A stretch of DNA of 64,000 bases. It comes from a virus. This document shows positions 1-64,000 of this stretch, piece by piece (position 1 is the first letter of the stretch; the number at the start of each line of letters is the position of its first letter). The DNA lies in the IMG/VR virus record IMGVR_UViG_3300049595_004364, positions 3,322 to 67,321 of that record; one strand, 5' to 3'. The position numbers and the translations under genes were made by a program. The notes beneath the pieces were generated by a model. That model saw only the letters and a list, made by a program, of their open reading frames with translations. It did no database searches and was not told the DNA's origin.

Positions 1-2
1 TT

Positions 3-1229
3 CTTACTGAGTTTATAGATATCACAAAATCAGAGGCTGAAAATTACTATAAAGCTGTAGTAATTTTCAAAGGATTTACTCCACCAGAAAGCAAAGGTAC
101 GCCTAACAGGTATAAACTATCGGAACTTACAATAACACAAGGTGAGGTTATATTTTGGGAAGTTCCTTCGAGTGCTACCTTAGCTTTAAACATAGAACAC
201 TCTTCTTCTGATGTAGGTAGGTACTCTGAAGAATACATAACTGATATTAGAAACTTTTTAGCTAAAGTTGAACAGTATGCAGCTAAAACAAATGACCCTA
301 AAGCCTCAAAAGTTGTAGCAAATTTACGGCGTTCCGTACAGTTGATGGAAGTCCGCATAAAAGCGTTGGATATGCTATCTAACCAAGTAGGAGAGCAGTT
401 TCCTAGTGGTAAAGTAGATGAAGTTATGGCGTTTTATACCGCAGCTATAGAGCGCGGCGAAGATCTAGGCTTTCATGTACTATACAGGGATAGTATTACG
501 CATTCCTTACAAGCAAGAAGTGTTAAAGTAGACGCTACTATCGAAGCAAAGTTAAAAAATAATAAAAATTTTTTCTTTTTAGGTAGAGCTAGAGCTAACG
601 GTATAAAAGGTAACGTAGAAAAAGCATTCGTTAGAAGTCTTCCATCACTTTTGTGGAGAAGAAGATCACCTAGCCTAGTCGCTGTACAAATATATAATGC
701 ACTAATAGAAATATTTAATCTTAAAGCTAAAAATAAGTTTGCAAAAAACAAAAATAGCAAACAATTAGGCAAAGATTTAAATATATTTATTAAGTTTGCA
801 AAAAAGGCTAAGTTAAACTTTAAGTATGATAAAGTACCTACTGAATTAGAAGGACGAGCTAAAAGAAAGAAAAGAAGTAATCCAACTAGGGTTAATACTA
901 GCAACTTTGGGGGTCAATCTATTCCTACACAACAAATGTTGCCAATACTAAACGCAGAAATTAAACAATACGTTATAAATGAAATGGGCAGGCCTAGTCT
1001 AGAAAATCGCTCAGGAAGATTTGCAGGTAGTGTACGAGTATTAAGCGCGCAAGAAAACGCAGCTGTGCAGTATACTTACCAAAAATTTCCTTATCAAGTT
1101 TTTTCACCCTCAAAAGGCAGAAGACCCTGGGCAACAGAAGAAAGGGACCCTGCAAAAATTATAGATAGGGCTATAAAGAAATTAGGCCAAGACAGGTTCC
1201 AGAAAGTGTTTAGGACAGAAGAAAGATGA
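3..1229 (+). CDS. Tail completion/neck protein (T5 p143-like), 5' partial
   Basis: Frame 3 is open from base 3, upstream of the listed 342 start; C-terminal 'LENRSGRFAGSV...YTYQKFPYQVF...RDPAKII' motif; lies just before the tail terminator. Confidence 0.7.
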   Translation, partial: LTEFIDITKSEAENYYKAVVIFKGFTPPESKGTPNRYKLSELTITQGEVIFWEVPSSATLALNIEHSSSDVGRYSEEYITDIRNFLAKVEQYAAKTNDPKASKVVANLRRSVQLMEVRIKALDMLSNQVGEQFPSGKVDEVMAFYTAAIERGEDLGFHVLYRDSITHSLQARSVKVDATIEAKLKNNKNFFFLGRARANGIKGNVEKAFVRSLPSLLWRRRSPSLVAVQIYNALIEIFNLKAKNKFAKNKNSKQLGKDLNIFIKFAKKAKLNFKYDKVPTELEGRAKRKKRSNPTRVNTSNFGGQSIPTQQMLPILNAEIKQYVINEMGRPSLENRSGRFAGSVRVLSAQENAAVQYTYQKFPYQVFSPSKGRRPWATEERDPAKIIDRAIKKLGQDRFQKVFRTEER

Positions 1230-1678
1230 CAGCACGTATATATTCTACCAGAAGATATGCTCTTGTGGACTCCTTGGTAACCTTATTTAAGCGTATAGAT
1301 GGCACAGGATCATATCTTTCTAGCCTAAATCAAAACGTTTTTAGCAAATTAAAATTCTACGATGAAGTAACTGATTTTCCCACAGTTTGTGTAACAGCAT
1401 CCAATGAGTCCAGACAATACCAAGCAGGCGGATACAGAGATAGATATCTAGAAGTACGCCTGATGGTCTTTGTAAATGAAGAGAACCCATTGAAAAAATG
1501 TGAAGCAATTTTGGAAGATATAGAAACCCTTGTTGAAGATAACGGCAGACTAGCTTATACCGATAGGCAAGGAACTACACAATTTACACATGATATAACA
1601 ATTCTTTCAATCAGTACTGATGAAGGAACGCTGGATCCCATCTCCATTGGCGAGATGACACTAAGGGTTCATTATTAA
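1226..1678 (+). CDS. Tail terminator protein (T5 p142-like)
   Basis: 150 aa, 'FPTVCV...ESRQY' and 'LEDIETLVEDN' motifs; immediately before the tail tube gene. Confidence 0.75.
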   Translation: MTARIYSTRRYALVDSLVTLFKRIDGTGSYLSSLNQNVFSKLKFYDEVTDFPTVCVTASNESRQYQAGGYRDRYLEVRLMVFVNEENPLKKCEAILEDIETLVEDNGRLAYTDRQGTTQFTHDITILSISTDEGTLDPISIGEMTLRVHY

Positions 1679-1686
1679 GGAAAAAT

Positions 1687-3153
1687 ATGGCTATATTTCT
1701 AAAACGCGATACTAAGGTGTATCTGCAAAAAACTGTGGGAGCAGTATCTGCAATCTGGGAAATCCCAGTACTGGATGGCTTCACATTTACGCAGGCTAAC
1801 ACCACCTCAGAAGTTACACTAAATGAAATGGAAAGCAGCAATGGTTACTCTAAGCGTGGACGTAGAGCTTTTAACGATGCTCTAGCTCCTGCTGATTGGT
1901 CATTTTCTACTTACATTCGCCCATTTAAATCTAGCATTGCTTACAGTTCAGTTGCTACTACTGGTACGGGTGCTGGTGGAAGCAACAATACATTTGCTGT
2001 CGAAGAACAACTTTGGGCAAACTTTGTTGGTAAAGGTGGCTGGACTACGTCAGCATCAGGTATCCTAACTCTGGGTACTATTACTATTGCAAGTGGAGTT
2101 AACGGTACTTATCAAATAGATCAGAATGAGTTTACTACTAATGGACCTGGTTTTGGCGCTACTTTTATTGTAGAGGTTACAGGGTTAACTACAGCTTCCG
2201 TAAGTGTTGTTAACCCTGGTACTGGTTATGTTGTTGGCAACTCAATTACTATTCCAGGGTCTGCTTTAGGTGGTTCAGGTAACTTAACAACTACCGTTGC
2301 AACTCTTACAGCTGGTGAAACCTCTGCCTACGATTCGGAATCAGAAAACTTTACTAGAGATTCTACTGACCTCAATATTAGTTTTGCAGGATCGGGTGTT
2401 GGAACACTGGGTACTTTCGACCTGTTTTTTGTTATGGGTGCTACTACTGCTACTAGCTTAAACTATGCAGCTAGTTCCACAATTGAAATTTTCAAGCTAA
2501 CAAACTGTGTTGTTAACGAAGCAACTATAAACTTTGAAGTTGATGGTATTGCTATGATTGACTGGTCAGGTAATGCTTCTACTCTTACAACTGAAGCAAC
2601 TTTCAACGCTGGAGCAGCTATTACAGAAGGTACAACACTTACAAGTAACTTTATTCGCAATAAGCTAACAGCTCTTTCTCTTGTATCTAATACTGGCGTA
2701 ACGAGAACAGCTTTCCCTGGCGCAGCTACAAATGGTGTTTATAACATCACGCTTACAGGTGGTTCAATTACTTTTAGCAATAATGTTACGTATCTAACAC
2801 CTGAAGTCCTAGGAGTTGTTAACCAGCCAATCGGCCACATTACAGGTAACAAATCGGTTTCTGGAAACTTTACAGCATATGTAGACTTTGGCCTAGCAGG
2901 GGATTCCGGATCATTATTTGATGCAGCTACCAGCGCAAATGCTAGAAGCATTGTTACTAACTCGTTTGCTTTAACATTTAAAGTTGGTGGAACATCAGCA
3001 ACTCCACGTTTTGAAATTTCCCTACCAACAGCTCACCTAGAAATTCCAACAATTCAGACTGAAGATGTTATAGCAGTTGACGTTGCGTTTAGTGGTCTTC
3101 CATCTACTATTACAAGCAATGATGAAGCTACACTTACTTATGTCGGTGCATAG
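1687..3153 (+). CDS. Major tail tube protein (T5 pb6-like) with an inserted beta-rich domain
   Basis: 'RDTKVY...WEIPVLDGFTFTQ...FNDALAPADWSFSTYIRP' resembles pb6; AAGGA RBS; followed by a terminator. Confidence 0.85.
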   Translation: MAIFLKRDTKVYLQKTVGAVSAIWEIPVLDGFTFTQANTTSEVTLNEMESSNGYSKRGRRAFNDALAPADWSFSTYIRPFKSSIAYSSVATTGTGAGGSNNTFAVEEQLWANFVGKGGWTTSASGILTLGTITIASGVNGTYQIDQNEFTTNGPGFGATFIVEVTGLTTASVSVVNPGTGYVVGNSITIPGSALGGSGNLTTTVATLTAGETSAYDSESENFTRDSTDLNISFAGSGVGTLGTFDLFFVMGATTATSLNYAASSTIEIFKLTNCVVNEATINFEVDGIAMIDWSGNASTLTTEATFNAGAAITEGTTLTSNFIRNKLTALSLVSNTGVTRTAFPGAATNGVYNITLTGGSITFSNNVTYLTPEVLGVVNQPIGHITGNKSVSGNFTAYVDFGLAGDSGSLFDAATSANARSIVTNSFALTFKVGGTSATPRFEISLPTAHLEIPTIQTEDVIAVDVAFSGLPSTITSNDEATLTYVGA

Positions 3154-3193
3154 AAAAATTTAACTTGACAAAAAATTGTCAATAAGATATATT
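3154..3193 (+). promoter_or_regulatory. Sigma70-type promoter for the tail chaperone/TMP genes
   Basis: A-tract, TTGACA (3165-3170), 17 nt spacer, TATATT (3188-3193). Confidence 0.7.
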
Positions 3194-3227
3194 ATAGTGG
3201 CAGATTGACGTCTGCCACTATTTTTTT
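3194..3227 (+). terminator. Rho-independent terminator after the tail tube gene
   Basis: ATAGTGGCAGA-ttgacg-TCTGCCACTAT followed by a T-run. Confidence 0.8.
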
Positions 3228-3238
3228 AAGGAGTAAAA

Positions 3239-3646
3239 ATGAAATTAACTACATATCTAAAAACAAAACTTGAGGCCTGGGTTCCATTAGAAGGCTTTGA
3301 TGGCTTTGAAGTAAAAGTCGCTTATCTATCAAGAGAAGAGCTGACTAAACTTCGTAACTCAGTTACGAGAGTTGCTTTCAACCCAAAAACCAGACAAAGA
3401 GAAGATAATATTGATTCCGAACTTTTTGTAAAAGAGTTTGTTAAAGCTGTCGTACTTGATTGGAAGGGCCTAACACTTGATATCGCATCAAAACTTCTGC
3501 CTCTAGACGTTCCTGCGGATGTTGATCTTTCTCAAGAAATTGAATTCTCACAAGAGAGTGCCTTGGATCTAAGCAAAAACTCACCAGTGTTCGACGGTTG
3601 GTTAAATGATGTTACTTTTGATCTAGAACGCTTTCGTACAAGATGA
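3239..3646 (+). CDS. Tail assembly chaperone (gpG-like)
   Basis: Between tail tube and tape measure; 'VLDWKGL' motif; AAGGAG RBS. Confidence 0.8.
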   Translation: MKLTTYLKTKLEAWVPLEGFDGFEVKVAYLSREELTKLRNSVTRVAFNPKTRQREDNIDSELFVKEFVKAVVLDWKGLTLDIASKLLPLDVPADVDLSQEIEFSQESALDLSKNSPVFDGWLNDVTFDLERFRTR

Positions 3647-4013
3647 AATCGAAGATTCTTTAGAAACTCTTGACAAGTTTCTAAAACAACCTGAAGGTCT
3701 TAGTAAAGATAAATACTATGCCCTAATGGAGCAGCTAGGCAAAGAGCCCGACAATCCGCCAATAGGTTATGAGGATTTGTGCCCAGATTGCCAAATAGCA
3801 CTAAATATATATAATAGACTCGGTAACCGTGTTTACGGGGATGTAGGTTTTGTAGGTAAAGACTACACTAATCTCCCCATTCTCATCGAAGTCTTTGAAA
3901 TAACCAACAAGAATTATCTTATAGACCTGTTAAATGTGCTAGACTCATTTAACATAGATAAATCTCAAAAAGGTATGAAGAAGATGATGGATGATATAAA
4001 GAAGAAAAAATGA
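3633..4013 (+). CDS. Tail assembly chaperone C-terminal part (gpT-like), probably reached by +1 frameshift
   Basis: The frame of ORF 3726-4013 is open back into the end of the gpG-like ORF; no clear RBS before ATG 3726. Confidence 0.65.
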   Translation, partial: FVQDEIEDSLETLDKFLKQPEGLSKDKYYALMEQLGKEPDNPPIGYEDLCPDCQIALNIYNRLGNRVYGDVGFVGKDYTNLPILIEVFEITNKNYLIDLLNVLDSFNIDKSQKGMKKMMDDIKKKK

Positions 4014-7000
4014 GTATTAGATTACGTGCAGTACTTGAAATGTTCACCAAAGGAACAGACAAGGCCCAAAAAGAAGTAGGTGGAATTAATCAGCAGCTTG
4101 ATCAAGCTGCTGATAATGCTGCGCGTATGAATAAAACTCTTTCTCAAACTCGGGTTGGACAAGGTGCAATGGCTCGTGCGGGAGTACCCGACGTGAGCGA
4201 TACACGAACCTATAGAACACAACGAGGCGTAACCGGCGCCAGAGGGGCGCAAGGTAGGGACTTTGCGGCTATGGCACAAAGTGGCGGCGGAACAGGCATT
4301 GTTGCAGCTTACGCTGAAGTAGCCTCGACCCTATTTGCTGTTACGGCCGGTTTTATGGCGCTGTCTAACGCAGCTAAAGTAGATCAAATTACTAAAGGCT
4401 TAGAAATAATGGGGGCCACTGCAGGGGTAACCCTTAGTAATACTGCTAAAGGGTTACAAGAAGTAACTGGATTTGGCATTACTGCAGCAGAATCAATGAG
4501 AACAGTTGCTTTAGCTACATCTGCGGGTTTTTCAAAAGATGAAATAGAAGCTCTAGGTAAAGTTGCCAAGGGTGCTTCTATTGCACTTGGTAGAGACTTA
4601 GGCGACTCTATGGATAGACTTATTAAAGGTACTGTTAAATTAGAACCAGAATTACTCGATGAATTGGGTATTATGGTTAGGTTAGACGATGCTGTACGAG
4701 ACTACGCATTAGCTAATAATAAAACAGCTTCATCACTAACCCAATTAGAAAAAAGGCAGGCGTTTGCTAATGCTGTTGCAGCCGAAGGTTTAAAAAAGTT
4801 TGGAGATTTGGCAGAAAATGCTGACGCGAATCCTTATGATAAATTAGCTGCATCAGTTAAAGAGCTAGGTACAGAAGTATTATCTTTTATTAATATAGTT
4901 CTTAAACCTTTTATAGATGCCATGATAGCTGTTCCAGCATTGGCTTTATTACCTTTTACGTATTTGTTACAAACTGTATCATCTAAACTATTACCTACAT
5001 TTGATTCAGCTATGGAAAAAGCTGGGGGTACTACAGAAAAATATGCTAGAAAATTAACTGTGATTCGTGATAGAAGTGACGAAATTACAGGGTCTATGAA
5101 AGCTGCTAATGATTCATTAGTAGCCCAAGGGAAAGCATTTTCAAACTTACAAGCACAACCAGGTATGGCAAATCGTAAAAGTCAAATTATTGGCCCTGGA
5201 CTAGTTTCCCCAGAACTATCGGGTATATCTGAGAAACAATTAATAAAAGCTATAGATGAAGAAATACTATCAATTAAACAAAAGTTAGTTACTGCTGAAG
5301 GTGCCCATACTACTAGGTTAACGAACCAAAGAGATACGTTAGTTTCTATTAAACAAAAATTAACAGAAATAAAAAAAGAGCATAATGAAATTTTAAGAAT
5401 TAGAAATCAAGAAATAGCGGCGCAAGCACAGTTGAACGCGCAAACGGCTCAGCAAGGTATACTTACAGAATTTAATAGCAATGTATTTTCTAAAGGGTTA
5501 CTAGGAGCTACTTTAACTGGACTTGGAGATGTCTGGAGTGGTATTATAGTTCCAAACTTTAAAGAGGCAGATAAAGTAGGAAAAGGTCTAAACGGTACAC
5601 TTACCGGAACTGCTATTAGATTTAAAGCTCTGGGTATTGCTGCTGCTACGGCTGGAAGACTTATAGGTATGGCGTTTCTTCAAGCTATACCTATTATAGG
5701 CCAGTTAGTAATGGTAGGAACCATAATTTTTTCAATTTTTGCCGCTTTTGAAAGTGAAGCTAGTAAACAAAAAAAGAAACTATTAGAAAACTTAAAAAGT
5801 ATAAATGAAAATGCTAAAGAAGTTGAAAAACAAATAGATAAAGCATTTGAGAGAAGGGACTATGGTGCTGGATTTCAGGCAGCAATTAATAGTTTAGTTG
5901 AGATTGTAGCTGCTTTAAAAGAAATAAATGATCTGGCTAATAAACCAATTGCACCTCAGGGAGGTATAAAAGGGTCTTCTTGGTTTGATCCTGCATGGCT
6001 ACAAAAGATTTTTAATACTGATGCTGCTCTTGCTGCTACTGGAGATCTTCGCGCGCGTATGGATATTACCAAAGAAGAAGCAGCAGCCTTAAATAATATT
6101 GTATCTAGAGCTATAGATATAAAAGGTTTAGAATACGGAAGAAAAGTTCAAAGAGAAATTATAGAAGCAGGAAAAGATTATCTTCCTATTGTAGAAAGAG
6201 AAAGCAAAAGTGTAGAAGGTATAGCAAATTCATGGTCTGCTGTTGGCGAAGAAGCTAGCAATGCGGCAAAAACGCTAAAAAAACTTTATGGCAAACCAAT
6301 TACAGAAACAGAATACACCCCTGTTATCGCTTCATTAATTAGTATACAAAGAGAAGCTAATGCAATTACACTTGCTTTTAAAGAAGCAGAAGCAGATTCA
6401 ACTACAGCTGTAGCAGGTATATACTCTAATATTGTCAAGGGAGGAGCAGACTTCTCTGCTGAGTTAGATAGAATTAATCAAGATTCATCATATAGCTTTT
6501 CAAAAACATTTAATCAGTATAAAGCTCTTGAGGCAGAAATACAAGCTATGCGAAAAGCGGGTGCGCCGGAAGCAGATGTTCAAAAAGTAATTAATGAACA
6601 AAACATATTAGCAGGTGAAGCTGTAGTAAGGCTTACAGAAGGCGAACTTATTATTAAAGGAAAAATCAGAGATACCGAACAGTTTATACTTGATAGAAGA
6701 AAAGCAATATTAGACTTAACTAAAAAACAAAATGATTTAGAAAAAAGTATAGCGCAAAAAGTTTCCGATATTGCCAAAGATAGTAGAGATATACAAAGGC
6801 TAAGATCTTTTGGTACTACGGAAGTTTCACCGGCTACTGCTTTACAGGATGAGCTGGATAACGCTAAAGAAAAAGCACGGATTGAAAATATCGGGTATAG
6901 TACTAGAGCAAAACTTATAGCCCTAGAATTTGAGTTAGAAGCTCTTAAGTTACAAAGAGCACAAATAACTCTTGAAAATGCTGTTAATACTATAGCTGCT

Positions 7001-8668
7001 TTTAGTAGTGGGGCAAACAAAACTGGAAAAGAGATTGCTTCTGAAATTTTTAAAGGACTGGGGGAAGATAAATCCTTTGATAATTTTGTAAAAGCAATCA
7101 AAAGCAAAACCTTTTTAGACCCTTCTACCTCTTTTGCAACTACCATTGATTTTAGCCCAGAACAGATAAATTCTTTGTGGGATTATGCTACAGGTTTAGA
7201 CTACACAGCCAAATCTAAAGAAGCTTTAGCTGCAATATCTACGCTACAAACAACATTATTAGGGTTAGAAACAGACGCTAACCAGTCTGCAGTTGATGTT
7301 ATACAAGCAAAAATTGAGGCCTATAATTCCCTACGTAATATTGAATTAAGAAGAATTGAAGACAATAAAAGAACTTTAGATCAGGCTGAACAATTACTAG
7401 CTACTGAAAGAAAAACTCAAGAATCTCTTATTGAAACAGAAAGAATGCTTGAAGATATTAATAGACGCAGAGTAGGGGCACCACTCCCTCCACAGTTAGA
7501 TCTTACAAGGCAAATCGAAGACCAAAAAACACTAATAGCAAACTTGTTGCAAGATAGAAAAAATTTAGAAGATAAGCAACAGCAAACAATTGCTACTGCG
7601 GGAGAAAATCTTATTTTATCTTTTAAAAGATATTTTGACGCTAAATTTGATGAAAATATTGATCCAACTGTATTACAAGAGGCAGCTGAAAACCTTACTA
7701 GGGCTAGAGACATTGCTGATGCTGCTACAATTCAAGGTGCTGCTACTATGAAAGACTTTGACGCTGCTATGGTAAAAGCAAAAATAGCATTAATCAGCTT
7801 AGAATCCTCTCTAGCTACTGTAGACAGCGTAATTAGAGATGCTAAAAATCAAGGGAGAGATAACCTCGCAATATCTAAAGCAGGAGCAGGAATGAGCTTG
7901 TTAGGAGCGGGGGGTACATTTAACTCTCTTGTAGAGCAAGCAGCCAAAGACCAAAAATATGGCGGTGATATATCCAAATTACTTGCGGATGATGAAGCCA
8001 TGGCTAAAATAAGACAAGCTTCTACAGAAATAGAGTTTATGAATATTCAAGCAGAAGGTCTAAAAAGTACTTTTGAAAATATTAGAACAGGCATAGAAGG
8101 TGCATTTATGTCAATAATTGATGGATCCAAAAACGCTAAACAAGCATTTGGTGAAATGGCAGCAGCAATAATTAAAGATATTGCTGCTATGATTATTAAA
8201 ATGTTAGTCTTTAAAACTATAGAGATGGGGTTAAATTTCCTGATGCCAGGGTTAGGTATAGGAGTTAGCACCGGAGCTAGTACTGCCATGCACGCTACTC
8301 CAGGTAGTAACATTAGAGGTAGAGCTAATGGAGGCCTTATTGCATTAGCTAACGGAGGCATAATGGATGCCAGAGGTGGTCTGCAAGGAATTGTTTCTAA
8401 ACCAACATATCTTGTTGGCGAAGGTCGTTACAACGAAGCGGTAGTCCCACTTCCTAATGGCAAGTCAATTCCGGTTCAAATGCACGGTGGTGGGCAGAGT
8501 AACAATGTGGCAGTTAACGTTAACATATCAAACTCTGGTCAAGTTCAAACAGAAACCCAGGGGCAAGATATGGGCAACCTAGGTCAGGCAATCGCAGTTG
8601 CAGTTCAAAAAGAGCTTATTGCTCAAAAGATGCCAGGAGGTATCCTGAATAGATATGGAGCTGCATGA
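4010..8668 (+). CDS. Tape measure protein
   Basis: 1552 aa, helical/coiled-coil, hydrophobic segments, C-terminal 'ANGG...LVGEG...EAVVPL' motif. Confidence 0.92.
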   Translation: MSIRLRAVLEMFTKGTDKAQKEVGGINQQLDQAADNAARMNKTLSQTRVGQGAMARAGVPDVSDTRTYRTQRGVTGARGAQGRDFAAMAQSGGGTGIVAAYAEVASTLFAVTAGFMALSNAAKVDQITKGLEIMGATAGVTLSNTAKGLQEVTGFGITAAESMRTVALATSAGFSKDEIEALGKVAKGASIALGRDLGDSMDRLIKGTVKLEPELLDELGIMVRLDDAVRDYALANNKTASSLTQLEKRQAFANAVAAEGLKKFGDLAENADANPYDKLAASVKELGTEVLSFINIVLKPFIDAMIAVPALALLPFTYLLQTVSSKLLPTFDSAMEKAGGTTEKYARKLTVIRDRSDEITGSMKAANDSLVAQGKAFSNLQAQPGMANRKSQIIGPGLVSPELSGISEKQLIKAIDEEILSIKQKLVTAEGAHTTRLTNQRDTLVSIKQKLTEIKKEHNEILRIRNQEIAAQAQLNAQTAQQGILTEFNSNVFSKGLLGATLTGLGDVWSGIIVPNFKEADKVGKGLNGTLTGTAIRFKALGIAAATAGRLIGMAFLQAIPIIGQLVMVGTIIFSIFAAFESEASKQKKKLLENLKSINENAKEVEKQIDKAFERRDYGAGFQAAINSLVEIVAALKEINDLANKPIAPQGGIKGSSWFDPAWLQKIFNTDAALAATGDLRARMDITKEEAAALNNIVSRAIDIKGLEYGRKVQREIIEAGKDYLPIVERESKSVEGIANSWSAVGEEASNAAKTLKKLYGKPITETEYTPVIASLISIQREANAITLAFKEAEADSTTAVAGIYSNIVKGGADFSAELDRINQDSSYSFSKTFNQYKALEAEIQAMRKAGAPEADVQKVINEQNILAGEAVVRLTEGELIIKGKIRDTEQFILDRRKAILDLTKKQNDLEKSIAQKVSDIAKDSRDIQRLRSFGTTEVSPATALQDELDNAKEKARIENIGYSTRAKLIALEFELEALKLQRAQITLENAVNTIAAFSSGANKTGKEIASEIFKGLGEDKSFDNFVKAIKSKTFLDPSTSFATTIDFSPEQINSLWDYATGLDYTAKSKEALAAISTLQTTLLGLETDANQSAVDVIQAKIEAYNSLRNIELRRIEDNKRTLDQAEQLLATERKTQESLIETERMLEDINRRRVGAPLPPQLDLTRQIEDQKTLIANLLQDRKNLEDKQQQTIATAGENLILSFKRYFDAKFDENIDPTVLQEAAENLTRARDIADAATIQGAATMKDFDAAMVKAKIALISLESSLATVDSVIRDAKNQGRDNLAISKAGAGMSLLGAGGTFNSLVEQAAKDQKYGGDISKLLADDEAMAKIRQASTEIEFMNIQAEGLKSTFENIRTGIEGAFMSIIDGSKNAKQAFGEMAAAIIKDIAAMIIKMLVFKTIEMGLNFLMPGLGIGVSTGASTAMHATPGSNIRGRANGGLIALANGGIMDARGGLQGIVSKPTYLVGEGRYNEAVVPLPNGKSIPVQMHGGGQSNNVAVNVNISNSGQVQTETQGQDMGNLGQAIAVAVQKELIAQKMPGGILNRYGAA

Positions 8669-9063
8669 GCTATTTCATAATACCAACATCAAGTGGATTA
8701 GTTAGCACTAACACTACTATTTACTTTGATAATGGACTCTCTATATCTAATACGCCTAATAAAAAAGTAATGAAATTTGGGGATGGATACTCGCTATCCA
8801 TCCCCTTATCGCCCCTCAGAAGAGACTTTAATTTTTCATTATCTAATAGAGAGCCTGCTACTATAAATCTAGTAGAAAGTTACTTTAAATTTCTACAGGC
8901 ACTTGTCAATGAAAGTACAGCAAGTAAACTAATCAATGGACTTAACATATTTGATAGAAACGTAAATGGAGAACTACTATCCTTTAATAAAATTTATTCT
9001 AGGTATTATGAATCAAATGGAGCGTACACTATTAGTGGCTCAATAAGAGAGGTCTTTAGGTGA
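8665..9063 (+). CDS. Distal/minor tail protein (lambda gpM-like)
   Basis: 'KFGDGYS' motif; directly after TMP. Confidence 0.6.
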   Translation: MSYFIIPTSSGLVSTNTTIYFDNGLSISNTPNKKVMKFGDGYSLSIPLSPLRRDFNFSLSNREPATINLVESYFKFLQALVNESTASKLINGLNIFDRNVNGELLSFNKIYSRYYESNGAYTISGSIREVFR

Positions 9064-9422
9064 TTTATTTTATTATACCCGCTGGCACATATGGCGGAAT
9101 AACCACAGCAGAACTCACAGTAAATCTTGATAGGGAACTATCTAATAGTATTTCTATGAGTACTATACAGGATGGTCAAATAATAGAGCAAAGTAGACCC
9201 GACGGTATTAATAACGTAAAAGAAGATTTGTCATTTACGATAAAAAACAACCTTAATGCTAAACTTATTGATAGGTACTTCACGACTTTAAATGGTACCG
9301 GAACAATAAATATAGTTTTTCCAGAAGTAACAAAAAAAGTAGTTATAAATAGCTGGACAGTAAATGTAAAGCATGCGCTATACCCAGATATTTCTGTAAA
9401 CGCTGAAAGAGTCTATCTATGA
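9060..9422 (+). CDS. Second minor tail protein (gpM-like paralogue)
   Basis: 'EQSRPDGINN' and 'IDRYF' motifs; N-terminal 'YFIIP' shared with the previous ORF. Confidence 0.55.
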   Translation: MIYFIIPAGTYGGITTAELTVNLDRELSNSISMSTIQDGQIIEQSRPDGINNVKEDLSFTIKNNLNAKLIDRYFTTLNGTGTINIVFPEVTKKVVINSWTVNVKHALYPDISVNAERVYL

Positions 9423-10507
9423 TACTTGATATTAATAAACAGAGAGTTACATCCGACTTAGTAGAGTTATACCAAGTCCAAGTACCCTCCGGGTATGTTT
9501 ACTTTACTACTTATCCTACTTCAGTTACTTTTAGAGATTATTATTCTCCCTATACAACTCGCACGTATACCCCACTTCCAATTGCTTTTACGGGATACGA
9601 AAGCAAAGCGGATGGTGCGTACTCTAGACCTAGAGTTACTTTTGCTAATGTTCTTACAACATTTAAAGATGCACTAGGATCTAATGACGATCTTATTGGT
9701 AGAAAAGTAATTAGAAGAAAAACACTATTTTCTCAGCTAACTACTGGCAGTGGCTCTACACCCCCTGTAGAATTACCCAAACAAATATTTATAATTGACA
9801 GAATAGAGTCTGAAAGCCCTACACAGGTAATATTTGAACTAGCTGCACCGTTTGATTTAGCTAATATAAAAGTTCCCGGTAGATACATCATTCCTAATAC
9901 ATGTGCCTGGATCTACCAGGGTAATGCTGCGGATAGGTCCCTTCAAAAAATAGGCGGGTGTACTTGGAGAGAAAATAATTCTAACCCAGGATTTGCAGTT
10001 TACTATGATTATAATAACTATTTAATTGCCTCTTCATTCGCAACACATACGGGAGGCTCCTATACTAAAAACGTTCTGTATAGAGTAACTAAAACTCTTA
10101 CTAGAATAAATGAGAATGGATCCACTACTTCTGTTAGCGGCTTTGACTATTGGCAGGCTATTACTAATGGAAGTGGAGTTGTCGTACCTAGCAACTTTAG
10201 AAGATGCAGAGCTTATGTAGCTTATAATGCTAGCACAATATATTATAATTATAAAGAAGGTAGACTATATAGTGATGTAGTGCTTTATAATAATAAAATG
10301 TGGGCATGTACTAAAAGTCATTCAGGCCAGGCTCCTATAGAAGGATCTAACTTCTGGGAAAGAATAGATGTTTGCGCAAAAAAATTATCTTCTTGTGCAG
10401 TAAGGTTTAAAGCAACACAATCTGATGGTGTAACTCTCGTAGATCAAAATGAATCAATAGTACTACCCTATGGAGGTTTCCCTGCTGCAAGAAGATTTAA
10501 TAGATAA
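9419..10507 (+). CDS. Tail tip protein L (lambda gpL-like)
   Basis: 'RPRVTFAN...DLIGRKVIRRKT...FELAAPFD...C-W-Y...DVCAKKLSSC...LPYGGFP' with the Fe-S cysteines. Confidence 0.9.
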   Translation: MILDINKQRVTSDLVELYQVQVPSGYVYFTTYPTSVTFRDYYSPYTTRTYTPLPIAFTGYESKADGAYSRPRVTFANVLTTFKDALGSNDDLIGRKVIRRKTLFSQLTTGSGSTPPVELPKQIFIIDRIESESPTQVIFELAAPFDLANIKVPGRYIIPNTCAWIYQGNAADRSLQKIGGCTWRENNSNPGFAVYYDYNNYLIASSFATHTGGSYTKNVLYRVTKTLTRINENGSTTSVSGFDYWQAITNGSGVVVPSNFRRCRAYVAYNASTIYYNYKEGRLYSDVVLYNNKMWACTKSHSGQAPIEGSNFWERIDVCAKKLSSCAVRFKATQSDGVTLVDQNESIVLPYGGFPAARRFNR

Positions 10508-11195
10508 GTGTAAAGCATGGTTAAATAGTCATACTGACATTTCTGAACCTTGTGCTGCTATTATCACACAAAAAGGTAAGTATAAATTAGTACCCCTCAG
10601 CAATACTAGTGAGGACTCAGAAAACTTTTTTGTCCTTGGTGCAGACTATGTCAAACTGTCACTAAATAGCGATATACTGTTCATAGTACATGCGCACCCC
10701 GATAATTGTATTCCTAGCGAGTATGATATATCTTGCTGCAATACTATAAACATTCCTTATGTAGTTTTTAATAAAGAAACGCTAGACCACTCTACGATAT
10801 ATCCTAGTAACTACAAAAACTTAATTGGGCGAGAATATAAGTTTGGCACTTATGATTGCTTTGAGGCGTGTAGAGACTGGTACATGTATCACAATGTTAT
10901 ATTGCCCGTTAGAAAAGACTGGAAGGATGACTGGTGGTTAGAAGGACTAGACTATATAAAAGACTTCGAGTCCTGGGGATTTAAAGAAGTAACTTCATTA
11001 CAATACGGCGACTTATTGGTATTTGGGCAAGACGTTTATAATCATATCGGTGTATATATTGATAATGATATATTTTTTCATCATGCCGTCAATAGATTAT
11101 CTTGCAGAGAAAGTATCTATCCTTTCTGGGGTAGTATGTTAAAAAAGGTTTACAGATATGAGAAAAGTAATATTGCAAGGAACTCTTGGAGATAA
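10470..11195 (+). CDS. Tail assembly protein K (JAB + NlpC/P60)
   Basis: 'HAHP...PSEYD' JAB motif; 'DCF...HIGVY...HH' NlpC/P60 motif. Confidence 0.9.
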   Translation: MEVSLLQEDLIDKCKAWLNSHTDISEPCAAIITQKGKYKLVPLSNTSEDSENFFVLGADYVKLSLNSDILFIVHAHPDNCIPSEYDISCCNTINIPYVVFNKETLDHSTIYPSNYKNLIGREYKFGTYDCFEACRDWYMYHNVILPVRKDWKDDWWLEGLDYIKDFESWGFKEVTSLQYGDLLVFGQDVYNHIGVYIDNDIFFHHAVNRLSCRESIYPFWGSMLKKVYRYEKSNIARNSWR

Positions 11196-11958
11196 GTTTG
11201 GGTCTTTTTGGGAGATAGATGCCAATACGTATCAGGAAATTTTTTCTTGCATCGAAGCTAACTACCCTTCGTTCAGAAAGGAATTAATAGATATAGCTGA
11301 AGCAGGCGGCGACCTTGATATACAAACTGGAGAAAAGTTTCTAGAGGTAGAAGATATGTTTTACCCCGTTGATGCCGATACAGTAGTTATTACTCCTATT
11401 CCTGCTGGAGCCAAGTCAGGTGGCGCTAAGATAATGGCTGCTATTGCTATTGTCGTTCTTGCTTTTGTTATATCACCTGTTTTAGGTACATTTGCTGCTG
11501 CTAGTGCCGGTACTGTCGGCGCAACTTATTTTGCACTAACAGCTGCTTTCTTATTGGCAGCCAATCTTGCACTAACAGGCATAGCCCAATTGTTAGCACC
11601 AGATCCTTCTGTTGATACCAATGACCAAGATTATTTATTTTCTGGCCCGGAAAATACCATTGCTGCCGGCAACGTTGTACCTGTATTATTTGGTGAGATG
11701 ATAGTTGGTGGAGTAGTAATCAGCTCGGGCATTGGGGCTAGCTATGCACCTTCTGGGCATGTAGGAATTGGGGGTATACCCACAAATCCTTTTACACTTG
11801 GAGTGCTGCCTTCTAACTTCCCGATAGTTTCTATACCAATGCCAGGAATTATTACTATTACTCCTCACTATCCTTCTTCTACGGGTATTGTGGAAAACCC
11901 AATTACTATTATTATTGATACGCCTTACCCGGCATATGATGGAACAGAAGCACGATGA
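11158..11958 (+). CDS. Tail assembly protein I (lambda gpI-like)
   Basis: 'LQGTLGDKFG' and 'YLFSGPENT...VPVLFGEMIVG' motifs, hydrophobic middle. Confidence 0.85.
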   Translation: MRKVILQGTLGDKFGSFWEIDANTYQEIFSCIEANYPSFRKELIDIAEAGGDLDIQTGEKFLEVEDMFYPVDADTVVITPIPAGAKSGGAKIMAAIAIVVLAFVISPVLGTFAAASAGTVGATYFALTAAFLLAANLALTGIAQLLAPDPSVDTNDQDYLFSGPENTIAAGNVVPVLFGEMIVGGVVISSGIGASYAPSGHVGIGGIPTNPFTLGVLPSNFPIVSIPMPGIITITPHYPSSTGIVENPITIIIDTPYPAYDGTEAR

Positions 11959-14900
11959 GATATTATAAAAACTCTACTGGAATAGTTTTTGACCTTATTA
12001 GCGAAGGACCTATCAGCCTTGTTAATGGATTAAATTCTATATATTTAAATAGACGTCCAATAGCTAATGCATCTTTAGGCAGGGCCGCTTTAGGAGGCCC
12101 AGCATTAGTATTTTTAAATAATAATGGATCTTCCATATACTTAGGGGAACAAAGATTAGGTATTGGAACTGAGATTCCTATACTAATTAAAAAAGCGGCT
12201 AAACAAAGCACAACTACTGTAGTAGCTGGTGCTTTTACTATAAATGCTGCCTCCTTTTTTACTTCTAATATGTTAGCCAGCAATTCTGACGGGGATGGAG
12301 GGCTATATCAAAAAGTTCGTATTCCAGGTGCCGGTGTAGGCGGTGAAGAATATGAGGGAGAAATTTTAAGTATTAGTGGTAACATTGCTACAATGGATAC
12401 CCCTATTGGTACTAGTATAACCGGCCCAGTATATTGGGATCACTTTACTTATGGAATTGAATTTAATAATAATGGAGTGTACAGCATTACTTTAAATGTA
12501 GCGGCGGCTAACTCAACTTTTTGGAACGCAAATTTTACGCCGCCAAGCAGTAACTGGACTAGTGTTGAAGCTATCATTGGAGCAGGAAGATTAAATATAA
12601 ATGCTGACAATACTAGCCTTAATTTTAAGGACGTAAAAGTTAATTTTAGAAATGGTGCGGCTAATCAGCCCCCTGTAATAAATACAACAGGTTTTTCTTC
12701 CGCAAGCTATGGCATAAATCTAAATGCAGAATTAACTCAGGTTACAACAGCTATTCAAGAAGATGGAACGTCTGTAGCAATTTATAATAATAAAACTAAT
12801 CCTTGGTGGACTTCTGATAGTATAGGTGAAGTACAGCCAGAATCCGGTGGGTCTGTTTTTGTTTTAAATACAGGATCGGGTGCTAATGGATTAAATATAG
12901 GTTCTCCTTCTGAAGTGGATGAAGTAGTTATTACTATAAATACTCCTGAAGGGTTGTATGGAATTAAGGAAAATGAAGATCAAAGTAAAACAAATGCAGG
13001 TGCTGTTTTCCAGGTATTTCTAAAATATAAAGTAAATGCTGCAGCAGACTGGCAAAGAAAACTAATACTAGGTCCTTCTAAAGAAGCTCTAACAGCTTCC
13101 ACTGGTTATTTTGTTCATAACCAAGGTGCTTTGCGTAATGGAGGAAATTATTCTGGGGTACTTAAAGCCGAAGTAGACTCTGCAGTTAACTTTGATTTTA
13201 GAATAAATCTACAAGAATTTAGACCTTTTGATAATTTTGAAATAGAAATTTATAAGATTACCCCCGATAGATTTAAAGTTGGAAAGTGGACTTATTTTCA
13301 AAAGACTGTAGTTACTTCTGCCCAGGCTTATGTTCATGACAAGTTATCTTACCCTTACTCTGCGTATGCCGCAATAGAATTTGATTCCCAAGAATTTCAA
13401 GGCAATATTCCAGAAAGAGCCTATCATTGTTATGGGGTCGATATGGATCTGCCAACAAATTATATAACAAGAGAAGAATCTGCTAATGGTATTGCTAATT
13501 ATAACAGATCAGGTGGTGTAGATACCGGGGTTTACCAGGTTTGGAACGGAACTTTTAGAAGGGGTTACTGTAACAACCCGGTTTGGAACCTTAGAGAGAT
13601 CTTACTAAATAATAGATGGGGGTTAGGTAACTGGCTTACTGCTGATCAAATAAATAAGTACTCTTTATACTCTTTAGCAAGATACTGTGATGAACTAGTG
13701 CCAGATGGTAAAGGCGGATTAGAACCTCGATTTACCTGTGGTGTATACTTAACTCAATCTACAGAAGCTTACAAAGTAATTAAAGACTTTGCAACAACAA
13801 TGCTAGCCTTGCCCTACTGGGTTGATGGAGAGTTTATTTTAGAGGGAGATAGGCCTGCTGAGCCTGTTTATACATTTACTAAAGGTAACATAGAAGGAGG
13901 CATTTTTTCTTATGAAGGCACAGGTAATAGAACTAGAGCCAATCAGATAGCTGTTACTTTCAATGATAAAGATAACTTTTATGAGCAAAGCGTAGAATTA
14001 ATAGACGATATAGATAATATTGTTTCAACTAATAGACTAATAACTGAAGAAGTTGTTGCATTCGGCGCCACTACAAGAAGTCAGGCTATACGATATGGTA
14101 AGTGGAAGCTTTTAACTGCTAAGCTACAAAAAGAATTAGTATCTTTTAAAACTGGAGAAAATGCGGGGTATTTAAAACCAGGAAGCGTTATAAATATTCA
14201 GGATGCAGATAGGGACAGAGTTAGATACTCAGGTAGAGTTGTTAGTGCTACTACGGGGCAAGTAACAATTGATAAGCCCGTAACATTAAATGTAGGAGAA
14301 ACATATCAACTACACGTTTTTGTTTCTGGGTCTGCTACGTATCTTTTACAAGAAACAGCTATTATAGGAGGAATATCTTATAGCTATGGAAACATACTAC
14401 CTATTTATACGGAGGCTGAAGCCGAAGTTTTAAGAGATGATAGTAATAATCCGGTTAGTGTTCAATTCAGCCCAGATTCTCACCTCCAAACTAGAACTAT
14501 AACAAGTAGTGTTGGGTCCGTGTTAAATGTTGAGTCGTTCACTGCAGCTCCCGAGTCAGAAGTAATTTGGGCAATCACAGCAAAAAATAATACGGGTACT
14601 CTAGTAGGAAGCCCTAAAACGTATAGAATTTTAGGTATTGGAGAAGATAATAACTCTTATACAATTACTGCTGTTGAGCACTTTAACGCAAAATTTGATA
14701 GTATAGATGAGGATTATCTTGCGGACCCCCCAGAGTATGTTAGAAGATACACAGAGGTACCTTCTGTAACTAACTTTACAGCAACTTTGCAATTTAATTC
14801 CGAGGGTATTTCAGAAGCTAATTCTAGCGTAACCCCAAACATCGTGCTAAGCTGGGATCCCCCAGTAGAAAATGGAACTATATATTCCGATTTTAATAGG

Positions 14901-15224
14901 TATGAAGTTAAGTACAATAAACCTGACGGCTCTCTTACTATAATTGATGTACCAAAAGACTCAATTTATTATGAGCTAAAAAATGCGCCAGAGGGACTAC
15001 ATAATTTTTCAATTCAAGCTGTAAGTAATACGGGTCCCGTATCAGTATCAAAAATTTCTAGTATTGTAGTATCAAGGGATAATTTTGTGCCCGGAGTATT
15101 TAAACAGTCGTCCTTGCTAAAAGGAGGAGTATTTAATAAAACTATATCCTTCTCTGGTGGAACCCTTACAACTCCTAGCACCTATACATTTGTAGCACCT
15201 TCGGGGGCTCAGAAAGTTTTATAA
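11955..15224 (+). CDS. Tip attachment/central fibre protein J (gpJ / T5 pb3-like)
   Basis: 'DLISEGPI', 'NNPVW', 'RYCDELVPDGKGGLEPRFTC', C-terminal FN3 domain. Confidence 0.92.
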   Translation: MRYYKNSTGIVFDLISEGPISLVNGLNSIYLNRRPIANASLGRAALGGPALVFLNNNGSSIYLGEQRLGIGTEIPILIKKAAKQSTTTVVAGAFTINAASFFTSNMLASNSDGDGGLYQKVRIPGAGVGGEEYEGEILSISGNIATMDTPIGTSITGPVYWDHFTYGIEFNNNGVYSITLNVAAANSTFWNANFTPPSSNWTSVEAIIGAGRLNINADNTSLNFKDVKVNFRNGAANQPPVINTTGFSSASYGINLNAELTQVTTAIQEDGTSVAIYNNKTNPWWTSDSIGEVQPESGGSVFVLNTGSGANGLNIGSPSEVDEVVITINTPEGLYGIKENEDQSKTNAGAVFQVFLKYKVNAAADWQRKLILGPSKEALTASTGYFVHNQGALRNGGNYSGVLKAEVDSAVNFDFRINLQEFRPFDNFEIEIYKITPDRFKVGKWTYFQKTVVTSAQAYVHDKLSYPYSAYAAIEFDSQEFQGNIPERAYHCYGVDMDLPTNYITREESANGIANYNRSGGVDTGVYQVWNGTFRRGYCNNPVWNLREILLNNRWGLGNWLTADQINKYSLYSLARYCDELVPDGKGGLEPRFTCGVYLTQSTEAYKVIKDFATTMLALPYWVDGEFILEGDRPAEPVYTFTKGNIEGGIFSYEGTGNRTRANQIAVTFNDKDNFYEQSVELIDDIDNIVSTNRLITEEVVAFGATTRSQAIRYGKWKLLTAKLQKELVSFKTGENAGYLKPGSVINIQDADRDRVRYSGRVVSATTGQVTIDKPVTLNVGETYQLHVFVSGSATYLLQETAIIGGISYSYGNILPIYTEAEAEVLRDDSNNPVSVQFSPDSHLQTRTITSSVGSVLNVESFTAAPESEVIWAITAKNNTGTLVGSPKTYRILGIGEDNNSYTITAVEHFNAKFDSIDEDYLADPPEYVRRYTEVPSVTNFTATLQFNSEGISEANSSVTPNIVLSWDPPVENGTIYSDFNRYEVKYNKPDGSLTIIDVPKDSIYYELKNAPEGLHNFSIQAVSNTGPVSVSKISSIVVSRDNFVPGVFKQSSLLKGGVFNKTISFSGGTLTTPSTYTFVAPSGAQKVL

Positions 15225-18200
15225 TGAGTTTTACTAGTTTAGATTTTACAAGTATGGGTTCAAATGCCTATATTGTTTATAATGTTGACACTGGCTTTAA
15301 GCTTCTAACAGAAGTGTTAGACGGGCCTGTTGCTTACTTATCGGATGGTGCAGCAGTATCACTTGGTAACTGTTATATGCAGGGACCCGTACTTACGACA
15401 CTAACAGGGTCTTTTTCTACACTTAGCAGTAGAGATAGACCTATTGTAAAAGTCGGGTCTTCTTGGGCAGTAGTAACGCAATTTTTGGATAATTCTAATG
15501 TTGTTTTAGATAGAACGTTTGATAAAGGTAGACTCTGCACTATACTTAGTGGTACAGTTACTACTGTAAACAACTATACTGCTGGCACTGCAATTACCTT
15601 TGAAAGCACTGGTGTACTACCCACAAATATTACAGCGGGTCAAATTTATTATGTTTTAACTGCAACTACACAAACTTTTACGTTTAGCGCTACTGTAGGT
15701 GGGTCTGCTATAACTACGTCAGGAGGGTCTGGACTTCATTCTGTTTATAGAGTGTTTAGCGCTATTACGCCTTCTTATGCCCCAGATACTATAAAAGACA
15801 CTATTATTGCTACTGTTACAAAAACAGGCACAAGCCCTAATTTTGTATACAATATAGACCCTTACTATTCAGTTAATAATGAGTCAACCACTATTATTAC
15901 TACTGTTACTGCTCTACCTGTATCAGGAGAGTACGTAGGTCAGTTAGTACTATTTACTAACCTAATCTACACTTGGAATGGAACTAGCTGGGTTACTTCT
16001 TACGGAGAAGATGGGGCTACCGTAACTTTAACGACCTCAAGCCAAGCTTTTACATACACTACAAGCGGAACCACACCTACTCCTGCATCTGCAACTATTA
16101 CTGCAAACGTATTAAATGTAACTAATCCCCAGTACAGATTTCTTCTAAACGGCAGCGAAGTTCAGGCTTGGGGAATTACGCCTAACTACCCTTATACACC
16201 TCAAGCTAACTTTACTAATATGCCTGACTTAATAAAGGTAGAAGTTAGAGAAGGTACCGGCTCTGTTATAGCTTCTGATATTTTAAGTACTTTTGGCGTC
16301 AAACCCGGAGAGAACGGAGATGACGCTGTAACAGTGATAATGACTAATGAAGCGCATACTTTAGCTAGAGATGGTGCTTCTGTTGACTATAGTAACTCTG
16401 GTACTTCATTTATTGTATATATTGGCACCACTGTTTGTGCTTTTGGAGCTTCTGGTGCATATACCTATAGTGTATCTGCTACTAACAATAATATAGTTGC
16501 CGCAACTCCTACTAGTGGTGTCTATGGAAATGCTAGTGGACTTGCAACGGGAGTACTTTCGGCAACTATTACATTTACTATCACTATACGCGGACCGGAT
16601 GCACAAATATATGCTACGGTGACTAAAGTACAAAGTTTTTCCGTTTCCGAAGCGGGTAGAGATGTGCAAGTTTCTACCGGAGCTACAGCTCCTTCTAGCC
16701 CAAGTACAGGGGATATATGGTACAACGGTGACGTAGCTTTTTATTACAATGGCACTGTTTGGGTACAAATTGTTAATGCCCCCACAGGTACCAGAAGTTT
16801 ATCTTCGCTATCTGATGAGGGTATTTATACTGGTGAAATTGCATATTATTCTGGGGATTATTATATTTGGGACGGTGCTCTGTGGCTATTAGCAATTGAT
16901 GGAATAACTTTAGCCTTATCTAATCAAACTCATACGCTACCAGCTAGTTCTGCTGGTGTTCCTAGCACTTATGTAGGGGCTAGTACAAGGGTTTATGTTT
17001 ATTCCTCTGGAACCGACGATACAGCTAATTGGACTTTAAGTGCTTCTACTACCAATGTTACCGGCTCGTTTGGGTCCGGTGCTAATAGTAATCTTTATAC
17101 TGTTACTAACTTGTCACAGCCTGCAGGATTTGTTGATATAACGGCAACTAAAGGTTCAAGAACTAAAACAGCTAGATTTAGTTTAAGCACTTCTAATGCA
17201 GGAACTAACGGAGTTGCAATTAGACTAAGAGGCAACGTTCTTGCTGTTAAACAAAATAATAGTGGTGGACGTTCCCCTGGTACTATAATATTTAAAGCAG
17301 AAAATGTTTCTTCTTCTGGGGTTACTACTTACACCGGAGATATAAAAATAGAAAGCGGTACCAATGGTACAGTTTTTGGTACAAATCACGGAACAGTTAA
17401 TGGTACGGAGTCTTCCTTAGACATAACGGGTTCGAGCAATACATTTTTTAGAGGTATACTGTACGTTACGGGTACCTCAACCATTATTGACGAGCAAGTT
17501 ATTTCAGTTATATCTGATGGCTTAGACGGTAACTCAGGTGGAACGGTATCTAGATTAGATCTATCGAACGATAGCCACTCTATTCCAGCAACTTCTGATG
17601 GTACTGTACTATCCTACGATGGTGCAGATACAGAGCTACGAATTTACAAGGGGCAAGCTTTAGACACTGGGTGGACATTTTCTGAGATTTCGGAAACTAA
17701 CGTTTTAGGCTCTTTCCCAGGTAGCAGTTCAACCTCTACAGCAAACCCCGCTGTTTGGACAGTATCTAGTTGGAACGGAACGGCTGATGTAGCCTATGTA
17801 GATTTTCAAGCGACAAAAACTGGGGAGGCTACACAGTATGCGACTTTTAGCTTAACAAGAGTTAGAGGAGGTGCAAATGGAAGCAGCCCCACGGTATATA
17901 AGTTAGTACTTTCTAGGAATTCTGTAATAAAAAACCCTTCAGGTGTATTTACTCCAGCCTCTTTAACTTTTTCTGCTGTAAGCATTACTGGAAATAACTT
18001 GCCTGTATCTTATGCAGGCACTATAAAGTATCAAATTGATACTGGTAGCGGATTTGGCTCCGAAATTACAGGCACTTCTTACACACCAAGTGGTAACGTT
18101 AGAGATATAAAAGTTAACTTATACGATGGAACAACTCTACTAGACTCGGAAACTATACCTGTTATTGTAGACGGACCTCCTGGAATAAATACCGCTACTA

Positions 18201-20599
18201 TTAGCTTATATAACAAAAATACAAGTGCTGTTACACCTCCAGCTGCATTTACTGGCACTGCAACTTATACATTTGCTACTAGTGCAGTTACAGGGCTAAC
18301 CTTAAATGGGTGGTCTACAAGCGTACCAGCTATAGCTAACGGAGAGTACTTGTGGGTTAGGCAAGCGGTAGCGTCTTCTAATGTTGCTACCGATGATATT
18401 GCAATTGGTGAGTGGTCTGGTGCTGTTGTACTGTCAAACGGAGGCATAGATGGGTTGAATACAACACCTTTATTTTTATACAATAAAAATACAAGTGCTG
18501 TTACACCTCCAACTGCGTTTACTGGTACTGCAACTTATACATTTGCTACAGACTCTCTAACTAATCTTACCTTAAATGGTTGGACACGTACAGCGCCTTC
18601 TTTAATTGCCGGAGAGTACCTGTGGGTTAGACAAGCAGTAGCGTCTTCTAATACTGCTACTGATACCATTGCAATTGGAGAGTGGTCTGCAGCCGTAGTA
18701 GCAGGAGTAGCAGGTACTAATGGGCCCGCTGGGTTAAATAATACCACTATTAGCTTATACAACAAAAATACAAGCGCTGTTACACCCCCAACTGCGTTTA
18801 CTGGTACTGCAACCTATACATTTGCTACTAGTGCAGTTACAGGACTAACTTTAAATGGGTGGTCCACAAGCGTGCCAGCCATAACTAACGGAGAGTACTT
18901 ATGGGTTAGACAAGCAGTAGCATCTTCTAATACTGCTACTGACACTATTGCAATTGGTGAATGGTCTGGGGCTGTTGTGCTTTCAAATGGGGGCATAGAT
19001 GGGCTAAATACAACGCCTTTATTTTTATATAATAAAAACACTAGCGCTGTTACACCTCCGACCGCATTTACAGGCACTGCAACTTATACTTTTGCTACAG
19101 ATTCATTAACCGGTCTTACTCTTAATAGCTGGGCACGAACTGCTCCTTCTTTATCCGCAGGAGAATACTTATGGGTTAGACAAGCGGTAGCATCTTCTAA
19201 TACTGCTACTGATACTATTGCAATTGGAGAGTGGTCTGTAGCAGCAGTAGCAGGAGTAGCAGGTACTAATGGACCTGCTGGACTAAATAATGCTACCATT
19301 AACTTGTATAATAAAAATACAAGTGCTGTTACACCCCCAGCTGCATTTACTGGTACTGCAACTTATACATTTGCTACTGCTACAATTACAGGGCTAACCT
19401 TAAATGGATGGTCTACAAGCGTACCAGCCATAACTAACGGAGAGTACTTATGGGTTAGACAAGCAACAGCGTCTTCTAGTACTGCTACTGATGATATCGC
19501 AATTGGTGAATGGTCTGGTGCTATTGTGCTTTCAGTTGGGGGTACAAACGGTACCTCTGCAGTGAGTGGCTATCTAACTAATGAGTCCCAAGCTTTATTT
19601 GCATATGCTAATGGAACTATTACTTCTTATACACCCGCTACAGGGTCTTTTGTTATAGTGAGTGGTACCACAGATATTAGTGCTAGCTTTACATTGTCTA
19701 CTCTCTCAAACCCACAAAACTTAACTGTTGCTTATGTTAACAGAACCTATACGGTTAGTGCGGGGTTTGATGCAAACGAAGATACAGCAAGTTTAACTAT
19801 AAGGGCTACAGGGTCTGGTGCTTACGCAGGCATTACTATAGATAAAGTTTTTTCTTTATCTAAAACTAGAGGTGGGTATGAAATTGTCGCTACTTTACCC
19901 GCAGGAGGAGACCCTAGAAATTTTGCAGGTAGTATAGTTTTTCTAACTACAGATAATAAGCTTTATAGATATAATGGCACAGCATGGGTAGCTACTGTCC
20001 CTGCTGGAGACATAACGGGCCAGTTAATTGCTGCTCAAATTGCTTCGTTGGCCGCTTCACAGGTTACTGGTCAGTTAACTGATGCTCAGTTGGCGGGTAT
20101 TGCAGCAGCTAAACTTACTGGCACGATAGCAAACACACAAATAGCAGATGGGGCAATATCTACCGCCAAAATAGCTGCGGGAGCTGTAACTGCCGCTAGT
20201 ATTGCTGCAGATACTATTACGGCCGCTAATATTGCTGCTGGTGCAATTACTGCATCTGAACTTGCGGCTGGATCTGTTACCGCCGCTAGTATTGCTGCTG
20301 GTACAATAACTGCTACTCAAATTGCAGCTGATACTATTACAGCAAATCAAATAGCAGCTAATGCTATTACTGCAACCGAGCTCAATGCTAATGCGGTTAC
20401 AGCGGATAAAATAAATGCTGGGGCTGTAACAGCGGGTAAAATTTCTGTCACAGAACTTAGCGCAATTAGCGCAAATATGGGTACTGTTACAGCAGGCTTA
20501 ATTCGTAGTGGGACAGGCGGAGATAGAACAGAAATAACACCACAGCGCATAGAGGTATATGCAGGCGGCACTTTACGTGTTAGATTAGGAATATGGTAA
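15224..20599 (+). CDS. Large tail fibre/receptor-binding protein with tandem repeats
   Basis: 1791 aa, Ser/Thr/Gly-rich, 'L(S/T)NE(S/A)H' modules, five ~90-aa repeats, C-terminal 'ITA..IAA' repeats ending 'RVRLGIW'. Confidence 0.85.
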   Translation: MSFTSLDFTSMGSNAYIVYNVDTGFKLLTEVLDGPVAYLSDGAAVSLGNCYMQGPVLTTLTGSFSTLSSRDRPIVKVGSSWAVVTQFLDNSNVVLDRTFDKGRLCTILSGTVTTVNNYTAGTAITFESTGVLPTNITAGQIYYVLTATTQTFTFSATVGGSAITTSGGSGLHSVYRVFSAITPSYAPDTIKDTIIATVTKTGTSPNFVYNIDPYYSVNNESTTIITTVTALPVSGEYVGQLVLFTNLIYTWNGTSWVTSYGEDGATVTLTTSSQAFTYTTSGTTPTPASATITANVLNVTNPQYRFLLNGSEVQAWGITPNYPYTPQANFTNMPDLIKVEVREGTGSVIASDILSTFGVKPGENGDDAVTVIMTNEAHTLARDGASVDYSNSGTSFIVYIGTTVCAFGASGAYTYSVSATNNNIVAATPTSGVYGNASGLATGVLSATITFTITIRGPDAQIYATVTKVQSFSVSEAGRDVQVSTGATAPSSPSTGDIWYNGDVAFYYNGTVWVQIVNAPTGTRSLSSLSDEGIYTGEIAYYSGDYYIWDGALWLLAIDGITLALSNQTHTLPASSAGVPSTYVGASTRVYVYSSGTDDTANWTLSASTTNVTGSFGSGANSNLYTVTNLSQPAGFVDITATKGSRTKTARFSLSTSNAGTNGVAIRLRGNVLAVKQNNSGGRSPGTIIFKAENVSSSGVTTYTGDIKIESGTNGTVFGTNHGTVNGTESSLDITGSSNTFFRGILYVTGTSTIIDEQVISVISDGLDGNSGGTVSRLDLSNDSHSIPATSDGTVLSYDGADTELRIYKGQALDTGWTFSEISETNVLGSFPGSSSTSTANPAVWTVSSWNGTADVAYVDFQATKTGEATQYATFSLTRVRGGANGSSPTVYKLVLSRNSVIKNPSGVFTPASLTFSAVSITGNNLPVSYAGTIKYQIDTGSGFGSEITGTSYTPSGNVRDIKVNLYDGTTLLDSETIPVIVDGPPGINTATISLYNKNTSAVTPPAAFTGTATYTFATSAVTGLTLNGWSTSVPAIANGEYLWVRQAVASSNVATDDIAIGEWSGAVVLSNGGIDGLNTTPLFLYNKNTSAVTPPTAFTGTATYTFATDSLTNLTLNGWTRTAPSLIAGEYLWVRQAVASSNTATDTIAIGEWSAAVVAGVAGTNGPAGLNNTTISLYNKNTSAVTPPTAFTGTATYTFATSAVTGLTLNGWSTSVPAITNGEYLWVRQAVASSNTATDTIAIGEWSGAVVLSNGGIDGLNTTPLFLYNKNTSAVTPPTAFTGTATYTFATDSLTGLTLNSWARTAPSLSAGEYLWVRQAVASSNTATDTIAIGEWSVAAVAGVAGTNGPAGLNNATINLYNKNTSAVTPPAAFTGTATYTFATATITGLTLNGWSTSVPAITNGEYLWVRQATASSSTATDDIAIGEWSGAIVLSVGGTNGTSAVSGYLTNESQALFAYANGTITSYTPATGSFVIVSGTTDISASFTLSTLSNPQNLTVAYVNRTYTVSAGFDANEDTASLTIRATGSGAYAGITIDKVFSLSKTRGGYEIVATLPAGGDPRNFAGSIVFLTTDNKLYRYNGTAWVATVPAGDITGQLIAAQIASLAASQVTGQLTDAQLAGIAAAKLTGTIANTQIADGAISTAKIAAGAVTAASIAADTITAANIAAGAITASELAAGSVTAASIAAGTITATQIAADTITANQIAANAITATELNANAVTADKINAGAVTAGKISVTELSAISANMGTVTAGLIRSGTGGDRTEITPQRIEVYAGGTLRVRLGIW
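18180..19550 (+). repeat. Five tandem intragenic repeats in A-B-A-B-A order (270/279 bp)
   Basis: The 'YNKNTSAVTPP' coding unit recurs at about 18211, 18481, 18760, 19030 and 19309. Confidence 0.95.
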
Positions 20600-20859
20600 T
20601 GCCACAAGGATTACAGATTTTCAATGCATCAGGTCAAATAACATTAGATATAGGCTCTAGACCTATGAAACTTTTGCAGGTAAATAGCCTAACTGCGGGT
20701 ACAAATCTTAGCGTTTCTGTCTCGGGTACTATAGTGCCTATAGTAGCAAACTCTTCACTAAACTACACACCAATTATTACAGTTTCAAGTAGTTCAGTAG
20801 ATGTTACCTGGAGATCGGGGTCTACTGGCGTTGCGACATTACTTTTACAGGAGTATTAA
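20593..20859 (+). CDS. Small minor tail protein
   Basis: 'PQGLQIFNASGQITLD' motif typical of genes downstream of gpJ. Confidence 0.65.
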   Translation: MVMPQGLQIFNASGQITLDIGSRPMKLLQVNSLTAGTNLSVSVSGTIVPIVANSSLNYTPIITVSSSSVDVTWRSGSTGVATLLLQEY

Positions 20860-21534
20860 ATGCCGATAGGATTTCAAAGTTTTATACCTGGAGGGTCTAT
20901 TGTACAAATAGATTCAGAAAGGTTTACTTATATGTTAAAACAAAAAGGCACATTAACAGGGACTTTTACAAGTGGAAGTTTTGGCGGAGGGTTTTATGTT
21001 GCTAGTGTTACTATTACAGGTTGTAATACTCCAATAATGTTTTCTGCTGCGGGCTCTGCAGTTTCAGGTTCTACTAATAATGGGGGAGGTAGTTGGACTT
21101 TTAGTTTTCGCGCTAACTCTTCTAGTATATCATATGCTTTATTTGATATTGGCCTAAGTAGTGGCTCTACTTTTGGATTACAGCTTTTTAACTCATCAAA
21201 TCAGTTAACTTTCGATTCTAACTTGGTTCCTTTAACAATAGTTTTTTCTGGGACTGAAAATATATTTACAGGCGTTTTTACACCCGCGTTTTTTACAGGA
21301 GAGTCGGGGAGAGTATATTACGCGTCAGGTATGGATAGTTATAGTTCTATAGCAGGTACCGAAGTATTTCCTGGAGATTTTGAAGACTATCAATCTTATG
21401 CGATCATGGAAAAAACTGGAAATGATTATAGTATAGGGTCAGTAGGTTTGGTAGGAAGTACTAATGACGGAAATAAAAATGATGGAACAGTTGGAAATAT
21501 ACCTTGGCTTTTAGCCGATGTAACTTATACATAG
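20860..21534 (+). CDS. Minor tail protein
   Basis: Contains 'FGLQLFNSSNQLTFDS', related to the previous ORF. Confidence 0.65.
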   Translation: MPIGFQSFIPGGSIVQIDSERFTYMLKQKGTLTGTFTSGSFGGGFYVASVTITGCNTPIMFSAAGSAVSGSTNNGGGSWTFSFRANSSSISYALFDIGLSSGSTFGLQLFNSSNQLTFDSNLVPLTIVFSGTENIFTGVFTPAFFTGESGRVYYASGMDSYSSIAGTEVFPGDFEDYQSYAIMEKTGNDYSIGSVGLVGSTNDGNKNDGTVGNIPWLLADVTYT

Positions 21535-21541
21535 GAGAAAA

Positions 21542-21691
21542 ATGAAATATTTACTATTATTATTACTAGTTGGTTGTGCTACAGTTGAACCAAAAAGACT
21601 ACCAGAAGCAAAAGATAAAGTAAACGTACCACAATGGGAAGAGTATTGCTCACGTAATGAATGGATTGATCCCGCTTGTGAGGTAAAGTAA
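21542..21691 (+). CDS. Small lipoprotein (49 aa) resembling the N-terminus of BTLCP proteases
   Basis: Not in the ORF track: MKYLLLLLLVGCATVEPKRLPEAKDKVNVPQWEEYCSRNEWIDPACEVK; AGGAG RBS, lipobox LVGC. Confidence 0.75.
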   Translation: MKYLLLLLLVGCATVEPKRLPEAKDKVNVPQWEEYCSRNEWIDPACEVK

Positions 21692-22101
21692 TGTTTGAAT
21701 TGCAAGACAACAAAGTGAAAGAAACTTCAGAGCTATCTACTCTTTTACGTACTATTAATAACAAAGTCAATAAAATTAAATACATTGAAGATAAAAGGGT
21801 GCACAATCAAGTAGATTACTGGACGGCATATATGAATAAGTATGACGCCGGAGATTGTGATGACTATGCTCTAACAAAACGTAGACTACTTATAGAAGCA
21901 GGAGTACCTTATCAGTGTCTTTTACCTACTGTGTGTATGGTTGGAGAAGAAGGCCACCTAGTACTTGTCATACGAACGGAAAATGCTGACCTTGTTATGG
22001 ATAACGTAGAACCACAAGTATTGTCCGTAGATAAATTTAATTATAAGTGGCTTTTTAGATTAGAACCCACAACAAAAAAATGGATTAAACTGTATAAGTA
22101 A
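21691..22101 (+). CDS. Transglutaminase-like cysteine protease (BTLCP/Peptidase C93, LapG-like)
   Basis: 'DYW...GDCDDYALTKRRLL...GHLVLVI...DLVMDN' Cys-His-Asp triad. Confidence 0.88.
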   Translation: MFELQDNKVKETSELSTLLRTINNKVNKIKYIEDKRVHNQVDYWTAYMNKYDAGDCDDYALTKRRLLIEAGVPYQCLLPTVCMVGEEGHLVLVIRTENADLVMDNVEPQVLSVDKFNYKWLFRLEPTTKKWIKLYK

Positions 22102-22102
22102 T

Positions 22103-22137
22103 AAAAACCCGCCGAGGCAACTCGGCGGGTTTCTTTT
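22103..22137. terminator. Bidirectional terminator between convergent late and early operons
   Basis: AAAAACCCGCCGAG-gcaa-CTCGGCGGGTTTCTTTT. Confidence 0.9.
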
Positions 22138-22282
22138 ACTCTTTAGTTAACTCAGCAATTTGTTTTTGTAGCTTACTTATAATAGCAGAAGCTTGGGCTA
22201 ACTGATCATAAGCTTGGTTTCTTTGTGCTTGAAGGCTCTGAATAATTGCGTTAACTTCGTCTATGTTTACTTCATTTTCCAT
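22136..22282 (-). CDS. Small coiled-coil protein (48 aa)
   Basis: MENEVNIDEVNAIIQSLQAQRNQAYDQLAQASAIISKLQKQIAELTKE; start overlaps the nrdB stop. Confidence 0.6.
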   Translation of the reverse strand: MENEVNIDEVNAIIQSLQAQRNQAYDQLAQASAIISKLQKQIAELTKE

Positions 22283-23235
22283 TAAAATATATCTTCCCAG
22301 TTTCCAGTAGTGGATGCTTTTGCGTACTCCGTAGGTCTATTTTCAAAGAAGTTAGTGTGCTCAACCGCATTAATCATAGCGTCAATCCAAGGCAGCGGAT
22401 TATGCTCAATCTTGAAGATATTCTTGAGACCCAACTGACTTAGTCTTCTACCAGTAATATACCTAATGTACATTTTAACATCATTAGGTACAAGACCCGG
22501 CACACTTGCACCCTCAAAGCAGGTGTCAATAAAAGCATCTTCTAGCTCTACAATACGTTCTGCAATAGAGTATAGTGAGGATTTAAGAGCATCTGTCCAT
22601 AGCTCCGGATTTTCTTCGATGTACGTTCTAAACAGTTTTGTCATACCTTCTACATGAAGGGCTTCGTCTCTTACAGACCAGGATACGATCTGTCCCATAT
22701 TCTTCATAAGATTATGACGAGGGAAATTAAGCAGAATAGCAAAACTACTAAAAAGTTGAACTCCTTCGGTAAACCCGCTATATACTGCTAGCGATTTAGC
22801 AATATCTGCAGGCGTATCCATATTAAACTTTTCTAGATACTCATGTTTGTCCCGCATAGCTTTATAATTGCTAAACATCTTATATTCATCATCTGAAAGA
22901 CCAAGACTTTCAATAAGGAGACTATAAGCGTCAATGTGTACGGCTTCCATGCCAGCAAATGCACTCATCATCATGCGAATTTCAGGAGCTTTGAAAGTAG
23001 GAAGATAGTGCTGGCAGTATCCGCCAGCAACATCAATGTCCCCTTGCGTAAAGAACCTAAAAATTTGCGTAATAAGTTTACGATTTTCTGGTTTTAGCTT
23101 TTGATTGTAATCTTTAATATCGTCTGCAAGAGGCACTTCTGCAGGTGACCAATGCATGTTTTGTTGAGCTTTATAAAGATCGTATGCCCAAGGGTACTTA
23201 AACGGTTTAAAGTAGTCTCTAGTTTCTGTTAACAT
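22282..23235 (-). CDS. nrdB: Ribonucleotide reductase class Ia beta subunit
   Basis: 'FFTQGD', 'EAVH..AY', 'EGVQLFSSF', 'RDEALH', 'NFFE' motifs. Confidence 0.97.
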   Translation of the reverse strand: MLTETRDYFKPFKYPWAYDLYKAQQNMHWSPAEVPLADDIKDYNQKLKPENRKLITQIFRFFTQGDIDVAGGYCQHYLPTFKAPEIRMMMSAFAGMEAVHIDAYSLLIESLGLSDDEYKMFSNYKAMRDKHEYLEKFNMDTPADIAKSLAVYSGFTEGVQLFSSFAILLNFPRHNLMKNMGQIVSWSVRDEALHVEGMTKLFRTYIEENPELWTDALKSSLYSIAERIVELEDAFIDTCFEGASVPGLVPNDVKMYIRYITGRRLSQLGLKNIFKIEHNPLPWIDAMINAVEHTNFFENRPTEYAKASTTGNWEDIF

Positions 23236-25002
23236 TTATCCCTCACATGCTAGACACTCAGTGTCTACTGGCTTTGAGAAGTCAAAGTTATATCTTTCCA
23301 TTTTCTGAGAAAGATTATCTGACCGCCTCCAAGCTTCTGATCTTAAATAGTATAGTGTCTTTACTTCTTTTTTCCAAGCTAGCATATGTATATAATGCAA
23401 TTCTTGTTTGCTTACGTCAGCCGGAAAGAAGAGATTTAAAGATTGAGACTGGCAGATATATTGTTGTCTATCTGCAGCGTGCTCAATAACCCATCTTTGG
23501 TCGATCTCTACTGCCGTTTTAAATACTTCTTTTAGCTGTTCAGGAATATCTAGATGTTGAACACTTCCCCTGTTTGCCATAATGCTTGTCCATACTGCTT
23601 CAGTATTCATACCTAGTCTCTCTAGTTGAGCTTCTAGGTACTTATTCTTCAACATGAACGTACCGCTCATTGTTTTCTGATTAAAAGCATTTGCTCTAAA
23701 AGGTTCAATTCCAGGACTTGTATTACCACAGATAATGCTAGAAGAAGCATTAGGTGCAATTGCTAGCAGATGCGCGTTTCTAACGTTGTGCCCTTTAGCG
23801 TCTGGGCAAGCACCTCTCTCAATTGCTAGTCTAGTTGTTTCTTCTACAGCCTGGTCTTTAATGTTTTTAAAGATAGCGTTGTTAATGCTTTTAGCAATTG
23901 CACTCTCAAATGCAACGCCTTTGGATTGCAGGTAGGAGTGAAAACCCATTGCGCCAAGGCCGATGGATCTTTCTCTAGTTGCAGAGTAAATAGCTTTATA
24001 TAGCTGCTCTGGAGCGTTGTCAATAAAATACTGTAGTACGTTATCAAGCATACGAATTAGATCAGGAATAAAATTCTTATTATTTTTCCACTCGTCATAC
24101 TTCTCGATGTTTACAGAGGATAGGCAACATACAGCGGTCCTATTCTGATCGGTAGGTAAGGTAATTTCAGAGCAGAGATTGCTCTGTCTTACTTTGAGAC
24201 CTAGACGCGCTTGGAAATCTGGCAATGCATCGTTGACGGTATCTTCCCACATAATATATGGTTCGCCCGTCTCAGCTCTGTTTTGGATAATTTTAATCCA
24301 CAAGGCTTTAGCCGATACTGTCTTTATTGTTTTCTTGCTGTGCGGATCAATAAGAGGCCAAGAGTCATCAAAAGTTTTATCAACTGTAGCCTTCTCAATA
24401 ACCCTCATAAACTTATCAGAGATAACAATTCCTTGGTGTATATTGAGACACTTACGATTTGCATCACCTGTGGGTTTTCTGATGTCAAGAAACTCTTCGA
24501 TCTCAGGGTGGGAGACATGCAGGTAGGCTGCGTTAGAACCACGTCTAGTAACCCCCTGCGAGAAAGCTAGCATCAACGAGTCAGTTACCTTAATGAAAGG
24601 AATAACCCCAGTACTCTCCGAACCGCTGGAAGTTTTGACCCCCGAGGATCTAACATCTCCCCAATAGGATCCAATTCCTCCACCTACTGAGGACAAAAAT
24701 GCATCTTCAGTAAATACTTCAGTGATACCATGTCTGCTATCTTCAATATAGTTCAGAAAGCAACTGATAGGCAGACCGCGTGACGACCCACCATTAGACA
24801 AAATAGGGGTTGCAAACATAAACCAGTGCTGACTGGCATAGTCGTAAATTCTTTGAGCGTGCTCTTCGTCGTCAGAAAAAGCCTTTGCTGCTCTAGCAAA
24901 GGCTTCCTGGGGTGATTTCTCTTCTGGCAGCATGTACCTATCTGCTAGGGTTTTTATGCTAAACTCGCCTAAGAGATTATCTCTAGAATAATCTATAATC
25001 AT
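23236..25002 (-). CDS. nrdA: Ribonucleotide reductase class Ia alpha subunit (no ATP-cone)
   Basis: 'ATPILSN', 'SCF', 'SNLCSEI', 'AIAPNASSS', C-terminal 'CLACEG'. Confidence 0.97.
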   Translation of the reverse strand: MIIDYSRDNLLGEFSIKTLADRYMLPEEKSPQEAFARAAKAFSDDEEHAQRIYDYASQHWFMFATPILSNGGSSRGLPISCFLNYIEDSRHGITEVFTEDAFLSSVGGGIGSYWGDVRSSGVKTSSGSESTGVIPFIKVTDSLMLAFSQGVTRRGSNAAYLHVSHPEIEEFLDIRKPTGDANRKCLNIHQGIVISDKFMRVIEKATVDKTFDDSWPLIDPHSKKTIKTVSAKALWIKIIQNRAETGEPYIMWEDTVNDALPDFQARLGLKVRQSNLCSEITLPTDQNRTAVCCLSSVNIEKYDEWKNNKNFIPDLIRMLDNVLQYFIDNAPEQLYKAIYSATRERSIGLGAMGFHSYLQSKGVAFESAIAKSINNAIFKNIKDQAVEETTRLAIERGACPDAKGHNVRNAHLLAIAPNASSSIICGNTSPGIEPFRANAFNQKTMSGTFMLKNKYLEAQLERLGMNTEAVWTSIMANRGSVQHLDIPEQLKEVFKTAVEIDQRWVIEHAADRQQYICQSQSLNLFFPADVSKQELHYIHMLAWKKEVKTLYYLRSEAWRRSDNLSQKMERYNFDFSKPVDTECLACEG

Positions 25003-25016
25003 TAGTGTCCTTCTTC

Positions 25017-25853
25017 TTATGCTAACTTAGCATTATAAATAGTGTTTAGTTTTTGCTTTAGCTCTGGTAGCTTGTCGCCAATTGCATCTTCGTGAAAAGA
25101 GCGTAGGTCAATTAGTTGGTAAGCAAGCATCATAGACTCTTCGGATGCGTTTAGATTAGCAATATACTTAGCTGTGCCTTTCAAAGGCAAGTTACCAATA
25201 ATATCAAAAACAGACCCATACTGTTCGATAAGATCTACAGCACGTTTAGGACCAATGCCATCAACACCCGGAATATCGTCACCGGGGTCACCAACTAGTG
25301 TTTTAAAGTGCACATAGTTTTCAATAGATACTGGGTATTCCCAGTTATCAAAGGTAGTCTCTTTCCTAGTAACTGTAGAAAATCTACTGACATCTTCTTC
25401 GATGAGAAGATCCCAGTCTTTATCAGAGCTAATAAGCCAGATACCATTAATATCTAGCCCGTACTTGTTTTCTACGATGAAAGCCGCAATATCGTCAGCT
25501 TCTACGCCACCCAACTTAATAACGGGGTAGCCACACTTATCGAGGGCCTCCTGAAAAGTCCTGAAGAAATCTTCTGAGCTTTCTTTCTCGGCCTCAGTCT
25601 GATTCTCATGCCGCAATTTTCTACTTAGCTTATAGCCTGGATGGAGGCTCTTACGCCATGTAGAGCCTCCATCAGCAAGTATTACAACCTGCCCACAATC
25701 ATATGACTTAGCCAATGATCGCACAGTATCTTTGAAACCGCTTACAAGTTCGTAGTCGTTACCTGCAATCTTCCAGCGGTACGCTAAGTTAAGCGCATCC
25801 ACCAGTAGAGTGTTCTTTGGATCTCTGGGTTCTTCAACCATTGACTTAGCCAT
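25017..25853 (-). CDS. Flap endonuclease/5'-3' exonuclease (T5 D15-like)
   Basis: 'LVDALNL', 'YK..R', 'EADD', 'SSDKD', 'GDPGDDIPGVDGIGPK'. Confidence 0.95.
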   Translation of the reverse strand: MAKSMVEEPRDPKNTLLVDALNLAYRWKIAGNDYELVSGFKDTVRSLAKSYDCGQVVILADGGSTWRKSLHPGYKLSRKLRHENQTEAEKESSEDFFRTFQEALDKCGYPVIKLGGVEADDIAAFIVENKYGLDINGIWLISSDKDWDLLIEEDVSRFSTVTRKETTFDNWEYPVSIENYVHFKTLVGDPGDDIPGVDGIGPKRAVDLIEQYGSVFDIIGNLPLKGTAKYIANLNASEESMMLAYQLIDLRSFHEDAIGDKLPELKQKLNTIYNAKLA

Positions 25854-25877
25854 AATAATCTCCTATTAGCCATCATA

Positions 25878-26354
25878 CTACTTTTTATCTTTTAAGTCAA
25901 GATCTAATTTAGACATAGCTGTCTTAAATACACCCCACTCGTTTTTTAGCCACTCTTCTGCTACCATACTATAGCAGTCTAGCGGCCCCACATATAAATA
26001 ATTTTTATTCTTAGTGGGCTCAATATTTGTAACTACAAACCACTTACTTCTATCATACTTATAGAATAGTAGTGGGATACACTTAGCTGTTTGAGCCTGC
26101 AGCTTTAATTTGGGCCACCACTTTTGTAGGTTAGCTGTTTTAGAAGTTAGAAGTTTATCATTTAGTGTGGGATCTTTGTAGTTCTTAACTTCAATAACAG
26201 CTAGCTGTTTTTCGTTAGGAATATAAATATCACCTTTTAAATACTCTAAGGCTCCGGAAGCAGGAGTTCTTTCCCAACCGTCTCCCGTTGCTTCTCTCAG
26301 CATATCTCTAACTGCGTATTCTCCTCTTAGTCCTTTAGTTCTGGTATCAACCAT
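25878..26354 (-). CDS. PD-(D/E)XK nuclease/resolvase (T5 D14-like)
   Basis: 'KG.RGE...R.PASGA...KGD...IEVK'; T5 synteny. Confidence 0.85.
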   Translation of the reverse strand: MVDTRTKGLRGEYAVRDMLREATGDGWERTPASGALEYLKGDIYIPNEKQLAVIEVKNYKDPTLNDKLLTSKTANLQKWWPKLKLQAQTAKCIPLLFYKYDRSKWFVVTNIEPTKNKNYLYVGPLDCYSMVAEEWLKNEWGVFKTAMSKLDLDLKDKK

Positions 26355-28137
26355 ATTTTAACCTCGATATATTATTAGTTTTCTGTACCAGAACTTCTTG
26401 AAGTAAAGGATGCGCCCATGCATGTGAAACTAGAAATGTGTTCAGCCCTTCTTCATTTAGTAGTACTTCGACCAACTTTTCTCTACCAAATTCGTCTAGA
26501 ACGTTAATAACCTCGTCCAAGAATAGAATGTTGATTTGTGTTTTGGAAATAGAATTCATCATTTTTCTGATTGCTAGAAGAGTTGCAGTATTGACTCTAG
26601 CCAACTCCCCACTTGAAAGAGCTGATATATCAATCTCTGTCCCCTCATCAGTCAGGGTTACATTTAACTTATCAGAGCTAACTGAGAACGATAAAGTAAA
26701 TCTACCGTCTGATAGTTCTCCTAGATAAGCGTTAGTTAATTCTTCAATATCTTTTACAAGATTCTCTAGTTTATGTGCTACTAGACCATTTGTAGAAAAC
26801 GCTTTCTTTAGTATTTCTACTATCGAAAGAGTATTCATGGTGTCATGTAACCCTTGTTGTAATTTGCTCAGTTCGGCGCGATGTTCATCTAATTGCTGTA
26901 AGATTACGCTGATACGAGAATTGTGTTTTTCAACTTCAATATTCTGCTTAAGAAGGCTATTGTACTGTTCTTTTTGCTTTACAATGTCTTGCTCGATATC
27001 AGATATTTTCTTAGCTAAATCGCCCATGTTTTCTACATCGGTAGTTAGCGTTCTATCTACCTGAACAAAAATAGATTCCCACTCTTGCTTTTTAGACTTA
27101 TTACGCTCTATAAGCTCGTTTAGGGTAGTAGCTTCTTTAATTTCATCAGATATTTGATCATGTTGTTTTTCTAGTGCTTCTAGTTCTTTGGTTGCATCAG
27201 AGATAAATTTACTCTGCAATTCTTTTTGAATATCCTGCTCACAAGTAGGGCACTTATCTCCTAGATTTTGTATCTTAGTTAGAAAAGTTTTTAAGTTCTT
27301 AGTACTAGATTTAATTTCTCCTAGCTTAGAAGACATCTTACTAGTATCAACTTTTTGTAGACCTACATAGTTTTCATCAAACTTTATTTGAGACAACATA
27401 TTTTTTAGCTGATTGTTGTTGTTTATTCTTTTATTGATTTCTTTAATGTTTGCTGCACGCTCTTTTAGCGACCAAAGCTCGTCTTCGTTAAGATCGGGCT
27501 CTTCTATGTTGATAAGCTCTTTAGGACCTTCTGTTAGTCTATTCTTTTCGATCCAACGCTCTACTGAGTCTATAGATCCTTTTACTCGGGATACTTCTGA
27601 ATTACTATCTTGTAATAGCTTTTTAAATATATCATGATACTTTTCGTATTCGTCTAGACTAAACAGATCAATGAGAAACTTTTTTCTATTGGTATCTGTG
27701 GCTGTTAAGAACGATAAGCCCTCTGTGGTGCTTTGATACATAAGTTGCACGAATATTTTAAAGTCTATGCCTAACACTTTTTCTATCGTTTTAAAAGTGT
27801 CAGTAGCAGTATGCGAAGAAATATCTACGCCATCTTCTTTTAGTTTAACCTTTAGAGTAGATTTTCTTTCTAGGTGTACTTCGTAGGCTTTATCTTCATA
27901 TGTAAAAACTAACTGTATCCAATAATTGCCCGTAGTATTTCTATTACCTATATCAGCTTTTTTTATGCCCTTAGAATTTTTATTAAATAATGCTTCTTGA
28001 ATTATAAGAGCTATACTGCTTTTTCCAGAACCATTTTCTCCGCGTAGCTGAGTTATAGTATTTTCGTTTAGAGATAAAACATTATTATCGCCGTAACTAA
28101 AACAATTTCCCCACTTAAGCTCTTGCAGAATTAGCAT
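26347..28137 (-). CDS. SbcC/Rad50-like ATPase (T5 D13)
   Basis: Walker A GENGSGKS, CPTC zinc hook, LSSGE signature, Walker B LFLDE. Confidence 0.95.
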   Translation of the reverse strand: MLILQELKWGNCFSYGDNNVLSLNENTITQLRGENGSGKSSIALIIQEALFNKNSKGIKKADIGNRNTTGNYWIQLVFTYEDKAYEVHLERKSTLKVKLKEDGVDISSHTATDTFKTIEKVLGIDFKIFVQLMYQSTTEGLSFLTATDTNRKKFLIDLFSLDEYEKYHDIFKKLLQDSNSEVSRVKGSIDSVERWIEKNRLTEGPKELINIEEPDLNEDELWSLKERAANIKEINKRINNNNQLKNMLSQIKFDENYVGLQKVDTSKMSSKLGEIKSSTKNLKTFLTKIQNLGDKCPTCEQDIQKELQSKFISDATKELEALEKQHDQISDEIKEATTLNELIERNKSKKQEWESIFVQVDRTLTTDVENMGDLAKKISDIEQDIVKQKEQYNSLLKQNIEVEKHNSRISVILQQLDEHRAELSKLQQGLHDTMNTLSIVEILKKAFSTNGLVAHKLENLVKDIEELTNAYLGELSDGRFTLSFSVSSDKLNVTLTDEGTEIDISALSSGELARVNTATLLAIRKMMNSISKTQINILFLDEVINVLDEFGREKLVEVLLNEEGLNTFLVSHAWAHPLLQEVLVQKTNNISRLKYG

Positions 28138-29053
28138 TGAATACCTCCATAGCTGCTTCTACAGATTCGTTACTTAATTCTAAAACTTCTGTCAAATAAA
28201 TAGCAAGTTCTTCTTCTAAAGTTTTTTCCAATAGATTTATAGTAACTTCACTATTTCTTTTAACGATCTTTTTATCTAGTAATTCTGTATTAACAACTGT
28301 ACTTAATTGTTGTAAATCTCCCTCGATCTCATATATAGTATGATCGTAATCAGTAGCTATCATATCAGCGGGATCTGTAATAGTTTTACGAATAAGTTGC
28401 GGTAGATCAAACTTATGCCAGGTCCATTTTGTTAAGTCGTTTTCATCTATAAGTAGATAACCTGTTTCTACTCTATTTCTATGGAAGCTAGTTGTCATAG
28501 GGCTGCCAGGGTACACAATGTTTCTTTGTGTATTAGAGTGGCTATGTAGATCACCAGCATATACAATAGGAAAATCTTTAAACCGATCTAAGTCTACTTC
28601 GGGTTTTACGTGTGGAGGTATTTCGCCTCTAACGTGAGTAAATAATGCCTTACCTTTATTGCACTTTTCAATACTGTCTTTTTTATGGAGGTCAGCATAG
28701 GGTAAAATTGTGAAGTCATCTAACTCGGTAGTTTTAGTTATAATTTTTACTTTGTTATTTAAGCTTTCTGTGACTACTCTAAGAGAGTCAAAGAAGGTCT
28801 CATTCTTTTTAGTTGCTTCATGGTTGCCGTCATATAGTATTGTATAGGACGTACATTTGGCTACCATGTCAAAATATATTGCTAGCTCGGGTAGTGAAGG
28901 TAGCCTGTCAAATATATCTCCTCCCATAATGTGTAAGGAGCAAGGAACGTTACTTACATCATTAATAAATTTGTAGTATCTTTTCGAAGCCCACTCTACA
29001 GGTATATTTTTAGCTCCCAGCTTTATATGTAAATCTGCTGTAAATAGTATCAT
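28115..29053 (-). CDS. SbcD/Mre11-like nuclease (T5 D12)
   Basis: 'DLH', 'GDIFD', 'GNHE', 'GDLH', 'YPGSP'. Confidence 0.95.
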   Translation of the reverse strand: MILFTADLHIKLGAKNIPVEWASKRYYKFINDVSNVPCSLHIMGGDIFDRLPSLPELAIYFDMVAKCTSYTILYDGNHEATKKNETFFDSLRVVTESLNNKVKIITKTTELDDFTILPYADLHKKDSIEKCNKGKALFTHVRGEIPPHVKPEVDLDRFKDFPIVYAGDLHSHSNTQRNIVYPGSPMTTSFHRNRVETGYLLIDENDLTKWTWHKFDLPQLIRKTITDPADMIATDYDHTIYEIEGDLQQLSTVVNTELLDKKIVKRNSEVTINLLEKTLEEELAIYLTEVLELSNESVEAAMEVFNANSARA

Positions 29054-29067
29054 ATACTCTTTCTGTG

Positions 29068-29100
29068 AAAATAGGGAGGCAAGAGTTTTCTTGCCTCCCT
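29068..29100 (-). terminator. Terminator after the SSB gene
   Basis: AGGGAGGCAAGA / TCTTGCCTCCCT stem with a short U-run on the minus strand. Confidence 0.7.
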
Positions 29101-29108
29101 AAATTTAC

Positions 29109-29750
29109 TTAGGTAAATTCTTCCGGAATCTCATCATCAATTCCTTCACCCTTGCTAGTAGCTCCAACACTACGAAGCTCATCAAGATACTTCTTAATGT
29201 CTTCAGCAGGAGCACGACGCAGTACTTCGTCGATTGTAGGGTAGTTAGCGAGGATGCTTAGCTCATCAGCCGTAAGTGGACGATTTTTGCACTTAAGTTG
29301 CATCGCTACATACTCAACGTTGTAGACTTTAGGGCCGTTCTTGGCGCGAGAGAATACGACATCCCAACCTTCTTTGGGGTCAGAAGGATCCCCAAGGTCT
29401 TCGACCATATTAACAATGGTGCTAAAGAGCTTCTTTTTGTGGTTGAAGATCAGTACTTTGCCGGGATCTTTAAGGTCGATACAGAGGCTAGCGTAGGCCC
29501 ACTCGGGGCTAAGATCCGGGTAATACTCTTTCACCCAGTCTTTTTCTACGTTGTCAAACTTCTCTGTGTCCCGGTTAAATGACAAGCACTCAACTGGGCT
29601 CTTCATACCATCTTTGTTAGGGACCCAGTAAATATATCTAGCAAGAACTCCACCATACAGGCGAACTTTGTTTTCGCCATCCCGCATTTTGTAGCTGGGA
29701 GTTTTTTCTTTGCTTGCTTCGCCTTTTACTTTGTTGAATGATAGTGCCAT
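29109..29750 (-). CDS. ssDNA-binding protein (T5 D11-like)
   Basis: 'LARYIYWV...ECLSFNR...GDPSD...GWD', acidic tail; synteny. Confidence 0.85.
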   Translation of the reverse strand: MALSFNKVKGEASKEKTPSYKMRDGENKVRLYGGVLARYIYWVPNKDGMKSPVECLSFNRDTEKFDNVEKDWVKEYYPDLSPEWAYASLCIDLKDPGKVLIFNHKKKLFSTIVNMVEDLGDPSDPKEGWDVVFSRAKNGPKVYNVEYVAMQLKCKNRPLTADELSILANYPTIDEVLRRAPAEDIKKYLDELRSVGATSKGEGIDDEIPEEFT

Positions 29751-29762
29751 TGTTGTTTTTCC

Positions 29763-30125
29763 TTATTCGTAAGCAAAATGTAATTTGCCGTCTATAGTTG
29801 TTGTGAGTTTATTTTCCGTAGAATTTGCTAGTCTACAGTCTAGTCGTGAGTCCCCGGTTATTATGTAATCTGCATAGCTTCTCCTAGACGCTAGCATAAT
29901 ATACTCTACTATAACTTTAGGGGGTAGATCACTTCGTATTAACAATTCTTCAGGGTTTATTAAGTAGGAGAACCCTGTAAAATCGTAATCGTAATACTTA
30001 TTATACTTTCTTTGGTTTTTAGTAGGTAAAGTTACTGGCCATGTTATAGCTTCCATAATTTTCAGGATATTTCTATTACTTCCAGCACTTACGCTTTTTA
30101 CTTTTTCCCAGGAGAATAGAATCAT
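29763..30125 (-). CDS. Conserved T5-like protein between D10 and D11
   Basis: 'FTGFSYLINPEELL...EYIMLASRRSY'; synteny. Confidence 0.65.
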   Translation of the reverse strand: MILFSWEKVKSVSAGSNRNILKIMEAITWPVTLPTKNQRKYNKYYDYDFTGFSYLINPEELLIRSDLPPKVIVEYIMLASRRSYADYIITGDSRLDCRLANSTENKLTTTIDGKLHFAYE

Positions 30126-30160
30126 AGCATATCCTTAATCTAAAGTCAAGGACAATTTTT
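30121..30160 (-). promoter_or_regulatory. Phage early promoter
   Basis: AAAAATTGTCC-TTGACT-17-TATGAT. Confidence 0.7.
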
Positions 30161-31437
30161 CAAATGTCTTTGATATCGTAACCTTGCTTCATATAATAGG
30201 CTTTTCTACCTGCTGCTTGTTTAGCTACTGTACGACCATCGAGCTGTACATCTACAATAATTGGAGTTTGTTTACCTGGATGCTTTCTGATAACACGACC
30301 TATAAGCTGTTCAAGTAAAGGTTCGTTATTTATTGGCGTAGCTAAAATTAAACAAGATAGTTCGCTAACCGATACTCCTTCCGCAAAAATATTTGTACTG
30401 CCGTATAGTATTTTTGCATCGCCTGATTTAATTTTAGCAATAAGACTATCTCTATCTTTGGTCGGCCCTACCACACAAACACTATTTGGTGTAACTTCAT
30501 GACACCTTTCTAGTAATTTTGTTCTGGCTGCTACCACTAGTACTTTATGCCCTTTAGCTGCGTAAGAAGCTGCTATTAGTGCAATATACTTTTGGTAGTC
30601 TTCTGATGCACATAAATCGTTAACCTTTTCTGCCCAAGATTGTGTACCGTCCGCAACGCGGATGGGAACACTAACTCTGTGTATACTGGGGGTAATGTAA
30701 TTTTCTCTGGGCGGCGTGAAAGTTCTCTTGCTAAAGTAATCGCCGAATAGGAGGTGAAGACCGTCTTTTCTTTTATTGGAGGCAGAAAGGCCAATTTTGT
30801 ACTTGGCATAACTGGAATCAATAAGTGCAGAAAACGTTTTAGAAGGGATATGATGGCATTCGTCAACGATAAGCGTTCCAAAAGTTTTCTCCAAAATAGA
30901 CTTAGGGATCTTAGTAAGGCTTTGTATATTACCAATTGTTATTGGAGCAGAAAAATCAATTTTACCACTACCAATAATTGATGGAGTAAAGCCGTATACT
31001 TTTTTTACCTCTTCTACCCACTGATCCCTCAATGCTAGGGTATGAACTATAACTAAAGTTTTTTGCGCAAGCTTGCCTGCTATTGCCAAAGCTGTAAATG
31101 TTTTACCAAAACTAGTCCAAGCGTTAATAAAAGCATCCGAGTTAATTTGGGTATAGATCTCCTGTTGAGATTCCCTAAGCTCAAATTTGAACGGAGGGAA
31201 CTCAGCAGGAACTTCAACACGCTTATTAATTATATCATAATACTCAGGTATAAGGTCAACCCTACCACTAGGTATTGATAAAAGTCCTGGGCGTATTATT
31301 CTAGCTGTAGTTATAATTTTTGGAGGCAGTTCTGGCCGGTAAGCATCAATACTATATGTTAGGCTCTTTAATATTTCTTTTTCTACTTCTAGATCAGTTT
31401 CTATAAAGATCCTATTAGTAATGATTGCTTTAGTCAT
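30160..31437 (-). CDS. SF2 helicase (T5 D10/UvsW-like)
   Basis: 'SFGKT', 'DECH', 'QLIGRVIR'. Confidence 0.93.
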   Translation of the reverse strand: MTKAIITNRIFIETDLEVEKEILKSLTYSIDAYRPELPPKIITTARIIRPGLLSIPSGRVDLIPEYYDIINKRVEVPAEFPPFKFELRESQQEIYTQINSDAFINAWTSFGKTFTALAIAGKLAQKTLVIVHTLALRDQWVEEVKKVYGFTPSIIGSGKIDFSAPITIGNIQSLTKIPKSILEKTFGTLIVDECHHIPSKTFSALIDSSYAKYKIGLSASNKRKDGLHLLFGDYFSKRTFTPPRENYITPSIHRVSVPIRVADGTQSWAEKVNDLCASEDYQKYIALIAASYAAKGHKVLVVAARTKLLERCHEVTPNSVCVVGPTKDRDSLIAKIKSGDAKILYGSTNIFAEGVSVSELSCLILATPINNEPLLEQLIGRVIRKHPGKQTPIIVDVQLDGRTVAKQAAGRKAYYMKQGYDIKDI

Positions 31438-32096
31438 TTTTTACTCATATTATATTTTAAAGTTAAGTAGTTTTTAACTAGAGCGCTTCTAACTATGTGC
31501 TCTACCTTAAACTCAACAAAATCAAACTCTGGCATTTTCTTTAAAATTCTAATAAAGTCTTTTAAACCGTTATCAGATAAGTCAGATTGATCTATATCGC
31601 CACAGAAGTTAATCATAGAATTTTTACCTACTCTTGTGATAACTGAATCAAGCTCATGGAAGTTCATGTTTTGAAACTCGTCCACGATTATGAAACAATT
31701 TTCTAGTGTTACACCTCTTACATAAGAAGTAGATATAAATTCTATCTTTTTTAGGCCTTTAAGTTGCCTATATACATTACCTGATTTATATAGAAATTGA
31801 AAGATTTCTTCATAAGGTAACTCGTAGATTTTAGTTTTATCTTGTAATGATCCTGGCAAGAATCCTACATCTCTAGTAGGTACTGCGCTTCGAATAATTA
31901 CTATCTTATCGATATTATCTTTTTCTAATTCTAGTAGCGCTTTATATACTAAAAGTAGAGATTTACCTGTACCAGCAGACCCACATACAATTAAATTCTT
32001 AGGGCTGCTTAGAACAAGCTTCTGTGGATCATTTAAGGGTTTTAAACGCATAAGTTGAGCTTGATGCGTTTTCTGAGTTGGCTTTTGTTTCGCCAT
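31434..32096 (-). CDS. phoH: PhoH-family ATPase
   Basis: 'GSAGTGKS', 'GFLPG', 'RGVTL', 'DEFQN', 'GDIDQSD'. Confidence 0.95.
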   Translation of the reverse strand: MAKQKPTQKTHQAQLMRLKPLNDPQKLVLSSPKNLIVCGSAGTGKSLLLVYKALLELEKDNIDKIVIIRSAVPTRDVGFLPGSLQDKTKIYELPYEEIFQFLYKSGNVYRQLKGLKKIEFISTSYVRGVTLENCFIIVDEFQNMNFHELDSVITRVGKNSMINFCGDIDQSDLSDNGLKDFIRILKKMPEFDFVEFKVEHIVRSALVKNYLTLKYNMSKK

Positions 32097-32641
32097 TACA
32101 CTTTCTTTAAAGCGGGTGATACTGCTTCAGGCACTATATCGTATAGTTTCCAGGGAAAGTCACCAAAATATAAAATTTTAGCGTATGAACCTGTTGGAGG
32201 GCTGTCTACAATTATAGGAAAGTTTATGTCTTTTACTGTAATAATGGAATAAGTATCCCTATACATTATTGAGGAAATTTTATGACATTTAACTTTTTCT
32301 GTTGTTGTTTTTCTATACCGAAATACGTTACCTATGTGATCAATATACCACTCTTCCGTGGACGTACTGTCCTTTATTAAATCTACTAAGTCTTTTCTAT
32401 ATGTTTTTATTATATTAAGTTTTACCGGACTTTTTAGTCTTCTGGCTCCAAGAGTACTACCTTCTACATTAGTATCATCAATTATTCTACCCTCGCTAAC
32501 CAGGAGACCATCTACTAATTGTGGTTCTCCTGGCAGCTTAAATACGGGAAAATTAATCGTATGATAGTTCTGTACTGTTTTTAAAGCGCTTTTCAAATTT
32601 GCCAAATGAATAGTCCTCCCCAACCTCAAACTCTGTTCCAA
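32096..32641 (-). CDS. Conserved T5-like protein downstream of the polymerase (true start probably later)
   Basis: 'FPVF...IIDDTNVEG.TLGARRL'; synteny. Confidence 0.7.
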   Translation of the reverse strand: MEQSLRLGRTIHLANLKSALKTVQNYHTINFPVFKLPGEPQLVDGLLVSEGRIIDDTNVEGSTLGARRLKSPVKLNIIKTYRKDLVDLIKDSTSTEEWYIDHIGNVFRYRKTTTEKVKCHKISSIMYRDTYSIITVKDINFPIIVDSPPTGSYAKILYFGDFPWKLYDIVPEAVSPALKKV

Positions 32642-34838
32642 TTGGGCAGCCCGGTATAGTCAGTCCTCTGTCAGTCTCAATACAGCTCTTAAGGTAAGAG
32701 CAGTACTTTTCGACTTCTTCTTCTTTTACTTCAGCTAGAATAGAGTCATGCACTAGTGCAAACATTCTAGCATCAATATTGTACGAATCAATCATATTTT
32801 GCATATCAATAGCACCCATCAGGTTAATATCTGATGAAGGAGATTGAATAAGGAAGTTAATACCTGACCGAATCTCGTGTGCAACAGTTCCTGCATCACT
32901 ACTTGTGATATTTCTTAGTCGTCTTTTTCTACCGAAGTGACTATATACAAACCCGTTAGCAGCAATTTCTTCTTCAGCTTTTTTGAGCCAACGCTTGAGA
33001 GCTTTGAAAGTACCAAAGTATTCATTGATAACTTCTTGTGCTTCTTGCTTAGAGAAATAACTACCTGAGTCTTTAGTAACTTGAGCAGAAATCTTATTAG
33101 CTCCTGCTCCATATAGAATACCGAAGGTAACAGCTTTGGCTGCCTGTCTTCTATCTGGATAAAGTTTTACTACTTCATCAACTTCGCATGGAAGTGCGAA
33201 AACTTTTTTAGCAATTGTACTGTGGAAGTTACCTTTTGATTGAAATACTTCCATAAGTTCTTTATCTTTGGAGAGCACTGCAGCAATATACACTTCTGCA
33301 GTTGTCAAGTCCATTGATACAATTTTGTAGCCCGCTTTAGCTTTGATACAGCCTTTTACAGCAGGATTATCTCTAGGAAGCTGCTGCATGTTTAGTTTGC
33401 CTGAGGAGGACAAACGACCTGAAGTAGTTCCATGTAGATTGAAGTTTGTTCTAAGTCTACTGTCCCTATCTAGCTCAGGAATAATCTTGTCTAGATAAGT
33501 GTTCTTAATCTTGGAATCTTGTCTGATTTTAAGAATAAGAGCAGGAACTGGATGTTCTTCGGCTAGTTGCTCTAGAACGTCTGCGTTAGTAGAATCTGCT
33601 CCAGTGCCCGTTTTAACACCTGTAGGAGTTAAGTTTAGGTAATCAAAAAGTAATTTTCTAAGTTGTTGAACTGAGTTAGGATTGAATTTATCTTCTTGAG
33701 CTTTTTCGAAAGCAAGAACCTCAGGATATTCATATAGCTTAGCTACTGATTCATCAATACCATCAGTCATTACTTGTTGTGCAAGTTTTAGACGTTCCAT
33801 ATCAAATGGCACACCATTATCCTGCATTTTCAAAAGAAGTCTAACTCCTGGAATAAGGATAGTGTTATAAACTTTAGCTAGTCTAGGGTTTTTGTCTACA
33901 GCACGTTTAAACTTATCATAAAGCATAAATGTTACGCAAGCATCAATAGCTGCGTATTCTACCATAGTATCGAAAGGTATATAAGACCAATTAAAATCGC
34001 TTCGCAGTATGCCGTTAGCGCTGCAGTATGCAGCAATCCAGTCATATAGAGCTGCTTCATAATCTCCGTACTCCGTGTGTTGCAAGGCTAGTTGTTTAAG
34101 CCCGTGGTTGCCTGGCCTCTCATCGAGGAGATAATGAAGTAACATTGTGTCTTCAAAGTCAGGAAACTCAAAGTTAAAGTGGTACTGAAAAAACGCCAAG
34201 TCAAACTTAGCATTATGAAATACTACTGTTTTCCTCTTAATAAGACGCTGAAGCGCGTCAGCAACTTCATCGTCAATACAGTCGCTTGAGATATAAGCAC
34301 CAGTATTATGAATACCACAAAGAGAAATACCCAACATGTGACCATTCCTAGGATAAAGGGCAGTCGTTTCAGAGTCGAGACCAAAGTACGGATACGGCTG
34401 GTCTTCGACGAATTTGATATAATCAAGAGCTCGTTGTTTGTCATTTATACCTAAGAACTTACTAGCATCATATTTTCTAGACACTTTCTTGCCACTAACA
34501 TATTCGTTAATAGACTTAACCGAATCCTCCCAAAGCTTCCTAGCTTCGGGCTTGAAAGCCAACATGCCAGGATTAATTGTTGGGATAAATTTATCATCAA
34601 CAATTTTACCTGCATATTCGGTAACGGAACTTTTACCCGTAAAAAATTTAAAGGGTTCCGAACCTACCAAGACAACCCATTCGTACTTATCGGCTATCGA
34701 CTTTTCAATTACTACGTCTTTACGTAGTACTTTTTTAATTGCAGCATCTTCTGCAAGAGTTACCCTATCGTACTCAAAGGTAAAATCCTTAAAAGTATTT
34801 TTGGAGGGTTTAGTTTCTACTACTAATACGTTGGCCAT
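32553..34838 (-). CDS. Family A DNA polymerase with 3'-5' exonuclease and N-terminal UDG-like domain
   Basis: 'DSET', 'HNAKFD', 'TTSGRLSS', 'RQAAKAVTFGILYG', 'VHDS'. Confidence 0.97.
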   Translation of the reverse strand: MANVLVVETKPSKNTFKDFTFEYDRVTLAEDAAIKKVLRKDVVIEKSIADKYEWVVLVGSEPFKFFTGKSSVTEYAGKIVDDKFIPTINPGMLAFKPEARKLWEDSVKSINEYVSGKKVSRKYDASKFLGINDKQRALDYIKFVEDQPYPYFGLDSETTALYPRNGHMLGISLCGIHNTGAYISSDCIDDEVADALQRLIKRKTVVFHNAKFDLAFFQYHFNFEFPDFEDTMLLHYLLDERPGNHGLKQLALQHTEYGDYEAALYDWIAAYCSANGILRSDFNWSYIPFDTMVEYAAIDACVTFMLYDKFKRAVDKNPRLAKVYNTILIPGVRLLLKMQDNGVPFDMERLKLAQQVMTDGIDESVAKLYEYPEVLAFEKAQEDKFNPNSVQQLRKLLFDYLNLTPTGVKTGTGADSTNADVLEQLAEEHPVPALILKIRQDSKIKNTYLDKIIPELDRDSRLRTNFNLHGTTSGRLSSSGKLNMQQLPRDNPAVKGCIKAKAGYKIVSMDLTTAEVYIAAVLSKDKELMEVFQSKGNFHSTIAKKVFALPCEVDEVVKLYPDRRQAAKAVTFGILYGAGANKISAQVTKDSGSYFSKQEAQEVINEYFGTFKALKRWLKKAEEEIAANGFVYSHFGRKRRLRNITSSDAGTVAHEIRSGINFLIQSPSSDINLMGAIDMQNMIDSYNIDARMFALVHDSILAEVKEEEVEKYCSYLKSCIETDRGLTIPGCPIGTEFEVGEDYSFGKFEKRFKNSTELSYD

Positions 34839-35665
34839 TTACTGTTGCGTAGCCTTTCTATTTGTTTTGTGCTTAAGCTGCCGGGGTCTTGTTCATTGTA
34901 AACTATGTTTTCAACGGTAAAACCTAGGCTTTCACATAGTGGGATAAGTTTTTCTGCTGCTTTTTGTCCAGCGGTATCGCCGTCAAAAAATATATAAATT
35001 TTGTGTATACCTAGTAGCTGTAATAGCTGTAGTTTTTCTTCTGTTACGGTCTGTGTACCAAGTGTTGCCATAACATGTTTAACGCCTTTATCCCACAAAT
35101 TTAGCATATCAAATATGCCTTCTACCAGAATAATAGACCCTTGATATGGTTTTGCAACCATAGGGAAAAAAGGTACTTGAGCTTTAGTAGGGTAGACCTT
35201 ATACTTTGCTTTTTCAAACTGATCAAAAGATCTGCCCAAGAAACAGCTTATTTTACCAGTAATATCGTAAATAGGTATTACAAGTCGGTTTAGCAAAGAA
35301 GGTTCTAAGTCATACGTAAATGCTTTAAAGTGCAAATACGTAGATGCAGAAATTCCTCGATATTCTTGATCGAAGAACTCTGCTTTTTCGGGTATTTGTA
35401 ACCCTACTGTCTCTACTTTTTTTACTTCTATTTTATCTTTTAAACGAACCCGCGCTTTATGAAGTCTAGAGACTGCTACATTATAGCGAGAATAAACATT
35501 CCCTTTAAATCCACAAGAAAAGCAATGATAAACACCTGTAGATTTGTTTATCCGCATAGAAGGATTTGAGTCCTCGTGATCCGGATTAAAACAATGCACT
35601 AGTAAATCATTGCCGCTAGTTCTAAAAACTATCTTGTGTTTATGTAGCAGTTCATCAACATTCAT
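34823..35665 (-). CDS. DNA primase (zinc finger + TOPRIM)
   Basis: 'CFNPDH...CFSCG', 'LVEGIFD', 'FDGD.AG'. Confidence 0.93.
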   Translation of the reverse strand: MNVDELLHKHKIVFRTSGNDLLVHCFNPDHEDSNPSMRINKSTGVYHCFSCGFKGNVYSRYNVAVSRLHKARVRLKDKIEVKKVETVGLQIPEKAEFFDQEYRGISASTYLHFKAFTYDLEPSLLNRLVIPIYDITGKISCFLGRSFDQFEKAKYKVYPTKAQVPFFPMVAKPYQGSIILVEGIFDMLNLWDKGVKHVMATLGTQTVTEEKLQLLQLLGIHKIYIFFDGDTAGQKAAEKLIPLCESLGFTVENIVYNEQDPGSLSTKQIERLRNSKWPTY

Positions 35666-35940
35666 TTCTTACGTCCAATAGATGTTAGGTCTTCTGAGTC
35701 ACCAATATACTGATAAGCACCCTTGCTGTACAGAGGTGCAGTACGTGAACACTTGCGCGCGATCTCGGCTTGTACTTCTTCAGACTCTTCATGAATCTTG
35801 CTAAGCATGCCAGTAGGAGCAGTAGACCCGGACAAGTTATTGCTACACGGAGGCAGATTAGGTTTGCGGTAATCTGACCAGTCTGGAAGATTACGAGCAG
35901 AACCGCGAAGGGGTTTACGGCGGGTAGTCTTGGCTTTCAT
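35662..35940 (-). CDS. Conserved phage hypothetical protein
   Basis: 'APLYSKGAYQYI' motif; start at 35940 follows a GGAG RBS and a promoter. Confidence 0.65.
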   Translation of the reverse strand: MKAKTTRRKPLRGSARNLPDWSDYRKPNLPPCSNNLSGSTAPTGMLSKIHEESEEVQAEIARKCSRTAPLYSKGAYQYIGDSEDLTSIGRKK

Positions 35941-35961
35941 TGCTTTTCTCCATAAAAAACC

Positions 35962-36002
35962 AATATACAACAGGTTCTAATCCGAGTCAAGAACTTTTTA
36001 AA
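35962..36002 (-). promoter_or_regulatory. Phage early promoter
   Basis: AAAAAGTTC-TTGACT-17-TATATT. Confidence 0.75.
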
Positions 36003-36295
36003 GCGTGTTCAATTTCTATTAGCGTAAGATTGTGTGGGCCACTGTTTGTAATTTTAAAAGTTATGCCAACAGATACATAAACGGTATTTCTAGCAATTAA
36101 AGTGCTTTTCTTTTTTATAAAGCCTAGTTCAAGCTCACATTTGCCGGTACCATTAACTACATAAAATAATTTACTAGTGTCATAGTCTCTACCAGTAATA
36201 CTTTCTCCTGGGTCAACAGTTAAGTACGTTAAAGATAGCGTTTTACCTACGGACGCCATAAACTCTGAGTGTCCCCATTCTGTGTACATTACCAC
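35987..36295 (-). CDS. Cupin-fold protein
   Basis: 'WG...LTVDPGE...FYVVNGTG...ITNSG...LIEI' pattern; metal-binding histidines appear absent. Confidence 0.6.
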   Translation of the reverse strand: MVMYTEWGHSEFMASVGKTLSLTYLTVDPGESITGRDYDTSKLFYVVNGTGKCELELGFIKKKSTLIARNTVYVSVGITFKITNSGPHNLTLIEIEHALKSS

Positions 36296-37635
36296 GGCGT
36301 ATCCTCCATATTTTCTGTTTCTTCCTTTTCTTTAACAATAGCAGATTCTGGGCCAATCTTTAGAGTTTCCCAGTCCATATGAGAGGTAAAGTTTACCTCT
36401 GCAAAGTTTCGCATTTTAGTACATGTCAAAGTAATCGCATTGTCTTCTTTTGCATGAGGATCAATCGTAAATGCCGCATCTGCAGCATCTAGAATACCTT
36501 TGGCAAATCTAGCTTCTCCACTAGCGTCAATTTGATATGGGGATACAATTGGAATCTTAAACTTCTGTGCCATAGTTTTTAAAAACTTAGATACTTCTAT
36601 TTGTTCTGTCCAATCGTACTGCCCCTTTTTAGAGGGCATCTTACTTAACTTTATTTGATTTATATAGTCTACAATAATTACGCTAGGTTTAATAATTGGT
36701 ACTTTGCGTTCTAGTTCAGATCGTATCTTTGATACAGTCAATTCTGCATCGTATATGATCTCGAAACGTGCGTCTTTTAGAGGTAGAGTAGAGAGCTTTT
36801 TGTGATAATCATCAAAAGACACCCCAATAGAGTACTCTTTTACAAAAAACTCCTCACCGCCCTGATATCTTTTAGACCACCACTTTGCAACTTTTACTAG
36901 CTCATCAGAAGATAAAGTTCTATTTTTTAGCCTGTAATGAGAAACACCCGCACCTACAGAAGTAATTCGCTGCAAAATTTCTCTTTGGTTCATCTCTATA
37001 GTAAAATAAAGAGAGGATTCATCGCGCTCATACGCAGAAGCAACTATATTACTACAGGTAAGCGACTTGCCTGACCCTCGTTTACCCCCAATAAGAATTA
37101 AATCTTCCGGGCTAAACATAATATTGTTATCAAATTCTTTATTAAGCCCTAGCCCAACGTGTCTACTAAGCAAATCTTCAGACTCGAATAGCTCTATTTT
37201 TTGCATAGTTTCTTGGTCAGCATTGATATCAATCTTTTTCTCAATATCAAGTATAATATTTTGTAATGCTTCCACACTATCTGTTACTGTTTCAAATGCA
37301 ACAGAAGATTCAATTACTTTTTCAATGCCTTCAAATACTAGTTGTTGTGCATAATCACTTTTTAGAAATTCTAATAAGAGATCTGCATCTGTATCAACTT
37401 CTACTAGCTCTACAATAGCAACTTTTTGTAGAAGTTGTTTATTTTTAGCGTCAAATTTTAGCTCTTCAAACGTAGGTACTTTAGAGAATCTATCGATAAA
37501 AGATTGTATCTTATCATGTAGAATGTGGTATTCAGGGGGTAGATAGTTTTTCCTGACAGCCGTCCATGTAGCTATGTCTTGCTGGCTTATAATTTGTTTT
37601 AATAGTGCGCTAGCAAGATCCACGAGTTTCTCCAA
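36289..37635 (-). CDS. DnaB-like replicative helicase (T5 D6)
   Basis: 'GGKRGSGKS', 'FTIEM', 'IVDYINQI', 'KMRN'. Confidence 0.93.
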   Translation of the reverse strand: MEKLVDLASALLKQIISQQDIATWTAVRKNYLPPEYHILHDKIQSFIDRFSKVPTFEELKFDAKNKQLLQKVAIVELVEVDTDADLLLEFLKSDYAQQLVFEGIEKVIESSVAFETVTDSVEALQNIILDIEKKIDINADQETMQKIELFESEDLLSRHVGLGLNKEFDNNIMFSPEDLILIGGKRGSGKSLTCSNIVASAYERDESSLYFTIEMNQREILQRITSVGAGVSHYRLKNRTLSSDELVKVAKWWSKRYQGGEEFFVKEYSIGVSFDDYHKKLSTLPLKDARFEIIYDAELTVSKIRSELERKVPIIKPSVIIVDYINQIKLSKMPSKKGQYDWTEQIEVSKFLKTMAQKFKIPIVSPYQIDASGEARFAKGILDAADAAFTIDPHAKEDNAITLTCTKMRNFAEVNFTSHMDWETLKIGPESAIVKEKEETENMEDTPW

Positions 37636-37636
37636 T

Positions 37637-37672
37637 AAAAAACGGGAGGTAAGTTTCCCTACTTCCCGTTTT
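37637..37672 (-). terminator. Terminator after D5
   Basis: AAAACGGGAAGTA...TACCTCCCGTTTTTT on the minus strand. Confidence 0.75.
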
Positions 37673-37691
37673 CTCAGTTGCTAAATTAAGA

Positions 37692-38423
37692 TTAAGCGCT
37701 GGCGACGCGAGCAGCTTTTTCTTTCTTGGCAGCGCCGTCATAGTCCTTAGCAACAAGGCCGCGACGGGTGAGCATTGTTTTTACACCGCGTTCAGTACGA
37801 TCAGTTTTTTCAGCAAGCTCTGTTACCGTGTAAGCAGAGACATCGAGGCCTTCAAAAGCGTCTTCGGCTTTGGCAACTTTTTGAGTTGCAGGGATGCTTT
37901 CAATAGCGCCCGAGCGAAGAAGCGAGAGGGCTTTGCCGCGAACAGAAGCGACCGAACGATTCAGTTTTTCTGCGATTTCTTCAAGCATAGCGCCTGCATT
38001 AGCCATCTTTACAAACTTTTCCTGCTCAGCGTCAGAGAAGGTACGCTCGTAAGCTTTTTTCTCTGCGGCTTTAACATGCGAAGTAAGTTCCATCGAAAGA
38101 ACCTTACCCTGAATTTGCTTTGCGGTGAAAGTGCCTTCTGCAAAAACGTCTGCAATCTCAGCAAAGGTGTATTCGCCAGAGTTGTTATTCAGAAACTTAC
38201 GAAGGTAAGCTTCCTGCTCTTCGCTGAAAGTTTTGCTGGTGCTTGTACCAACTTTTTCTACTTCGTATTCCATTTTGCGAAGTTTTGCAGCAATTGAGCG
38301 CTCGCTTGTTCCAAGCTGTTCAGCGGCTGCTTTTACTGTTTCGATCGAAACAGGGCTCTCATCGCCTACATAGGCTTCGAGTTCTGCGGTGCGGGCTTCA
38401 TCCCACTTAGGTAGATTTGTCAT
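37692..38423 (-). CDS. DNA-binding protein D5-like (tandem HTH repeats)
   Basis: 'PKW...RSIAAKLRKM', 'RGKALSL', 'RGVKTMLTRRGL..DYDG'; synteny. Confidence 0.88.
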   Translation of the reverse strand: MTNLPKWDEARTAELEAYVGDESPVSIETVKAAAEQLGTSERSIAAKLRKMEYEVEKVGTSTSKTFSEEQEAYLRKFLNNNSGEYTFAEIADVFAEGTFTAKQIQGKVLSMELTSHVKAAEKKAYERTFSDAEQEKFVKMANAGAMLEEIAEKLNRSVASVRGKALSLLRSGAIESIPATQKVAKAEDAFEGLDVSAYTVTELAEKTDRTERGVKTMLTRRGLVAKDYDGAAKKEKAARVASA

Positions 38424-39136
38424 TATAACTCCAATATATTGTTAACAATTAACGTGCCATTAGCACTAGCTTTTTTAGTTTTATCACTTTCAATGCCAGA
38501 CTCATTTACTAGAATATTTGTAGTTTTGGTTACGCTATCAACGACTTTGTAACCTTTGTCTTGCAAATACTTAGCTGCTTCTGCTTTAGTCTTGAAAGTT
38601 CTAAGTTTTCCTGTTATGCATACAGTTTGCCCATTTTTAATTTCTTCCGCCGTAAAAGAGAATGGTAACTCCTCCCACGATTGTGTTTCTAGCCATGTAA
38701 CAAGGTTACTAGCTGCTTTAGGCCCTAGAGCTTTAACTGCTATATCACTTGTAATTTGACTAATGTGTTTGACGTAGACGCATATCTTTTCAGAAGCTGT
38801 CTTGCCAATCAAAGGTATACCAAGCGCAGCAAGCACTTGATTAAGTGGCGCATTTTTGGATGTCTCTATACTTGAGTATAGCTTTGTTCCAAGTGCATTA
38901 CCTAAGCAGTCGATGATATCCTGTTCAGTTAAGGTATAAATGTCATATATCGACTGTAGATTTAGCTTTGAAATTGCAGCAGGTCCCAAACCGTTAATCT
39001 TCATAACCTTGGCAAAATTTTCAACAAGTTTATAAGATTGCGCGGGACATGCGCTATTTTTGCAATAAAGGATACAGTTTTCAGAAACTAGCGTTGAGTC
39101 GCAAGATGGACAAGTGTGTGGTGCTATAATCTTCAT
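38423..39136 (-). CDS. ligB: NAD-dependent DNA ligase, C-terminal half (Zn finger-HhH-BRCT)
   Basis: 'CPSC...C...C', 'INGLG', 'ALGIPLIG', BRCT 'VCITG...SVTK.T..LV'. Confidence 0.92.
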   Translation of the reverse strand: MKIIAPHTCPSCDSTLVSENCILYCKNSACPAQSYKLVENFAKVMKINGLGPAAISKLNLQSIYDIYTLTEQDIIDCLGNALGTKLYSSIETSKNAPLNQVLAALGIPLIGKTASEKICVYVKHISQITSDIAVKALGPKAASNLVTWLETQSWEELPFSFTAEEIKNGQTVCITGKLRTFKTKAEAAKYLQDKGYKVVDSVTKTTNILVNESGIESDKTKKASANGTLIVNNILEL

Positions 39137-39156
39137 AACTCTATCCTTAAGCTAAG

Positions 39157-39196
39157 AGTATACTATAAAGAGCAGCAAATGTCAAGAACAATTTTT
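39157..39196 (-). promoter_or_regulatory. Phage early promoter upstream of the ligase C-half
   Basis: AAAAATTGTTC-TTGACA-17-TATACT. Confidence 0.85.
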
Positions 39197-39873
39197 CAGG
39201 GTTGTTCTTGTTGCCAATATTCTGATAACACAGGGAAGTGATACAAAATAATTTCTTTACATTTTTCTGCAATAATTTGATGCTCTTTTTGCGTACCATT
39301 GCCCGCTCTAAGATCAACATAGTGTATCCAACTACGTAGTGTACCTGCCATATATAAGGTAGTCTCTGTAAGACCTTCAGGCAGAAGAGCTCTAGCTTGT
39401 TCTTTAGCTATACCCAACGCTAAAGCAGCATCATAATTTTTTTGCGCTACTTCTACCACTTCTCTTTGCATTCTACTAAATGCTAGATATAGTGGTATTG
39501 CTTCATCATTTTCAGGGTACACACTATTTTGTCTATTTTTTGGGTCTTGTAGCCTTGGCTCCCTGTTTGTAACAAAGTCAGTTGCTTTAGCGTACCTTTG
39601 GCTAAACTCTTGAAAACTAAAGCTTCTGTGCCTAATAATCTGCCTAGAGATATCTCTGGTGGTCTTAATTTCCATGGTAAGATGTACCATTTCAAAAGGA
39701 GACCAGTGATTTTCTTTAATAAGATATTTTAGCAGTTTAGCAGAAGTTTCTTTATTGTTTTGATTGGCGGGATTTGAGACTCTTGCCGTGTAGCTTACTA
39801 AGTCTGCAGCAGTATTACAGTCTGTAATTGCACTAGGTTTAGTAATTCCAATTAAACTAACACTCATATGCAA
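39196..39873 (-). CDS. thyX: Flavin-dependent thymidylate synthase
   Basis: 'HWSPFE', 'RHRSFSFQEFSQRY', 'EQARALLP'. Confidence 0.96.
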   Translation of the reverse strand: MHMSVSLIGITKPSAITDCNTAADLVSYTARVSNPANQNNKETSAKLLKYLIKENHWSPFEMVHLTMEIKTTRDISRQIIRHRSFSFQEFSQRYAKATDFVTNREPRLQDPKNRQNSVYPENDEAIPLYLAFSRMQREVVEVAQKNYDAALALGIAKEQARALLPEGLTETTLYMAGTLRSWIHYVDLRAGNGTQKEHQIIAEKCKEIILYHFPVLSEYWQQEQP

Positions 39874-40055
39874 ATTCTTTCATTAACGTATACAGTTGAT
39901 TCGTCAGATAATTTATTTAACGAATCATACATTACTGTATAGTTATCTCCAACTGAAACTACTGATGTTAATTTAGAGTTAGGGTATAAATCAATAAGAG
40001 TAAAAATAGTTTTAAGTTCTAGTTCGCCTACATTTCTAGCAATCCATTTAGTCAT
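39864..40055 (-). CDS. Hypothetical protein
   Basis: Coupled overlaps with both neighbours. Confidence 0.55.
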   Translation of the reverse strand: MTKWIARNVGELELKTIFTLIDLYPNSKLTSVVSVGDNYTVMYDSLNKLSDESTVYVNERICI

Positions 40056-40417
40056 TCTATTCCTTTTTTAATATCTTCTAATACTGCTTTTAGTATGCCA
40101 ATGTTAAAGCACTCGGTGTGTCCCCCAAATTTATGAGCAGGGTGAAATCTGTGCTCAGCGTACTTTTCGTGTAGGTATTGTTCTAGAAAGTACACTTTTT
40201 CTAATGTTGATTCTATAATTTTTTGTATTCGTATTTCGTAACCATCGAAACCTTTTGCTCGCTTTACGGCATCTTTCCAAGTTTTACCTTTAGTAATACC
40301 TATCTTTATACACTCACGCTCAGAAGTTTTTTTGTTTACAAGAACAACTAGGTATAACACTCCTGGGGAGGAGGCTTTATCCGGGTCGTTCTGAAAAGAG
40401 GTCTGGTTGTACGACAC
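40052..40417 (-). CDS. GIY-YIG/T5orf172-like protein
   Basis: 'LY...KIGIT...R...LEQYLH...G.TECF'. Confidence 0.7.
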   Translation of the reverse strand: MSYNQTSFQNDPDKASSPGVLYLVVLVNKKTSERECIKIGITKGKTWKDAVKRAKGFDGYEIRIQKIIESTLEKVYFLEQYLHEKYAEHRFHPAHKFGGHTECFNIGILKAVLEDIKKGIE

Positions 40418-40538
40418 GTAAAATTAACTTTCCTTCTTCTAATAGCCACTCTAGCTCATCATGAGGGTTAAAGGGGCACTCTCCTTCTGGGAAAACTAAG
40501 CATAGCTCTCCATCAATTTCTTCAATTGTAGCTTTCAT
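40377..40538 (-). CDS. AbrB/MazE/SpoVT-like small DNA-binding protein (53 aa)
   Basis: Not in the ORF track: MKATIEEIDGELCLVFPEGECPFNPHDELEWLLEEGKLILRVVQPDLFSERPG; GAGGAG RBS; ATGA overlap with the ligase N-half. Confidence 0.6.
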   Translation of the reverse strand: MKATIEEIDGELCLVFPEGECPFNPHDELEWLLEEGKLILRVVQPDLFSERPG

Positions 40539-41455
40539 ACTCTCCTCACAATTCTAGGGATAATCTCCCCCGACCGGATTACCTCAACATCGCAGCCTAG
40601 TTCTAGGTTTAGAAGGTTGATGTATTCCATATTATGTAGCGTTGCGCGCGAAATAGTAGCTTCACCTATAGTAACGGGCTCCAATATTGCTACTGGAGAT
40701 ACTACTCCGCTCCGACCAACTTGCCAAACCACGTCAAGTAACTTAGTTACTTTAGCTTCTGGCTTTGGTTTTAGAGCATAGGCAGCTCTAGGATGCTTAC
40801 TAGTAAACCCAGCCTCAAGATACAACTTGTAAGAGTTTTCTCTAACTACGTAACCGTCTTTAGGAAAAATGTCAGTGTTATCTAAAACTGTGTTAAAATT
40901 AGTAGATAGAAACTCTAGATTTTCCCTATAGGTAGACCCATAGTTTAGTGCTTCATACGCAAATACATGCAAATCTCTTGATTTTATCTCTGCAAGATCC
41001 TTAAGATTAAGAGCACCCGAAGCATAGTTTCTAGAATTAGGAATACTACTAGGAGCAACAACCTCTGCATTAATTTGCATAGGTGTTGCTCCGTTGATAA
41101 AGTCTGGCACGAGGTGCCGTAATTTATCTGTAATATTTAGACCTCGTATACCATTGCCACGAGTTAAGATTTTGTAAAGAACCAATTTGTTGTTACTAGG
41201 TATATACAAAAGCGAGATAGCTGCGCCATCTAGCTTTGGAGTTTTTACTGGGTCGATTAGAATTGGTTCTTCTTCACCGTATTGTACTTTTTGCAGTGAG
41301 TACATTTTATGCAGATGCGGCTCCGTATTATCGAAGCTAGCACCTAACACTGAATACCCGCACATCTCTGCCAAGGAATCAAACTCTTCGTCTGATATAA
41401 TTGGTGAGCCGCTATAGTATGCTTTACTGGCTTTATCTAAAAATTCGTGTATCAT
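40535..41455 (-). CDS. ligA: NAD-dependent DNA ligase, N-terminal half (adenylation + OB)
   Basis: 'YY.G.PIISDEEFD', 'KLDG', 'TRGNG', 'DGYV', 'QVGRSG', 'ATLHN', 'RSGEIIP'. Confidence 0.94.
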   Translation of the reverse strand: MIHEFLDKASKAYYSGSPIISDEEFDSLAEMCGYSVLGASFDNTEPHLHKMYSLQKVQYGEEEPILIDPVKTPKLDGAAISLLYIPSNNKLVLYKILTRGNGIRGLNITDKLRHLVPDFINGATPMQINAEVVAPSSIPNSRNYASGALNLKDLAEIKSRDLHVFAYEALNYGSTYRENLEFLSTNFNTVLDNTDIFPKDGYVVRENSYKLYLEAGFTSKHPRAAYALKPKPEAKVTKLLDVVWQVGRSGVVSPVAILEPVTIGEATISRATLHNMEYINLLNLELGCDVEVIRSGEIIPRIVRRV

Positions 41456-41461
41456 TTGTAT

Positions 41462-41501
41462 ACTATATACTATCCATAAAAGTAAGTCAAGAACTATTTT
41501 T
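41462..41501 (-). promoter_or_regulatory. Phage early promoter upstream of the ligase N-half
   Basis: AAAAATAGTTC-TTGACT-17-TATAGT. Confidence 0.85.
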
Positions 41502-41769
41502 ACTGATATATATTTTCTAATAGTTCACTAAAATGCTCTTGAATTGCGCCTTTACTTTCAGCTAAAGAAAGTATTTCTAGCATAGCTATAAATAACTCTC
41601 TTACATTATTTAGGTCTAGAGGGAAGGATACTCCCTCTTTTATGGGCACCCAATTTTCATCGAAATCTAAGATATATTTTCTTAGGTGAAAATATTCTTT
41701 TTCTCGAAAAACATTGACGCTAACCCTCCACTGGTACGTTTCATCTTCGTAGACTACCCTGTCATACAT
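41500..41769 (-). CDS. PC4/p15-like ssDNA-binding protein
   Basis: 'VSVNVFR..EYFHLRKY...W.P.KEGVS'. Confidence 0.85.
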   Translation of the reverse strand: MYDRVVYEDETYQWRVSVNVFREKEYFHLRKYILDFDENWVPIKEGVSFPLDLNNVRELFIAMLEILSLAESKGAIQEHFSELLENIYQ

Positions 41770-42028
41770 GCGCGTTTTTTAAGACGGCCGCAAGTGGGAC
41801 TATAGAAGTTATTAAATCTACTCTAATTAATCTAAACGTATCTGTGTCCCAAGAAAATGTTAATATAGTATTATCATCTTCTCTAGCATGGGTTCTTTTT
41901 TTAGCTATATAGCCACAAAAGTTTAAGGTTACGACGTTGTATTTTAACTTATTGGAGTTTTCTGCCCTATAAGTTACAATTGCGTCACCCGCTTCTTCTA
42001 TTTTTTTCCTTGCTTCTTCTTTATTCAT
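41762..42028 (-). CDS. Conserved T5-like SH3/Sm-fold protein
   Basis: 'GDAIVTYR...KYNV.TL.F...FSWDTDTFR'. Confidence 0.7.
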   Translation of the reverse strand: MNKEEARKKIEEAGDAIVTYRAENSNKLKYNVVTLNFCGYIAKKRTHAREDDNTILTFSWDTDTFRLIRVDLITSIVPLAAVLKNAHV

Positions 42029-42062
42029 AGTGCTCCCAACGAGTCAGTAAAAACTCTTTTAC

Positions 42063-43226
42063 TTATTCGTAGAAATACTCCGAACAGGTTTTGCTATCTA
42101 CACCTAGTAGATTTTCTGTAAAAATAGATTTGTGTACCCACCAATCCTCAAATATTCCGGTTTTATCAAATCCAACATTTGGTACGGTAAGAACATAGTC
42201 CTTACTCAATAAATTTCTGGACTTTTCCCTATACTCTCCACCTTCCTTGTAGGCGTCATGTTCAAAAGTTATAACCTTAAACTTTTTATTTTCCATAACT
42301 TTTTCTAGTATTGTATAGGAAATACTAGCAGGTTCGCAGTCTACTTGTAAGTAGTCATATTCTTTCTCTAATAGGCTATAATTAAAAAGAACTCCATCTG
42401 CGTGTATGGCTGGATTTTTTCTATGTAGTCTGAATTTGCTAATTTGTTTAGGATCGATATCTATAGAAATACCACTCCAACCAAAATCTTTCTCTAGTAA
42501 ATAAGTGTTATTAAACATAATAGGATCCGCAGAACCTATTTCTAAGTAAGTACCATACTTTTTACCATTTAAAGCAGTCAATACAAACATATCCTGCATT
42601 ACTTGACTATAATTAGTAATTTTTTCCGCCCCAGGAAATTTTCTTTTTAGGCTATTATATTTACTAGGTGTATACATATTTAAAGATCTTGGATACCCAA
42701 TGCTTCTTAAATTAGTATATGCTAAAGCAGTGTACCTTGGACTGTAATTACTTGTATAGATATCATACATAATTATTCTGGCGTCTTCAGTATAACCCAA
42801 CCACCAAGAAGCCGCACCTTTTTCAAACAGTATAGAGTGTATACCTTCATATTCACAGTCTATTTCGATTTGTTTAGTTGTAAATTTTGTTAGTTGAATT
42901 TCGCTCAAAAGATACGCTTCATGATATCTTCTTAAACTGTTTAGTATTCTCACTATATGAAAAAAAGCTTCATATCTTTCTGGCAGTATAGATGCCGCTT
43001 TGTATAGCAGGTCTAAAACAGTACCAATTCTATCTCCTTGTTTTTCAAAGCATAATGCGGCTTTTATTAAACATGTATAATCGTTTAAATTAGAATACTG
43101 CTTATTCGCTGCTTCTAGGTAAAATGAAATTGCTGCGGCATACTGTTGGTTAAGTCTATAAAACTCGGCTAAATTATACGCTGTTTTTGCGGATTTATTA
43201 TTTACATAATCAATTAAAGGTGACAT
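42063..43226 (-). CDS. TPR protein fused to a FkbM (Methyltransf_21)-like SAM methyltransferase
   Basis: N-terminal TPR-like helices; C-terminal 'YSQ..QD.FV...TYLEIGS...NNTYLLE...W.GISID...DYLQVD.E...EH...EDWWV'. Confidence 0.75.
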   Translation of the reverse strand: MSPLIDYVNNKSAKTAYNLAEFYRLNQQYAAAISFYLEAANKQYSNLNDYTCLIKAALCFEKQGDRIGTVLDLLYKAASILPERYEAFFHIVRILNSLRRYHEAYLLSEIQLTKFTTKQIEIDCEYEGIHSILFEKGAASWWLGYTEDARIIMYDIYTSNYSPRYTALAYTNLRSIGYPRSLNMYTPSKYNSLKRKFPGAEKITNYSQVMQDMFVLTALNGKKYGTYLEIGSADPIMFNNTYLLEKDFGWSGISIDIDPKQISKFRLHRKNPAIHADGVLFNYSLLEKEYDYLQVDCEPASISYTILEKVMENKKFKVITFEHDAYKEGGEYREKSRNLLSKDYVLTVPNVGFDKTGIFEDWWVHKSIFTENLLGVDSKTCSEYFYE

Positions 43227-44149
43227 AGCTGATCCAATTTATTAAAGGGAATTTTAAGTATATAAGCAGAATTATCCTGGTGCCCAAAACTAACTAGTAG
43301 TGACCTTTTATATAAAGCCGCACCAGTACAAAACTCTATTTCTCCCCCTAAGAAAGAAAAAGGTTCACCTATATACTCTATATCCCAGTTTTTATTCCAA
43401 ACTACAAAGCGGTGTAAATAAGTAGCATCCTTTTGCTTCATTTCGGTTTCATAAAGAGCTACTTCATGCATAATAGCTATGTAATGATCTTTATAAGGAA
43501 TTATGTGTGAGCTACCTCTTAGGTCTCTAGGAAGTTCCTTATAGTTATCTTTAAGAATAGTTGTTTTAGTTTTTTCTTCTACGTTTACGATTTCCGTGGG
43601 GTTTGTCCACTTAACAAAAGTATACGGTTGATCTAGTACTGGCACCCAATTTTTTTCACAATAAGAAGTATCGATCGGCGCCGGCAATCTGCGACGAGAA
43701 ATTTCTTTGAAATTCTCATCCAACTCTGATAGTTCCATACGCCCCTGCCCATTAGTTGTAGTATCGCGTCTTACTCCACAAAGATAAAGCTTGCCTTCCC
43801 ATCTAAAAAGTCTAGCATCTTCTAGCCCTATAAACTCCCACACAGGGGTGTGCAGTTCTAGCATTTTTACTTCTCTATGCTGGGCAATAGATAGATCGTC
43901 GTTTAGCTCCGCAATATAATTTACTGTTCTTAAAGTTCTATCACTTTCACCATGAATATACTGTAGAGGCCCATAAATATGGGGATATTTTCTAGAATGG
44001 TATATAGTGTATTTTACATGCCGTATATTGCAGAGTAATTTACCATTGTCATTATAAATAGAAGGGTTCATAACTCCACCATCTCTACCTTCCGGTAAGA
44101 TAAGTGGGGCTATAAACCCTCCTGTATTTAATACTTCTTTTACTAACAT
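43214..44149 (-). CDS. Five-bladed beta-propeller glycosidase/phosphorylase (GH130/GH43-like)
   Basis: 'NPSI', 'GLEDARLF', 'EKNW.P', 'RGSS', 'IEFC.G', 'SFG..D'. Confidence 0.75.
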   Translation of the reverse strand: MLVKEVLNTGGFIAPLILPEGRDGGVMNPSIYNDNGKLLCNIRHVKYTIYHSRKYPHIYGPLQYIHGESDRTLRTVNYIAELNDDLSIAQHREVKMLELHTPVWEFIGLEDARLFRWEGKLYLCGVRRDTTTNGQGRMELSELDENFKEISRRRLPAPIDTSYCEKNWVPVLDQPYTFVKWTNPTEIVNVEEKTKTTILKDNYKELPRDLRGSSHIIPYKDHYIAIMHEVALYETEMKQKDATYLHRFVVWNKNWDIEYIGEPFSFLGGEIEFCTGAALYKRSLLVSFGHQDNSAYILKIPFNKLDQLCHL

Positions 44150-44175
44150 TTTCTTTCCTTAATCAGGAGGGGTTA

Positions 44176-44200
44176 AGGTGGCGTTTTTTAAGCGCCACCT
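44176..44200 (-). terminator. Stem-loop between the fibre genes and the enzyme genes (no U-tract)
   Basis: AGGTGGCG / CGCCACCT inverted repeat. Confidence 0.45.
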
Positions 44201-44206
44201 ATATAA

Positions 44207-44380
44207 TTATTCTTCTTGAGTTACCTCTTTTAGTTTATGTATAGTTGCTAGTGTAGTTAACAGATCTCCTTCTAGTAAGATTACTTGTGGTAAATCTCCT
44301 ACAGAAATAGCGTGCTTTTTGGCTTCATTTAATGTTAATACTCTATTATTCATAATTACTAATAAATCGTCTAATTTCAT
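44207..44380 (-). CDS. Small helical protein (57 aa), possible fibre chaperone
   Basis: Not in the ORF track: MKLDDLLVIMNNRVLTLNEAKKHAISVGDLPQVILLEGDLLTTLATIHKLKEVTQEE. Confidence 0.6.
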   Translation of the reverse strand: MKLDDLLVIMNNRVLTLNEAKKHAISVGDLPQVILLEGDLLTTLATIHKLKEVTQEE

Positions 44381-44391
44381 ATAGCGCTTTC

Positions 44392-47300
44392 TTAGTAGAA
44401 AACTAGTTGCCTGAAGTTTTCTACAGCAGCTTTGCGGTTAACCCACAAGTATTTTAGTCCATCTTTAGTTTTAAACACTTCCATCATATTACCGATACCG
44501 GCGGTACCAGCAAGATATGGGAACACGCCAGCTCCTTGAATCATGAGGGTATTTAGATCTAAATAATATACCCGGTTTGTAACATCTCTTGTAAAATAGA
44601 TTCTGTCTAAACCATCATACGCATAAGAACTTCCTGTTGATAGTAATTCAAAGTTTGGTGTAATAGAAGTAAAATAAAATAAATCATCAGTTAGATCTAT
44701 TCTATCTACACCAATTGCAGTTGATCCCCTAAATCTATAAAGATTCCTGCCTCTATTTGCAGGAATTGTACTATTTGCGTTCCACCTTAAATGGCTACCT
44801 GTTCCTGGTACAATTGTAGGTAGGATTGAGTATGTAGAAACAGCAGTCAATGCTGCTACGGCAGTTGCAAAAGTTAAAGTTCCCGTTCCAGGAGTTACTG
44901 CTGTAATTGGTAAATCCTGATTAGCTCCCGTTGACGTAGTAATTCTTAAACGTCTACCAACAAGACTTTGAGCGCTCCAAGCGGTAAATGTTATTGTACC
45001 AGAAACAGCACCTGTGTGTGGTGTATCAACTGTAATAGTTGTTGTACCACCACCACTAACTACCCTTGCACCAAGAGCAATTCCTGTTCCTGAAACAAAC
45101 CAACCATTATGAATAGGGGATCCAATAGCACTTAATGTTATTGTTGTACCAGCACTAGCTCCTGTTCCAGTTGCTGTAGCCCAAAAACTATTAGTATCAA
45201 CAAGTGATGTGACAGCCTGAGTTCCTAGGGCTACTCCAGAGAGATAATTTAACCTTTGTCCAGCGTAGTGTTGTCCTATCATATCTCTTTTTGCTATGAC
45301 ATATCTGGTTACACCCGCTACTGCACCTGCTAAGGCACCAATGGGGGTCATTATAGACCCATTAGCGGTATTTTGTGCTACAAGTTGCATGTGAGTTCCT
45401 GCACCTAATAAACCTGTTGCTGCTGCTGCGGGGGCAGCCGCTTGTGCGTAAATCATGGCTGGAACTTGAGTCGGGGCATAGAATGTAATTGTGCCAGCAG
45501 GTGTTCCTGATGTGGCCGTAGAAAGTACAAGTGTATTTGTACCGGCACCACTAACTACAGTTGTTCCGTTGGCTATATTAGTACCTGAAACAGACCAGCC
45601 AGTAATATAAGTAGGGGTATTACCACTAAGTACAATTGTAGTACCAGTTCCAGAACTATAAGTAGCTGTAGTTGGAAGAGGCAAATTAGTTGGGTGACTT
45701 AATATAAGAGTACCTGCTACTGTACCAGAATTTTGAATAGATACGTTTGGAGTTGTTGTACCTTCTCCTCCAGTAATATAAGTACCTATACCAGTGTTTG
45801 TTGCTGATGCTAGCCAACCTTTACAGTAGCCAGGAATAGCCTGTGCACTAGTAAAAGTAAAAGTACCCGCACCGCCACCTGATGGGGTGCCTAACGACAC
45901 CGGTCTTGGGTACTTTGTGAATACAATAGTACCAGAGGGAGTTCCTGCTCCTGTTAAGTTAAATGTAAGTGTGGTTGTTCCGGCGCCACTTTGAACTTGA
46001 GCGCCTGCAGCAACGTTAGTTCCATAAGCATACCACCCATTAATATTTGATGGAGTAGCTCTGGTAAATGTAGCTGTTGTTGTAGAACCGCCTGTTGTAA
46101 GATCCGCAAAATGTTTTGAAGCATCTGGTAAAACAGAAACGCCAAGAGTTACGTTTTCAGAATATTGATATGTACCAGTTCCAGCAGCATTTGGGGTATA
46201 CGTAAATGTTGTAGTTGAAGGTACAGTAGCAATTTGAACTTTTCCTGTGACGTTATACACGTCAGCGGCGGCAGATGTTACTCCACGAATAGAAACCCAC
46301 TGTCCAACTTTTAACATATGCGGCTGAGCCGTTGTTGCTGTAATTGTTGTTGTACCTGCTAATCCAGTAATCGCAATAGGTTTTTGTTCTGATATAACAT
46401 GCGTTGCTGTAGAAGTTCCATCTGTTGGTAATGCACAGGCAACCTGTAAAGTACCTTCGTCTAAAATCCTACCATGAGATATAAGGTTACAATCAGCTGC
46501 ACGATATAAAAATGTTTCAGAATTATTACCTACTAGCGCTACCATGTCATCTGTGTAAGCTTGTATTACGTATATAGAGGTAGAGTCTGGTTGAATATTC
46601 CAAGTATCATACAAAACGATACTATCGGTTCCATTAGACATAATCTGTCTCATTTGACCATCGCCTGTTCCTGCTATGATACGAAGACCATAGTTAGCCC
46701 AGCGATTTACGTCCCATGTTTTTGTAGAATCACTAACTATTCTACCAACTGAAGATGTTAATGTACCGGCATCATAACCTATAATGCTATATCTACTAGT
46801 GCTATCTGGGGCAGTGCTTAAAGTACTCGCAAGAGTTAAAACTGTTCCTGTATTACTAGTAATAGCAGAAATTTGTGCTCTTCCTGTTCCGGTCCAGATA
46901 AACACATAATAACCAGCCCACTGATTAGTGGTCCAACTAGCTGTTGCGTCTGTAATAGTTGTTGTAGTTCCTGCTGTGGCTTTTCCTGTGTACCAAATTG
47001 AAGAATTTTCGGTAAATCTTTCTAGAGAAAGATCTGTTGCAACCACAGGAATACTACTATTGTTAATAGGTTTTGAGTACCAAACATCTTCAAGAACGCT
47101 ATAATATTGTAAGGTTATACCACCTAAAGCAACTGTTGCGCCCGACGCAAGCCAAATGCCACCAGATTGAATAACATAACGCGAAGTATTATCAGGAATA
47201 ACAGTCCAGGGGGTGTCTACTGTAACAGTATGTGCTTCGATTTGATACTGCGTGCCCGCTGCTAGTGCAACACCAAATCCTGCTGTACCCGCTGTCTGAG

Positions 47301-47934
47301 ACATGGGCATGGCATTTCCATCCCAAGCAAGAACAGCCGGGTCTGCAACTGTTAATACGGTGCTAGTATTATATAAAATTTTACGTGCAGAATTTAAACC
47401 TGTACCACCCGTAGTACGAGCAACATAGCCTATCCAGTTATTAACCGGCCAAGCTTTTGCCGCGTCAGTTAAGCTTACTGAACCCACGGCAGAAGCACCG
47501 CCCCAATCTGCTACAGTTGGATCTGAGACAGAAGTAATAATTCTTTCCTGTCCAGCTCCTCTGCCAGATATAATACGAATTCTAAATCCCACAGCAGCTC
47601 TGTTAGGAAGTCCTGTTGTAATTGTTGTTGATGTTCCACTAATCACACGACCATAATAACCTTGAGCACCTGCAAATTGCATTGATGACGCAGTAAGAGG
47701 TGTAATACCCGGGGATGCTAGCTGCTGATAAGAATCCGCAACAGTATCATAACGCCAAAAGTTAGTGGCGTTTAACAGTAGGTAGACAAATCTACCAGAA
47801 ATTTCATTGAAGTCTACATTGTCAGCATTGCAAACGCAGGATAAACCAGCAGTTGCTACCACAGGAAGGGGTCTTGTCCACTCCCAGACTGGCAAATCAA
47901 CTTGCTTAACTAATTGATTAGATACAAGTGCCAT
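44392..47934 (-). CDS. Large virion fibre/adhesin with Kelch-like ends and internal repeats
   Basis: 1180 aa, Thr/Gly-rich; 'W..N.W.GY...GTG.GQ...I.SNT...PD.TS.Y.I' and 'GW.(V/A).GT...G..V.SG.GT' repeats. Confidence 0.75.
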   Translation of the reverse strand: MALVSNQLVKQVDLPVWEWTRPLPVVATAGLSCVCNADNVDFNEISGRFVYLLLNATNFWRYDTVADSYQQLASPGITPLTASSMQFAGAQGYYGRVISGTSTTITTGLPNRAAVGFRIRIISGRGAGQERIITSVSDPTVADWGGASAVGSVSLTDAAKAWPVNNWIGYVARTTGGTGLNSARKILYNTSTVLTVADPAVLAWDGNAMPMSQTAGTAGFGVALAAGTQYQIEAHTVTVDTPWTVIPDNTSRYVIQSGGIWLASGATVALGGITLQYYSVLEDVWYSKPINNSSIPVVATDLSLERFTENSSIWYTGKATAGTTTTITDATASWTTNQWAGYYVFIWTGTGRAQISAITSNTGTVLTLASTLSTAPDSTSRYSIIGYDAGTLTSSVGRIVSDSTKTWDVNRWANYGLRIIAGTGDGQMRQIMSNGTDSIVLYDTWNIQPDSTSIYVIQAYTDDMVALVGNNSETFLYRAADCNLISHGRILDEGTLQVACALPTDGTSTATHVISEQKPIAITGLAGTTTITATTAQPHMLKVGQWVSIRGVTSAAADVYNVTGKVQIATVPSTTTFTYTPNAAGTGTYQYSENVTLGVSVLPDASKHFADLTTGGSTTTATFTRATPSNINGWYAYGTNVAAGAQVQSGAGTTTLTFNLTGAGTPSGTIVFTKYPRPVSLGTPSGGGAGTFTFTSAQAIPGYCKGWLASATNTGIGTYITGGEGTTTPNVSIQNSGTVAGTLILSHPTNLPLPTTATYSSGTGTTIVLSGNTPTYITGWSVSGTNIANGTTVVSGAGTNTLVLSTATSGTPAGTITFYAPTQVPAMIYAQAAAPAAAATGLLGAGTHMQLVAQNTANGSIMTPIGALAGAVAGVTRYVIAKRDMIGQHYAGQRLNYLSGVALGTQAVTSLVDTNSFWATATGTGASAGTTITLSAIGSPIHNGWFVSGTGIALGARVVSGGGTTTITVDTPHTGAVSGTITFTAWSAQSLVGRRLRITTSTGANQDLPITAVTPGTGTLTFATAVAALTAVSTYSILPTIVPGTGSHLRWNANSTIPANRGRNLYRFRGSTAIGVDRIDLTDDLFYFTSITPNFELLSTGSSYAYDGLDRIYFTRDVTNRVYYLDLNTLMIQGAGVFPYLAGTAGIGNMMEVFKTKDGLKYLWVNRKAAVENFRQLVFY

Positions 47935-47953
47935 TATTTATAATCTCCTAAAA

Positions 47954-48280
47954 CTAAGAAAAACTTAGCCATCTTCTTACGCCTGTGTTATAGGCTGCTC
48001 TTGCGGGATCGACAAACATTTGCTGATTCCATCCGTTTAATGCTGCAATGTTGGTTATGCTACTAACTGTACTAACTGTAGTAACTGTACTAACTGTAGT
48101 AACTGCGGCTAGTGTTGGCAACGTCTCTACAACAACCCTCTGTCTCTGGGCTGAATCAGTAGCTGCCTGAGACTCCATTAATTTTACTATTCTACGAAGT
48201 AGTAAATTTGATTCTTCCGTTGCCGGGTTAATTTTATTATTATCTACATCTACTAAATTGGTAGATTCAAAGTATGCCAT
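47954..48280 (-). CDS. Small virion protein with TTVSTV repeats
   Basis: 'NPATEE..LLLRRI' and 'VTTVSTVTTVSTV'; AGGA RBS. Confidence 0.65.
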   Translation of the reverse strand: MAYFESTNLVDVDNNKINPATEESNLLLRRIVKLMESQAATDSAQRQRVVVETLPTLAAVTTVSTVTTVSTVSSITNIAALNGWNQQMFVDPARAAYNTGVRRWLSFS

Positions 48281-48287
48281 GTTATCC

Positions 48288-50084
48288 TTAAAAAACTACC
48301 CATCTGGTAGCACTTGCTATTAGCCCTACTGCCGAGTGTTGATATTGCAAGACAAGACTATTTTCATTATTTATAGTTTCAACTCCTGTCCCAACTATGT
48401 TTATTTGCCCTAGTCCTACATTTTGTATATGAAATATTTTTCCTGTATTTGCAACAATTGTAGGTAGGGTAAGAGTAATATTGTTTGTAGCAAATATAAA
48501 TTCGTCGGACAAAGTTAAGGTATCATTGGTAGACACATTTCTAGTAGCCCCGGATCCACCACCGCCACCACCTCCACTACCCGTAGGGCCTATTGGTCCT
48601 TGAATACCCTGTATTCCAGCACCCGTAGCACCTTGAATACCGTCAAAGCCTTGTATACCTTGAATACCCTGACTTCCAGCGCCCGTAGCGCCTTGAATAC
48701 CCGTTCCAGTAGCACCCTGTGAGCCAGTAATACCCTGTATACCCTGAGTTCCAGCTCCCGTAGCGCCTTGTATACCTTGAGCTCCTTGAGAGCCAGTAGA
48801 ATTAATTAATACTGCAAGGTGAACATTATTAGCAAATCCTGTTGTTCCAACTCCCCCAGAAGAAAGTAAAGTAACAGGATATATAATATATGCGTTGGAG
48901 GTGTTGGCATTTACAACAGTTGGGTTACCAGTAAGTTGCCAACTTTGAAAATCAGCACTTTCAGTTATAGACTGTATTCTAAATTGACTACCTGTAACTA
49001 GAGCAGCTAAAATAAATTCTATATCAACGTTATCATGGCTAATATGAAATAAATTAATTTCTGTTGCACTAGTTTGAGTTGCGTTATTCCATAATAGGTG
49101 ACCAGAAGCAGGTTGGCCACTAGTATCTGTGGCATTAGCTCTATAGGTAAAAACAGAGGTAGATCCTCCTAGTACACCTTGAATACCCTGTATGCCTTGA
49201 GTTCCGGCTCCAGTAGCTCCTTGAGTTCCAGCCCCAGTAGTACCTTGAATACCTTGAGTTCCTGTGCCAGTAATACCTTGTATACCCTGAGTTCCGGCAC
49301 CCGTAGCGCCTTGAATACCATTGAAACCTTGAATACCATCAAAGCCTTGAATACCTTGTATTCCAGCACCCGTAGCACCTTGAATACCATCAAAGCCTTG
49401 TATACCTTGAGCACCTTGAATACCATCAAAGCCTTGTATACCTTGAGCACCTTGAATACCATCAAAACCTTGAGTACCTTGGGTACCCTGAATACCTTGA
49501 GTTCCAGCACCGATAGCGCCTTGGGTACCTAAAGCACCTTGAGACCCTGTAATACCCTGTATGCCTTGAGTTCCGGCGCCAGTAGCACCTTGAGTACCTT
49601 GAGTTCCTGTACCAGTAATACCTTGAGTACCTTGAGTCCCAACGCCAGTAGCGCCCTGAGCACCTAAAATACCTTGAGTACCTAAAGTACCTTGAGAACC
49701 AGTAATACCCTGTATACCCTGAGTACCTAAAGTACCTTGAGAACCAGTAATACCCTGCGTGCCTTGAGAACCAGTAATACCCTGTGTGCCTTGTGAGCCA
49801 GTGATACCCTGTGTGCCTTGTGAGCCAGTGATACCCTGTGTGCCTTGTGAGCCAGTGATACCCTGTGTGCCTTGTGGACCAATAATACCTTGAGCTCCGA
49901 CACTACCTTGAGTACCTAAAGCACCTTGGGACCCTGTAATACCTTGAGAGCCCATAGTACCCTGAGTACCTTGAGGCCCTGTAATACCCTGCGGGCCCGC
50001 TGGCCCGATAGGACCAGCTGCACCCGGTAATGTAAGCTCTAGCGTTACCGGAGGAGTTACATAAACTTGGACTACATCACCCAT
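48288..50084 (-). CDS. Collagen-like fibre protein (GTQ/GIQ/GSQ triplets)
   Basis: Two Gly-X-Y blocks; C-terminal 'ITLTLPT...GKIFHI.N...ETIN' fibre domain. Confidence 0.9.
   Translation of the reverse strand: MGDVVQVYVTPPVTLELTLPGAAGPIGPAGPQGITGPQGTQGTMGSQGITGSQGALGTQGSVGAQGIIGPQGTQGITGSQGTQGITGSQGTQGITGSQGTQGITGSQGTQGITGSQGTLGTQGIQGITGSQGTLGTQGILGAQGATGVGTQGTQGITGTGTQGTQGATGAGTQGIQGITGSQGALGTQGAIGAGTQGIQGTQGTQGFDGIQGAQGIQGFDGIQGAQGIQGFDGIQGATGAGIQGIQGFDGIQGFNGIQGATGAGTQGIQGITGTGTQGIQGTTGAGTQGATGAGTQGIQGIQGVLGGSTSVFTYRANATDTSGQPASGHLLWNNATQTSATEINLFHISHDNVDIEFILAALVTGSQFRIQSITESADFQSWQLTGNPTVVNANTSNAYIIYPVTLLSSGGVGTTGFANNVHLAVLINSTGSQGAQGIQGATGAGTQGIQGITGSQGATGTGIQGATGAGSQGIQGIQGFDGIQGATGAGIQGIQGPIGPTGSGGGGGGGSGATRNVSTNDTLTLSDEFIFATNNITLTLPTIVANTGKIFHIQNVGLGQINIVGTGVETINNENSLVLQYQHSAVGLIASATRWVVF
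49735..49875 (-). repeat. 27-bp tandem repeat encoding GSQGTQGIT
   Basis: ccctgtgtgccttgtgagccagtgata repeated exactly three times, plus degenerate copies. Confidence 0.9.
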
Positions 50085-50436
50085 GAGTTACCCTTGGTGT
50101 AAGAGAAATTCTTCCCTCCATAGCTCTTGTTATATCTCCCCCAACTTTAGTGACTAAAATATCAAAAAAATATGTTGTGGGCTCAATTGCTATTGTATCT
50201 GCTGGTAGTAAAGTAAAGCCAAAAATCCAAGTATCTTGTTCTAAAAAAGCTTTACCATTAGCTAACGTACAATCTATAGCGGGTACAGTTTCTTCAAATT
50301 GTTTACGTAACTGGGCTCGAATAGTGGCTCCAGAAAGGTTTATAGGATTATTACTACTGTCTAGATAACGCATCTTAATAGGATACGTTACGCCTTGAGG
50401 TATGATAAAATCCCTTTTAACTGGTTCGGCAATCAT
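50077..50436 (-). CDS. BppU-like fibre attachment/adaptor protein
   Basis: 'I.QG.T...D...PINLSG...AQLR...Y.FDI...TR..EG...TP.VT' pattern. Confidence 0.7.
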   Translation of the reverse strand: MIAEPVKRDFIIPQGVTYPIKMRYLDSSNNPINLSGATIRAQLRKQFEETVPAIDCTLANGKAFLEQDTWIFGFTLLPADTIAIEPTTYFFDILVTKVGGDITRAMEGRISLTPRVTHG

Positions 50437-50469
50437 GTTATCTCCAACGACGTATCTTAATACGCAATT

Positions 50470-50498
50470 AAGGCTGAAAGCTACCGCTTTCAGCCTTT
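50470..50498 (-). terminator. Strong hairpin downstream of the tRNA pair
   Basis: AAGGCTGAAAGC-tacc-GCTTTCAGCCTT, 12-bp stem. Confidence 0.6.
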
Positions 50499-50507
50499 TA
50501 AAAAATG

Positions 50508-50601
50508 TGGTGCCCCCGATAGGATTCGAACCTATGACGCTCTCTAATCTGGAGACGATGCTGGATATAAGCCAGGTGTTTTACCTCTAAACTACAGGGG
50601 C
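50508..50601 (-). tRNA. tRNA with anticodon UAU (nominally Ile) and an atypical long variable region
   Basis: GCCCCTG/CGGGGGC acceptor stem, D-arm GTTT/AAAC, CTGG-CTTATAT-CCAG, ATAGG-TTCGAAT-CCTAT, encoded CCA; 94 nt. Confidence 0.85.
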
Positions 50602-50602
50602 T

Positions 50603-50690
50603 TGGCGGTAGAGGTAGGATTCGAACCCACGGTACCGTTAGGTACATCTGTTTTCAAGACAGGAGCCTTAAACCACTCGGCCACTCTACC
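50603..50690 (-). tRNA. tRNA-Ser(UGA)
   Basis: GGTAGAG/CTCTACC acceptor stem, CTGT-CTTGAAA-ACAG, long V-arm, G73, CCA. Confidence 0.95.
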
Positions 50691-50820
50691 CTTTTTTCTT
50701 TTCCCATATAGAATAGCATATAGCTACTGCCTGGTCTTTTGGTTTACCTTCTTCAATAATGACAGGTATACAGCGAGCTACAAACTCTTCCTTAGTTTCC
50801 TTTTTTCTAGGTTTAGGCAT
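50686..50820 (-). CDS. Small conserved phage protein (44 aa)
   Basis: MPKPRKKETKEEFVARCIPVIIEEGKPKDQAVAICYSIWEKKKG; its stop lies inside the tRNA-Ser 5' end. Confidence 0.65.
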   Translation of the reverse strand: MPKPRKKETKEEFVARCIPVIIEEGKPKDQAVAICYSIWEKKKG

Positions 50821-51202
50821 AAAATATATGGTCCTTAATCTTTTTTACTTTTCGTTTTTTACTAGCCCATCCTGGGCTAACGTAGTCGGCGTGGAAGTGT
50901 GTTGCTGAAATTCTATCAGAACTCAGTAAGGAATGAAGCGCTACTTCTTTTGCGCGGCGCCATGCTTTTCCTTTTGGTTTTTCACTTACGTTTCCTACCC
51001 AACTAAATTGGTTTTTTTGCTCTACTACACCACAAATAGTATCGGGCCATCTAGGGTCTTCTACCCTATTAAGCGTAACATCAGCTACTGCTAGCTGTCC
51101 CTCGATGGGTTGGTTACGAGCCTCATAATACACATTTTGTGCGAGACAATTAAATTCTGTTGGTGCAAAGAGCATAACTAGGGACAAGATCATGTCCTTC
51201 AT
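50813..51202 (-). CDS. SleB/Hydrolase_2 cell wall hydrolase
   Basis: 'CLAQNVYYEARNQ...AVA.V.LNRV....WPDTICGVV.Q..QFSW...THFHA...P.W...HIFY'. Confidence 0.93.
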   Translation of the reverse strand: MKDMILSLVMLFAPTEFNCLAQNVYYEARNQPIEGQLAVADVTLNRVEDPRWPDTICGVVEQKNQFSWVGNVSEKPKGKAWRRAKEVALHSLLSSDRISATHFHADYVSPGWASKKRKVKKIKDHIFYA

Positions 51203-51291
51203 GTTACCTCCTTATAAGGGGCGAGGGTTTCCCCTCGCCAAATAGTAACCCCCCGGTATTGCGCTATAAGGAAGCGTGGGGGGTGTTGTTA
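51203..51291 (-). promoter_or_regulatory. Structured leader of the hydrolase gene containing an anti-SD element
   Basis: Two GC-rich hairpins; CUUCCUUAUA is complementary to the RBS UAUAAGGAGG. Confidence 0.6.
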
Positions 51292-51633
51292 TTAAAATAG
51301 TGAAGCAAAATACTGTGCGGCTTTGCCCGTAAGCTTAGAAATAACTTCTTCGTTAACTTCTTTGCCCGCTGCTTCCAGCTTCTCAATAAGAGAGGCATGA
51401 GCAGCTTCTTTGCTAACGCGAGTACCGCTAGCTGCTTTTTTCTCTTTACCAGGGCCAGCTGACTTGGTGATATATACCCCAGCTTTGCTGAGAATCATAC
51501 GAACACTGTTTGGGGAAAAGCCTAGCTCTGCTCCTACATCCCCAACAATATCCATTGATGTTTCGGGTGTGGGCTTAGCTTTGAGATACATTGCTACAGC
51601 TTCTGCTTTTAGTTCATCGGTCCAAGTTGCCAT
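51292..51633 (-). CDS. T5 D3-like protein
   Basis: 'WTDE.K...PTPETSMDIV...SPN.VRMIL.KAGVY...KLTGKAA.YF'. Confidence 0.8.
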   Translation of the reverse strand: MATWTDELKAEAVAMYLKAKPTPETSMDIVGDVGAELGFSPNSVRMILSKAGVYITKSAGPGKEKKAASGTRVSKEAAHASLIEKLEAAGKEVNEEVISKLTGKAAQYFASLF

Positions 51634-51655
51634 TAATAGTCTCCTTTTATAGTGT

Positions 51656-51695
51656 ATAATATCATTAGGTGATCACAAAGTCAAGAACTTTTTTT
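51656..51695 (-). promoter_or_regulatory. Phage early promoter
   Basis: AAAAAAAGTTC-TTGACT-17-TATTAT. Confidence 0.75.
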
Positions 51696-52341
51696 AACTT
51701 GTGATCTGTTCGATTGTAATATATTTTTTGAGATGTTCTAAAGAGCCCAGCTCTTCTATTCGCTGATTTGCGTAGAAACCAGCTTTACGCCTTCCCTCAC
51801 TAGGTTGAAATACGTAAATTTGATATATAGGAGTCTTATCTCTAGACAATCCTACATATTTAATAACTTCTGCTGCTGCGTCATAAAACGCTGACCATAC
51901 AACATCTCCCGGTTTTACACTAGTTACTATACATTCTTCTGGTAGAAGACTTGGGGTATAGTTATCTTTGCCGCGGGGACGGCGAGGCACCCCAAGATTC
52001 TCTAGTATCTTATTGATAGCAGAGCTAGGGCGGAAAAGAAGGGCAGCAATCTCAGTTACCTCAGTACCCTGTAGATACCACTTGATAATGTTAGATACTT
52101 CTGCTGCTTCAAAAGCGGTGCCTTTTTTAGCTTCGTACAGCTTCTTACGACGCGCTACTTTTTCTTCATGCTCTACAATGATAGAGTTAAGTCGGGTAGT
52201 ATTATACGAAATATTTAGAATCTCGCACGCTTCTTTCTTAGTAATAGGCGGCGTAGATTTAAGTAAGGAAATAACTCGGGTAATAGAAGCTTCATCTAGC
52301 TTCTCGTGCTCTTTAGCTTTAACGCCCTTTTTCAAGTTCAA
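51694..52341 (-). CDS. T5 D2-like protein
   Basis: 'TKKEACEILNISYNTTRL', 'LGSLEHL'. Confidence 0.8.
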   Translation of the reverse strand: MNLKKGVKAKEHEKLDEASITRVISLLKSTPPITKKEACEILNISYNTTRLNSIIVEHEEKVARRKKLYEAKKGTAFEAAEVSNIIKWYLQGTEVTEIAALLFRPSSAINKILENLGVPRRPRGKDNYTPSLLPEECIVTSVKPGDVVWSAFYDAAAEVIKYVGLSRDKTPIYQIYVFQPSEGRRKAGFYANQRIEELGSLEHLKKYITIEQITS

Positions 52342-52606
52342 TCTCCAACAAAAACATTAGGCAGCAAATTGCATGTGCATAATGATGCATATCCGTTTCC
52401 GGGTCATGTGCCTCACCTAGTTGTACCATGTTGATGTGGCGTCTAGCAGCAGAAAGGTAGCGAGAAAACGGATCATTTACATATCTCCAATTATCAGGAG
52501 CATACTTTTCTGCCCCAAAGGTGAGTACTTTAGCAACTTCTAGTTCTGCTAGAGGTGGAATAAGTGCAAACATGGGCTTACCTTTATCGTACTTCTTACC
52601 CTCCAA
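52319..52606 (-). CDS. dATP/dGTP diphosphohydrolase (DUF5664-like)
   Basis: 'GKKYDKGKP...VLTFGAEKY..DNW...RH...D.ET..HH.AHA.CCL.FL'. Confidence 0.85.
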   Translation of the reverse strand: MEGKKYDKGKPMFALIPPLAELEVAKVLTFGAEKYAPDNWRYVNDPFSRYLSAARRHINMVQLGEAHDPETDMHHYAHAICCLMFLLEIELEKGR

Positions 52607-52826
52607 TACTAAACCCTCCCGACAGATTGATACTACGCCAATCTTGCTTGTCTAGGTCAAACACTGTAATGAGGTGTTCTGGGCCTGGAACAGACTTACC
52701 ATAAATGGAAGGAATTACACCCTCTTGAAGGGAGCACCGCATGATACGTTGGCTACCGTCTTTTTTGGTAAAGGTAACAAGAAGTTCTTTTTGCTTGAGC
52801 AGATCTTTTAGTTCTTCAACTGTCAT
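52596..52826 (-). CDS. SH3/Sm-like (WYL_2-type) protein
   Basis: 'VTFTKKDGSQRIMRC.L...VFDLDKQDWRS'. Confidence 0.8.
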   Translation of the reverse strand: MTVEELKDLLKQKELLVTFTKKDGSQRIMRCSLQEGVIPSIYGKSVPGPEHLITVFDLDKQDWRSINLSGGFSIGG

Positions 52827-52837
52827 TTTCTCTCCAG

Positions 52838-52975
52838 TTATGTTTTCAAACGATTACACTTAGAGCAAACATAAATACGTTGCACTCTGGTTCCAGCGAT
52901 AAAAAAGAAATTTGTTTTCCAACTATGGTCTTTCCATTGGCATTTGGGGCGCGTTTCGCCTTTCTTTGTCAACAT
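52838..52975 (-). CDS. Small putative zinc-binding protein (45 aa)
   Basis: MLTKKGETRPKCQWKDHSWK...YVCSKCNRLKT; GGAGG RBS after a promoter. Confidence 0.6.
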   Translation of the reverse strand: MLTKKGETRPKCQWKDHSWKTNFFFIAGTRVQRIYVCSKCNRLKT

Positions 52976-52995
52976 ATTTTATCCTCCATGTAGGT

Positions 52996-53035
52996 AATCT
53001 ACTACACAACTAGCGTGCGGTCAAGAGCTATTTTT
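52996..53035 (-). promoter_or_regulatory. Phage early promoter
   Basis: AAAAATAGCTC-TTGACC-17-TAGATT. Confidence 0.7.
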
Positions 53036-53648
53036 TAAGTCGTCCTTCATAATTTGCTAGGTTCTCGTTCCACCAGGGGGGCTTCTCGCGGCTTTTCCAA
53101 GATGCGAACGTTGCCTTATCAAGGTGGTAAAAGTTGCGGTAAGACCATATAGGGTCATCTTCATTAACAAGATCTGGCCTAGCCTCCCTCATCACATTCA
53201 TTGCTAGTGCAAACTTAGTAAAGCCTACATCAGGTATGGTAGGCAGGGGCATATCGCGCAGGAAGGCGACAGCTCGGTGCTGCGGCACCCCGTTCGGGTT
53301 GCGATATTTACGCTCTGCTTCTAGTGATTCCATGTAGCAGTAAGTCCACGCGTAGTTTTCAAAGCTAGAGCGAACCCATATTGTAGAAGGGTGATTTAGG
53401 TGTGTATCATAACCTAAATAGGGAATTGGCCGCTCTTCGAGAGGTGTACCTTTATAAGGGGCACGCAACTTTCGAACAACAGCCAACTCTTCTTTATTTA
53501 AGAATCTAGGAACAAACCCTATCGCTTGCTCTACCCAGTGACACTGACACAGCATTTCTGCCGCCTCTAATATCATTTTTACTACATGTTTATCAACGTG
53601 ATACCTTGCATTTGTGTCGTGATCTTCATCTAGGTAGAAAAGATTCAT
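53028..53648 (-). CDS. Pyrimidine-dimer DNA glycosylase-like protein
   Basis: 'MNLFYLD...H.DKHVVKMILE.A..L...THLNHPSTIWVR.S..NY...YR.FY...K'. Confidence 0.8.
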   Translation of the reverse strand: MNLFYLDEDHDTNARYHVDKHVVKMILEAAEMLCQCHWVEQAIGFVPRFLNKEELAVVRKLRAPYKGTPLEERPIPYLGYDTHLNHPSTIWVRSSFENYAWTYCYMESLEAERKYRNPNGVPQHRAVAFLRDMPLPTIPDVGFTKFALAMNVMREARPDLVNEDDPIWSYRNFYHLDKATFASWKSREKPPWWNENLANYEGRLKK

Positions 53649-53845
53649 TACTCTAGACCATCTGCAATTTCTTCGAGAATTTCATAGGCGGTCTCATCGT
53701 CGTACTGATCTGCAAGATAGTCGCGAAGGGCAACAAGCAGTGCAATAGCAAAATCTGCTTCTTTATTTTGCATAAGCTCATTCACTGCTTCTTTTGCTTG
53801 CCCAAGCAAGATGTCATCTTCTAGCATTTCTTCAAATTCGGTCAT
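53648..53845 (-). CDS. Acidic hypothetical protein
   Basis: Coupled to neighbours; GAGA RBS. Confidence 0.6.
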   Translation of the reverse strand: MTEFEEMLEDDILLGQAKEAVNELMQNKEADFAIALLVALRDYLADQYDDETAYEILEEIADGLE

Positions 53846-54231
53846 TTGTTGTTCTCATAGTTAAATTTAACATAAATGGATTCTATGCCATTATCAATAA
53901 TAAAGGCATCAATACTATCAAAGTATTTTCTAGCAATAGTAATTCGTTGATTACCAATTATTGCTAAATAAGGTTTGCTAGGGTCGTAAGGAAGTTTATT
54001 ACTTAGCCCTTGCACTGCTTTTTCATGCTCTTGAATAGTATTCTTACATACTATAACAGGAAACTTCATGCCTGTCAAGATAGATTTTTCAAGTTCTTCA
54101 CTGGGAGACTGAAGTACAGCATCTGCTATATCTGATAGAGGAATAGCAACTGCTTTTAGTTCTTTGATTTGAATTCCTTCATCAAAGAAATAATAAGTAA
54201 GCTCTTGTAACCCAGCATTTAAATTAGACAC
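53842..54231 (-). CDS. ParB/Srx-like domain protein
   Basis: 'LEKSI..GMKFPVIV...IIGNQR..IAR'. Confidence 0.55.
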   Translation of the reverse strand: MSNLNAGLQELTYYFFDEGIQIKELKAVAIPLSDIADAVLQSPSEELEKSILTGMKFPVIVCKNTIQEHEKAVQGLSNKLPYDPSKPYLAIIGNQRITIARKYFDSIDAFIIDNGIESIYVKFNYENNK

Positions 54232-54234
54232 GAC

Positions 54235-54525
54235 CTACTTCTCCGTTGCTGTGTCTTCAAGGTACTTCCAGCCTTCCTGCAAGAGTTTAATATAAGTGTC
54301 TAGTTCTTGCATATTTGACCTATACTTATCAAAGTTTTCGGCATCTAGTGCAAAGTACTCTTGCTCTGGTAAATATTGCCAGGTTAGTTCTTCTAGAGCT
54401 ACTTCTGGTCTTGTTGGCGCATCAACAACATATACGGGAACTTCCACATATTTAGTTGTTGTGCACGCCCCCAAAAATACTGGAAGAATTAGTGATGCTG
54501 GTAATAAATTCGTTTGTATCTTCAT
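54235..54525 (-). CDS. o-spanin (Rz1-like lipoprotein)
   Basis: Lipobox LGAC, proline-rich linker, overlaps the 3' end of the i-spanin gene. Confidence 0.75.
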   Translation of the reverse strand: MKIQTNLLPASLILPVFLGACTTTKYVEVPVYVVDAPTRPEVALEELTWQYLPEQEYFALDAENFDKYRSNMQELDTYIKLLQEGWKYLEDTATEK

Positions 54526-54832
54526 TTGCGGTCTCTACTATCACCTCTGCTGGCGCTGTCTTTACAATCTCTCTGTACCGTATAACAGGCTTTTCAACAA
54601 TTTTTATTTGTTCTACTCTACTATTATATTCTTCTAGCTTTTTAGCTTGATCGTCTATAATCTTTTTTTCAAACTTAATACGCGCTTGAAGCTCTTCTAT
54701 TGTATCAAGCTGCGTGTTTAATAAGGCTTTTTGTGTCGCTATTGTTTCACTAAAGCTATTGCTCTGAGCATAAAAGTAGTAACACGCTAGCGACAAAGCT
54801 GCAAAAGAGCCACTAATTATCCAAATTTTCAT
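54452..54832 (-). CDS. i-spanin (Rz-like)
   Basis: N-terminal TM followed by coiled coil. Confidence 0.75.
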   Translation of the reverse strand: MKIWIISGSFAALSLACYYFYAQSNSFSETIATQKALLNTQLDTIEELQARIKFEKKIIDDQAKKLEEYNSRVEQIKIVEKPVIRYREIVKTAPAEVIVETANEDTNEFITSITNSSSIFGGVHNN

Positions 54833-55070
54833 TTAACATTTCCTCTATCTTTTCGTGCACTTCTAGATTTCTGTCGTCAAGCAACAAAAATTCTTTTTCT
54901 CGCTCCTCTACTTCCTCTAGCACAGTCATATAGTACGCTGCACTATCGCGATATGCAAGAAAAATTATAGCGTATAATACTAATAAAACAAAAGAAAAAG
55001 TAAGCAATACTTCACGTATGCCTACTTTTCTTTTGTTAAATTCAGTTTCAATGTAAAACATTTGATCCAC
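54813..55070 (-). CDS. Single-TM membrane protein (possible holin/antiholin)
   Basis: One hydrophobic segment; directly upstream of the spanins. Confidence 0.45.
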   Translation of the reverse strand: MDQMFYIETEFNKRKVGIREVLLTFSFVLLVLYAIIFLAYRDSAAYYMTVLEEVEEREKEFLLLDDRNLEVHEKIEEMLNENLDN

Positions 55071-55074
55071 ATAA

Positions 55075-55100
55075 AAATGCCACCATTTATGGCTGGTGGC
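55075..55100 (-). terminator. Terminator
   Basis: GCCACCA-gccataaa-TGGTGGC-ATTTTT on the minus strand. Confidence 0.6.
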
Positions 55101-55111
55101 CCACCAAAATA

Positions 55112-55504
55112 TTACTCTTCTACTACTGGGTCAGCAAAAGCTTCAAAGACGCCGAACTCTTCAACAAGAGTTTCTTCGTCCATATCAACTGTGCCACCCG
55201 AAGTATTCTCGAACGTAAGTCCATCCAGATCTACAGTTGTAAATACAGGAATTTCTGCTTCTGGGGGCAGAGTTGTGTCCACTGTCTCAGGTGAGATAGG
55301 GGCAGGGTCTGCAACAACAGGGTTGAGGTAGTCATCAATAAATTTAACGGCAGCGGCAGACTCATATGCAACTGTCTCGCGACCTGCTACTAGGTCCTCA
55401 ATTGCGCTAGCTAGCTCAACTCGGGCCCGCTTTACACGGTCTACTTTGGCCTGGACTTGCGCGTGTACATGCGCTAGTCCTTCGGTTAGGGTTACTTCAG
55501 TCAT
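55112..55504 (-). CDS. Acidic hypothetical protein
   Basis: AGGAG RBS; coiled-coil N-half, acidic proline-rich C-half. Confidence 0.7.
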   Translation of the reverse strand: MTEVTLTEGLAHVHAQVQAKVDRVKRARVELASAIEDLVAGRETVAYESAAAVKFIDDYLNPVVADPAPISPETVDTTLPPEAEIPVFTTVDLDGLTFENTSGGTVDMDEETLVEEFGVFEAFADPVVEE

Positions 55505-55544
55505 TTTAGTCTCCTATAAAAGCTAGAATTAGCTTTTTCTTTTT

Positions 55545-55739
55545 TTACGGCGTAACTTCAGTTACAACTTCTTCAGTAACTTCAGTGGGGATTTCAGCCA
55601 CAACTTCTTCGGCTACAGCTTCCGCTACAACTTCTTCAGCTACAACTTCCGTTACAACTTCTTCAGCTACAACTTCTTGAGTAGGCTCAGCACAAGCGGC
55701 CAGTGCAGCCAATGCGGCTACTGCAAATACAAATTTCAT
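55545..55739 (-). CDS. Small acidic lipoprotein with EVV(A/T)E repeats
   Basis: Lipobox LAAC; 15-bp repeats; AGGAG RBS. Confidence 0.8.
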   Translation of the reverse strand: MKFVFAVAALAALAACAEPTQEVVAEEVVTEVVAEEVVAEAVAEEVVAEIPTEVTEEVVTEVTP

Positions 55740-55757
55740 TTTTTCTCCTATGGGTTA

Positions 55758-56080
55758 AGCGGGTCCGTTCTGTTGCTAGGTGGAACCCATACCCCCGAAA
55801 ATTAAGCGGCTAGCGCGTAATCCTCAACAATGCTGTTATCGTTTGCATTTATAACGTTTGATCTTTTAGGGAAATCACTCCCAGTTGTCCACTATCGTTG
55901 TTCGTCTGTCGAAACTATATCTGGCCCATCAAATATATACTACTGCGCTACATCCACATGCGCGTACTTATGACTCCATGCTTCCAACCACTCTGGAGTA
56001 CCCTTTGGGTAGGGTAGTATATATTTGGTGGACCAGCTGGGTACTGCCCCCAGGTCCAAATCGACTTATTGTCGCTTCAT
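55758..56080 (-). ncRNA. ssrA: Circularly permuted (two-piece) tmRNA
   Basis: Acceptor piece ends CTGGG-GGCAGTA-CCCAG-CTGGTCC-ACCA (CCA at 56028-56026); coding piece starts GGGCCAG at 55927, giving the G3:U70 pair; tag ANDNSIVEDYALAA* at 55846-55802; outer ends approximate. Confidence 0.95.
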
Positions 56081-56378
56081 ACAACTATATCTTCTCTAGG
56101 AACAATTCCAAGAGAGGATTGCTGGTTACTAATTACTACGTTCATAGCTATATCAGACGAATCTTCTACAGTACATAGAATTAGTGCAATACTATCTATT
56201 GCTTTAACTATATCTTCTTTATCTAGACCAAGTTTACTTTGGTGGATAAATAGTTTGTGAGAGAAGTTCGCGGCGTACTGAGCGTACACCGCGTTCATCA
56301 CATGCAGTTCCTGAGCTAGCTCATTCACTTCTGCCGGCCAAGCCGACGGATTACCTATAATTTCTTTTAGCATATTAC
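56077..56378 (-). CDS. Hypothetical protein
   Basis: Probable start MLKEII at a TAATG overlap with the upstream gene. Confidence 0.55.
56085..56112 (-). promoter_or_regulatory. Probable tmRNA promoter
   Basis: TTGGAA-16-TATAGT just upstream of the acceptor piece. Confidence 0.5.
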
Positions 56379-56869
56379 ACATTCGTATTAGTGATAGTGA
56401 AAGTTCCTGAGGCAGTACGCCCATAAATATCCGCTGCTGTTACTCTAACAGTTATAACTTCTGTTGCAGTAACTGCTGGTCTAGTACCTGCAAAGGTTCT
56501 AGTTGATGGCGTAAACGTAATCCACGTTGGTAGTGGTGCACCACCATCTAGTGTTGCAGTATACGTAATAGGAGCAGCTTCAGGGTCGTTGAAAGTATTC
56601 AGCGCAAAAGTGTAGTTGAGAGCCGAAAGTTCATTGCCTGTTTGGTTAACAAGAGCATTCTGTAGGGTAGGGGCTACATTTACAGCTCTACCTGCATAAA
56701 TAAGAGAATGTTTCATACCTCTTATAAAGCTACCAAATACGCGTCTAACACGCATTGGTGTCGCACCGGTATTTAAGGCTACAAATTCTGCTCGTGTTGG
56801 CACAGCGCCAATATCGTTGGAAACAAAAGATGCTGCAATGGTATCTCTAAGTCTAGAAAGTCTACCCAT
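56375..56869 (-). CDS. Putative capsid decoration protein (helical N-domain + cadherin/Ig-like domain; T5 pb10-like layout)
   Basis: C-terminal 'APTL..Q...F.DPE...TYTATL..G.PLPTWITF...RTF.GT...VRVTA.D' CADG/Ig fold. Confidence 0.6.
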   Translation of the reverse strand: MGRLSRLRDTIAASFVSNDIGAVPTRAEFVALNTGATPMRVRRVFGSFIRGMKHSLIYAGRAVNVAPTLQNALVNQTGNELSALNYTFALNTFNDPEAAPITYTATLDGGAPLPTWITFTPSTRTFAGTRPAVTATEVITVRVTAADIYGRTASGTFTITNTNV

Positions 56870-57039
56870 TATACGCCTTCCAGCAACGCGTCTCTAACCA
56901 TTGCAACAATTTTATTGTCAATATCATTACCAGTCGTTTCAGCATAACGCTCTAGTAGAGTTACAACCATCTCTTTTACTTCTCTACGGTTAAACATCGC
57001 CGTAATAAAAGGGACGATAATGTTAAAAATGATTTTCAT
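56869..57039 (-). CDS. Small amphipathic protein (56 aa)
   Basis: MKIIFNIIVPFITAMFNRREVKEMVVTLLERYAETTGNDIDNKIVAMVRDALLEGV; AAGGAG RBS. Confidence 0.7.
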   Translation of the reverse strand: MKIIFNIIVPFITAMFNRREVKEMVVTLLERYAETTGNDIDNKIVAMVRDALLEGV

Positions 57040-57082
57040 AAATCTCCTTTATAGTCTGGCAAGTTTATCCTAGCCTGAGGAG

Positions 57083-57122
57083 ATTATGACACAAGGGAAC
57101 TCAAAAGTCAAGAACTTTTTTT
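57083..57122 (-). promoter_or_regulatory. Phage promoter
   Basis: AAAAAAAGTTC-TTGACT-17-CATAAT. Confidence 0.75.
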
Positions 57123-57620
57123 CTGGACAAAGGGTTCCAAGTGAGGCTTACTATAGTTAGGCCCTTTAAGGATCTTACCATCAAGTCTACGGACTGGTCT
57201 GCCATCCGTACCGAGTTTGCTCATATTTGACCTGTGTACTTCTCTAAACGCACCCTCAAAATCCATATCTTTGGTGTAGCTATAGATAAGCGTTAAGATC
57301 CCGTCCAAGTCTTGGTCAATAGTTTCTTTTTCCACCGCAAGAGCTATATCAATAATATCTACCTTAGCACAGTCAAGCGTCTTAGCTTCTTCAATGTGCT
57401 CAGGGTCAATCATTGGGATATCAAGAGCATAATACGCACCGTACACCACATACGCCAGATCAACAAGAGCATCAAGCTCTTCGATGTCTGACGCAGCGGC
57501 GTCCAGCTCGTTGGCTTCTTCTTCAATGAGAGCTACTCGAAGATCATAAGTTGCTTTTTCACTCATTGTGTTTGGAAGTTGACCATAAACTTCCATAAAT
57601 TCTTTTACTAGTTCGTGCAT
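57108..57620 (-). CDS. MazG-like/PRA-PH NTP pyrophosphohydrolase
   Basis: 'LIEEE..EL...DALVDL.YV.YG...EVHRSNMSK...DGKILKGPNY..P'. Confidence 0.88.
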   Translation of the reverse strand: MHELVKEFMEVYGQLPNTMSEKATYDLRVALIEEEANELDAAASDIEELDALVDLAYVVYGAYYALDIPMIDPEHIEEAKTLDCAKVDIIDIALAVEKETIDQDLDGILTLIYSYTKDMDFEGAFREVHRSNMSKLGTDGRPVRRLDGKILKGPNYSKPHLEPFVQKKSS

Positions 57621-58355
57621 TTAGACCTCAAATGTTGCTGTAGGGTTAAAGTGTGCATTTTCACTGTGATCACCTTTTGGGTAGCCACGTGGGTTGCAAA
57701 GCACCCGTGTGTTACTCACAGTGTAATCACTGTTGTCGTGCATATGACCGTGGACCCACACCGGGGCGGTCATGAGATGCTCCAGATTGGAAGCATATGC
57801 TGTATTAAGTTTATCACCAGCATACTTAGGATGCACACTAAGAAAGCTAGGTGCATGATGTGTCACCACCACTGTGCGATCATAGGGCTCTAGTGTGTCT
57901 AGGAAATACACTGTTTCATGGTGCCAACGAAGGGCATCATCAGTGCTAAACACTCTAAAATCGTTCATGCCATGCTGTGCAAGATTTTTATGATACTCTG
58001 TACCACCAAAGTTAGTCCACAGAGTTCCACCCACAAATCGCACGCCGTCAAGCATGACAGCTTCGTTATCGAGAAGATGCACGTTAGCTGGCAGCTCTCT
58101 ACGGATTGCTGCAAGGTAGGACTTTTTAGTATTCTTCCAGCCGTACAGCTCGTGATTGCCACCCACGTAGACAACGTGCTTGTAAGTGCTGGACACGTGG
58201 TCCAGAAACTTACGATAGCGATTCTTTTTGCTATCCGTGTTCACAAAGCCGTGAGCAGTAAAGATATCACCCGCAAGCACAAGCACATCCGCTGCCTTCT
58301 CAGGCAGGTAGAGGTGGCCAAACTCCAGATGGAGATCACTCATGTACTGGATCAT
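57621..58355 (-). CDS. Calcineurin-like metallophosphoesterase
   Basis: 'SDLHLE', 'AGD', 'GNHE', 'THHAP', 'HGHMH', 'NPRGY'. Confidence 0.93.
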   Translation of the reverse strand: MIQYMSDLHLEFGHLYLPEKAADVLVLAGDIFTAHGFVNTDSKKNRYRKFLDHVSSTYKHVVYVGGNHELYGWKNTKKSYLAAIRRELPANVHLLDNEAVMLDGVRFVGGTLWTNFGGTEYHKNLAQHGMNDFRVFSTDDALRWHHETVYFLDTLEPYDRTVVVTHHAPSFLSVHPKYAGDKLNTAYASNLEHLMTAPVWVHGHMHDNSDYTVSNTRVLCNPRGYPKGDHSENAHFNPTATFEV

Positions 58356-58573
58356 AGCATACTCCTGATTTTCTTAAACACTACCTTGCGATCGGTCCAA
58401 ACAACATCATTGACCCACATAAATACTGTGAAGCCATGATTGCCACCAAAGCGCTCTGTAACTACCTTACCATTAACAGTAGCAAGGTACACCCAGGGTA
58501 TATTGCCCTGAAGCGTAACATTGATACCAATCTTGGCAAGCTTCTCTACGAAAGATTTTACTTTGTATGTCAT
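58352..58573 (-). CDS. Conserved phage hypothetical protein
   Basis: 'L.KIGI.V.L.GN.PW.YL..VNG..V.E.F..NHGFT'. Confidence 0.65.
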   Translation of the reverse strand: MTYKVKSFVEKLAKIGINVTLQGNIPWVYLATVNGKVVTERFGGNHGFTVFMWVNDVVWTDRKVVFKKIRSML

Positions 58574-58579
58574 CTAGGT

Positions 58580-58615
58580 AATGTACTCTATTTCTAGGAG
58601 TATGTCAAGAGTTAT
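58580..58615 (-). promoter_or_regulatory. Phage promoter
   Basis: ACTC-TTGACA-17-TACATT. Confidence 0.65.
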
Positions 58616-58805
58616 CTTCAGATCTTTGTTGGGCTTCTTTACGCGCGCGTACTTTAGCTCTTGCTAGACGCTTTCGGCGCTTTAGACCCTTCGATTCAAA
58701 ATGTGCTCTCTCAGTAGCGCGACGGAGGTCGCCATCCTCGCGTACTTTTTTATTGAGAAGCGCAATAGCTTTATTTACATTATTTTTACGAACAATTACT
58801 TCCAT
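58605..58805 (-). CDS. rpsU: Ribosomal protein bS21
   Basis: 66 aa, 'V.VR.NNV.KA...L.KK....G...R...R.HFE.....R.R...A..R.RK'. Confidence 0.85.
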   Translation of the reverse strand: MEVIVRKNNVNKAIALLNKKVREDGDLRRATERAHFESKGLKRRKRLARAKVRARKEAQQRSEDNS

Positions 58806-59233
58806 TAGTCATCTACCATTACTATGTTAAAATAAAATTTGACATCGTCTTCTTCTTCTTCGACGTCCATGTGTATATGTTTTACAAGCTGTTTAGACAT
58901 TTCCTCGGCAGCTATAGCCATTAGTTTATCTTCATCTAGATTAAACATGACTTCTTTACTACCCGTAAGAAAAAACTGAACTACTTTAATATTTTTTTGT
59001 ATTAGGGATAAAGCCTTAGCATACTCTTCTAGAACGGGTTCTATGTCATCTGGGTATTCCCCTTTATTCATAGCTTCTAGTTTAGCATGGACACTTTTTA
59101 CTCCTTCAGCGTACCCACTAGCCCATATAGGATTCTGGAAAGTTTCCATAAGGAGTGAACCCCATTTTTTAGACCAAGCTAAAAGCTCTTCGTCTGATTT
59201 TATTTCTTTCCATTCTCTTCTAACACTTATCAT
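58805..59233 (-). CDS. Hypothetical protein
   Basis: Coupled ORF. Confidence 0.6.
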   Translation of the reverse strand: MISVRREWKEIKSDEELLAWSKKWGSLLMETFQNPIWASGYAEGVKSVHAKLEAMNKGEYPDDIEPVLEEYAKALSLIQKNIKVVQFFLTGSKEVMFNLDEDKLMAIAAEEMSKQLVKHIHMDVEEEEDDVKFYFNIVMVDD

Positions 59234-59400
59234 TTACTGCCTTTAATAGGGAATGTCCACCCTCTTTTGCGTAAGTAGTGCACTTGACTACGAATAGCAA
59301 TATTTGTTTTTTGAAGTTTCTCACTAAGTTCATCAATAGATAAGATGTTATAGTTCCTCTTCAAAAATATTCTCTGATCTCTGGTCCATTGTTCCGCCAT
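59230..59400 (-). CDS. Small HTH protein (56 aa)
   Basis: Not in the ORF track: MAEQWTRDQRIFLKRNYNILSIDELSEKLQKTNIAIRSQVHYLRKRGWTFPIKGSK. Confidence 0.65.
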   Translation of the reverse strand: MAEQWTRDQRIFLKRNYNILSIDELSEKLQKTNIAIRSQVHYLRKRGWTFPIKGSK

Positions 59401-59686
59401 GATAATTAATTTCTGCTACTATAAGTTCTACGGGGACCCAAGGATATACTGTATTAGTATAATCCGGTTGGTCAGCATAGTCAGCAAAATAAGTGGGCTG
59501 TTCCGACGGAAAGCCCACTTCATAATGTGTATATACTTTTAGCCCATCTTCTCTAGGGTGAGAGTAATGTTTAGAGCTAGCTTGGACAGACATTGCAAAT
59601 CCATCTAGACAAATTATTGGAGTATAATAAGACATATCACCAACAAGTTCTCTATGCATCGCGTTGTAAAATTCAGCTATTGTCAA
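59348..59686 (-). CDS. Conserved phage hypothetical protein
   Basis: 'C.DGF.MSVQAS..HYS.PR...EVGFPS...VY.WVP...I..HGG'. Confidence 0.7.
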   Translation of the reverse strand: MTIAEFYNAMHRELVGDMSYYTPIICLDGFAMSVQASSKHYSHPREDGLKVYTHYEVGFPSEQPTYFADYADQPDYTNTVYPWVPVELIVAEINYHGGTMDQRSENIFEEEL

Positions 59687-59966
59687 TTGCCAACCTTAAA
59701 ATATATTCGATATAATCGTTTAGCTTCATGTCTTTTTCATGGGCTTCCATGGCAAGATCAAGCCACATATAGTCTGGAAGTTCTACCTCTAGAGACGCGT
59801 TTTCAAATGGTAACCCTTGTTCAATAAGAAGAATTTTTGCCTCAAATGTTTCTTCATCAATTTCAAACGCATCATCTTCTAGACAATTACAAGTGTAGGT
59901 TACCGTAGGACCTCTAATAACGCCACAAAATTTATTATCAACATAATTCTTTTCAATTACGACCAT
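59673..59966 (-). CDS. Hypothetical protein with a C-terminal ribbon-helix-helix-like segment
   Basis: 'L...AHE.D..LN.YIE..L'. Confidence 0.55.
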   Translation of the reverse strand: MVVIEKNYVDNKFCGVIRGPTVTYTCNCLEDDAFEIDEETFEAKILLIEQGLPFENASLEVELPDYMWLDLAMEAHEKDMKLNDYIEYILRLAIDNS

Positions 59967-60238
59967 CCTAAACTCTTCAAATCCTTTTTAATTTCTTCTG
60001 TAATAGTACCTTCTGGAAAACCTTCATTGAACCCACTAAGGTAAAAGTCCAGATAGTTTTCGTTTAAACCTCTCAGCCTAGCAACTAGGCCACCGGCGTA
60101 CCTCCAGGTGCAGCTCCAGTCTTCGCCATCTTTGCTAAACTCATTATTGCACAGTGCAGCATAAAGTGCCCGTGCATAATTTATATCTACTAACTTATGC
60201 CTAAGTTGCTCTAGGTCTTTTTCTAAGCTGTGACCCAT
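59957..60238 (-). CDS. Conserved phage hypothetical protein
   Basis: 'YA..LYAALCN...WS.TWR.AGG.VA.LR...Y.D.Y...EG.IT.EI..DL..LGW'. Confidence 0.7.
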   Translation of the reverse strand: MGHSLEKDLEQLRHKLVDINYARALYAALCNNEFSKDGEDWSCTWRYAGGLVARLRGLNENYLDFYLSGFNEGFPEGTITEEIKKDLKSLGWS

Positions 60239-60585
60239 GTTACTTCTTCTTTCAATTCGATATACTCGTGGCCGTCATATTCACATATACGAAACTCAGT
60301 TCCAACAGGAACCCAAAACACTACTAGGTTTTCTACAGCAGAGCTATAATAGGACGGATACGTGTCTTTTGCATACTTAAGTGCAGCATCCCACTTGCTA
60401 GCCAGCACAAGATCTACAAGGGTTGGATCAAATAGTGCTTCTTTTTCCGCTAGTTCGGTAGACCATCCAGCTCCATATCCTGGGGATACTAAGACGGCTA
60501 CTTTACCATCAACAATTTTTTTAGGAACAGGGGACAAAGTGTAACTCCTTTGTGTTTGGATCATGTTGAATTGCACCTGCGTCAA
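60223..60585 (-). CDS. Conserved phage hypothetical protein (true start probably later)
   Basis: 'VAVL.SPGYGAGWST...FDP...W.P.GT.FRI.EYDG.E'. Confidence 0.7.
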   Translation of the reverse strand: MTQVQFNMIQTQRSYTLSPVPKKIVDGKVAVLVSPGYGAGWSTELAEKEALFDPTLVDLVLASKWDAALKYAKDTYPSYYSSAVENLVVFWVPVGTEFRICEYDGHEYIELKEEVTWVTA

Positions 60586-60682
60586 TCCATTGCTGCTGTT
60601 GGCCTCTCATATGAGTTAAGCCAACGAATAGATATATAGAAACGCCTAGTAAAAGTACTAAAGCATAGGTGTATTTACGCAT
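60521..60682 (-). CDS. Small single-TM protein
   Basis: MRKYTYALVLLLGVSIYLFVGL... Confidence 0.5.
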   Translation of the reverse strand: MRKYTYALVLLLGVSIYLFVGLTHMRGQQQQWIDAGAIQHDPNTKELHFVPCS

Positions 60683-60977
60683 AGTTATAATGAAACCTCT
60701 GTGTAAAATGTATGTTTGCAGGCTCATCGAGCATGTATTGTACAGAATCTGGTACAAACTGACCGTAACGTTCTATAAACTGTTCCTTAGAAACATTTTC
60801 TGGAAGGTGACCAAACTCCTCAAGAAACTCTCTAGCGGCACGAAATTTTTCGCCATTCGTGAGAGTACCATCCAAATAGTCATCCTGTCTTGGATATGCA
60901 CAAGTTACAAGAAGGCAGATTGTTCTGCCTTCCCCCGTTGCGTAATAATCACTCGCTAGATACTGCATGCTCATCAC
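60675..60977 (-). CDS. Hypothetical protein
   Basis: 'DYYATGEGRT' motif; coupled ORF. Confidence 0.6.
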   Translation of the reverse strand: MMSMQYLASDYYATGEGRTICLLVTCAYPRQDDYLDGTLTNGEKFRAAREFLEEFGHLPENVSKEQFIERYGQFVPDSVQYMLDEPANIHFTQRFHYNYA

Positions 60978-61479
60978 ACCTTGTTACAATCCACCCACCG
61001 TCCCTAGACTTACCGGGAGCACCGCAAACTTCACAAGTACGTTCGCTCAGCATTTCTGCAAAGTGTACGTAGGCGTCTATAACCTCATCTCCCCCACTGT
61101 AGTAAAAACGCAGTCCACCGTACTTCTCTTTGACCTGGCTTGCAACTACTTGTGGGATTTCGGGTAGGACATCCACAATGCCCAGCTTAAGAGCAAAATC
61201 TAGCAGGCGGGGGTCGTTTCTGGTATATTCGAGCAGGGGCTCGTGGTTTCCATGAGCATACTCGTATAGAAGGTCATTTTTAGCCTTAATGCGCGCAATA
61301 TCTTTGTTGCGGGAATCAATACGGTACTGAATAGCTAGGCAAAGTGTGTCGATAAGATTATACCAACCATTATCGCATTCAAATCCCCAAGCCATACAAG
61401 TAGTTATGGGATCACCATACCGATCTGCAAAGATCAGCGGGTATTTCTCACAAAGTGCTTTATCTAGTTCTTGTTTCAT
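60949..61479 (-). CDS. Conserved phage protein with C-terminal zinc finger
   Basis: 'GFEC..GW...QVKEKYGGLRFY...CEVCG...CDEH'. Confidence 0.75.
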   Translation of the reverse strand: MKQELDKALCEKYPLIFADRYGDPITTCMAWGFECDNGWYNLIDTLCLAIQYRIDSRNKDIARIKAKNDLLYEYAHGNHEPLLEYTRNDPRLLDFALKLGIVDVLPEIPQVVASQVKEKYGGLRFYYSGGDEVIDAYVHFAEMLSERTCEVCGAPGKSRDGGWIVTRCDEHAVSSE

Positions 61480-61509
61480 TGTTTTTATCCAAAAGTTGGG
61501 TTATTCATA

Positions 61510-61550
61510 ATAGTAGCATCAATCTAACCAAAAGTCAAGAACTATTTTTT
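61510..61550 (-). promoter_or_regulatory. Phage early promoter
   Basis: AAAAAATAGTTC-TTGACT-17-TACTAT. Confidence 0.8.
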
Positions 61551-61559
61551 AAACACCAT

Positions 61560-61590
61560 AAAAAATCCCCCTAGTTAAAACTAGGGGGAC
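61560..61590 (-). terminator. Rho-independent terminator
   Basis: TCCCCCTAG-ttttaa-CTAGGGGGA-TTTTTT on the minus strand. Confidence 0.85.
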
Positions 61591-61597
61591 TTATTTG

Positions 61598-62050
61598 CTA
61601 CGTTCTAGTAAACACTTCGTTGGTATCTCGTAGGTGTTGAATTGATGCGGGGACTTTATTATACTCACGGTCAATAAAGCCATACTTTGCAAAAACATTT
61701 AGGATCGTAAAGAATATAGATGCTGCCCAAAGCATCGAACCTTCTATAAGACCGTTAAATGCCCAGGCCATACCTTCATGGACTAGAAGAATCTCTAGGA
61801 CCACAAGACCCAGAGCCAACACTCCGATAACTACGGAACGAAACGTTTTCTTTAGCTCTATCATCTTGCCAAGAGCTTCAGAAAGAAGCCCTGAGAAAAT
61901 TACTAGAACAAAGGTTAGAGCAGTCACCTGTTCCCAGGCAAGACCCTTATCAAGAAGACCTAGAACGCTAAATAGTACTGCTGCTGGAGGTAATAGGTGA
62001 GGGCCAACCAAGGTTATTGATTGGGTCACACTATTCATAACTTTTTGCAT
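61598..62050 (-). CDS. Four-TM membrane protein
   Basis: Four hydrophobic segments; AGGAG RBS. Confidence 0.7.
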   Translation of the reverse strand: MQKVMNSVTQSITLVGPHLLPPAAVLFSVLGLLDKGLAWEQVTALTFVLVIFSGLLSEALGKMIELKKTFRSVVIGVLALGLVVLEILLVHEGMAWAFNGLIEGSMLWAASIFFTILNVFAKYGFIDREYNKVPASIQHLRDTNEVFTRT

Positions 62051-62117
62051 TTAGTACTCCTAAAGTACTGTCCCTATGACAATACTAAAAGGAGCAGTAT
62101 TTCTACTGCTCTAGTTA

Positions 62118-62243
62118 TTATTGTCCTTTAAGGGTTGTCATCAGTAGGTTAATTTGCTCAAGCAATTCACGAGCTGCTTTTACATTTTTTGCAAACTTTG
62201 CTGCTTCTTCTTTCAGCAGAACAAGTTCTTCGGTAACCGCCAT
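62118..62243 (-). CDS. Small helical protein (41 aa)
   Basis: MAVTEELVLLKEEAAKFAKNVKAARELLEQINLLMTTLKGQ; GAGGAG RBS after a promoter. Confidence 0.65.
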   Translation of the reverse strand: MAVTEELVLLKEEAAKFAKNVKAARELLEQINLLMTTLKGQ

Positions 62244-62266
62244 ACGTTTCTCCTCTATGGAAACCT

Positions 62267-62306
62267 AATGTACCCCATCTTAAGAACAGAGTCAAGAACT
62301 ATTTTT
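62267..62306 (-). promoter_or_regulatory. Phage early promoter
   Basis: AAAAATAGTTC-TTGACT-17-TACATT. Confidence 0.8.
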
Positions 62307-62800
62307 CAGTCCCACAAGGCTTCATAGTATTTTGCAAACAATCTGCGACCATTCTGCTTGCGTGCCTGGTGCACTGCATATGCTGCCGAGTCGAAATAAT
62401 GAGCAGGTTTGCTAGGATCTTCTTTACCGAAGACTAGCTTGCCACCGTCCATTTTCATGCTGAGATTATCGGTATTATGATGAAATAGATCTTCATCATC
62501 AAATGTGTTTTGTTCAAAAGCCCAGATCATTTCTGCCATGATCCAGTCCCAACGAGCTTCGTGAAGATTGTCTGTATCCCACTCGTTTTCTTTAGGGGCT
62601 GCGGCTGTAGACCGCAAATTCTCTGGAACATCCTCATCGTCTGTGTATGGACAGCCGTGATTAGTTTCTTTTAGTTGAACCAGGAGGGGATGAATAATAA
62701 GAGCTAATGTATGATCAAGGCTCCATGTATCATATGGGTCTAGCTCAACTTTAATCTCTCTTTCCCCTTCGTCAGGGTAAGGTCCCATATAGATTTTCAT
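62306..62800 (-). CDS. Conserved phage hypothetical protein
   Basis: 'D.YDTWSLDHTLALII.P.L.QLK...HG.P...WDWI..EMIWAF...LF.KYY..LWD'. Confidence 0.75.
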   Translation of the reverse strand: MKIYMGPYPDEGEREIKVELDPYDTWSLDHTLALIIHPLLVQLKETNHGCPYTDDEDVPENLRSTAAAPKENEWDTDNLHEARWDWIMAEMIWAFEQNTFDDEDLFHHNTDNLSMKMDGGKLVFGKEDPSKPAHYFDSAAYAVHQARKQNGRRLFAKYYEALWD

Positions 62801-62982
62801 TTTGTTTCCTTTGTATAAAGCACCACTTTATAACGGTTCCAAATCTTAGCAGCTTCAAGCGCTTCCTCTTTGGTATCATAAGTTACTACACGTTCATTTT
62901 CTGTTACGTATAGTTCATCATTCCCTAACGGAACTTTAATGGCCCAACGAGACCAATTGTCAATCTGTTCTCTTGTTAGCAT
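62797..62982 (-). CDS. Hypothetical protein
   Basis: AAGGAG RBS; coupled ORF. Confidence 0.6.
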   Translation of the reverse strand: MLTREQIDNWSRWAIKVPLGNDELYVTENERVVTYDTKEEALEAAKIWNRYKVVLYTKETK

Positions 62983-63278
62983 TTTGTTTCTCCTTGCGTG
63001 AGGGCGGACAGAGCCTTAGCCCGCTGCTCTTTGTAGTAGTCGCTCTGCGACGCATCGCCGGGGTACTCTCCGTTCCAGCCTTCGCCAGAGGCCATGAAGC
63101 CTGCATCGAACGCCGCCTCTTTGACTTCCCGCACGGCGTCCAACAGGCGGAGGAGGGTGGCGCGGTCGGTGTGGGCATTTTCAGCATCAATAGGGCTAAG
63201 GTAGCCATGTATATAGCCGCCGTCCGCCACCTCATGCCGCGCCCTGATGGCTTCCAGTTCGTCCAGTGTGTGTGTCAT
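62976..63278 (-). CDS. Ead/Ea22-like hypothetical protein (GC-rich)
   Basis: 'LDELEAIRAR...AHTDRATLLRLLD'. Confidence 0.55.
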   Translation of the reverse strand: MTHTLDELEAIRARHEVADGGYIHGYLSPIDAENAHTDRATLLRLLDAVREVKEAAFDAGFMASGEGWNGEYPGDASQSDYYKEQRAKALSALTQGETKC

Positions 63279-63280
63279 AG

Positions 63281-63592
63281 CTATCGTTCGTCCTGTGCTA
63301 TGCAGCTCTTGCCGCAGTTGTGCTGCCCTGTTTCCGAGATACCGATGCCACTGACGCCAATAAACTCGCGGCCTGTCTTTGCATCGGTAATGACATAGAT
63401 GCCGCGCCTATCGTTGTAGGCAATATCGTCAACAAAGACGGCAACTCGCTCAACGGTGAACCGGCTGTTTGTTGTGACGGCCTCCACCTCCGGTGCTGCC
63501 TTTTGCATCTGAATTGTCGGGTCCGGCCCACATCCCGCAAGCATTGCCAGCAACCCAATTGTAAGCGTTTGTCTCATTTCCGTTCCTTCCAT
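63281..63592 (-). CDS. Lipoprotein (GC-rich block)
   Basis: Lipobox LAGC; 'F.DD.AY..RRGIYVITD.KTG.E.IGVSGIGISE'. Confidence 0.7.
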   Translation of the reverse strand: MEGTEMRQTLTIGLLAMLAGCGPDPTIQMQKAAPEVEAVTTNSRFTVERVAVFVDDIAYNDRRGIYVITDAKTGREFIGVSGIGISETGQHNCGKSCIAQDER

Positions 63593-63593
63593 T

Positions 63594-63662
63594 TCACTGT
63601 TCCATCAAACTTCCGCGAGCCTCTAAACCCCGCGCTCGTATTGCTTCCAGTTCGTCAGTCAT
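63594..63662 (-). pseudogene. Truncated Ead-like gene start (22 aa)
   Basis: MTDELEAIRARGLEARGSLMEQ*, same N-terminus as 62976-63278; AAGGA RBS. Confidence 0.4.
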
Positions 63663-63663
63663 G

Positions 63664-63999
63664 TCAGGTTCCTTTCAGTGCTGCGCGGGCTTCCGCACGG
63701 AGCACAAATTCGTCGCCGTCGTTCATCGGATTGGCGATATTTTGCAGCGCTGCCTCCAGTCTCTCGACCCTATCCAGCAGCCCCGGAAGCGCGTTGATCG
63801 CGGCGACAATGAGGGCGGCGTCTGCATCGACTTCTGGTCGCTGCGTTATGCTCTGCTGATCATAGACAAGCTGGCAAACATACTGGCCGGTGGCGCCCGA
63901 AAAAATGCACGGATCATCGAGTTTGTTATACGGTATGTTTTTTGTCTGCCACGGCCTTTGAGTGGCCTCGCTGAGTAGCGCTCGCAGTTCGTCCAGTGT
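63664..63999 (-). CDS. Ead/Ea22-like protein, 5' partial
   Basis: 'TLDELRALLSEATQRPW...DADAALIVAAINALPGLLDRVERLEAAL'. Confidence 0.7.
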   Translation of the reverse strand, partial: TLDELRALLSEATQRPWQTKNIPYNKLDDPCIFSGATGQYVCQLVYDQQSITQRPEVDADAALIVAAINALPGLLDRVERLEAALQNIANPMNDGDEFVLRAEARAALKGT

Positions 64000-64000
64000 G

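Follow-up and report, generated by a model that had tools for sequence, protein, structure and literature searches.

A long-armed tRNA-Ile(UAU) family of phages and tRNA gene arrays with a conserved GAU at the tip of the variable arm

The window analysed here (a 64-kb stretch of DNA from a 67,321-bp record classed as linear and about 65% complete) holds three RNA genes according to ARAGORN, all on the minus strand: tRNA-Ile(tat), tRNA-Ser(tga) and a permuted tmRNA. The isoleucine gene, tRNA-Ile(UAU), occupies 94 nt (50508..50601, minus) and matches Rfam RF00005 at 61.1 bits (gathering score 29); covariation over 51 distinct relatives supports it as well. One nucleotide upstream lies tRNA-Ser(UGA), 88 nt long (50603..50690, minus; ARAGORN, and Rfam at 55.9 bits). 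These are the two tRNAs of the record, a genome search giving no third in its 67 kb; relatives of the tRNA-Ile(UAU) are found in arrays of as many as 37. Starting 12 nt past the CCA of the isoleucine tRNA is a perfect inverted repeat of 10 bp around a 4-nt loop (GGCUGAAAGC-GGUA-GCUUUCAGCC; 50472-50495, minus). It is without a T-run and might serve the Ser-Ile pair as a terminator or as a processing hairpin; a promoter/terminator scan of 50300-51300 found no site resembling a promoter, and the minus strand gave no hits. The tmRNA (55711-56142, minus) is of the permuted, two-piece alpha type, scoring 113.1 bits with the Rfam model tmRNA_permuted and 108.8 bits with alpha_tmRNA, and its tag peptide according to ARAGORN is ANDNSIVEDYALAA. 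A phage tmRNA of this kind may hint at a host with a two-piece tmRNA.

PHROGs matches in the window include a tape measure, major tail protein, central tail fibre, family A DNA polymerase, RNR, SbcC and DnaB, and the DNA polymerase shares 43-44% identity with the enzymes of T5-like phages, among them Erwinia phage KEY and Klebsiella phage Sugarland. Near-identical DNA is present in lake and freshwater metagenomes from several studies; the contigs of two that were examined match without differences. The functions assigned among the ORFs scanned with PHROGs and Pfam are tail, replication and lysis, and no partner RNA enzyme was found among 10 large ORFs (PHROGs) and 10 neighbouring ORFs (Pfam). 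An 1180-aa ORF (44392-47934, minus) has no match in PHROGs or Pfam, and a 1791-aa ORF (15224-20599, plus) has a weak PHROGs match to a family of unknown function. In the 69 ORFs counted, which together span 91% of the window, 489 of the 1359 isoleucine codons are ATA (36%), or 25 per 1000 codons. A preliminary description of this DNA had proposed a TilS-independent AUA decoder suited to an ATA-rich genome, a proposal supported by this codon use and by the UAU anticodon, for which no lysidine is needed.

The tRNA-Ile(UAU) has the features of the elongator tRNAs of RF00005: cloverleaf, GG D-arm, U33, purine at 37 and GTTCRA T-loop. Its acceptor stem is GCCCCUG/CGGGGGC (7 bp, with a GCC start), the acceptor/T branch is 7/5 with T-arm AUAGG-UUCGAAU-CCUAU, the D-stem GUUU/AAAC has 4 bp around a 7-nt loop (AGAGGUA), and the 3' end carries A73 and an encoded CCA. 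The anticodon UAU (50567..50569, minus; ARAGORN anticodon position 33) lies in the loop CUUAUAU, with U33 and A37, on a stem CCUGG/CCAGC that leaves a C27.C43 mismatch. As far as can be read from the sequence, the isoleucine identity elements are present (UAU, A73, C4:G69, U12:A23). Where the gene departs from class I tRNAs is the variable region, which has 24 nt (50536..50559, minus) and a covarying stem in place of a short loop of 4-5 nt: an AU spacer, a 6-bp stem with one bulged G (CGUCUC/GAGA(G)CG), the 7-nt loop CAGAUUA (50545..50551, minus, with G-A-U at 50549..50547), and then U47 and C48. The minimum free energy fold agrees with this hairpin, Infernal locates all the additional nucleotides in the variable region, and the Rfam alignment takes in the entire gene except for 20 nt, assigned to the same region.

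A 94-nt tRNA with a UAU anticodon and an extra arm was what the preliminary description had reported, and ARAGORN, the RF00005 score and covariation bear it out; the strand, which it had left unstated, is minus. The anticodon loop, the C27:C43 mismatch, the variable region of about 24 nt, A73 and the GCC start can likewise all be read in the sequence; of the variable stem-loop it gave as CUC-CAGAUUA-GAG, the loop stands and the stem has six pairs, not three. Its suggestion of a Leu-like body is ruled out by the D-arm architecture, which is that of class I (4-bp stem, 7-nt loop, G15/C48). More generally, the anticodon UAU, A73, the 4-bp D-stem and the 7-nt D-loop set the gene apart from the class II tRNAs for Leu, Ser and Tyr. 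When the arm-less body was compared with 2910 distinct tRNAs, class I tRNA-Ile(UAU) came nearest, with Thr and Arg only slightly behind; a length filter kept class II tRNAs out of this comparison, which is not counted as evidence.

Relatives were sought in IMG/VR with patterns that fixed different parts of the gene. With the window's anticodon arm and T-loop fixed and the spacer left free (scan 1), 31 loci were found: 21 have the same 28-nt spacing, and 10 the ordinary spacing of 8-9 nt. Among the 21 long copies and the window (22/22), positions 8-66 are identical save for D-loop position 16; where the acceptor and T stems vary, both partners of a pair change. Since arm-less phage tRNA-Ile(UAU) exist, as the 10 ordinary-length loci show, the arm is not needed by every UAU tRNA. 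Most of these 10 share the anticodon stem and are also mismatched at 27:43 (U.C or C.U). A second scan, with only the D-arm and CUUAUA fixed and the arm free, gave 86 stretches; the complete copies, including the window, number 85 and comprise 51 distinct sequences, and beyond them are one copy cut at the end of its locus and one that is interrupted (L085). In the interrupted locus, the 5' half of a long-armed tRNA-Ile(UAU) of the main lineage (minus strand, about 1900-1960) ends right after the anticodon loop, and an intact 96-nt tRNA(UAU) of another long-armed type, with a GGAC tip, lies about 190 nt beyond (1713-1808, minus); the arrangement looks like a gene-replacement scar.

In the 51 distinct sequences, the cloverleaf and variable-arm positions are 94.8% paired, compared with 76.1% after shuffling (none of 500 shuffles reaches the observed value), and pairing drops to 36-53% when the 3' partners are slid by 1 to 3 columns. 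Each of the five helices is 76-100% paired. Double changes occur in 7/7 acceptor pairs and 4/5 T-stem pairs, with a constant core. With compensatory changes in its acceptor and T stems and a fixed core, this is evidently a real tRNA under selection. A73 and UAU are present in 51/51, encoded CCA in 50/51 and C4:G69 in 42/51; U12:A23 is also found in 51/51, although here the D-arm was set by the search pattern. Position 27:43 is unpaired in 50 of the 51. The same design was found in at least 119 viral contigs, and the tRNA-Ile(UAU) of the window thus belongs to a large and apparently undescribed family.

The variable arm itself is 96.4% paired among the 51 distinct relatives, with three of its six pairs changed on both sides: pair 56:70 is UA in 42, GC in 8 and CG in 1, and pair 58:68 is UA in 32, CG in 9, GC in 8, AU in 1 and UG in 1. 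Its tip carries G-A-U in 51/51, the loop having been no part of the search pattern. Column by column, the seven loop positions are C (49) or U (2), A (50) or C (1), G (51), A (51), U (51), U (49) or A (2), and A (49) or G (2). A third viral scan fixed only CUUAUA, the T-loop and a spacing of 30-46 nt between them and gave at least 117 stretches, of which 109 loci were examined; among the matches listed, ARAGORN called 60 long tRNA-Ile(tat), 54 of them distinct. In these 54, among the matches listed, the tip is GAU in 53 and GAC in one, the 53 including two CAGAUAA loops that were misfolded by RNAfold and read by eye. The loops around it vary, again among the matches listed (CAGAUUA, UAGAUUU, CCGAUUA, CAGAUAA, AGAUG, AGAUC, UAGAU, GAU), so it is the GAU that is conserved and not one given loop. 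Counting from the loop, the third pair is C:G in every one of the 138 distinct members whose loop has 7 nt (138/138); the closing pair is CG in 112, GC in 25 and GU in 1, and the second pair GC in 65, UA in 60, AU in 9 and CG in 4.

A further scan asked for GAC anywhere in the arm and served to find relatives, so that no frequencies are taken from it. It recovered sister lineages with loops such as GAGACU, GCGACG and GGACG, some of them with unusual D regions. Other lineages of phage tRNA(UAU) with odd D regions were seen in L238, L254, L260, L261, L289, L294, L256, L269, L284 and L291, and have AGAUG, GGACG or GGAC at the tip of the arm. Within the 64-kb window, the sole other match to the hairpin motif has 3 mismatches, which is chance level.

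The GAU arm is tied exclusively to the UAU anticodon. The CAGAUUA variable loop and the T-loop are found together with U34 in at least 119 viral stretches, and with a wobble A, C or G (C-U-[A/C/G]-A-U-A) in none; the latter pattern demanded C32 and the former took C or U, C32 being present in 160 of the 185 listed. Long-armed versions of other class I isotypes are rare: Cys 7/88, Asn 4/105, Lys 3/96, Met 1/199 and Ile(GAU) 1/96 distinct sequences, in a comparison of 3590 ARAGORN tRNAs that is indicative only, the loci having been picked for holding a tRNA-Ile(UAU). The inserts in these other isotypes end mostly in GNRA tetraloops. A general rule that variable-region inserts copy the anticodon was rejected on this account, and a single Lys(UUU) insert with the loop UUUA is probably due to chance. 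Helical inserts, mostly GNRA-capped, also appear now and then in Trp, Lys, Cys and Thr tRNAs of phage arrays; examples of tRNAs with inserts are L001 5801-5889, L009 7524-7608, L011 6448-6533, L006 5647-5728 and L030 4947-5034.

Outside the viral contigs, the motif was found in 38 stretches of bacterial and archaeal contigs from a set with one genome per species, one of which (L109) is an evident chance match. Of the 38, 24 are on contigs titled Acidobacteriota (Pyrinomonadaceae or Blastocatellia), and the remainder are mostly from marine or freshwater proteobacterial, Bacteroidota and Melainabacteria MAGs; these non-Acidobacteriota contigs may be binned phage DNA. The Acidobacteriota copies lie on large contigs, within arrays of 11-26 tRNA genes. 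In one Acidobacteriota genome, 20 of 63 tRNA matches are in a 3.3-kb array; the other 43 are dispersed outside it, and the array is therefore an accessory set. TilS scores above the cut-off in 5/5 Acidobacteriota genomes, and the idea that the long-armed tRNA replaces a lost lysidine pathway there was accordingly rejected. Arrays swap arm architecture in both directions, with Leu lacking the arm and Ile(UAU) having one: tRNA-Leu of only 73-78 nt, with no long variable arm, occur in three Acidobacteriota arrays (L113, L118, L129) and in Lactobacillus phage LpeD (L097). The phage arrays of the fetched loci also contain five tRNAs with the amber-reading anticodon CUA, labelled "Pyl" by ARAGORN, which may be suppressor tRNAs.

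Five cultured phages have the design. Lactobacillus phages LpeD and Lpa804 both carry the loop CAGAUUA, in stretches whose annotation, as examined, has CDS features only and leaves the tRNA unmarked. Levilactobacillus phage ENFP1 (loop AGAUG) and Acinetobacter phage vB_AbaS_qsb1 (loop CAGAUAA) have it annotated as tRNA-Ile, as does Lactobacillus phage 3-521, which is included on the basis of a BLAST match alone and not of its arm sequence. The preliminary description had allowed that this might prove to be an already catalogued, ordinary Ile-charged phage family: it is widespread, and it is labelled tRNA-Ile in three GenBank phage records, but ordinary it is not.

In its most secure part, the best reading makes the tRNA-Ile(UAU) a working, TilS-independent AUA decoder in an ATA-rich phage, and its extra arm a functional, sequence-specific element. 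Judging from sequence and comparison, the tRNAs of this family are probably charged with isoleucine. What might the arm do? In the available text of the Mycoplasma mobile study (PMC3575796), the efficiency with which E. coli IleRS charges tRNAIle2(UAU) is 1.1% of that for the LAU form, the wobble base is read by the C-terminal Zn domain of IleRS, and M. mobile IleRS is altered (Arg865) to use tRNAIle2(UAU). The determinants of E. coli IleRS, in the accessible portion of PMC9976931, include G34/A35/U36, A38, C29-G41, A73 and C4-G69. A role as a handle for IleRS is proposed because U34 makes a poor IleRS substrate and a phage or an array can alter the tRNA, not the host enzyme, and because the arm shows GAU, has A as the final nucleotide of its loop and includes a C:G pair like 29:41. 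A38 of the true anticodon loop is present in 45 of the 185 listed long-armed UAU tRNAs, compared with 72 of 81 tRNA-Ile(GAU). With hosts in Lactobacillus, Acinetobacter and Acidobacteriota, and no tRNA enzyme nearby in the window, a universal host protein is the likely reader.

Assuming that IleRS is this reader, the mechanism might be as follows. The elongator tRNA would read AUA as isoleucine in this T5-like freshwater phage with no help from the host's TilS, its UAU loop, with U33 and A37, decoding on the ribosome. The hairpin would be retained in the mature tRNA as a sequence-specific recognition handle and would give IleRS the anticodon-type determinant, G34 above all, that is missing from a U34 anticodon. 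In the 7-nt-loop form, the invariant C:G third pair would mimic 29:41 and the A at the last loop position A38; it is conceivable that the tip brings the missing G to the C-terminal Zn domain. Aminoacylation identity would in this way be uncoupled from the decoding anticodon. Contact between IleRS and the arm is conceivable since LeuRS, also of class Ia, has a flexibly linked C-terminal domain that touches the long variable arm of tRNALeu, in the part of PMC3561953 available. An isoleucine-charged AUA decoder whose arm stays in the mature tRNA as an IleRS recognition handle is the best explanation overall, held tentatively and at less than even confidence. The narrower proposition that IleRS reads the arm likewise falls somewhat short of an even chance, and the fully two-headed tRNA, with UAU read by the ribosome and a non-decoding pseudo-anticodon, the GAU arm, read by IleRS, is a possibility to be put more cautiously still.

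Several observations stand against IleRS as the reader: the docking geometry, flanks unlike those of an anticodon, the GAC tips and the occurrence of phage tRNA-Ile(UAU) that lack the arm. In the complexes of class I synthetases, the variable side of the tRNA points toward the solvent, so the tip of the arm would be out of reach of the IleRS anticodon pocket, barring unusual docking or a swinging C-terminal domain. The arm loop has A or C at the equivalent of U33 and mostly U at that of A37, and in some members is only 3-5 nt long; with such flanks and loop sizes it copies an anticodon loop only imperfectly. The GAC-tipped minority (1 of 54 in the third scan, among the matches listed, and several more in the GAC scan) does not carry an isoleucine anticodon. 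C29:G41 is present in just 43 of 81 genuine tRNA-Ile(GAU) anticodon arms from the same loci, so that the invariant C:G of the variable arm need not reflect IleRS.

These points leave room for the arm to be a handle for some other universal factor, whether a modifier of U34 or the anticodon loop, an enzyme that it excludes, or a tRNA nuclease for which it acts as decoy or shield; we regard this as rather unlikely, and as the most serious of the alternatives. The tip is sequence-specific and tied to UAU, and its GAC variants and non-anticodon-like flanks suit an N-G-A-Y motif better than a copied anticodon. A second problem that such a factor could address is that tRNAIle(UAU) misreads AUG on E. 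coli ribosomes, as given in the available text of PMC3575796. However, it would then be a coincidence that the tip equals the cognate major anticodon in 53 of 54 (among the matches listed), and no candidate gene was found near the tRNA in the window with PHROGs and Pfam. A literature search gave no enzyme or nuclease of such specificity, and we know of none. Another possibility is that the arm is a functionless structural insertion, tolerated and conserved only through recent ancestry or exchange between arrays. Variable-region inserts are indeed tolerated in other isotypes of phage arrays, and the core is near-identical in many copies (22/22), but the GAU stays while the arm stems, loop length (3 to 7 nt), D-arm type and acceptor and T stems change, and it persists across phages of Firmicutes and Proteobacteria and the Acidobacteriota arrays; the inserts of other isotypes, moreover, bear GNRA loops. 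This makes a neutral insert improbable.

Recoding of AUA by a tRNA charged with Leu, Ser or Val, in turn, would fit the long variable arm, A73 (also the Leu discriminator) and the resemblance of the GAC-tipped relatives to a Val anticodon, and it has a precedent in nematode nev-tRNA (PMC3333845, as far as the available text goes); recoding with Ser has been proposed for allo-tRNAs. It is nevertheless very unlikely: the D-arm is of class I with G15/C48, the branch is 7/5 and there is no G73 for SerRS; ATA makes up 36% of isoleucine codons in ordinary phage genes, those for polymerase, RNR and tail proteins among them, and replacing the residue throughout would carry a high cost; and GenBank pipelines assign isoleucine. 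Least likely of all, and hardly to be credited, is that the extra 18-24 nt are an intervening sequence cut out after transcription to leave a 76-nt tRNA. The preliminary description had noted that deleting 18 nt restores a perfect 5-bp anticodon stem, and the arithmetic holds (76 nt, CCUGG/CCAGG), but not the meaning attached to it: the mismatch is conserved in 50/51 relatives and is also seen in short relatives, and conversely 27:43 is paired despite the arm in other lineages (GU 41, CG 28 and AU 17 of 186). Its companion suggestion of a processed insertion finds no support either, the arm covarying and sitting at the same place in every relative and the C.C mismatch being conserved and not made by the insert. 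The arm is flanked as in class II tRNAs, by a 2-nt spacer on one side and U47 C48 on the other. The insert lies in the variable region and is far below the length of a group I intron, and we know of no bacterial splicing system for such an insert. Metatranscriptome contigs from two libraries of two studies cover the tRNA (50288-50608 and 50367-50566); both hold the variable arm intact, with no joint reported within the tRNA, and differences at 50534 and 50520 jointly turn a T-stem U:A pair into C:G. Being contigs only, from RNA libraries that may contain DNA, they point weakly to the presence of the arm in RNA.

If the arm is a synthetase handle, it would represent a new way to write tRNA identity, with the cognate anticodon copied onto the variable arm. 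Phages and mobile arrays could then decode AUA in any host, with neither TilS nor an adapted synthetase, which would account for an AUA decoder of mobile elements working across phyla, and synthetic biology would have a ready means of releasing an IleRS substrate's anticodon for use in codon reassignment. Regardless of mechanism, the family is common (hundreds of contigs), and in GenBank phage records it is unannotated in some and plain tRNA-Ile in others. A full-text search found no paper that describes a conserved variable arm in a tRNA-Ile(UAU) of phages or bacteria; the supplements of Mukai et al. (Fig. S5) may show related sequences. Cultured Lactobacillus phages carry the family, and it is directly testable there.

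Among known systems, the canonical class II tRNAs (Leu, Ser, bacterial Tyr) share with the phage family a helical variable arm between the anticodon and T arms. In the Ser, Tyr and some Leu systems this arm is read by the synthetase, by shape, and has non-conserved loops of 3-5 nt; the phage family, in contrast, has a conserved loop that matches the cognate anticodon, and a different D-arm. We know of no conserved GAU tip in nematode nev-tRNA(UAU). That tRNA is similar in combining a class II shape with the isoleucine anticodon UAU, but it is eukaryotic, with a Leu-type body, and is charged with leucine, according to the available portion of PMC3333845.

The allo-tRNA(UAU) of Mukai et al. (2017; PMC5389517, in the sections accessible) likewise have a long variable arm and UAU, are common in Acidobacteria and metagenomes, and are associated with mobile contexts; they are the commonest allo-tRNA group, and none of six UAU species tested was active in E. 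coli. Allo-tRNAs differ, in the same sections, in having an 8/4 or 9/3 branch, a long D-stem with a tetraloop, and G73 or U73 with Ser identity (PMC5389517), whereas the phage tRNA has A73, an ordinary GG D-arm (4-bp stem, loop AGNGGUA in the family) and a 7/5 branch, in which the 7 acceptor and 5 T pairs covary. The tRNAIle2(UAU) of M. mobile (PMC3575796, as far as its available text describes it) resembles the phage tRNA in its UAU anticodon, its reading of AUA with neither lysidine nor TilS, A73, a class I D-arm and an A37 for t6A. It has a short variable loop, however, and there the charging problem is solved on the enzyme's side, by Arg865 of IleRS; the phage tRNA, by comparison with this part of the M. 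mobile account, has a 24-nt, GAU-tipped arm and must suit whatever IleRS its host provides.

Follow-up and report, generated by a model that had tools for sequence, protein, structure and literature searches.

McPheeters et al. reportedly described, in 1986, the silencing of gene e of phage T4 on early transcripts. In RNA phages and in polycistronic operons, translation of an upstream gene remodels the structure around a downstream RBS and, in the classical cases, opens it, and regulated starts usually combine a strong SD with an element that sequesters it. According to PMC3014915, T4 gene e (lysozyme), soc, 49 and I-TevI are silenced by RBS sequestration on long early read-through transcripts, the late transcripts of e start inside the 5' arm and are translated, and the T4 leaders are conserved among close relatives.

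The 89-nt spacer that precedes a SleB-type cell-wall hydrolase gene in a freshwater T5-like phage resembles the leader of gene e in that a muralytic gene lies downstream of early genes, that a complement of the SD lies upstream of it, and that the control would act in cis and need no ligand. The likeness stops short of the architecture. The T4 element is a simple hairpin with a late promoter in its 5' arm, whereas no internal promoter was found here; 48 nt that include a stable hairpin separate the two arms of the present leader, and the anti-SD sits in another hairpin, so that a pseudoknot or a refolding is needed. Moreover, the T4 leaders are conserved (PMC3014915), and this one is not. We tentatively propose, with a probability of about 0.45, that the leader is a lineage-specific, ligand-independent, cis-acting translational attenuator that sequesters the SD. 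If the pairing works, a T5-like freshwater phage would have reached RNA-level control of a muralytic enzyme independently, a solution known from T4, and would have done so with a different layout, in which the anti-SD lies in a hairpin loop, a clamp hairpin separates the arms and an anti-sequestor stem stands next to the upstream stop. This is a prediction for a single genome, and its value lies in a compact and testable 89-nt element rather than in a new class of RNA.

The D3-SleB transcription unit and its leader

The window, by which we mean the whole stretch of 64,000 nucleotides that was analysed, comes from an IMG/VR record of 67,321 bases that is rated 65% complete. The genes flanking the leader are T5-like, and on the minus strand they follow one another as a 215-aa protein (phrog_3611, and more weakly D5-like), the D3 homologue of 113 aa, the 89-nt spacer, SleB of 129 aa, tRNA-Ser, tRNA-Ile and the tail-fibre genes. 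The D3 homologue shares 42-44% identity with the D3 proteins of Demerecviridae phages of Aeromonas and Vibrio, and its UAA stop (51294-51292) is directly followed by a second in-frame UAA (51291-51289). A cell-wall hydrolase carried on the D3 transcript had been proposed from the letters alone, and the analysis supports this: the gene matches Hydrolase_2 as well as the endolysin family phrog_938 (E 5.7e-22), and it lies directly after the phrog_1725 gene, which has a strong sigma-70-like promoter. Its AUG (51202-51200) stands four bases past GGAGG. Searches of the 67-kb record for other endolysin families (Peptidase_M15_4, Phage_lysozyme, Amidase_2 and SLT) found none of the four, which makes SleB the sole muralytic enzyme recognised in the sequenced part of the genome. 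The features used below are as follows.

51656 to 51684, minus strand: sigma-70-like promoter before D3 (TTGACT, 17-nt spacer, TATTAT, with TG before the -10; 10/12 matches)
51292 to 51633, minus strand: gene of the D3-like DNA-binding protein, 113 aa (phrog_1725, E 6.4e-25)
51248 to 51284, minus strand: outer stem of hairpin HP1 in the MFE fold, A51284 and C6 (51283-51278) paired with G6 (51254-51249) and U51248
51262 to 51276, minus strand: inner hairpin of HP1 from the fold, CGCU (51276-51273) paired with AGCG (51265-51262) around the 7-nt loop UCCUUAU (51272-51266)
51264 to 51275, minus strand: anti-SD GCUUCCUUAUAG, from the repeat search and duplex energy, with the 10-nt core CUUCCUUAUA at 51274-51265
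51240 to 51247, minus strand: U-rich spacer UACUAUUU between HP1 and HP2, from the sequence
51220 to 51239, minus strand: hairpin HP2, GGCGAGGG-GAAA-CCCUCGCC, a perfect 8-bp G+C-rich stem of -17.9 kcal/mol
51206 to 51217, minus strand: SD region UUAUAAGGAGGU, with the core AAGGAGG at 51213-51207
50813 to 51202, minus strand: gene of the SleB-type cell-wall hydrolase, 129 aa (PF07486 Hydrolase_2, E 2.9e-25)

The elements named in the sequence-only reading are present base for base: the C6/G6 stem encloses the first 10-mer, and the GAAA-capped hairpin is followed by the RBS, UAUAAGGAGG, at 51216-51207, between HP2 and the AUG. The outer stem of HP1, S1, contributes -12.9 kcal/mol by itself and encloses a 23-nt interior that carries the inner hairpin. 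This CGCU/AGCG hairpin, the alternative seat suggested earlier for the anti-SD, is indeed found in the MFE fold; all seven bases of its loop are complementary to AUAAGGA of the SD region, and they are unpaired with P 0.99-1.0 in the fold ensemble. The two 10-mers, each of which occurs once in the window, form 10 bp including the single G-U pair that had been announced (U51273-G51208), and G-U pairs at both ends (G51275-U51206 and G51264-U51217) lengthen the helix to 12 bp. A repeat search returned a perfect 8-nt inverted repeat (51209-51216 / 51265-51272) in addition to the arms of HP2. Behind HP2 there is no U-tract but the tail CCUUAUAAGG (51219-51210), itself palindromic; in DNA letters this is CCTTATAAGG, a 10-nt palindrome that overlaps the SD. 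Since HP2 lacks a U-tract, unlike the canonical terminators of this phage, it is better read as a clamp that would shorten the distance from anti-SD to SD. Two further candidates were dropped, namely a 9-codon TTG ORF at 51242-51213, which has no SD, and a classic 1:2/2:3/3:4 attenuator, whose G-rich arms 2 and 3 cannot pair.

SleB is most simply taken to be co-transcribed with D3 because the spacer contains no promoter-like site, and the D3 promoter is the likely source of the leader-bearing transcript. The context of that promoter, AGTTCTTGAC(T/A)TT, about 17 nt and TAT(T/A)AT, is an early-promoter context seen on the minus strand at 51684-51656 (D3) and at two intergenic positions, ~39190 and ~61560.

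These observations bear on a temporal switch of the gene e type, in which transcripts from the D3 promoter would carry the anti-SD and stay silent, and a late promoter between the arms would yield a shorter, translated message. The Hydrolase_2 gene does lie directly downstream of D3 and its promoter, and T4 e (PMC3014915) offers a precedent. The SD also has its rare 10-12-bp complement, which lies outside the nested MFE and would form as a pseudoknot or after HP1 opens. In addition, when transcripts are modelled from a 5' end at 51262, 51248 or 51240, HP2 remains as their 5' hairpin, and the SD is unpaired with P = 0.26-0.38, as open as in the MFE. However, the analogy with T4 lysozyme drawn in the sequence-only reading requires a promoter between the arms, and a sigma-70 scan found none on the minus strand of 51203-51291 at a threshold of at least 9/12, bearing in mind that the late-promoter motif of the phage itself may differ. 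Inspection by eye turns up a weakly promoter-like pair, TTATAG (51269-51264) and TACTAT (51247-51242), 16 nt apart; this match of 7/12 is unconvincing because T5 early and late promoters are strong sigma-70 promoters according to PMC7472727. The phage's own promoter context, AGTTCTTGAC, is likewise absent from the leader. Altogether, we regard such a switch as decidedly unlikely.

Rarity of the complementarity and computed folds

The complementarity in the leader is statistically unusual, more so than expected by chance. When the 73-nt part upstream of the SD was shuffled 2000 times with its dinucleotides preserved, a 12-bp run was reached once, and the observed duplex energy of -14.6 was also reached once (shuffle mean -8.19, sd 1.57). 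As an internal control, 86 crude gene calls in the window were scored by the same run and duplex energy. The SleB leader has the longest anti-SD run of all (12, the next two genes having 10) and the lowest duplex energy (-14.1), which is almost equalled by the gene with start 55070 (-14.0) because a terminator hairpin sits there. By our own arithmetic, correction for about 86 leaders brings the chance to roughly 0.04. SleB also has the strongest SD of the 86 gene calls, -12.8 kcal/mol, followed by -10.8 and against a mean of -5.05. That the strongest SD and the anti-SD occur at the same gene counts in favor of an attenuator, since regulated starts are typically built in this way.

For the 111-nt leader, the computed fold has -38.6 kcal/mol (z = -3.81), a stability that none of 200 shuffles equalled. 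In the nested MFE, the anti-SD is held inside HP1 and the SD is weakly paired, so that covering of the SD depends on a pseudoknot or on the opening of HP1. The pseudoknot over the SD that had been suggested from the sequence thus stands as energetically feasible, and not as the state that the nested MFE displays. Corrected for accessibility, the interaction between the HP1 loop and the SD is worth -3.5 kcal/mol over 10 bp and -6.0 over 12 bp, and the seven loop bases by themselves give -3.1. A rough estimate for the complete pseudoknot, in which computed stacking energies are combined with generic pseudoknot penalties, places it anywhere between about 4 kcal/mol below the MFE and 2.6 above it, a range within model error. 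Forcing the 10 pairs into a nested, SD-sequestered fold gives -32.6 against -36.8 kcal/mol for the MFE.

The balance changes when HP1 is trimmed. With a 5' end at or below 51281, that is, with the three outermost pairs of HP1 lost, the MFE is the 12-bp helix around HP2. In this state the central anti-SD/SD pair reaches P = 0.93-1.00, and the SD remains unpaired with only P = 0.00-0.02, compared with P = 0.32-0.36 when HP1 is intact. Because its loss flips the computed fold to an SD-buried state, the outer stem of HP1 appears to act as an anti-sequestor, and the system lies near a tipping point. Based on these energies, occlusion of the SD by the upstream 10-mer is plausible.

Our working model for the attenuator is as follows. 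SleB, having no promoter of its own, would be transcribed from the strong D3 promoter. HP1 and HP2 would fold first, HP1 presenting, in a hairpin loop, a sequence that mimics the 16S anti-SD. The loop would then pair with the strong SD, or all 10-12 nt would do so after opening of the 4-bp inner stem, and access of the 30S subunit would be reduced. As long as the outer C6/G6 stem of HP1 is intact, it would serve as the anti-sequestor, and only the pseudoknot could cover the SD; upon loss of the three outermost pairs, the nested 12-bp helix around HP2 would become the best fold and bury the SD fully. The net effect would be a brake: SleB, the one muralytic enzyme that was recognised in the record, would be translated less from its early transcript. 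We infer that the pairing occurs in the cell, that it lowers SleB translation and that it is under selection. Among the observations that count against the attenuator are that the anti-SD is locked inside HP1 in the nested MFE and that the leader is not conserved, the SleB genes of the nearest relatives having no such brake (see below). Furthermore, early silencing would not be obligatory, since SleB, which on reading its sequence has no visible signal or transmembrane segment, would need a holin to reach the wall.

The position of the D3 stop adds a possible link to structure-mediated coupling. The stop codons (51294-51289) end 5 nt before A51284, the first stop lies 8 nt from C51283, and the C6 arm that follows is the one whose integrity sets the SD-open versus the SD-closed fold. 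In contrast to the classical cases, however, occlusion of the C6 arm is here computed to close the RBS, and the reach of the ribosome is uncertain; from footprint sizes that we assume, a ribosome terminating at the D3 stop would presumably touch no more than the first one or two pairs of HP1. In such an inverse coupling, ribosomes that end D3 at the double UAA, or that slide on, would unzip the first pairs of HP1 and thereby favor the SD-burying helix. The endolysin would accordingly stay silent during heavy translation of D3, and a fall in that translation would free it as HP1 forms again. We consider this model improbable; if it were true, a lysis enzyme would be timed by upstream ribosome traffic, with no dedicated late promoter.

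The leader in relatives and in sequence collections

Among 39 SleB loci from metagenomes, D3 lies upstream in only two, L030 and L031. As in the window, their order is a 213-aa gene, D3 and SleB, and their SleB and D3 are 57% and 52-55% identical to those of the window, respectively. In place of the spacer, both have an ORF of 120-145 aa, whose stop is abutted or overlapped by the SleB start. The SD of SleB is weak or absent (+0.2 and -4.0 kcal/mol), and the best anti-SD runs are 5 and 6. Neither of these nearest relatives sharing the D3-SleB order has the leader hairpins or the anti-SD, so the complementarity that was to be sought in the D3-SleB intergenic regions of relatives is not kept in them. 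Their coupled starts without an SD indicate that SleB is made there from the early operon by plain translational coupling, with no brake, and, if the pairing works, the three genomes would offer a natural comparison of two ways of dosing an endolysin from an early operon. A further contig, L029, encodes a SleB that is 91% identical, and it begins at residue 44, inside the gene.

The searches of IMG/VR gave a similar picture. None of nine D3 loci has a SleB homologue in the DNA examined, and none has the leader. The leader is also absent from 16/16 other viral SleB loci (35-44% identity), which have unrelated leaders with a best run of 9 (L024); seven near-identical loci among them (L012-14 and L016-19) reach a duplex energy of -13.0, with a run of 7 that is not centred on the SD and an uncertain assignment of the start codon. 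In an annotated Demerecviridae phage, the D3 region has no hydrolase adjoining D3, and when the DNA of 50400-52400 was compared with the phage collection, tRNA genes alone matched. The anti-SD and SD pair, searched as CTTCCTTATA-N35-60-TATAAGGAGG, occurs four times in IMG/VR, always in unrelated contexts, and the HP2 20-mer gave two matches there, both unrelated. The C6-antiSD-G6 pattern was found as one unrelated palindrome in IMG/VR and, in the genome collection, at one unrelated MAG locus in two copies. The palindromic element itself, GCCCCCCCTCCTTCCTTATAAGGAGGGGG, is located at 2134-2169 of the unrelated IMG/VR contig (L072) and at 193-228 and 734-771 of the MAG locus, which belongs to Geobacteraceae (L073).

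Of the runs X2-X24, the comparison used X2-X4 and X7. The DNA runs X2, X3 and X4 carry the leader, or as much of it as they cover, with 0 differences, and the leader is thus without variation there. The RNA-library run X7, whose library may contain DNA, yielded contigs of relatives that are 85-90% alike. One of them matches 51243-51291 (HP1) at 85% or more together with the SD and start region to 51212, and it skips 51213-51242 (HP2 and flank) as well as 51292-51459 (the adjacent 3' part of D3). The skipped stretch is flanked by TTACTA and TTATA. This contig gives a weak hint that HP1 is kept and that HP2 is dispensable or an indel.

The same region contains the 7-nt direct repeat CCTTATA (51271-51265 and 51219-51213), whose copies flank a block composed of G6, the spacer and HP2. 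Together with the CCTTATAAGG palindrome, the repeat makes the upstream copy automatically complementary to TATAAGG, and the arrangement could be the scar of a small rearrangement rather than a selected pairing. The block between the repeats looks prone to indels, given that the X7 contig skips 51213-51242. Such an origin keeps another explanation close behind the attenuator, namely transcript punctuation, which we consider quite possible although we favor it less. Here HP1 and its U-rich tail would be a leaky terminator or a 3'-end protector of the D3 message, HP2 would stabilise the SleB-tRNA message at its 5' edge or serve in its processing, and the match between anti-SD and SD would be incidental, a by-product of the repeat and the palindrome with no selected effect on SleB output.

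Comparison with the relatives lends weight to punctuation. A classical G+C hairpin with a T-run stands behind D3 in 6/9 of the IMG/VR loci (L003-L008, of which L003 and L004 are the same there), and L001 and L002, which are identical, have first a hairpin and next a tRNA behind D3; this genome position thus commonly carries a terminator. HP1 and HP2 share with these elements their place and their G+C richness. In HP1, moreover, UACUAUUU together with U51248 makes up the tail UUACUAUUU, which could be a weak terminator tail. The burial of the anti-SD within HP1 and the weak pairing of the SD in the nested MFE, the lack of need for a brake in L030 and L031, and the direct repeat, palindrome and X7 indel, which suit a rearrangement origin, are all compatible with this explanation. 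On the other hand, the terminator scan flagged neither hairpin, and neither fits the definition of an intrinsic terminator, because the interior of HP1 measures 23 nt and is followed by the tail UUACUAUUU and because HP2 has no T-run. The clear terminators of this phage have stems of 8-13 bp, loops of 4-5 nt and runs of at least 5 U; unlike these and the terminators behind D3 in related phages, HP1 has a branched interior and an interrupted U tail, and HP2 has no U tail. Finally, a complementarity that arises in 1/2000 shuffles and heads the list of 86 genes, and that falls on the gene with the strongest SD, would be a rare coincidence.

A sensor RNA, either a riboswitch opening the SD in response to a metabolite or a thermometer doing so in response to temperature, would share with the leader the pairing of anti-SD and SD as an output element. 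Two mutually exclusive folds, one with HP1 intact and one with the 12-bp anti-SD/SD helix, are computed to lie 4.2 kcal/mol apart and would provide the two near-isoenergetic states of such a device; nothing links them to a ligand. The SD pairing, which includes a G-U pair and has ends rich in A-U, may be likened to thermometer designs. The riboswitch-like character proposed at first nevertheless found no support in Rfam, where the leader matched no family. By E-value over 49500-53000, the sole overlap was Clostridiales-2, with 16.5 bits against a gathering cut-off of 58.6 and E 2.5; at the gathering cut-offs only tRNA and tmRNA models pass in the whole window, and no ROSE or fourU thermometer matched the leader region at E of 10 or less. 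A metabolite aptamer would be conserved across lineages, whereas the leader was found in 0/9 D3 loci, in 0/16 viral SleB loci and in neither L030 nor L031, the motif pair does not recur in relatives in IMG/VR or the genome collection, and an 89-nt element of two plain hairpins offers no conserved multi-helix pocket. In contrast to riboswitch expression platforms and to ROSE and fourU thermometers, the leader thus comes with no aptamer, no Rfam match and no conservation in any of the relatives examined. We conclude that a riboswitch is unlikely and that a sensor of any kind is very improbable; the suggestion of a possibly undescribed cis-regulatory RNA, taken as a class, likewise facing the lack of an Rfam match and the absence of the element from relatives, is not borne out. 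The lineage-specific attenuator remains our preferred reading.

Lysis genes and other neighbours

A lysis cassette that has no endolysin lies 3 kb upstream of SleB, at 54235-55070 of the window on the minus strand. Its products are a membrane protein of 85 aa, an Rz-like i-spanin of 126 aa (phrog_739, E 1e-3) and a lipoprotein of 96 aa that carries the lipobox LGAC (phrog_812, E 1.5e-7). In L030 (2489-3489) and L031 (2471-3468), SleB is overlapped by a gene for a 77-aa multi-pass membrane protein, and an ORF resembling peptide deformylase (141 aa, judged by eye) comes next. The 77-aa protein has no PHROG match and is a holin candidate; the window contains no homologue of it or of the deformylase-like ORF.

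The D3-SleB-tRNA transcription unit probably ends at a strong hairpin of -20.8 kcal/mol (window 50469-50504, minus strand), which stands directly 3' of tRNA-Ile and before the tail-fibre genes. Among the genes that follow, a 598-aa tail-fibre protein (window 48288-50084, minus strand) contains a long collagen-like G-x-x repeat (Pfam Collagen, E 1.2e-31), and the gene before it encodes a phrog_1084 protein, which in addition weakly matches families of tail-fibre assembly. At 55758-56142 of the window on the minus strand, we found a tmRNA gene of the permuted alphaproteobacterial type (RF01849, 108.8 bits; RF04321, 113.1 bits), for which ARAGORN gives the tag peptide ANDNSIVEDYALAA. The permuted type of this tmRNA points to an alphaproteobacterial host.

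Follow-up and report, generated by a model that had tools for sequence, protein, structure and literature searches.

The window analyzed here is a stretch of 64,000 nucleotides that covers bases 3322 to 67321 of a linear virus record of 67,321 bp, which is 65% complete as judged by CheckV. On the minus strand of the window, ARAGORN calls a two-piece (permuted) tmRNA gene with the tag ANDNSIVEDYALAA at positions 55711-56118. Two Rfam models match the same locus over their entire length: RF01849 (alpha_tmRNA) with 108.8 bits against a gathering threshold of 50 (E = 9e−29, model positions 1-355 of 355), and the merged model RF04321 (tmRNA_permuted) with 113.1 bits against a gathering threshold of 47 (55802-56086, model positions 1-213 of 213). 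Within its Rfam clan, the alpha model fits this locus best. Since the ARAGORN call is joined by two Rfam scores that lie far above their gathering thresholds, the presence of a tmRNA is far beyond chance, and the original prediction of a permuted tmRNA agrees with all three checks. The features of the gene and of its two neighbors are listed below in the order in which they would be transcribed, with the enclosing element placed before its parts.

56077..56424, minus strand: upstream ORF of 115 aa, ending in codons that overlap the tmRNA gene at its 5′ end; without Pfam family
55758..56142, minus strand: entire permuted tmRNA gene (end-to-end RF01849 match)
56026..56086, minus strand: acceptor piece (ARAGORN 3′ tRNA domain; the RF04321 alignment starts at 56086)
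within 56026..56086, minus strand: 5′ helix strand AGUUGUA of the acceptor piece
56064..56026, minus strand: 3′ tRNA domain, gene positions 55-93 (ARAGORN)
56053..56037, minus strand: T-arm CTGGG-GGCAGTA-CCCAG with the loop GGCAGUA (sequence reading)
56036..56030, minus strand: acceptor 3′ strand CUGGUCC (sequence reading)
56029..56026, minus strand: encoded ACCA (sequence reading)
55928..56025, minus strand: intervening spacer of 98 nt, between the ARAGORN 3′ and 5′ domains; a large insertion in both Rfam models
56014..56025, minus strand: 5′ strand of the closing helix, AAUAUAUACUAC, pairing with 55943..55932 in the folds
55944..56013, minus strand: inner spacer of 70 nt, for which the minimum-energy fold shows three small hairpins
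55928..55943, minus strand: 3′ strand of the closing helix, GUAGUAUAUAUU, then the leader UGAU just before G1 (folds)
55758..55927, minus strand: coding piece (ARAGORN 5′ domain; the RF01849 alignment reaches 55758)
55927..55901, minus strand: 5′ tRNA domain, gene positions 192-218 (ARAGORN)
55927..55921, minus strand: acceptor 5′ strand GGGCCAG, pairing with CUGGUCC
55853..55836, minus strand: resume consensus tataaatgcaaacgataa, with the context tataaat-gca (ARAGORN)
55802..55846, minus strand: tag frame GCA...GCU UAA, 14 codons and a stop, encoding the tag (ARAGORN)
3′ region of 55758..55927, minus strand: conserved CCUAGCAACAGAA stretch
55545..55739, minus strand: downstream ORF of 64 aa, with AGGAG-N6-ATG directly past the tmRNA; without Pfam family

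The order of the two halves is permuted: the CCA-ended 3′ half lies upstream, while the 5′ half and the tag frame lie downstream (labeled "Permuted" by ARAGORN). Together, the halves form a 7-bp acceptor stem, GGGCCAG/CUGGUCC, that contains the G3:U70 pair and is followed by the discriminator A73 and CCA. The T-loop is of the alpha type, GGCAGUA, and aligns to the RF01849 consensus GGGGGCgGUACCC. The tag is intact, ending in ALAA and a stop, and the resume codon is present. All elements that had been described on the minus strand from sequence reading (the T-arm, the acceptor strand, the ACCA end, a spacer of 98 nt, GGGCCAG, G3:U70, the resume context, and the tag) were recovered. No convincing promoter was detected at the tmRNA, where the single promoter-like site falls inside the acceptor piece and compares with 2.1 such sites expected. 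The single terminator-like site at the tmRNA (1.1 expected) is on the opposite strand and provides no evidence for a terminator.

The carrier phage, its relative, and its host

According to PHROGs, the record encodes a set of tail proteins (major tail, tape measure, minor tail, J-like central fibre, and collagen-like tail fibre) and a set of replication proteins (DNA polymerase, DnaB-like helicase, a second helicase, the large subunit of ribonucleotide reductase [RNR], and an SbcC-like nuclease), with ThyX, PhoH, a cell-wall hydrolase, and the small subunit of RNR further identified by Pfam. The tmRNA gene sits mid-genome between short phage ORFs on either side, away from any integration junction. 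The upstream ORF has a syntenic homologue in a second viral genome, G005 (36.8% identity over 68 aa, E = 1.5e−6). The N-terminus of the downstream ORF, MKFVFAVAALAALAAC, resembles a lipoprotein signal with a lipobox, and the residues that follow look like repeat units of the EEVV type. The location in a virus record, the phage genes on both sides, and a syntenic copy in the 96%-complete G005 uphold the claim that the tmRNA is phage-encoded. A search for SmpB (PF01668) returned no match in either of two records, the 67-kb record and G005, while the control search was positive in 10 of 14 named genomes. The lack of an smpB gene, initially noted for the window, therefore extends to the full record and to the relative.

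The carrier is a siphovirus-like phage from fresh water that is uncultured. Its genome is about 100 kb in size, and the deposited phages nearest to it are T5-like. The best deposited matches of its DNA polymerase, at 43-44% identity, come from Erwinia, Aeromonas, Pantoea, and Klebsiella phages with genomes of about 106-117 kb, which we take to be T5-like Demerecviridae. The 651-nt locus itself had no match among deposited phages in a blastn search ("distant"). Lake and freshwater metagenomes hold the locus, with sampled-word shares of 1.00 in X1, 0.90 in X2, 0.79 in X3, and 0.57 in X4, and these data point to fresh water as the habitat of the phage. X1, with its full share, may be the sample from which the record came.

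The relative G005, which was found among viral contigs with the alpha-type acceptor motif, is 100,125 bp long (96% complete) and collinear with the window, as 80 window ORFs were matched in order using tblastn. The proteins of the two phages are 68% identical for the DNA polymerase and 76-80% identical for the RNR subunits. The tmRNA of G005 (108.5 bits) is located between the homologues of window ORFs 54452-54832 and 56077-56424. Sequence identity between the two tmRNA genes is 77% in the acceptor core, 66% in the 5′ part of the coding piece, 61% in the region before the tag, 60% in the tag frame, and 36% (25 of 70 positions) in the inner spacer. The acceptor stem, GGGCCAG/CUGGUCC in the window, is GGGGGCG/CGCCUCC in G005: both nucleotides differ in each of pairs 4 to 6, and G3:U70 is kept. 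Additionally, a U:A pair in the T-arm of the window is C:G in G005. These compensatory changes, together with the synteny of the gene at a polymerase identity of 68%, argue for long-term selection on the tmRNA.

Further searches among relatives were negative. RF01849 has no match in 35 records with a DNA polymerase 52-65% identical to that of the window; all of these records are fragments of 5-46 kb, and the result carries little weight. G001, the sole record among the 35 to extend some 32 kb upstream from the polymerase, has no RF01849 match either. With the window protein 53842-54231 as a query in viral contigs, 14 pattern matches were obtained, none of which was confirmed, and a back-translated pattern of the tag found no match in viral contigs.

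A tmRNA that does not work, be it a fragment captured from a host, a pseudogene in decay, or a blocker of host trans-translation that titrates SmpB, would be compatible with the absence of smpB from the phage. The tag matches no tag in the cellular sample (among the matches listed), and the mycobacteriophage DS6A has a tmRNA consisting only of the tRNA-like domain that is reported to inhibit tmRNA (PMC4131195, PMC11915505). We nevertheless regard a non-working gene as highly improbable, given that both Rfam models match end to end, that the tag is intact through ALAA and its stop, and that G3:U70, A73, and CCA are all in place. The compensatory changes and synteny seen with the relative whose polymerase is 68% identical, as well as a position mid-genome among phage genes and not at an integration junction, also speak against it.

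The original prediction further assigned the phage to an alphaproteobacterial host. In its favor, the GGCAGUA T-loop and the ANDN...LAA tag fit the alphaproteobacterial pattern, and because the RNA must work with the SmpB, alanyl-tRNA synthetase (AlaRS), and RNase P of the host, a host with alpha-type machinery would be the simplest match. Judged from these sequence features, an alphaproteobacterial host is moderately probable but not established. The assignment is weakened by the nearest tmRNAs, since the best 15 BLAST hits for each piece consist entirely of viral contigs and include none of the 120 cellular loci listed; by the closest polymerases (43-44% identity), which belong to phages that infect Gammaproteobacteria; and by the OM43 phage Melnitz, which carries an alpha-type ssrA in a non-alphaproteobacterial host (PMC9004378). 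We thus allow a substantial, if lesser, chance that the host is not alphaproteobacterial and that the alpha-type gene moves among aquatic phages regardless of host class, although cultured relatives with a polymerase identity of 44% are poor guides to the host.

A stem-closed spacer of variable length and content

The 98-nt spacer is expected to be absent from the mature tmRNA. To place its length, we searched for the motif GGGGGCRGTACCCNGCNNNNCCACCA in viral contigs and in species-representative genomes (at least 120 loci each) and delimited the spacers in two ways, by ARAGORN domain borders and by a pairing rule that takes the first 7-mer downstream able to pair with the acceptor strand and followed by TYGAY. 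This rule and ARAGORN give the same result for 73 of 74 viral and 100 of 101 cellular calls. The cellular spacers (114 scored of the 120 loci listed) have a median length of 29 nt (interquartile range 23-38, maximum 139), while the viral spacers (111 scored of the 120 loci listed) have a median of 59 nt (interquartile range 29-96, maximum 224). Viral spacers are longer than cellular spacers across these listed loci (Mann-Whitney test, P = 1.7e−7, with relatedness and duplicates ignored). A length of at least 98 nt is reached by 1 of the 114 cellular spacers and by 26 of the 111 viral ones. The window spacer, which had been described as unusually long, is therefore unusual in comparison to the listed cellular loci but not in comparison to the listed viral contigs; that alphaproteobacterial spacers are short is consistent with the cellular median of 29 nt among the matches listed. 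Because phage spacers are long and variable while cellular spacers are short, length alone is no ground for flagging a phage spacer. The spacer of G005 measures 95 nt, close to the 98 nt of the window, and this similarity, combined with the greater length of viral spacers, could mean that length or bulk is selected in phages.

The ends of the spacer form a closing helix of 12 bp, which grows to 14 bp with C75 and A76 included. When the entire gene is folded, the acceptor stem runs on via A73:U, a C74/A mismatch, C75:G, and A76:U into this helix. The complete 98-nt spacer is more stable than its shuffles (z = −2.33, 5 of 200 shuffles as good), which is due to the closing helix. Because many spacers start with a mismatch, terminal helices in the sample were counted in a flexible register. 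Among the listed unique spacers of at least 20 nt, a helix of at least 6 bp is found in 75 of 84 viral spacers (16% in shuffles; median 10 bp; at least 12 bp in 22) and in 62 of 106 cellular spacers (14% in shuffles; median 6 bp; at least 12 bp in none). The viral spacers begin with 71 distinct 10-mers among the matches listed and yet have the helix, which indicates that the helix is kept by covariation. The sequence TGAT ends 64 of 97 unique viral spacers among the matches listed, and the window spacer ends likewise. The inverted repeat is hence a family-wide feature of the precursor and no peculiarity of the window locus. The closing helix probably keeps both halves of the acceptor stem in register.

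Of the structure that had been attributed to the spacer, the closing inverted repeat is real, but the three inner hairpins, although present in the minimum-energy fold, are no better than those of shuffled sequences. The folding energy of the inner 70 nt is −18.0 kcal/mol, compared with an average of −17.5 kcal/mol in shuffled versions (z = −0.15); of 200 shuffles, 76 do at least as well. The spacer of G005 is predicted to fold into one long hairpin, as opposed to three small ones in the window. The window spacer matches no Rfam family at E ≤ 1, contains no tRNA detectable by ARAGORN, and has a longest ATG-initiated frame of 3 codons. A degenerate tRNA was another candidate for the spacer: its closing helix and three hairpins together resemble a cloverleaf, but both ARAGORN and the Rfam tRNA model (E ≤ 1) were negative, and this candidate was rejected.

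Contigs from the metagenomes document the spacer at the strain level. In X2 and X3, the contigs have spacer letters identical to those of the window between identical flanks. In X4, a 574-nt contig is identical to the window at positions 55884-55933 and shows 4 differences from it over 56026-56473, while 76 other letters replace 92 between these approximately 99%-identical flanks (thin evidence, at a depth of 4.3 and a likeness threshold of 85%). The match of a second X4 contig to the window ends at 56024. The RNA run X14 yielded only contigs of relatives that are 85-90% identical, and contigs cannot show RNA ends.

These data bear on the suggestion that the spacer, once excised, persists as a stable structured RNA and has its own role, for example as a regulatory or decoy RNA. 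Such an RNA could account for the long closing helix (12 bp, or 14 bp with C75 and A76) and the z value of −2.33 for the whole spacer, for the near-equal lengths of 98 and 95 nt in two syntenic phages, for the excess of viral over cellular spacer lengths among the matches listed, and for the occurrence of the same letters in X2 and X3, though there the flanks are identical too. However, the closing helix is already accounted for as a general precursor feature, and the inner 70 nt combine neither conservation nor a fold beyond chance: their z value is −0.15 with 76 of 200 shuffles as good, they are 36% identical to those of G005 and differ in predicted architecture, and they lack an Rfam match at E ≤ 1. 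Moreover, the X4 contig carries 76 other letters for 92 within nearly unchanged flanks. With the inner spacer unconserved in the syntenic relative, where covariation had been proposed as a check, and replaced in one X4 contig, the idea of a second functional RNA at this locus does not hold, and we judge it very unlikely. The inner 70 nt look instead like unconstrained filler in a tolerant loop.

An alternative source of long spacers would be a cargo slot that gains and loses small genes and tRNAs, so that the 98 nt of the window would be a decayed or strain-specific insert, exchangeable by recombination between tmRNA genes. Consistent with such a slot, 9 of the 29 listed unique viral spacers of at least 95 nt contain an ORF of at least 20 codons, along with a Shine-Dalgarno-like motif and, within the first 30 nt, an ATG; two pairs of viral spacers (L019/L071 and L009/L078) encode homologous ORFs; and a tRNA-Ala and a repetitive element are described in spacers of permuted tmRNA genes (PMC11915505). 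The replaced spacer of the X4 contig and the unrelated spacers of 88 or 99 nt in other phages that have an identical 32-nt acceptor arm also agree with it. The window spacer, however, has no ORF longer than 3 codons, and neither an ORF with a start signal nor a tRNA, another gene, or an Rfam match was found in it. Remnants of a former gene could not be demonstrated there, and the replacement is seen in one contig at a depth of 4.3 and a likeness threshold of 85%. For the window locus, we therefore rate a cargo slot as unlikely and favor filler.

The exact 32-nt acceptor arm occurs at 3 loci in metagenome contigs and at 4 loci in viral contigs. We rejected these loci as strain-level relatives of the window, since 6 of the 7 have solely that arm in common with it and come from other phages, whose spacers measure 88 or 99 nt. 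In the seventh, L284, the pairing rule finds no coding piece. As a further observation on the viral sample, several additional spacers contain ORFs of 38-63 codons.

More broadly, we entertain as a speculation, and an unlikely one, that the spacer of phage tmRNAs is a slot of fast turnover: closed by a stem, expanded relative to cells, exchanged as a cassette between near-identical strains, and often carrying small genes. The 98 nt of the window would then be a cargo-less or decayed allele, and spacer length or the long helix might be selected for ordered processing during infection.

Proposed function and relation to known tmRNAs

We propose that the locus encodes a functional, phage-borne, alpha-type two-piece tmRNA (ssrA) that is processed and charged via the host, with the inner part of the spacer serving as filler, and assign this reading a probability of about 0.78. 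The two-piece tmRNA pathway is established, with processing known from Caulobacter. It is also described in PMC9004378 and PMC11915505. By analogy, a single precursor would be transcribed in the order of acceptor piece, spacer, and coding piece, and the terminal helix of the spacer would stack on the 7-bp acceptor stem and keep the halves in register. RNase P would cleave on the 5′ side of G1, where the coding piece begins, while trimming would shorten the acceptor piece to its encoded CCA. The 98-nt spacer would be set free and then degraded. The two remaining pieces would stay base-paired and be charged by the host AlaRS through G3:U70 and A73. Because the phage has no smpB, the tmRNA would rely on the SmpB of the host as its partner. 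Addition of the tag ANDNSIVEDYALAA to peptides on stalled ribosomes would mark them for host proteases and free ribosomes during infection.

In its anatomy, the gene resembles the Caulobacter-type tmRNA of Alphaproteobacteria, with which it shares the gene order, the GGCAGUA T-loop, G3:U70, the ACCA end, the ANDN...LAA tag, and the CCUAGCAACAGAA stretch. It differs in that the Caulobacter-type tmRNA is cellular, whereas the window copy is phage-borne and has no smpB in the same genome. The spacers differ as well, with medians of 29 nt in length and 6 bp in helix among the cellular matches listed, against 98 nt and 12 bp in the window. This comparison of cells and phages provides a baseline for judging the spacers of phage tmRNAs.

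Phage-encoded two-piece tmRNAs are an already described class, of which the window gene is a further case. Phages with ssrA were catalogued by Hudson et al. 2014 (PMC4131195), and an alpha-type two-piece ssrA is reported for the OM43 phage Melnitz (Buchholz et al. 2022, PMC9004378). The latter paper surveys 18,146 phage genomes and counts 402 with tmRNA genes; there are 133 unique tmRNAs, 53 of which are two-piece according to ARAGORN; of these 53, 50 are from marine or aquatic phages (PMC9004378). The 2025 tmRNA database paper gives 79 unique bacteriophage tmRNAs and a permuted tmRNA gene of 1152 bp (PMC11915505). The tmRNA database comprises 11,946 unique sequences.

The tmRNAs of Melnitz and of pelagimyophages are similar to that of the window in being alpha-type permuted ssrA genes of aquatic phages, located among phage genes in genomes without smpB (PMC9004378). 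Their carriers differ: the Melnitz-type carrier is a T4-like myophage, while the window carrier is siphovirus-like, about 100 kb in size, equipped with T5-like replication genes, and found in lake water. A further contrast to Melnitz-type phages is that Rfam finds no glutamine riboswitch at the window locus. With the cargo-bearing permuted tmRNAs (those in PMC11915505 and those in viral contigs), the window gene shares a long, stem-closed spacer, but the spacer of the window has no recognizable cargo.

A search of the literature by title and abstract, which is weak evidence, found no description of a tmRNA in a T5-like freshwater siphovirus. The window gene adds a lineage of such viruses to the phages that have their own trans-translation RNA. 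Besides its tmRNA, G005 encodes 21 tRNA genes, and this repertoire, taken together with the tmRNA of the window, supports the view that large aquatic phages sustain host translation with RNAs of their own while using the SmpB of the host.

As a separate observation, a tRNA-Ile(UAU) of 93-94 nt with an extra arm of 20 nt is kept in both the window phage and G005.

Length and coding content of permuted tmRNA spacers

We compared the spacers, i.e., the intervening sequences between the acceptor and coding pieces, of alpha-type permuted tmRNA genes in viral contigs (L002-L121) and cellular genome contigs (L164-L283), with 120 loci per sample among the matches listed. Without taking kinship into account, the median spacer length among these matches is approximately two times larger in viral than in cellular loci (59 nt, n = 111, versus 29 nt, n = 114). 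The terminal helix of the spacers is also longer in viral loci (median of 10 bp versus 6 bp, among the matches listed).

In other viral permuted tmRNA genes, many of the long spacers consist almost entirely of a small ORF of 27 to 63 codons. Such ORFs are found in the spacers of the viral loci L020, L092, L071, L096, L019, L095, L064, L045, and L078, and also of L037, L042, L049, and L009. Among the matches listed, a Shine-Dalgarno-like word and an ATG occur within the first 30 nt in 9 of the 29 viral spacers of at least 95 nt. The encoded peptides, hydrophobic in some cases, are homologous between L019 and L071 and between L009 and L078, and some of the ORFs extend past the spacer into the tmRNA coding piece. 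An ORF check of the window's own 98-nt spacer found no such small ORF.

The spacer also differs between the window and a closely similar sequence from one freshwater metagenome run, X4. In a 574-nt contig of this run (depth of 4.3), the flanks show 0 and 4 differences from the window sequence, and 76 other letters replace 92 of the 98 spacer letters (window positions 55934-56025). In a second X4 contig, similarity to the window ends at position 56024. Judged from these contig matches, the tmRNA spacer may have been swapped at the strain level.

Genes in the vicinity of the tmRNA gene

In many other viral contigs (L090, L064, L076, L030, L009, L051, and others), a ThyX homologue with 50 to 60% identity to the window's protein is encoded within a few kilobases of the tmRNA gene. 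Among the matches listed, L076, L030, L090, and L064 have tmRNA coding pieces that rank with those most similar to the window's. The ThyX gene of the OM43 phage Melnitz is likewise described as located near the tmRNA gene (PMC9004378). The window's own thyX is at a distance of 16 kb from the tmRNA gene. The two window genes considered here are:

39196-39873, thyX
55545-55739, minus strand, 64-aa ORF immediately 3′ of the tmRNA gene

The 64-aa ORF is predicted to have a lipoprotein-like N terminus (…LAAC), followed by tandem acidic EEVV-type repeats, and matched no family in a Pfam search.

tRNA genes and a collagen-like tail-fibre gene

Two further window features have counterparts in G005, a syntenic relative phage record of 96% completeness:

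50508-50601, minus strand, tRNA-Ile with anticodon UAU (G005 counterpart, L160:3829-3921)
48288-50084, minus strand, collagen-like tail-fibre gene (similar G005 sites at about 30.5-36.8 kb, 68 kb, and 99.6 kb)

The tRNA-Ile(UAU), which adjoins tRNA-Ser(UGA) in the window, is 93 to 94 nt long in the two phages, and its variable region carries, in both, a 20-nt hairpin-forming insertion that resembles a class II long arm. Such an arm is unusual in a tRNA-Ile. G005 has 21 tRNA genes in addition to tmRNA (regions L158, positions 3653-8946, and L159), with 18 of the 21 tRNAs in one 5-kb array. The record that contains the window, at 65% completeness, shows only two tRNAs, so the tRNA array of its phage is probably in the missing part.

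Repeats of the tail-fibre gene have 64 to 73% DNA identity to many separate G005 sites, a pattern that looks like a family of repeat-bearing fibre genes.
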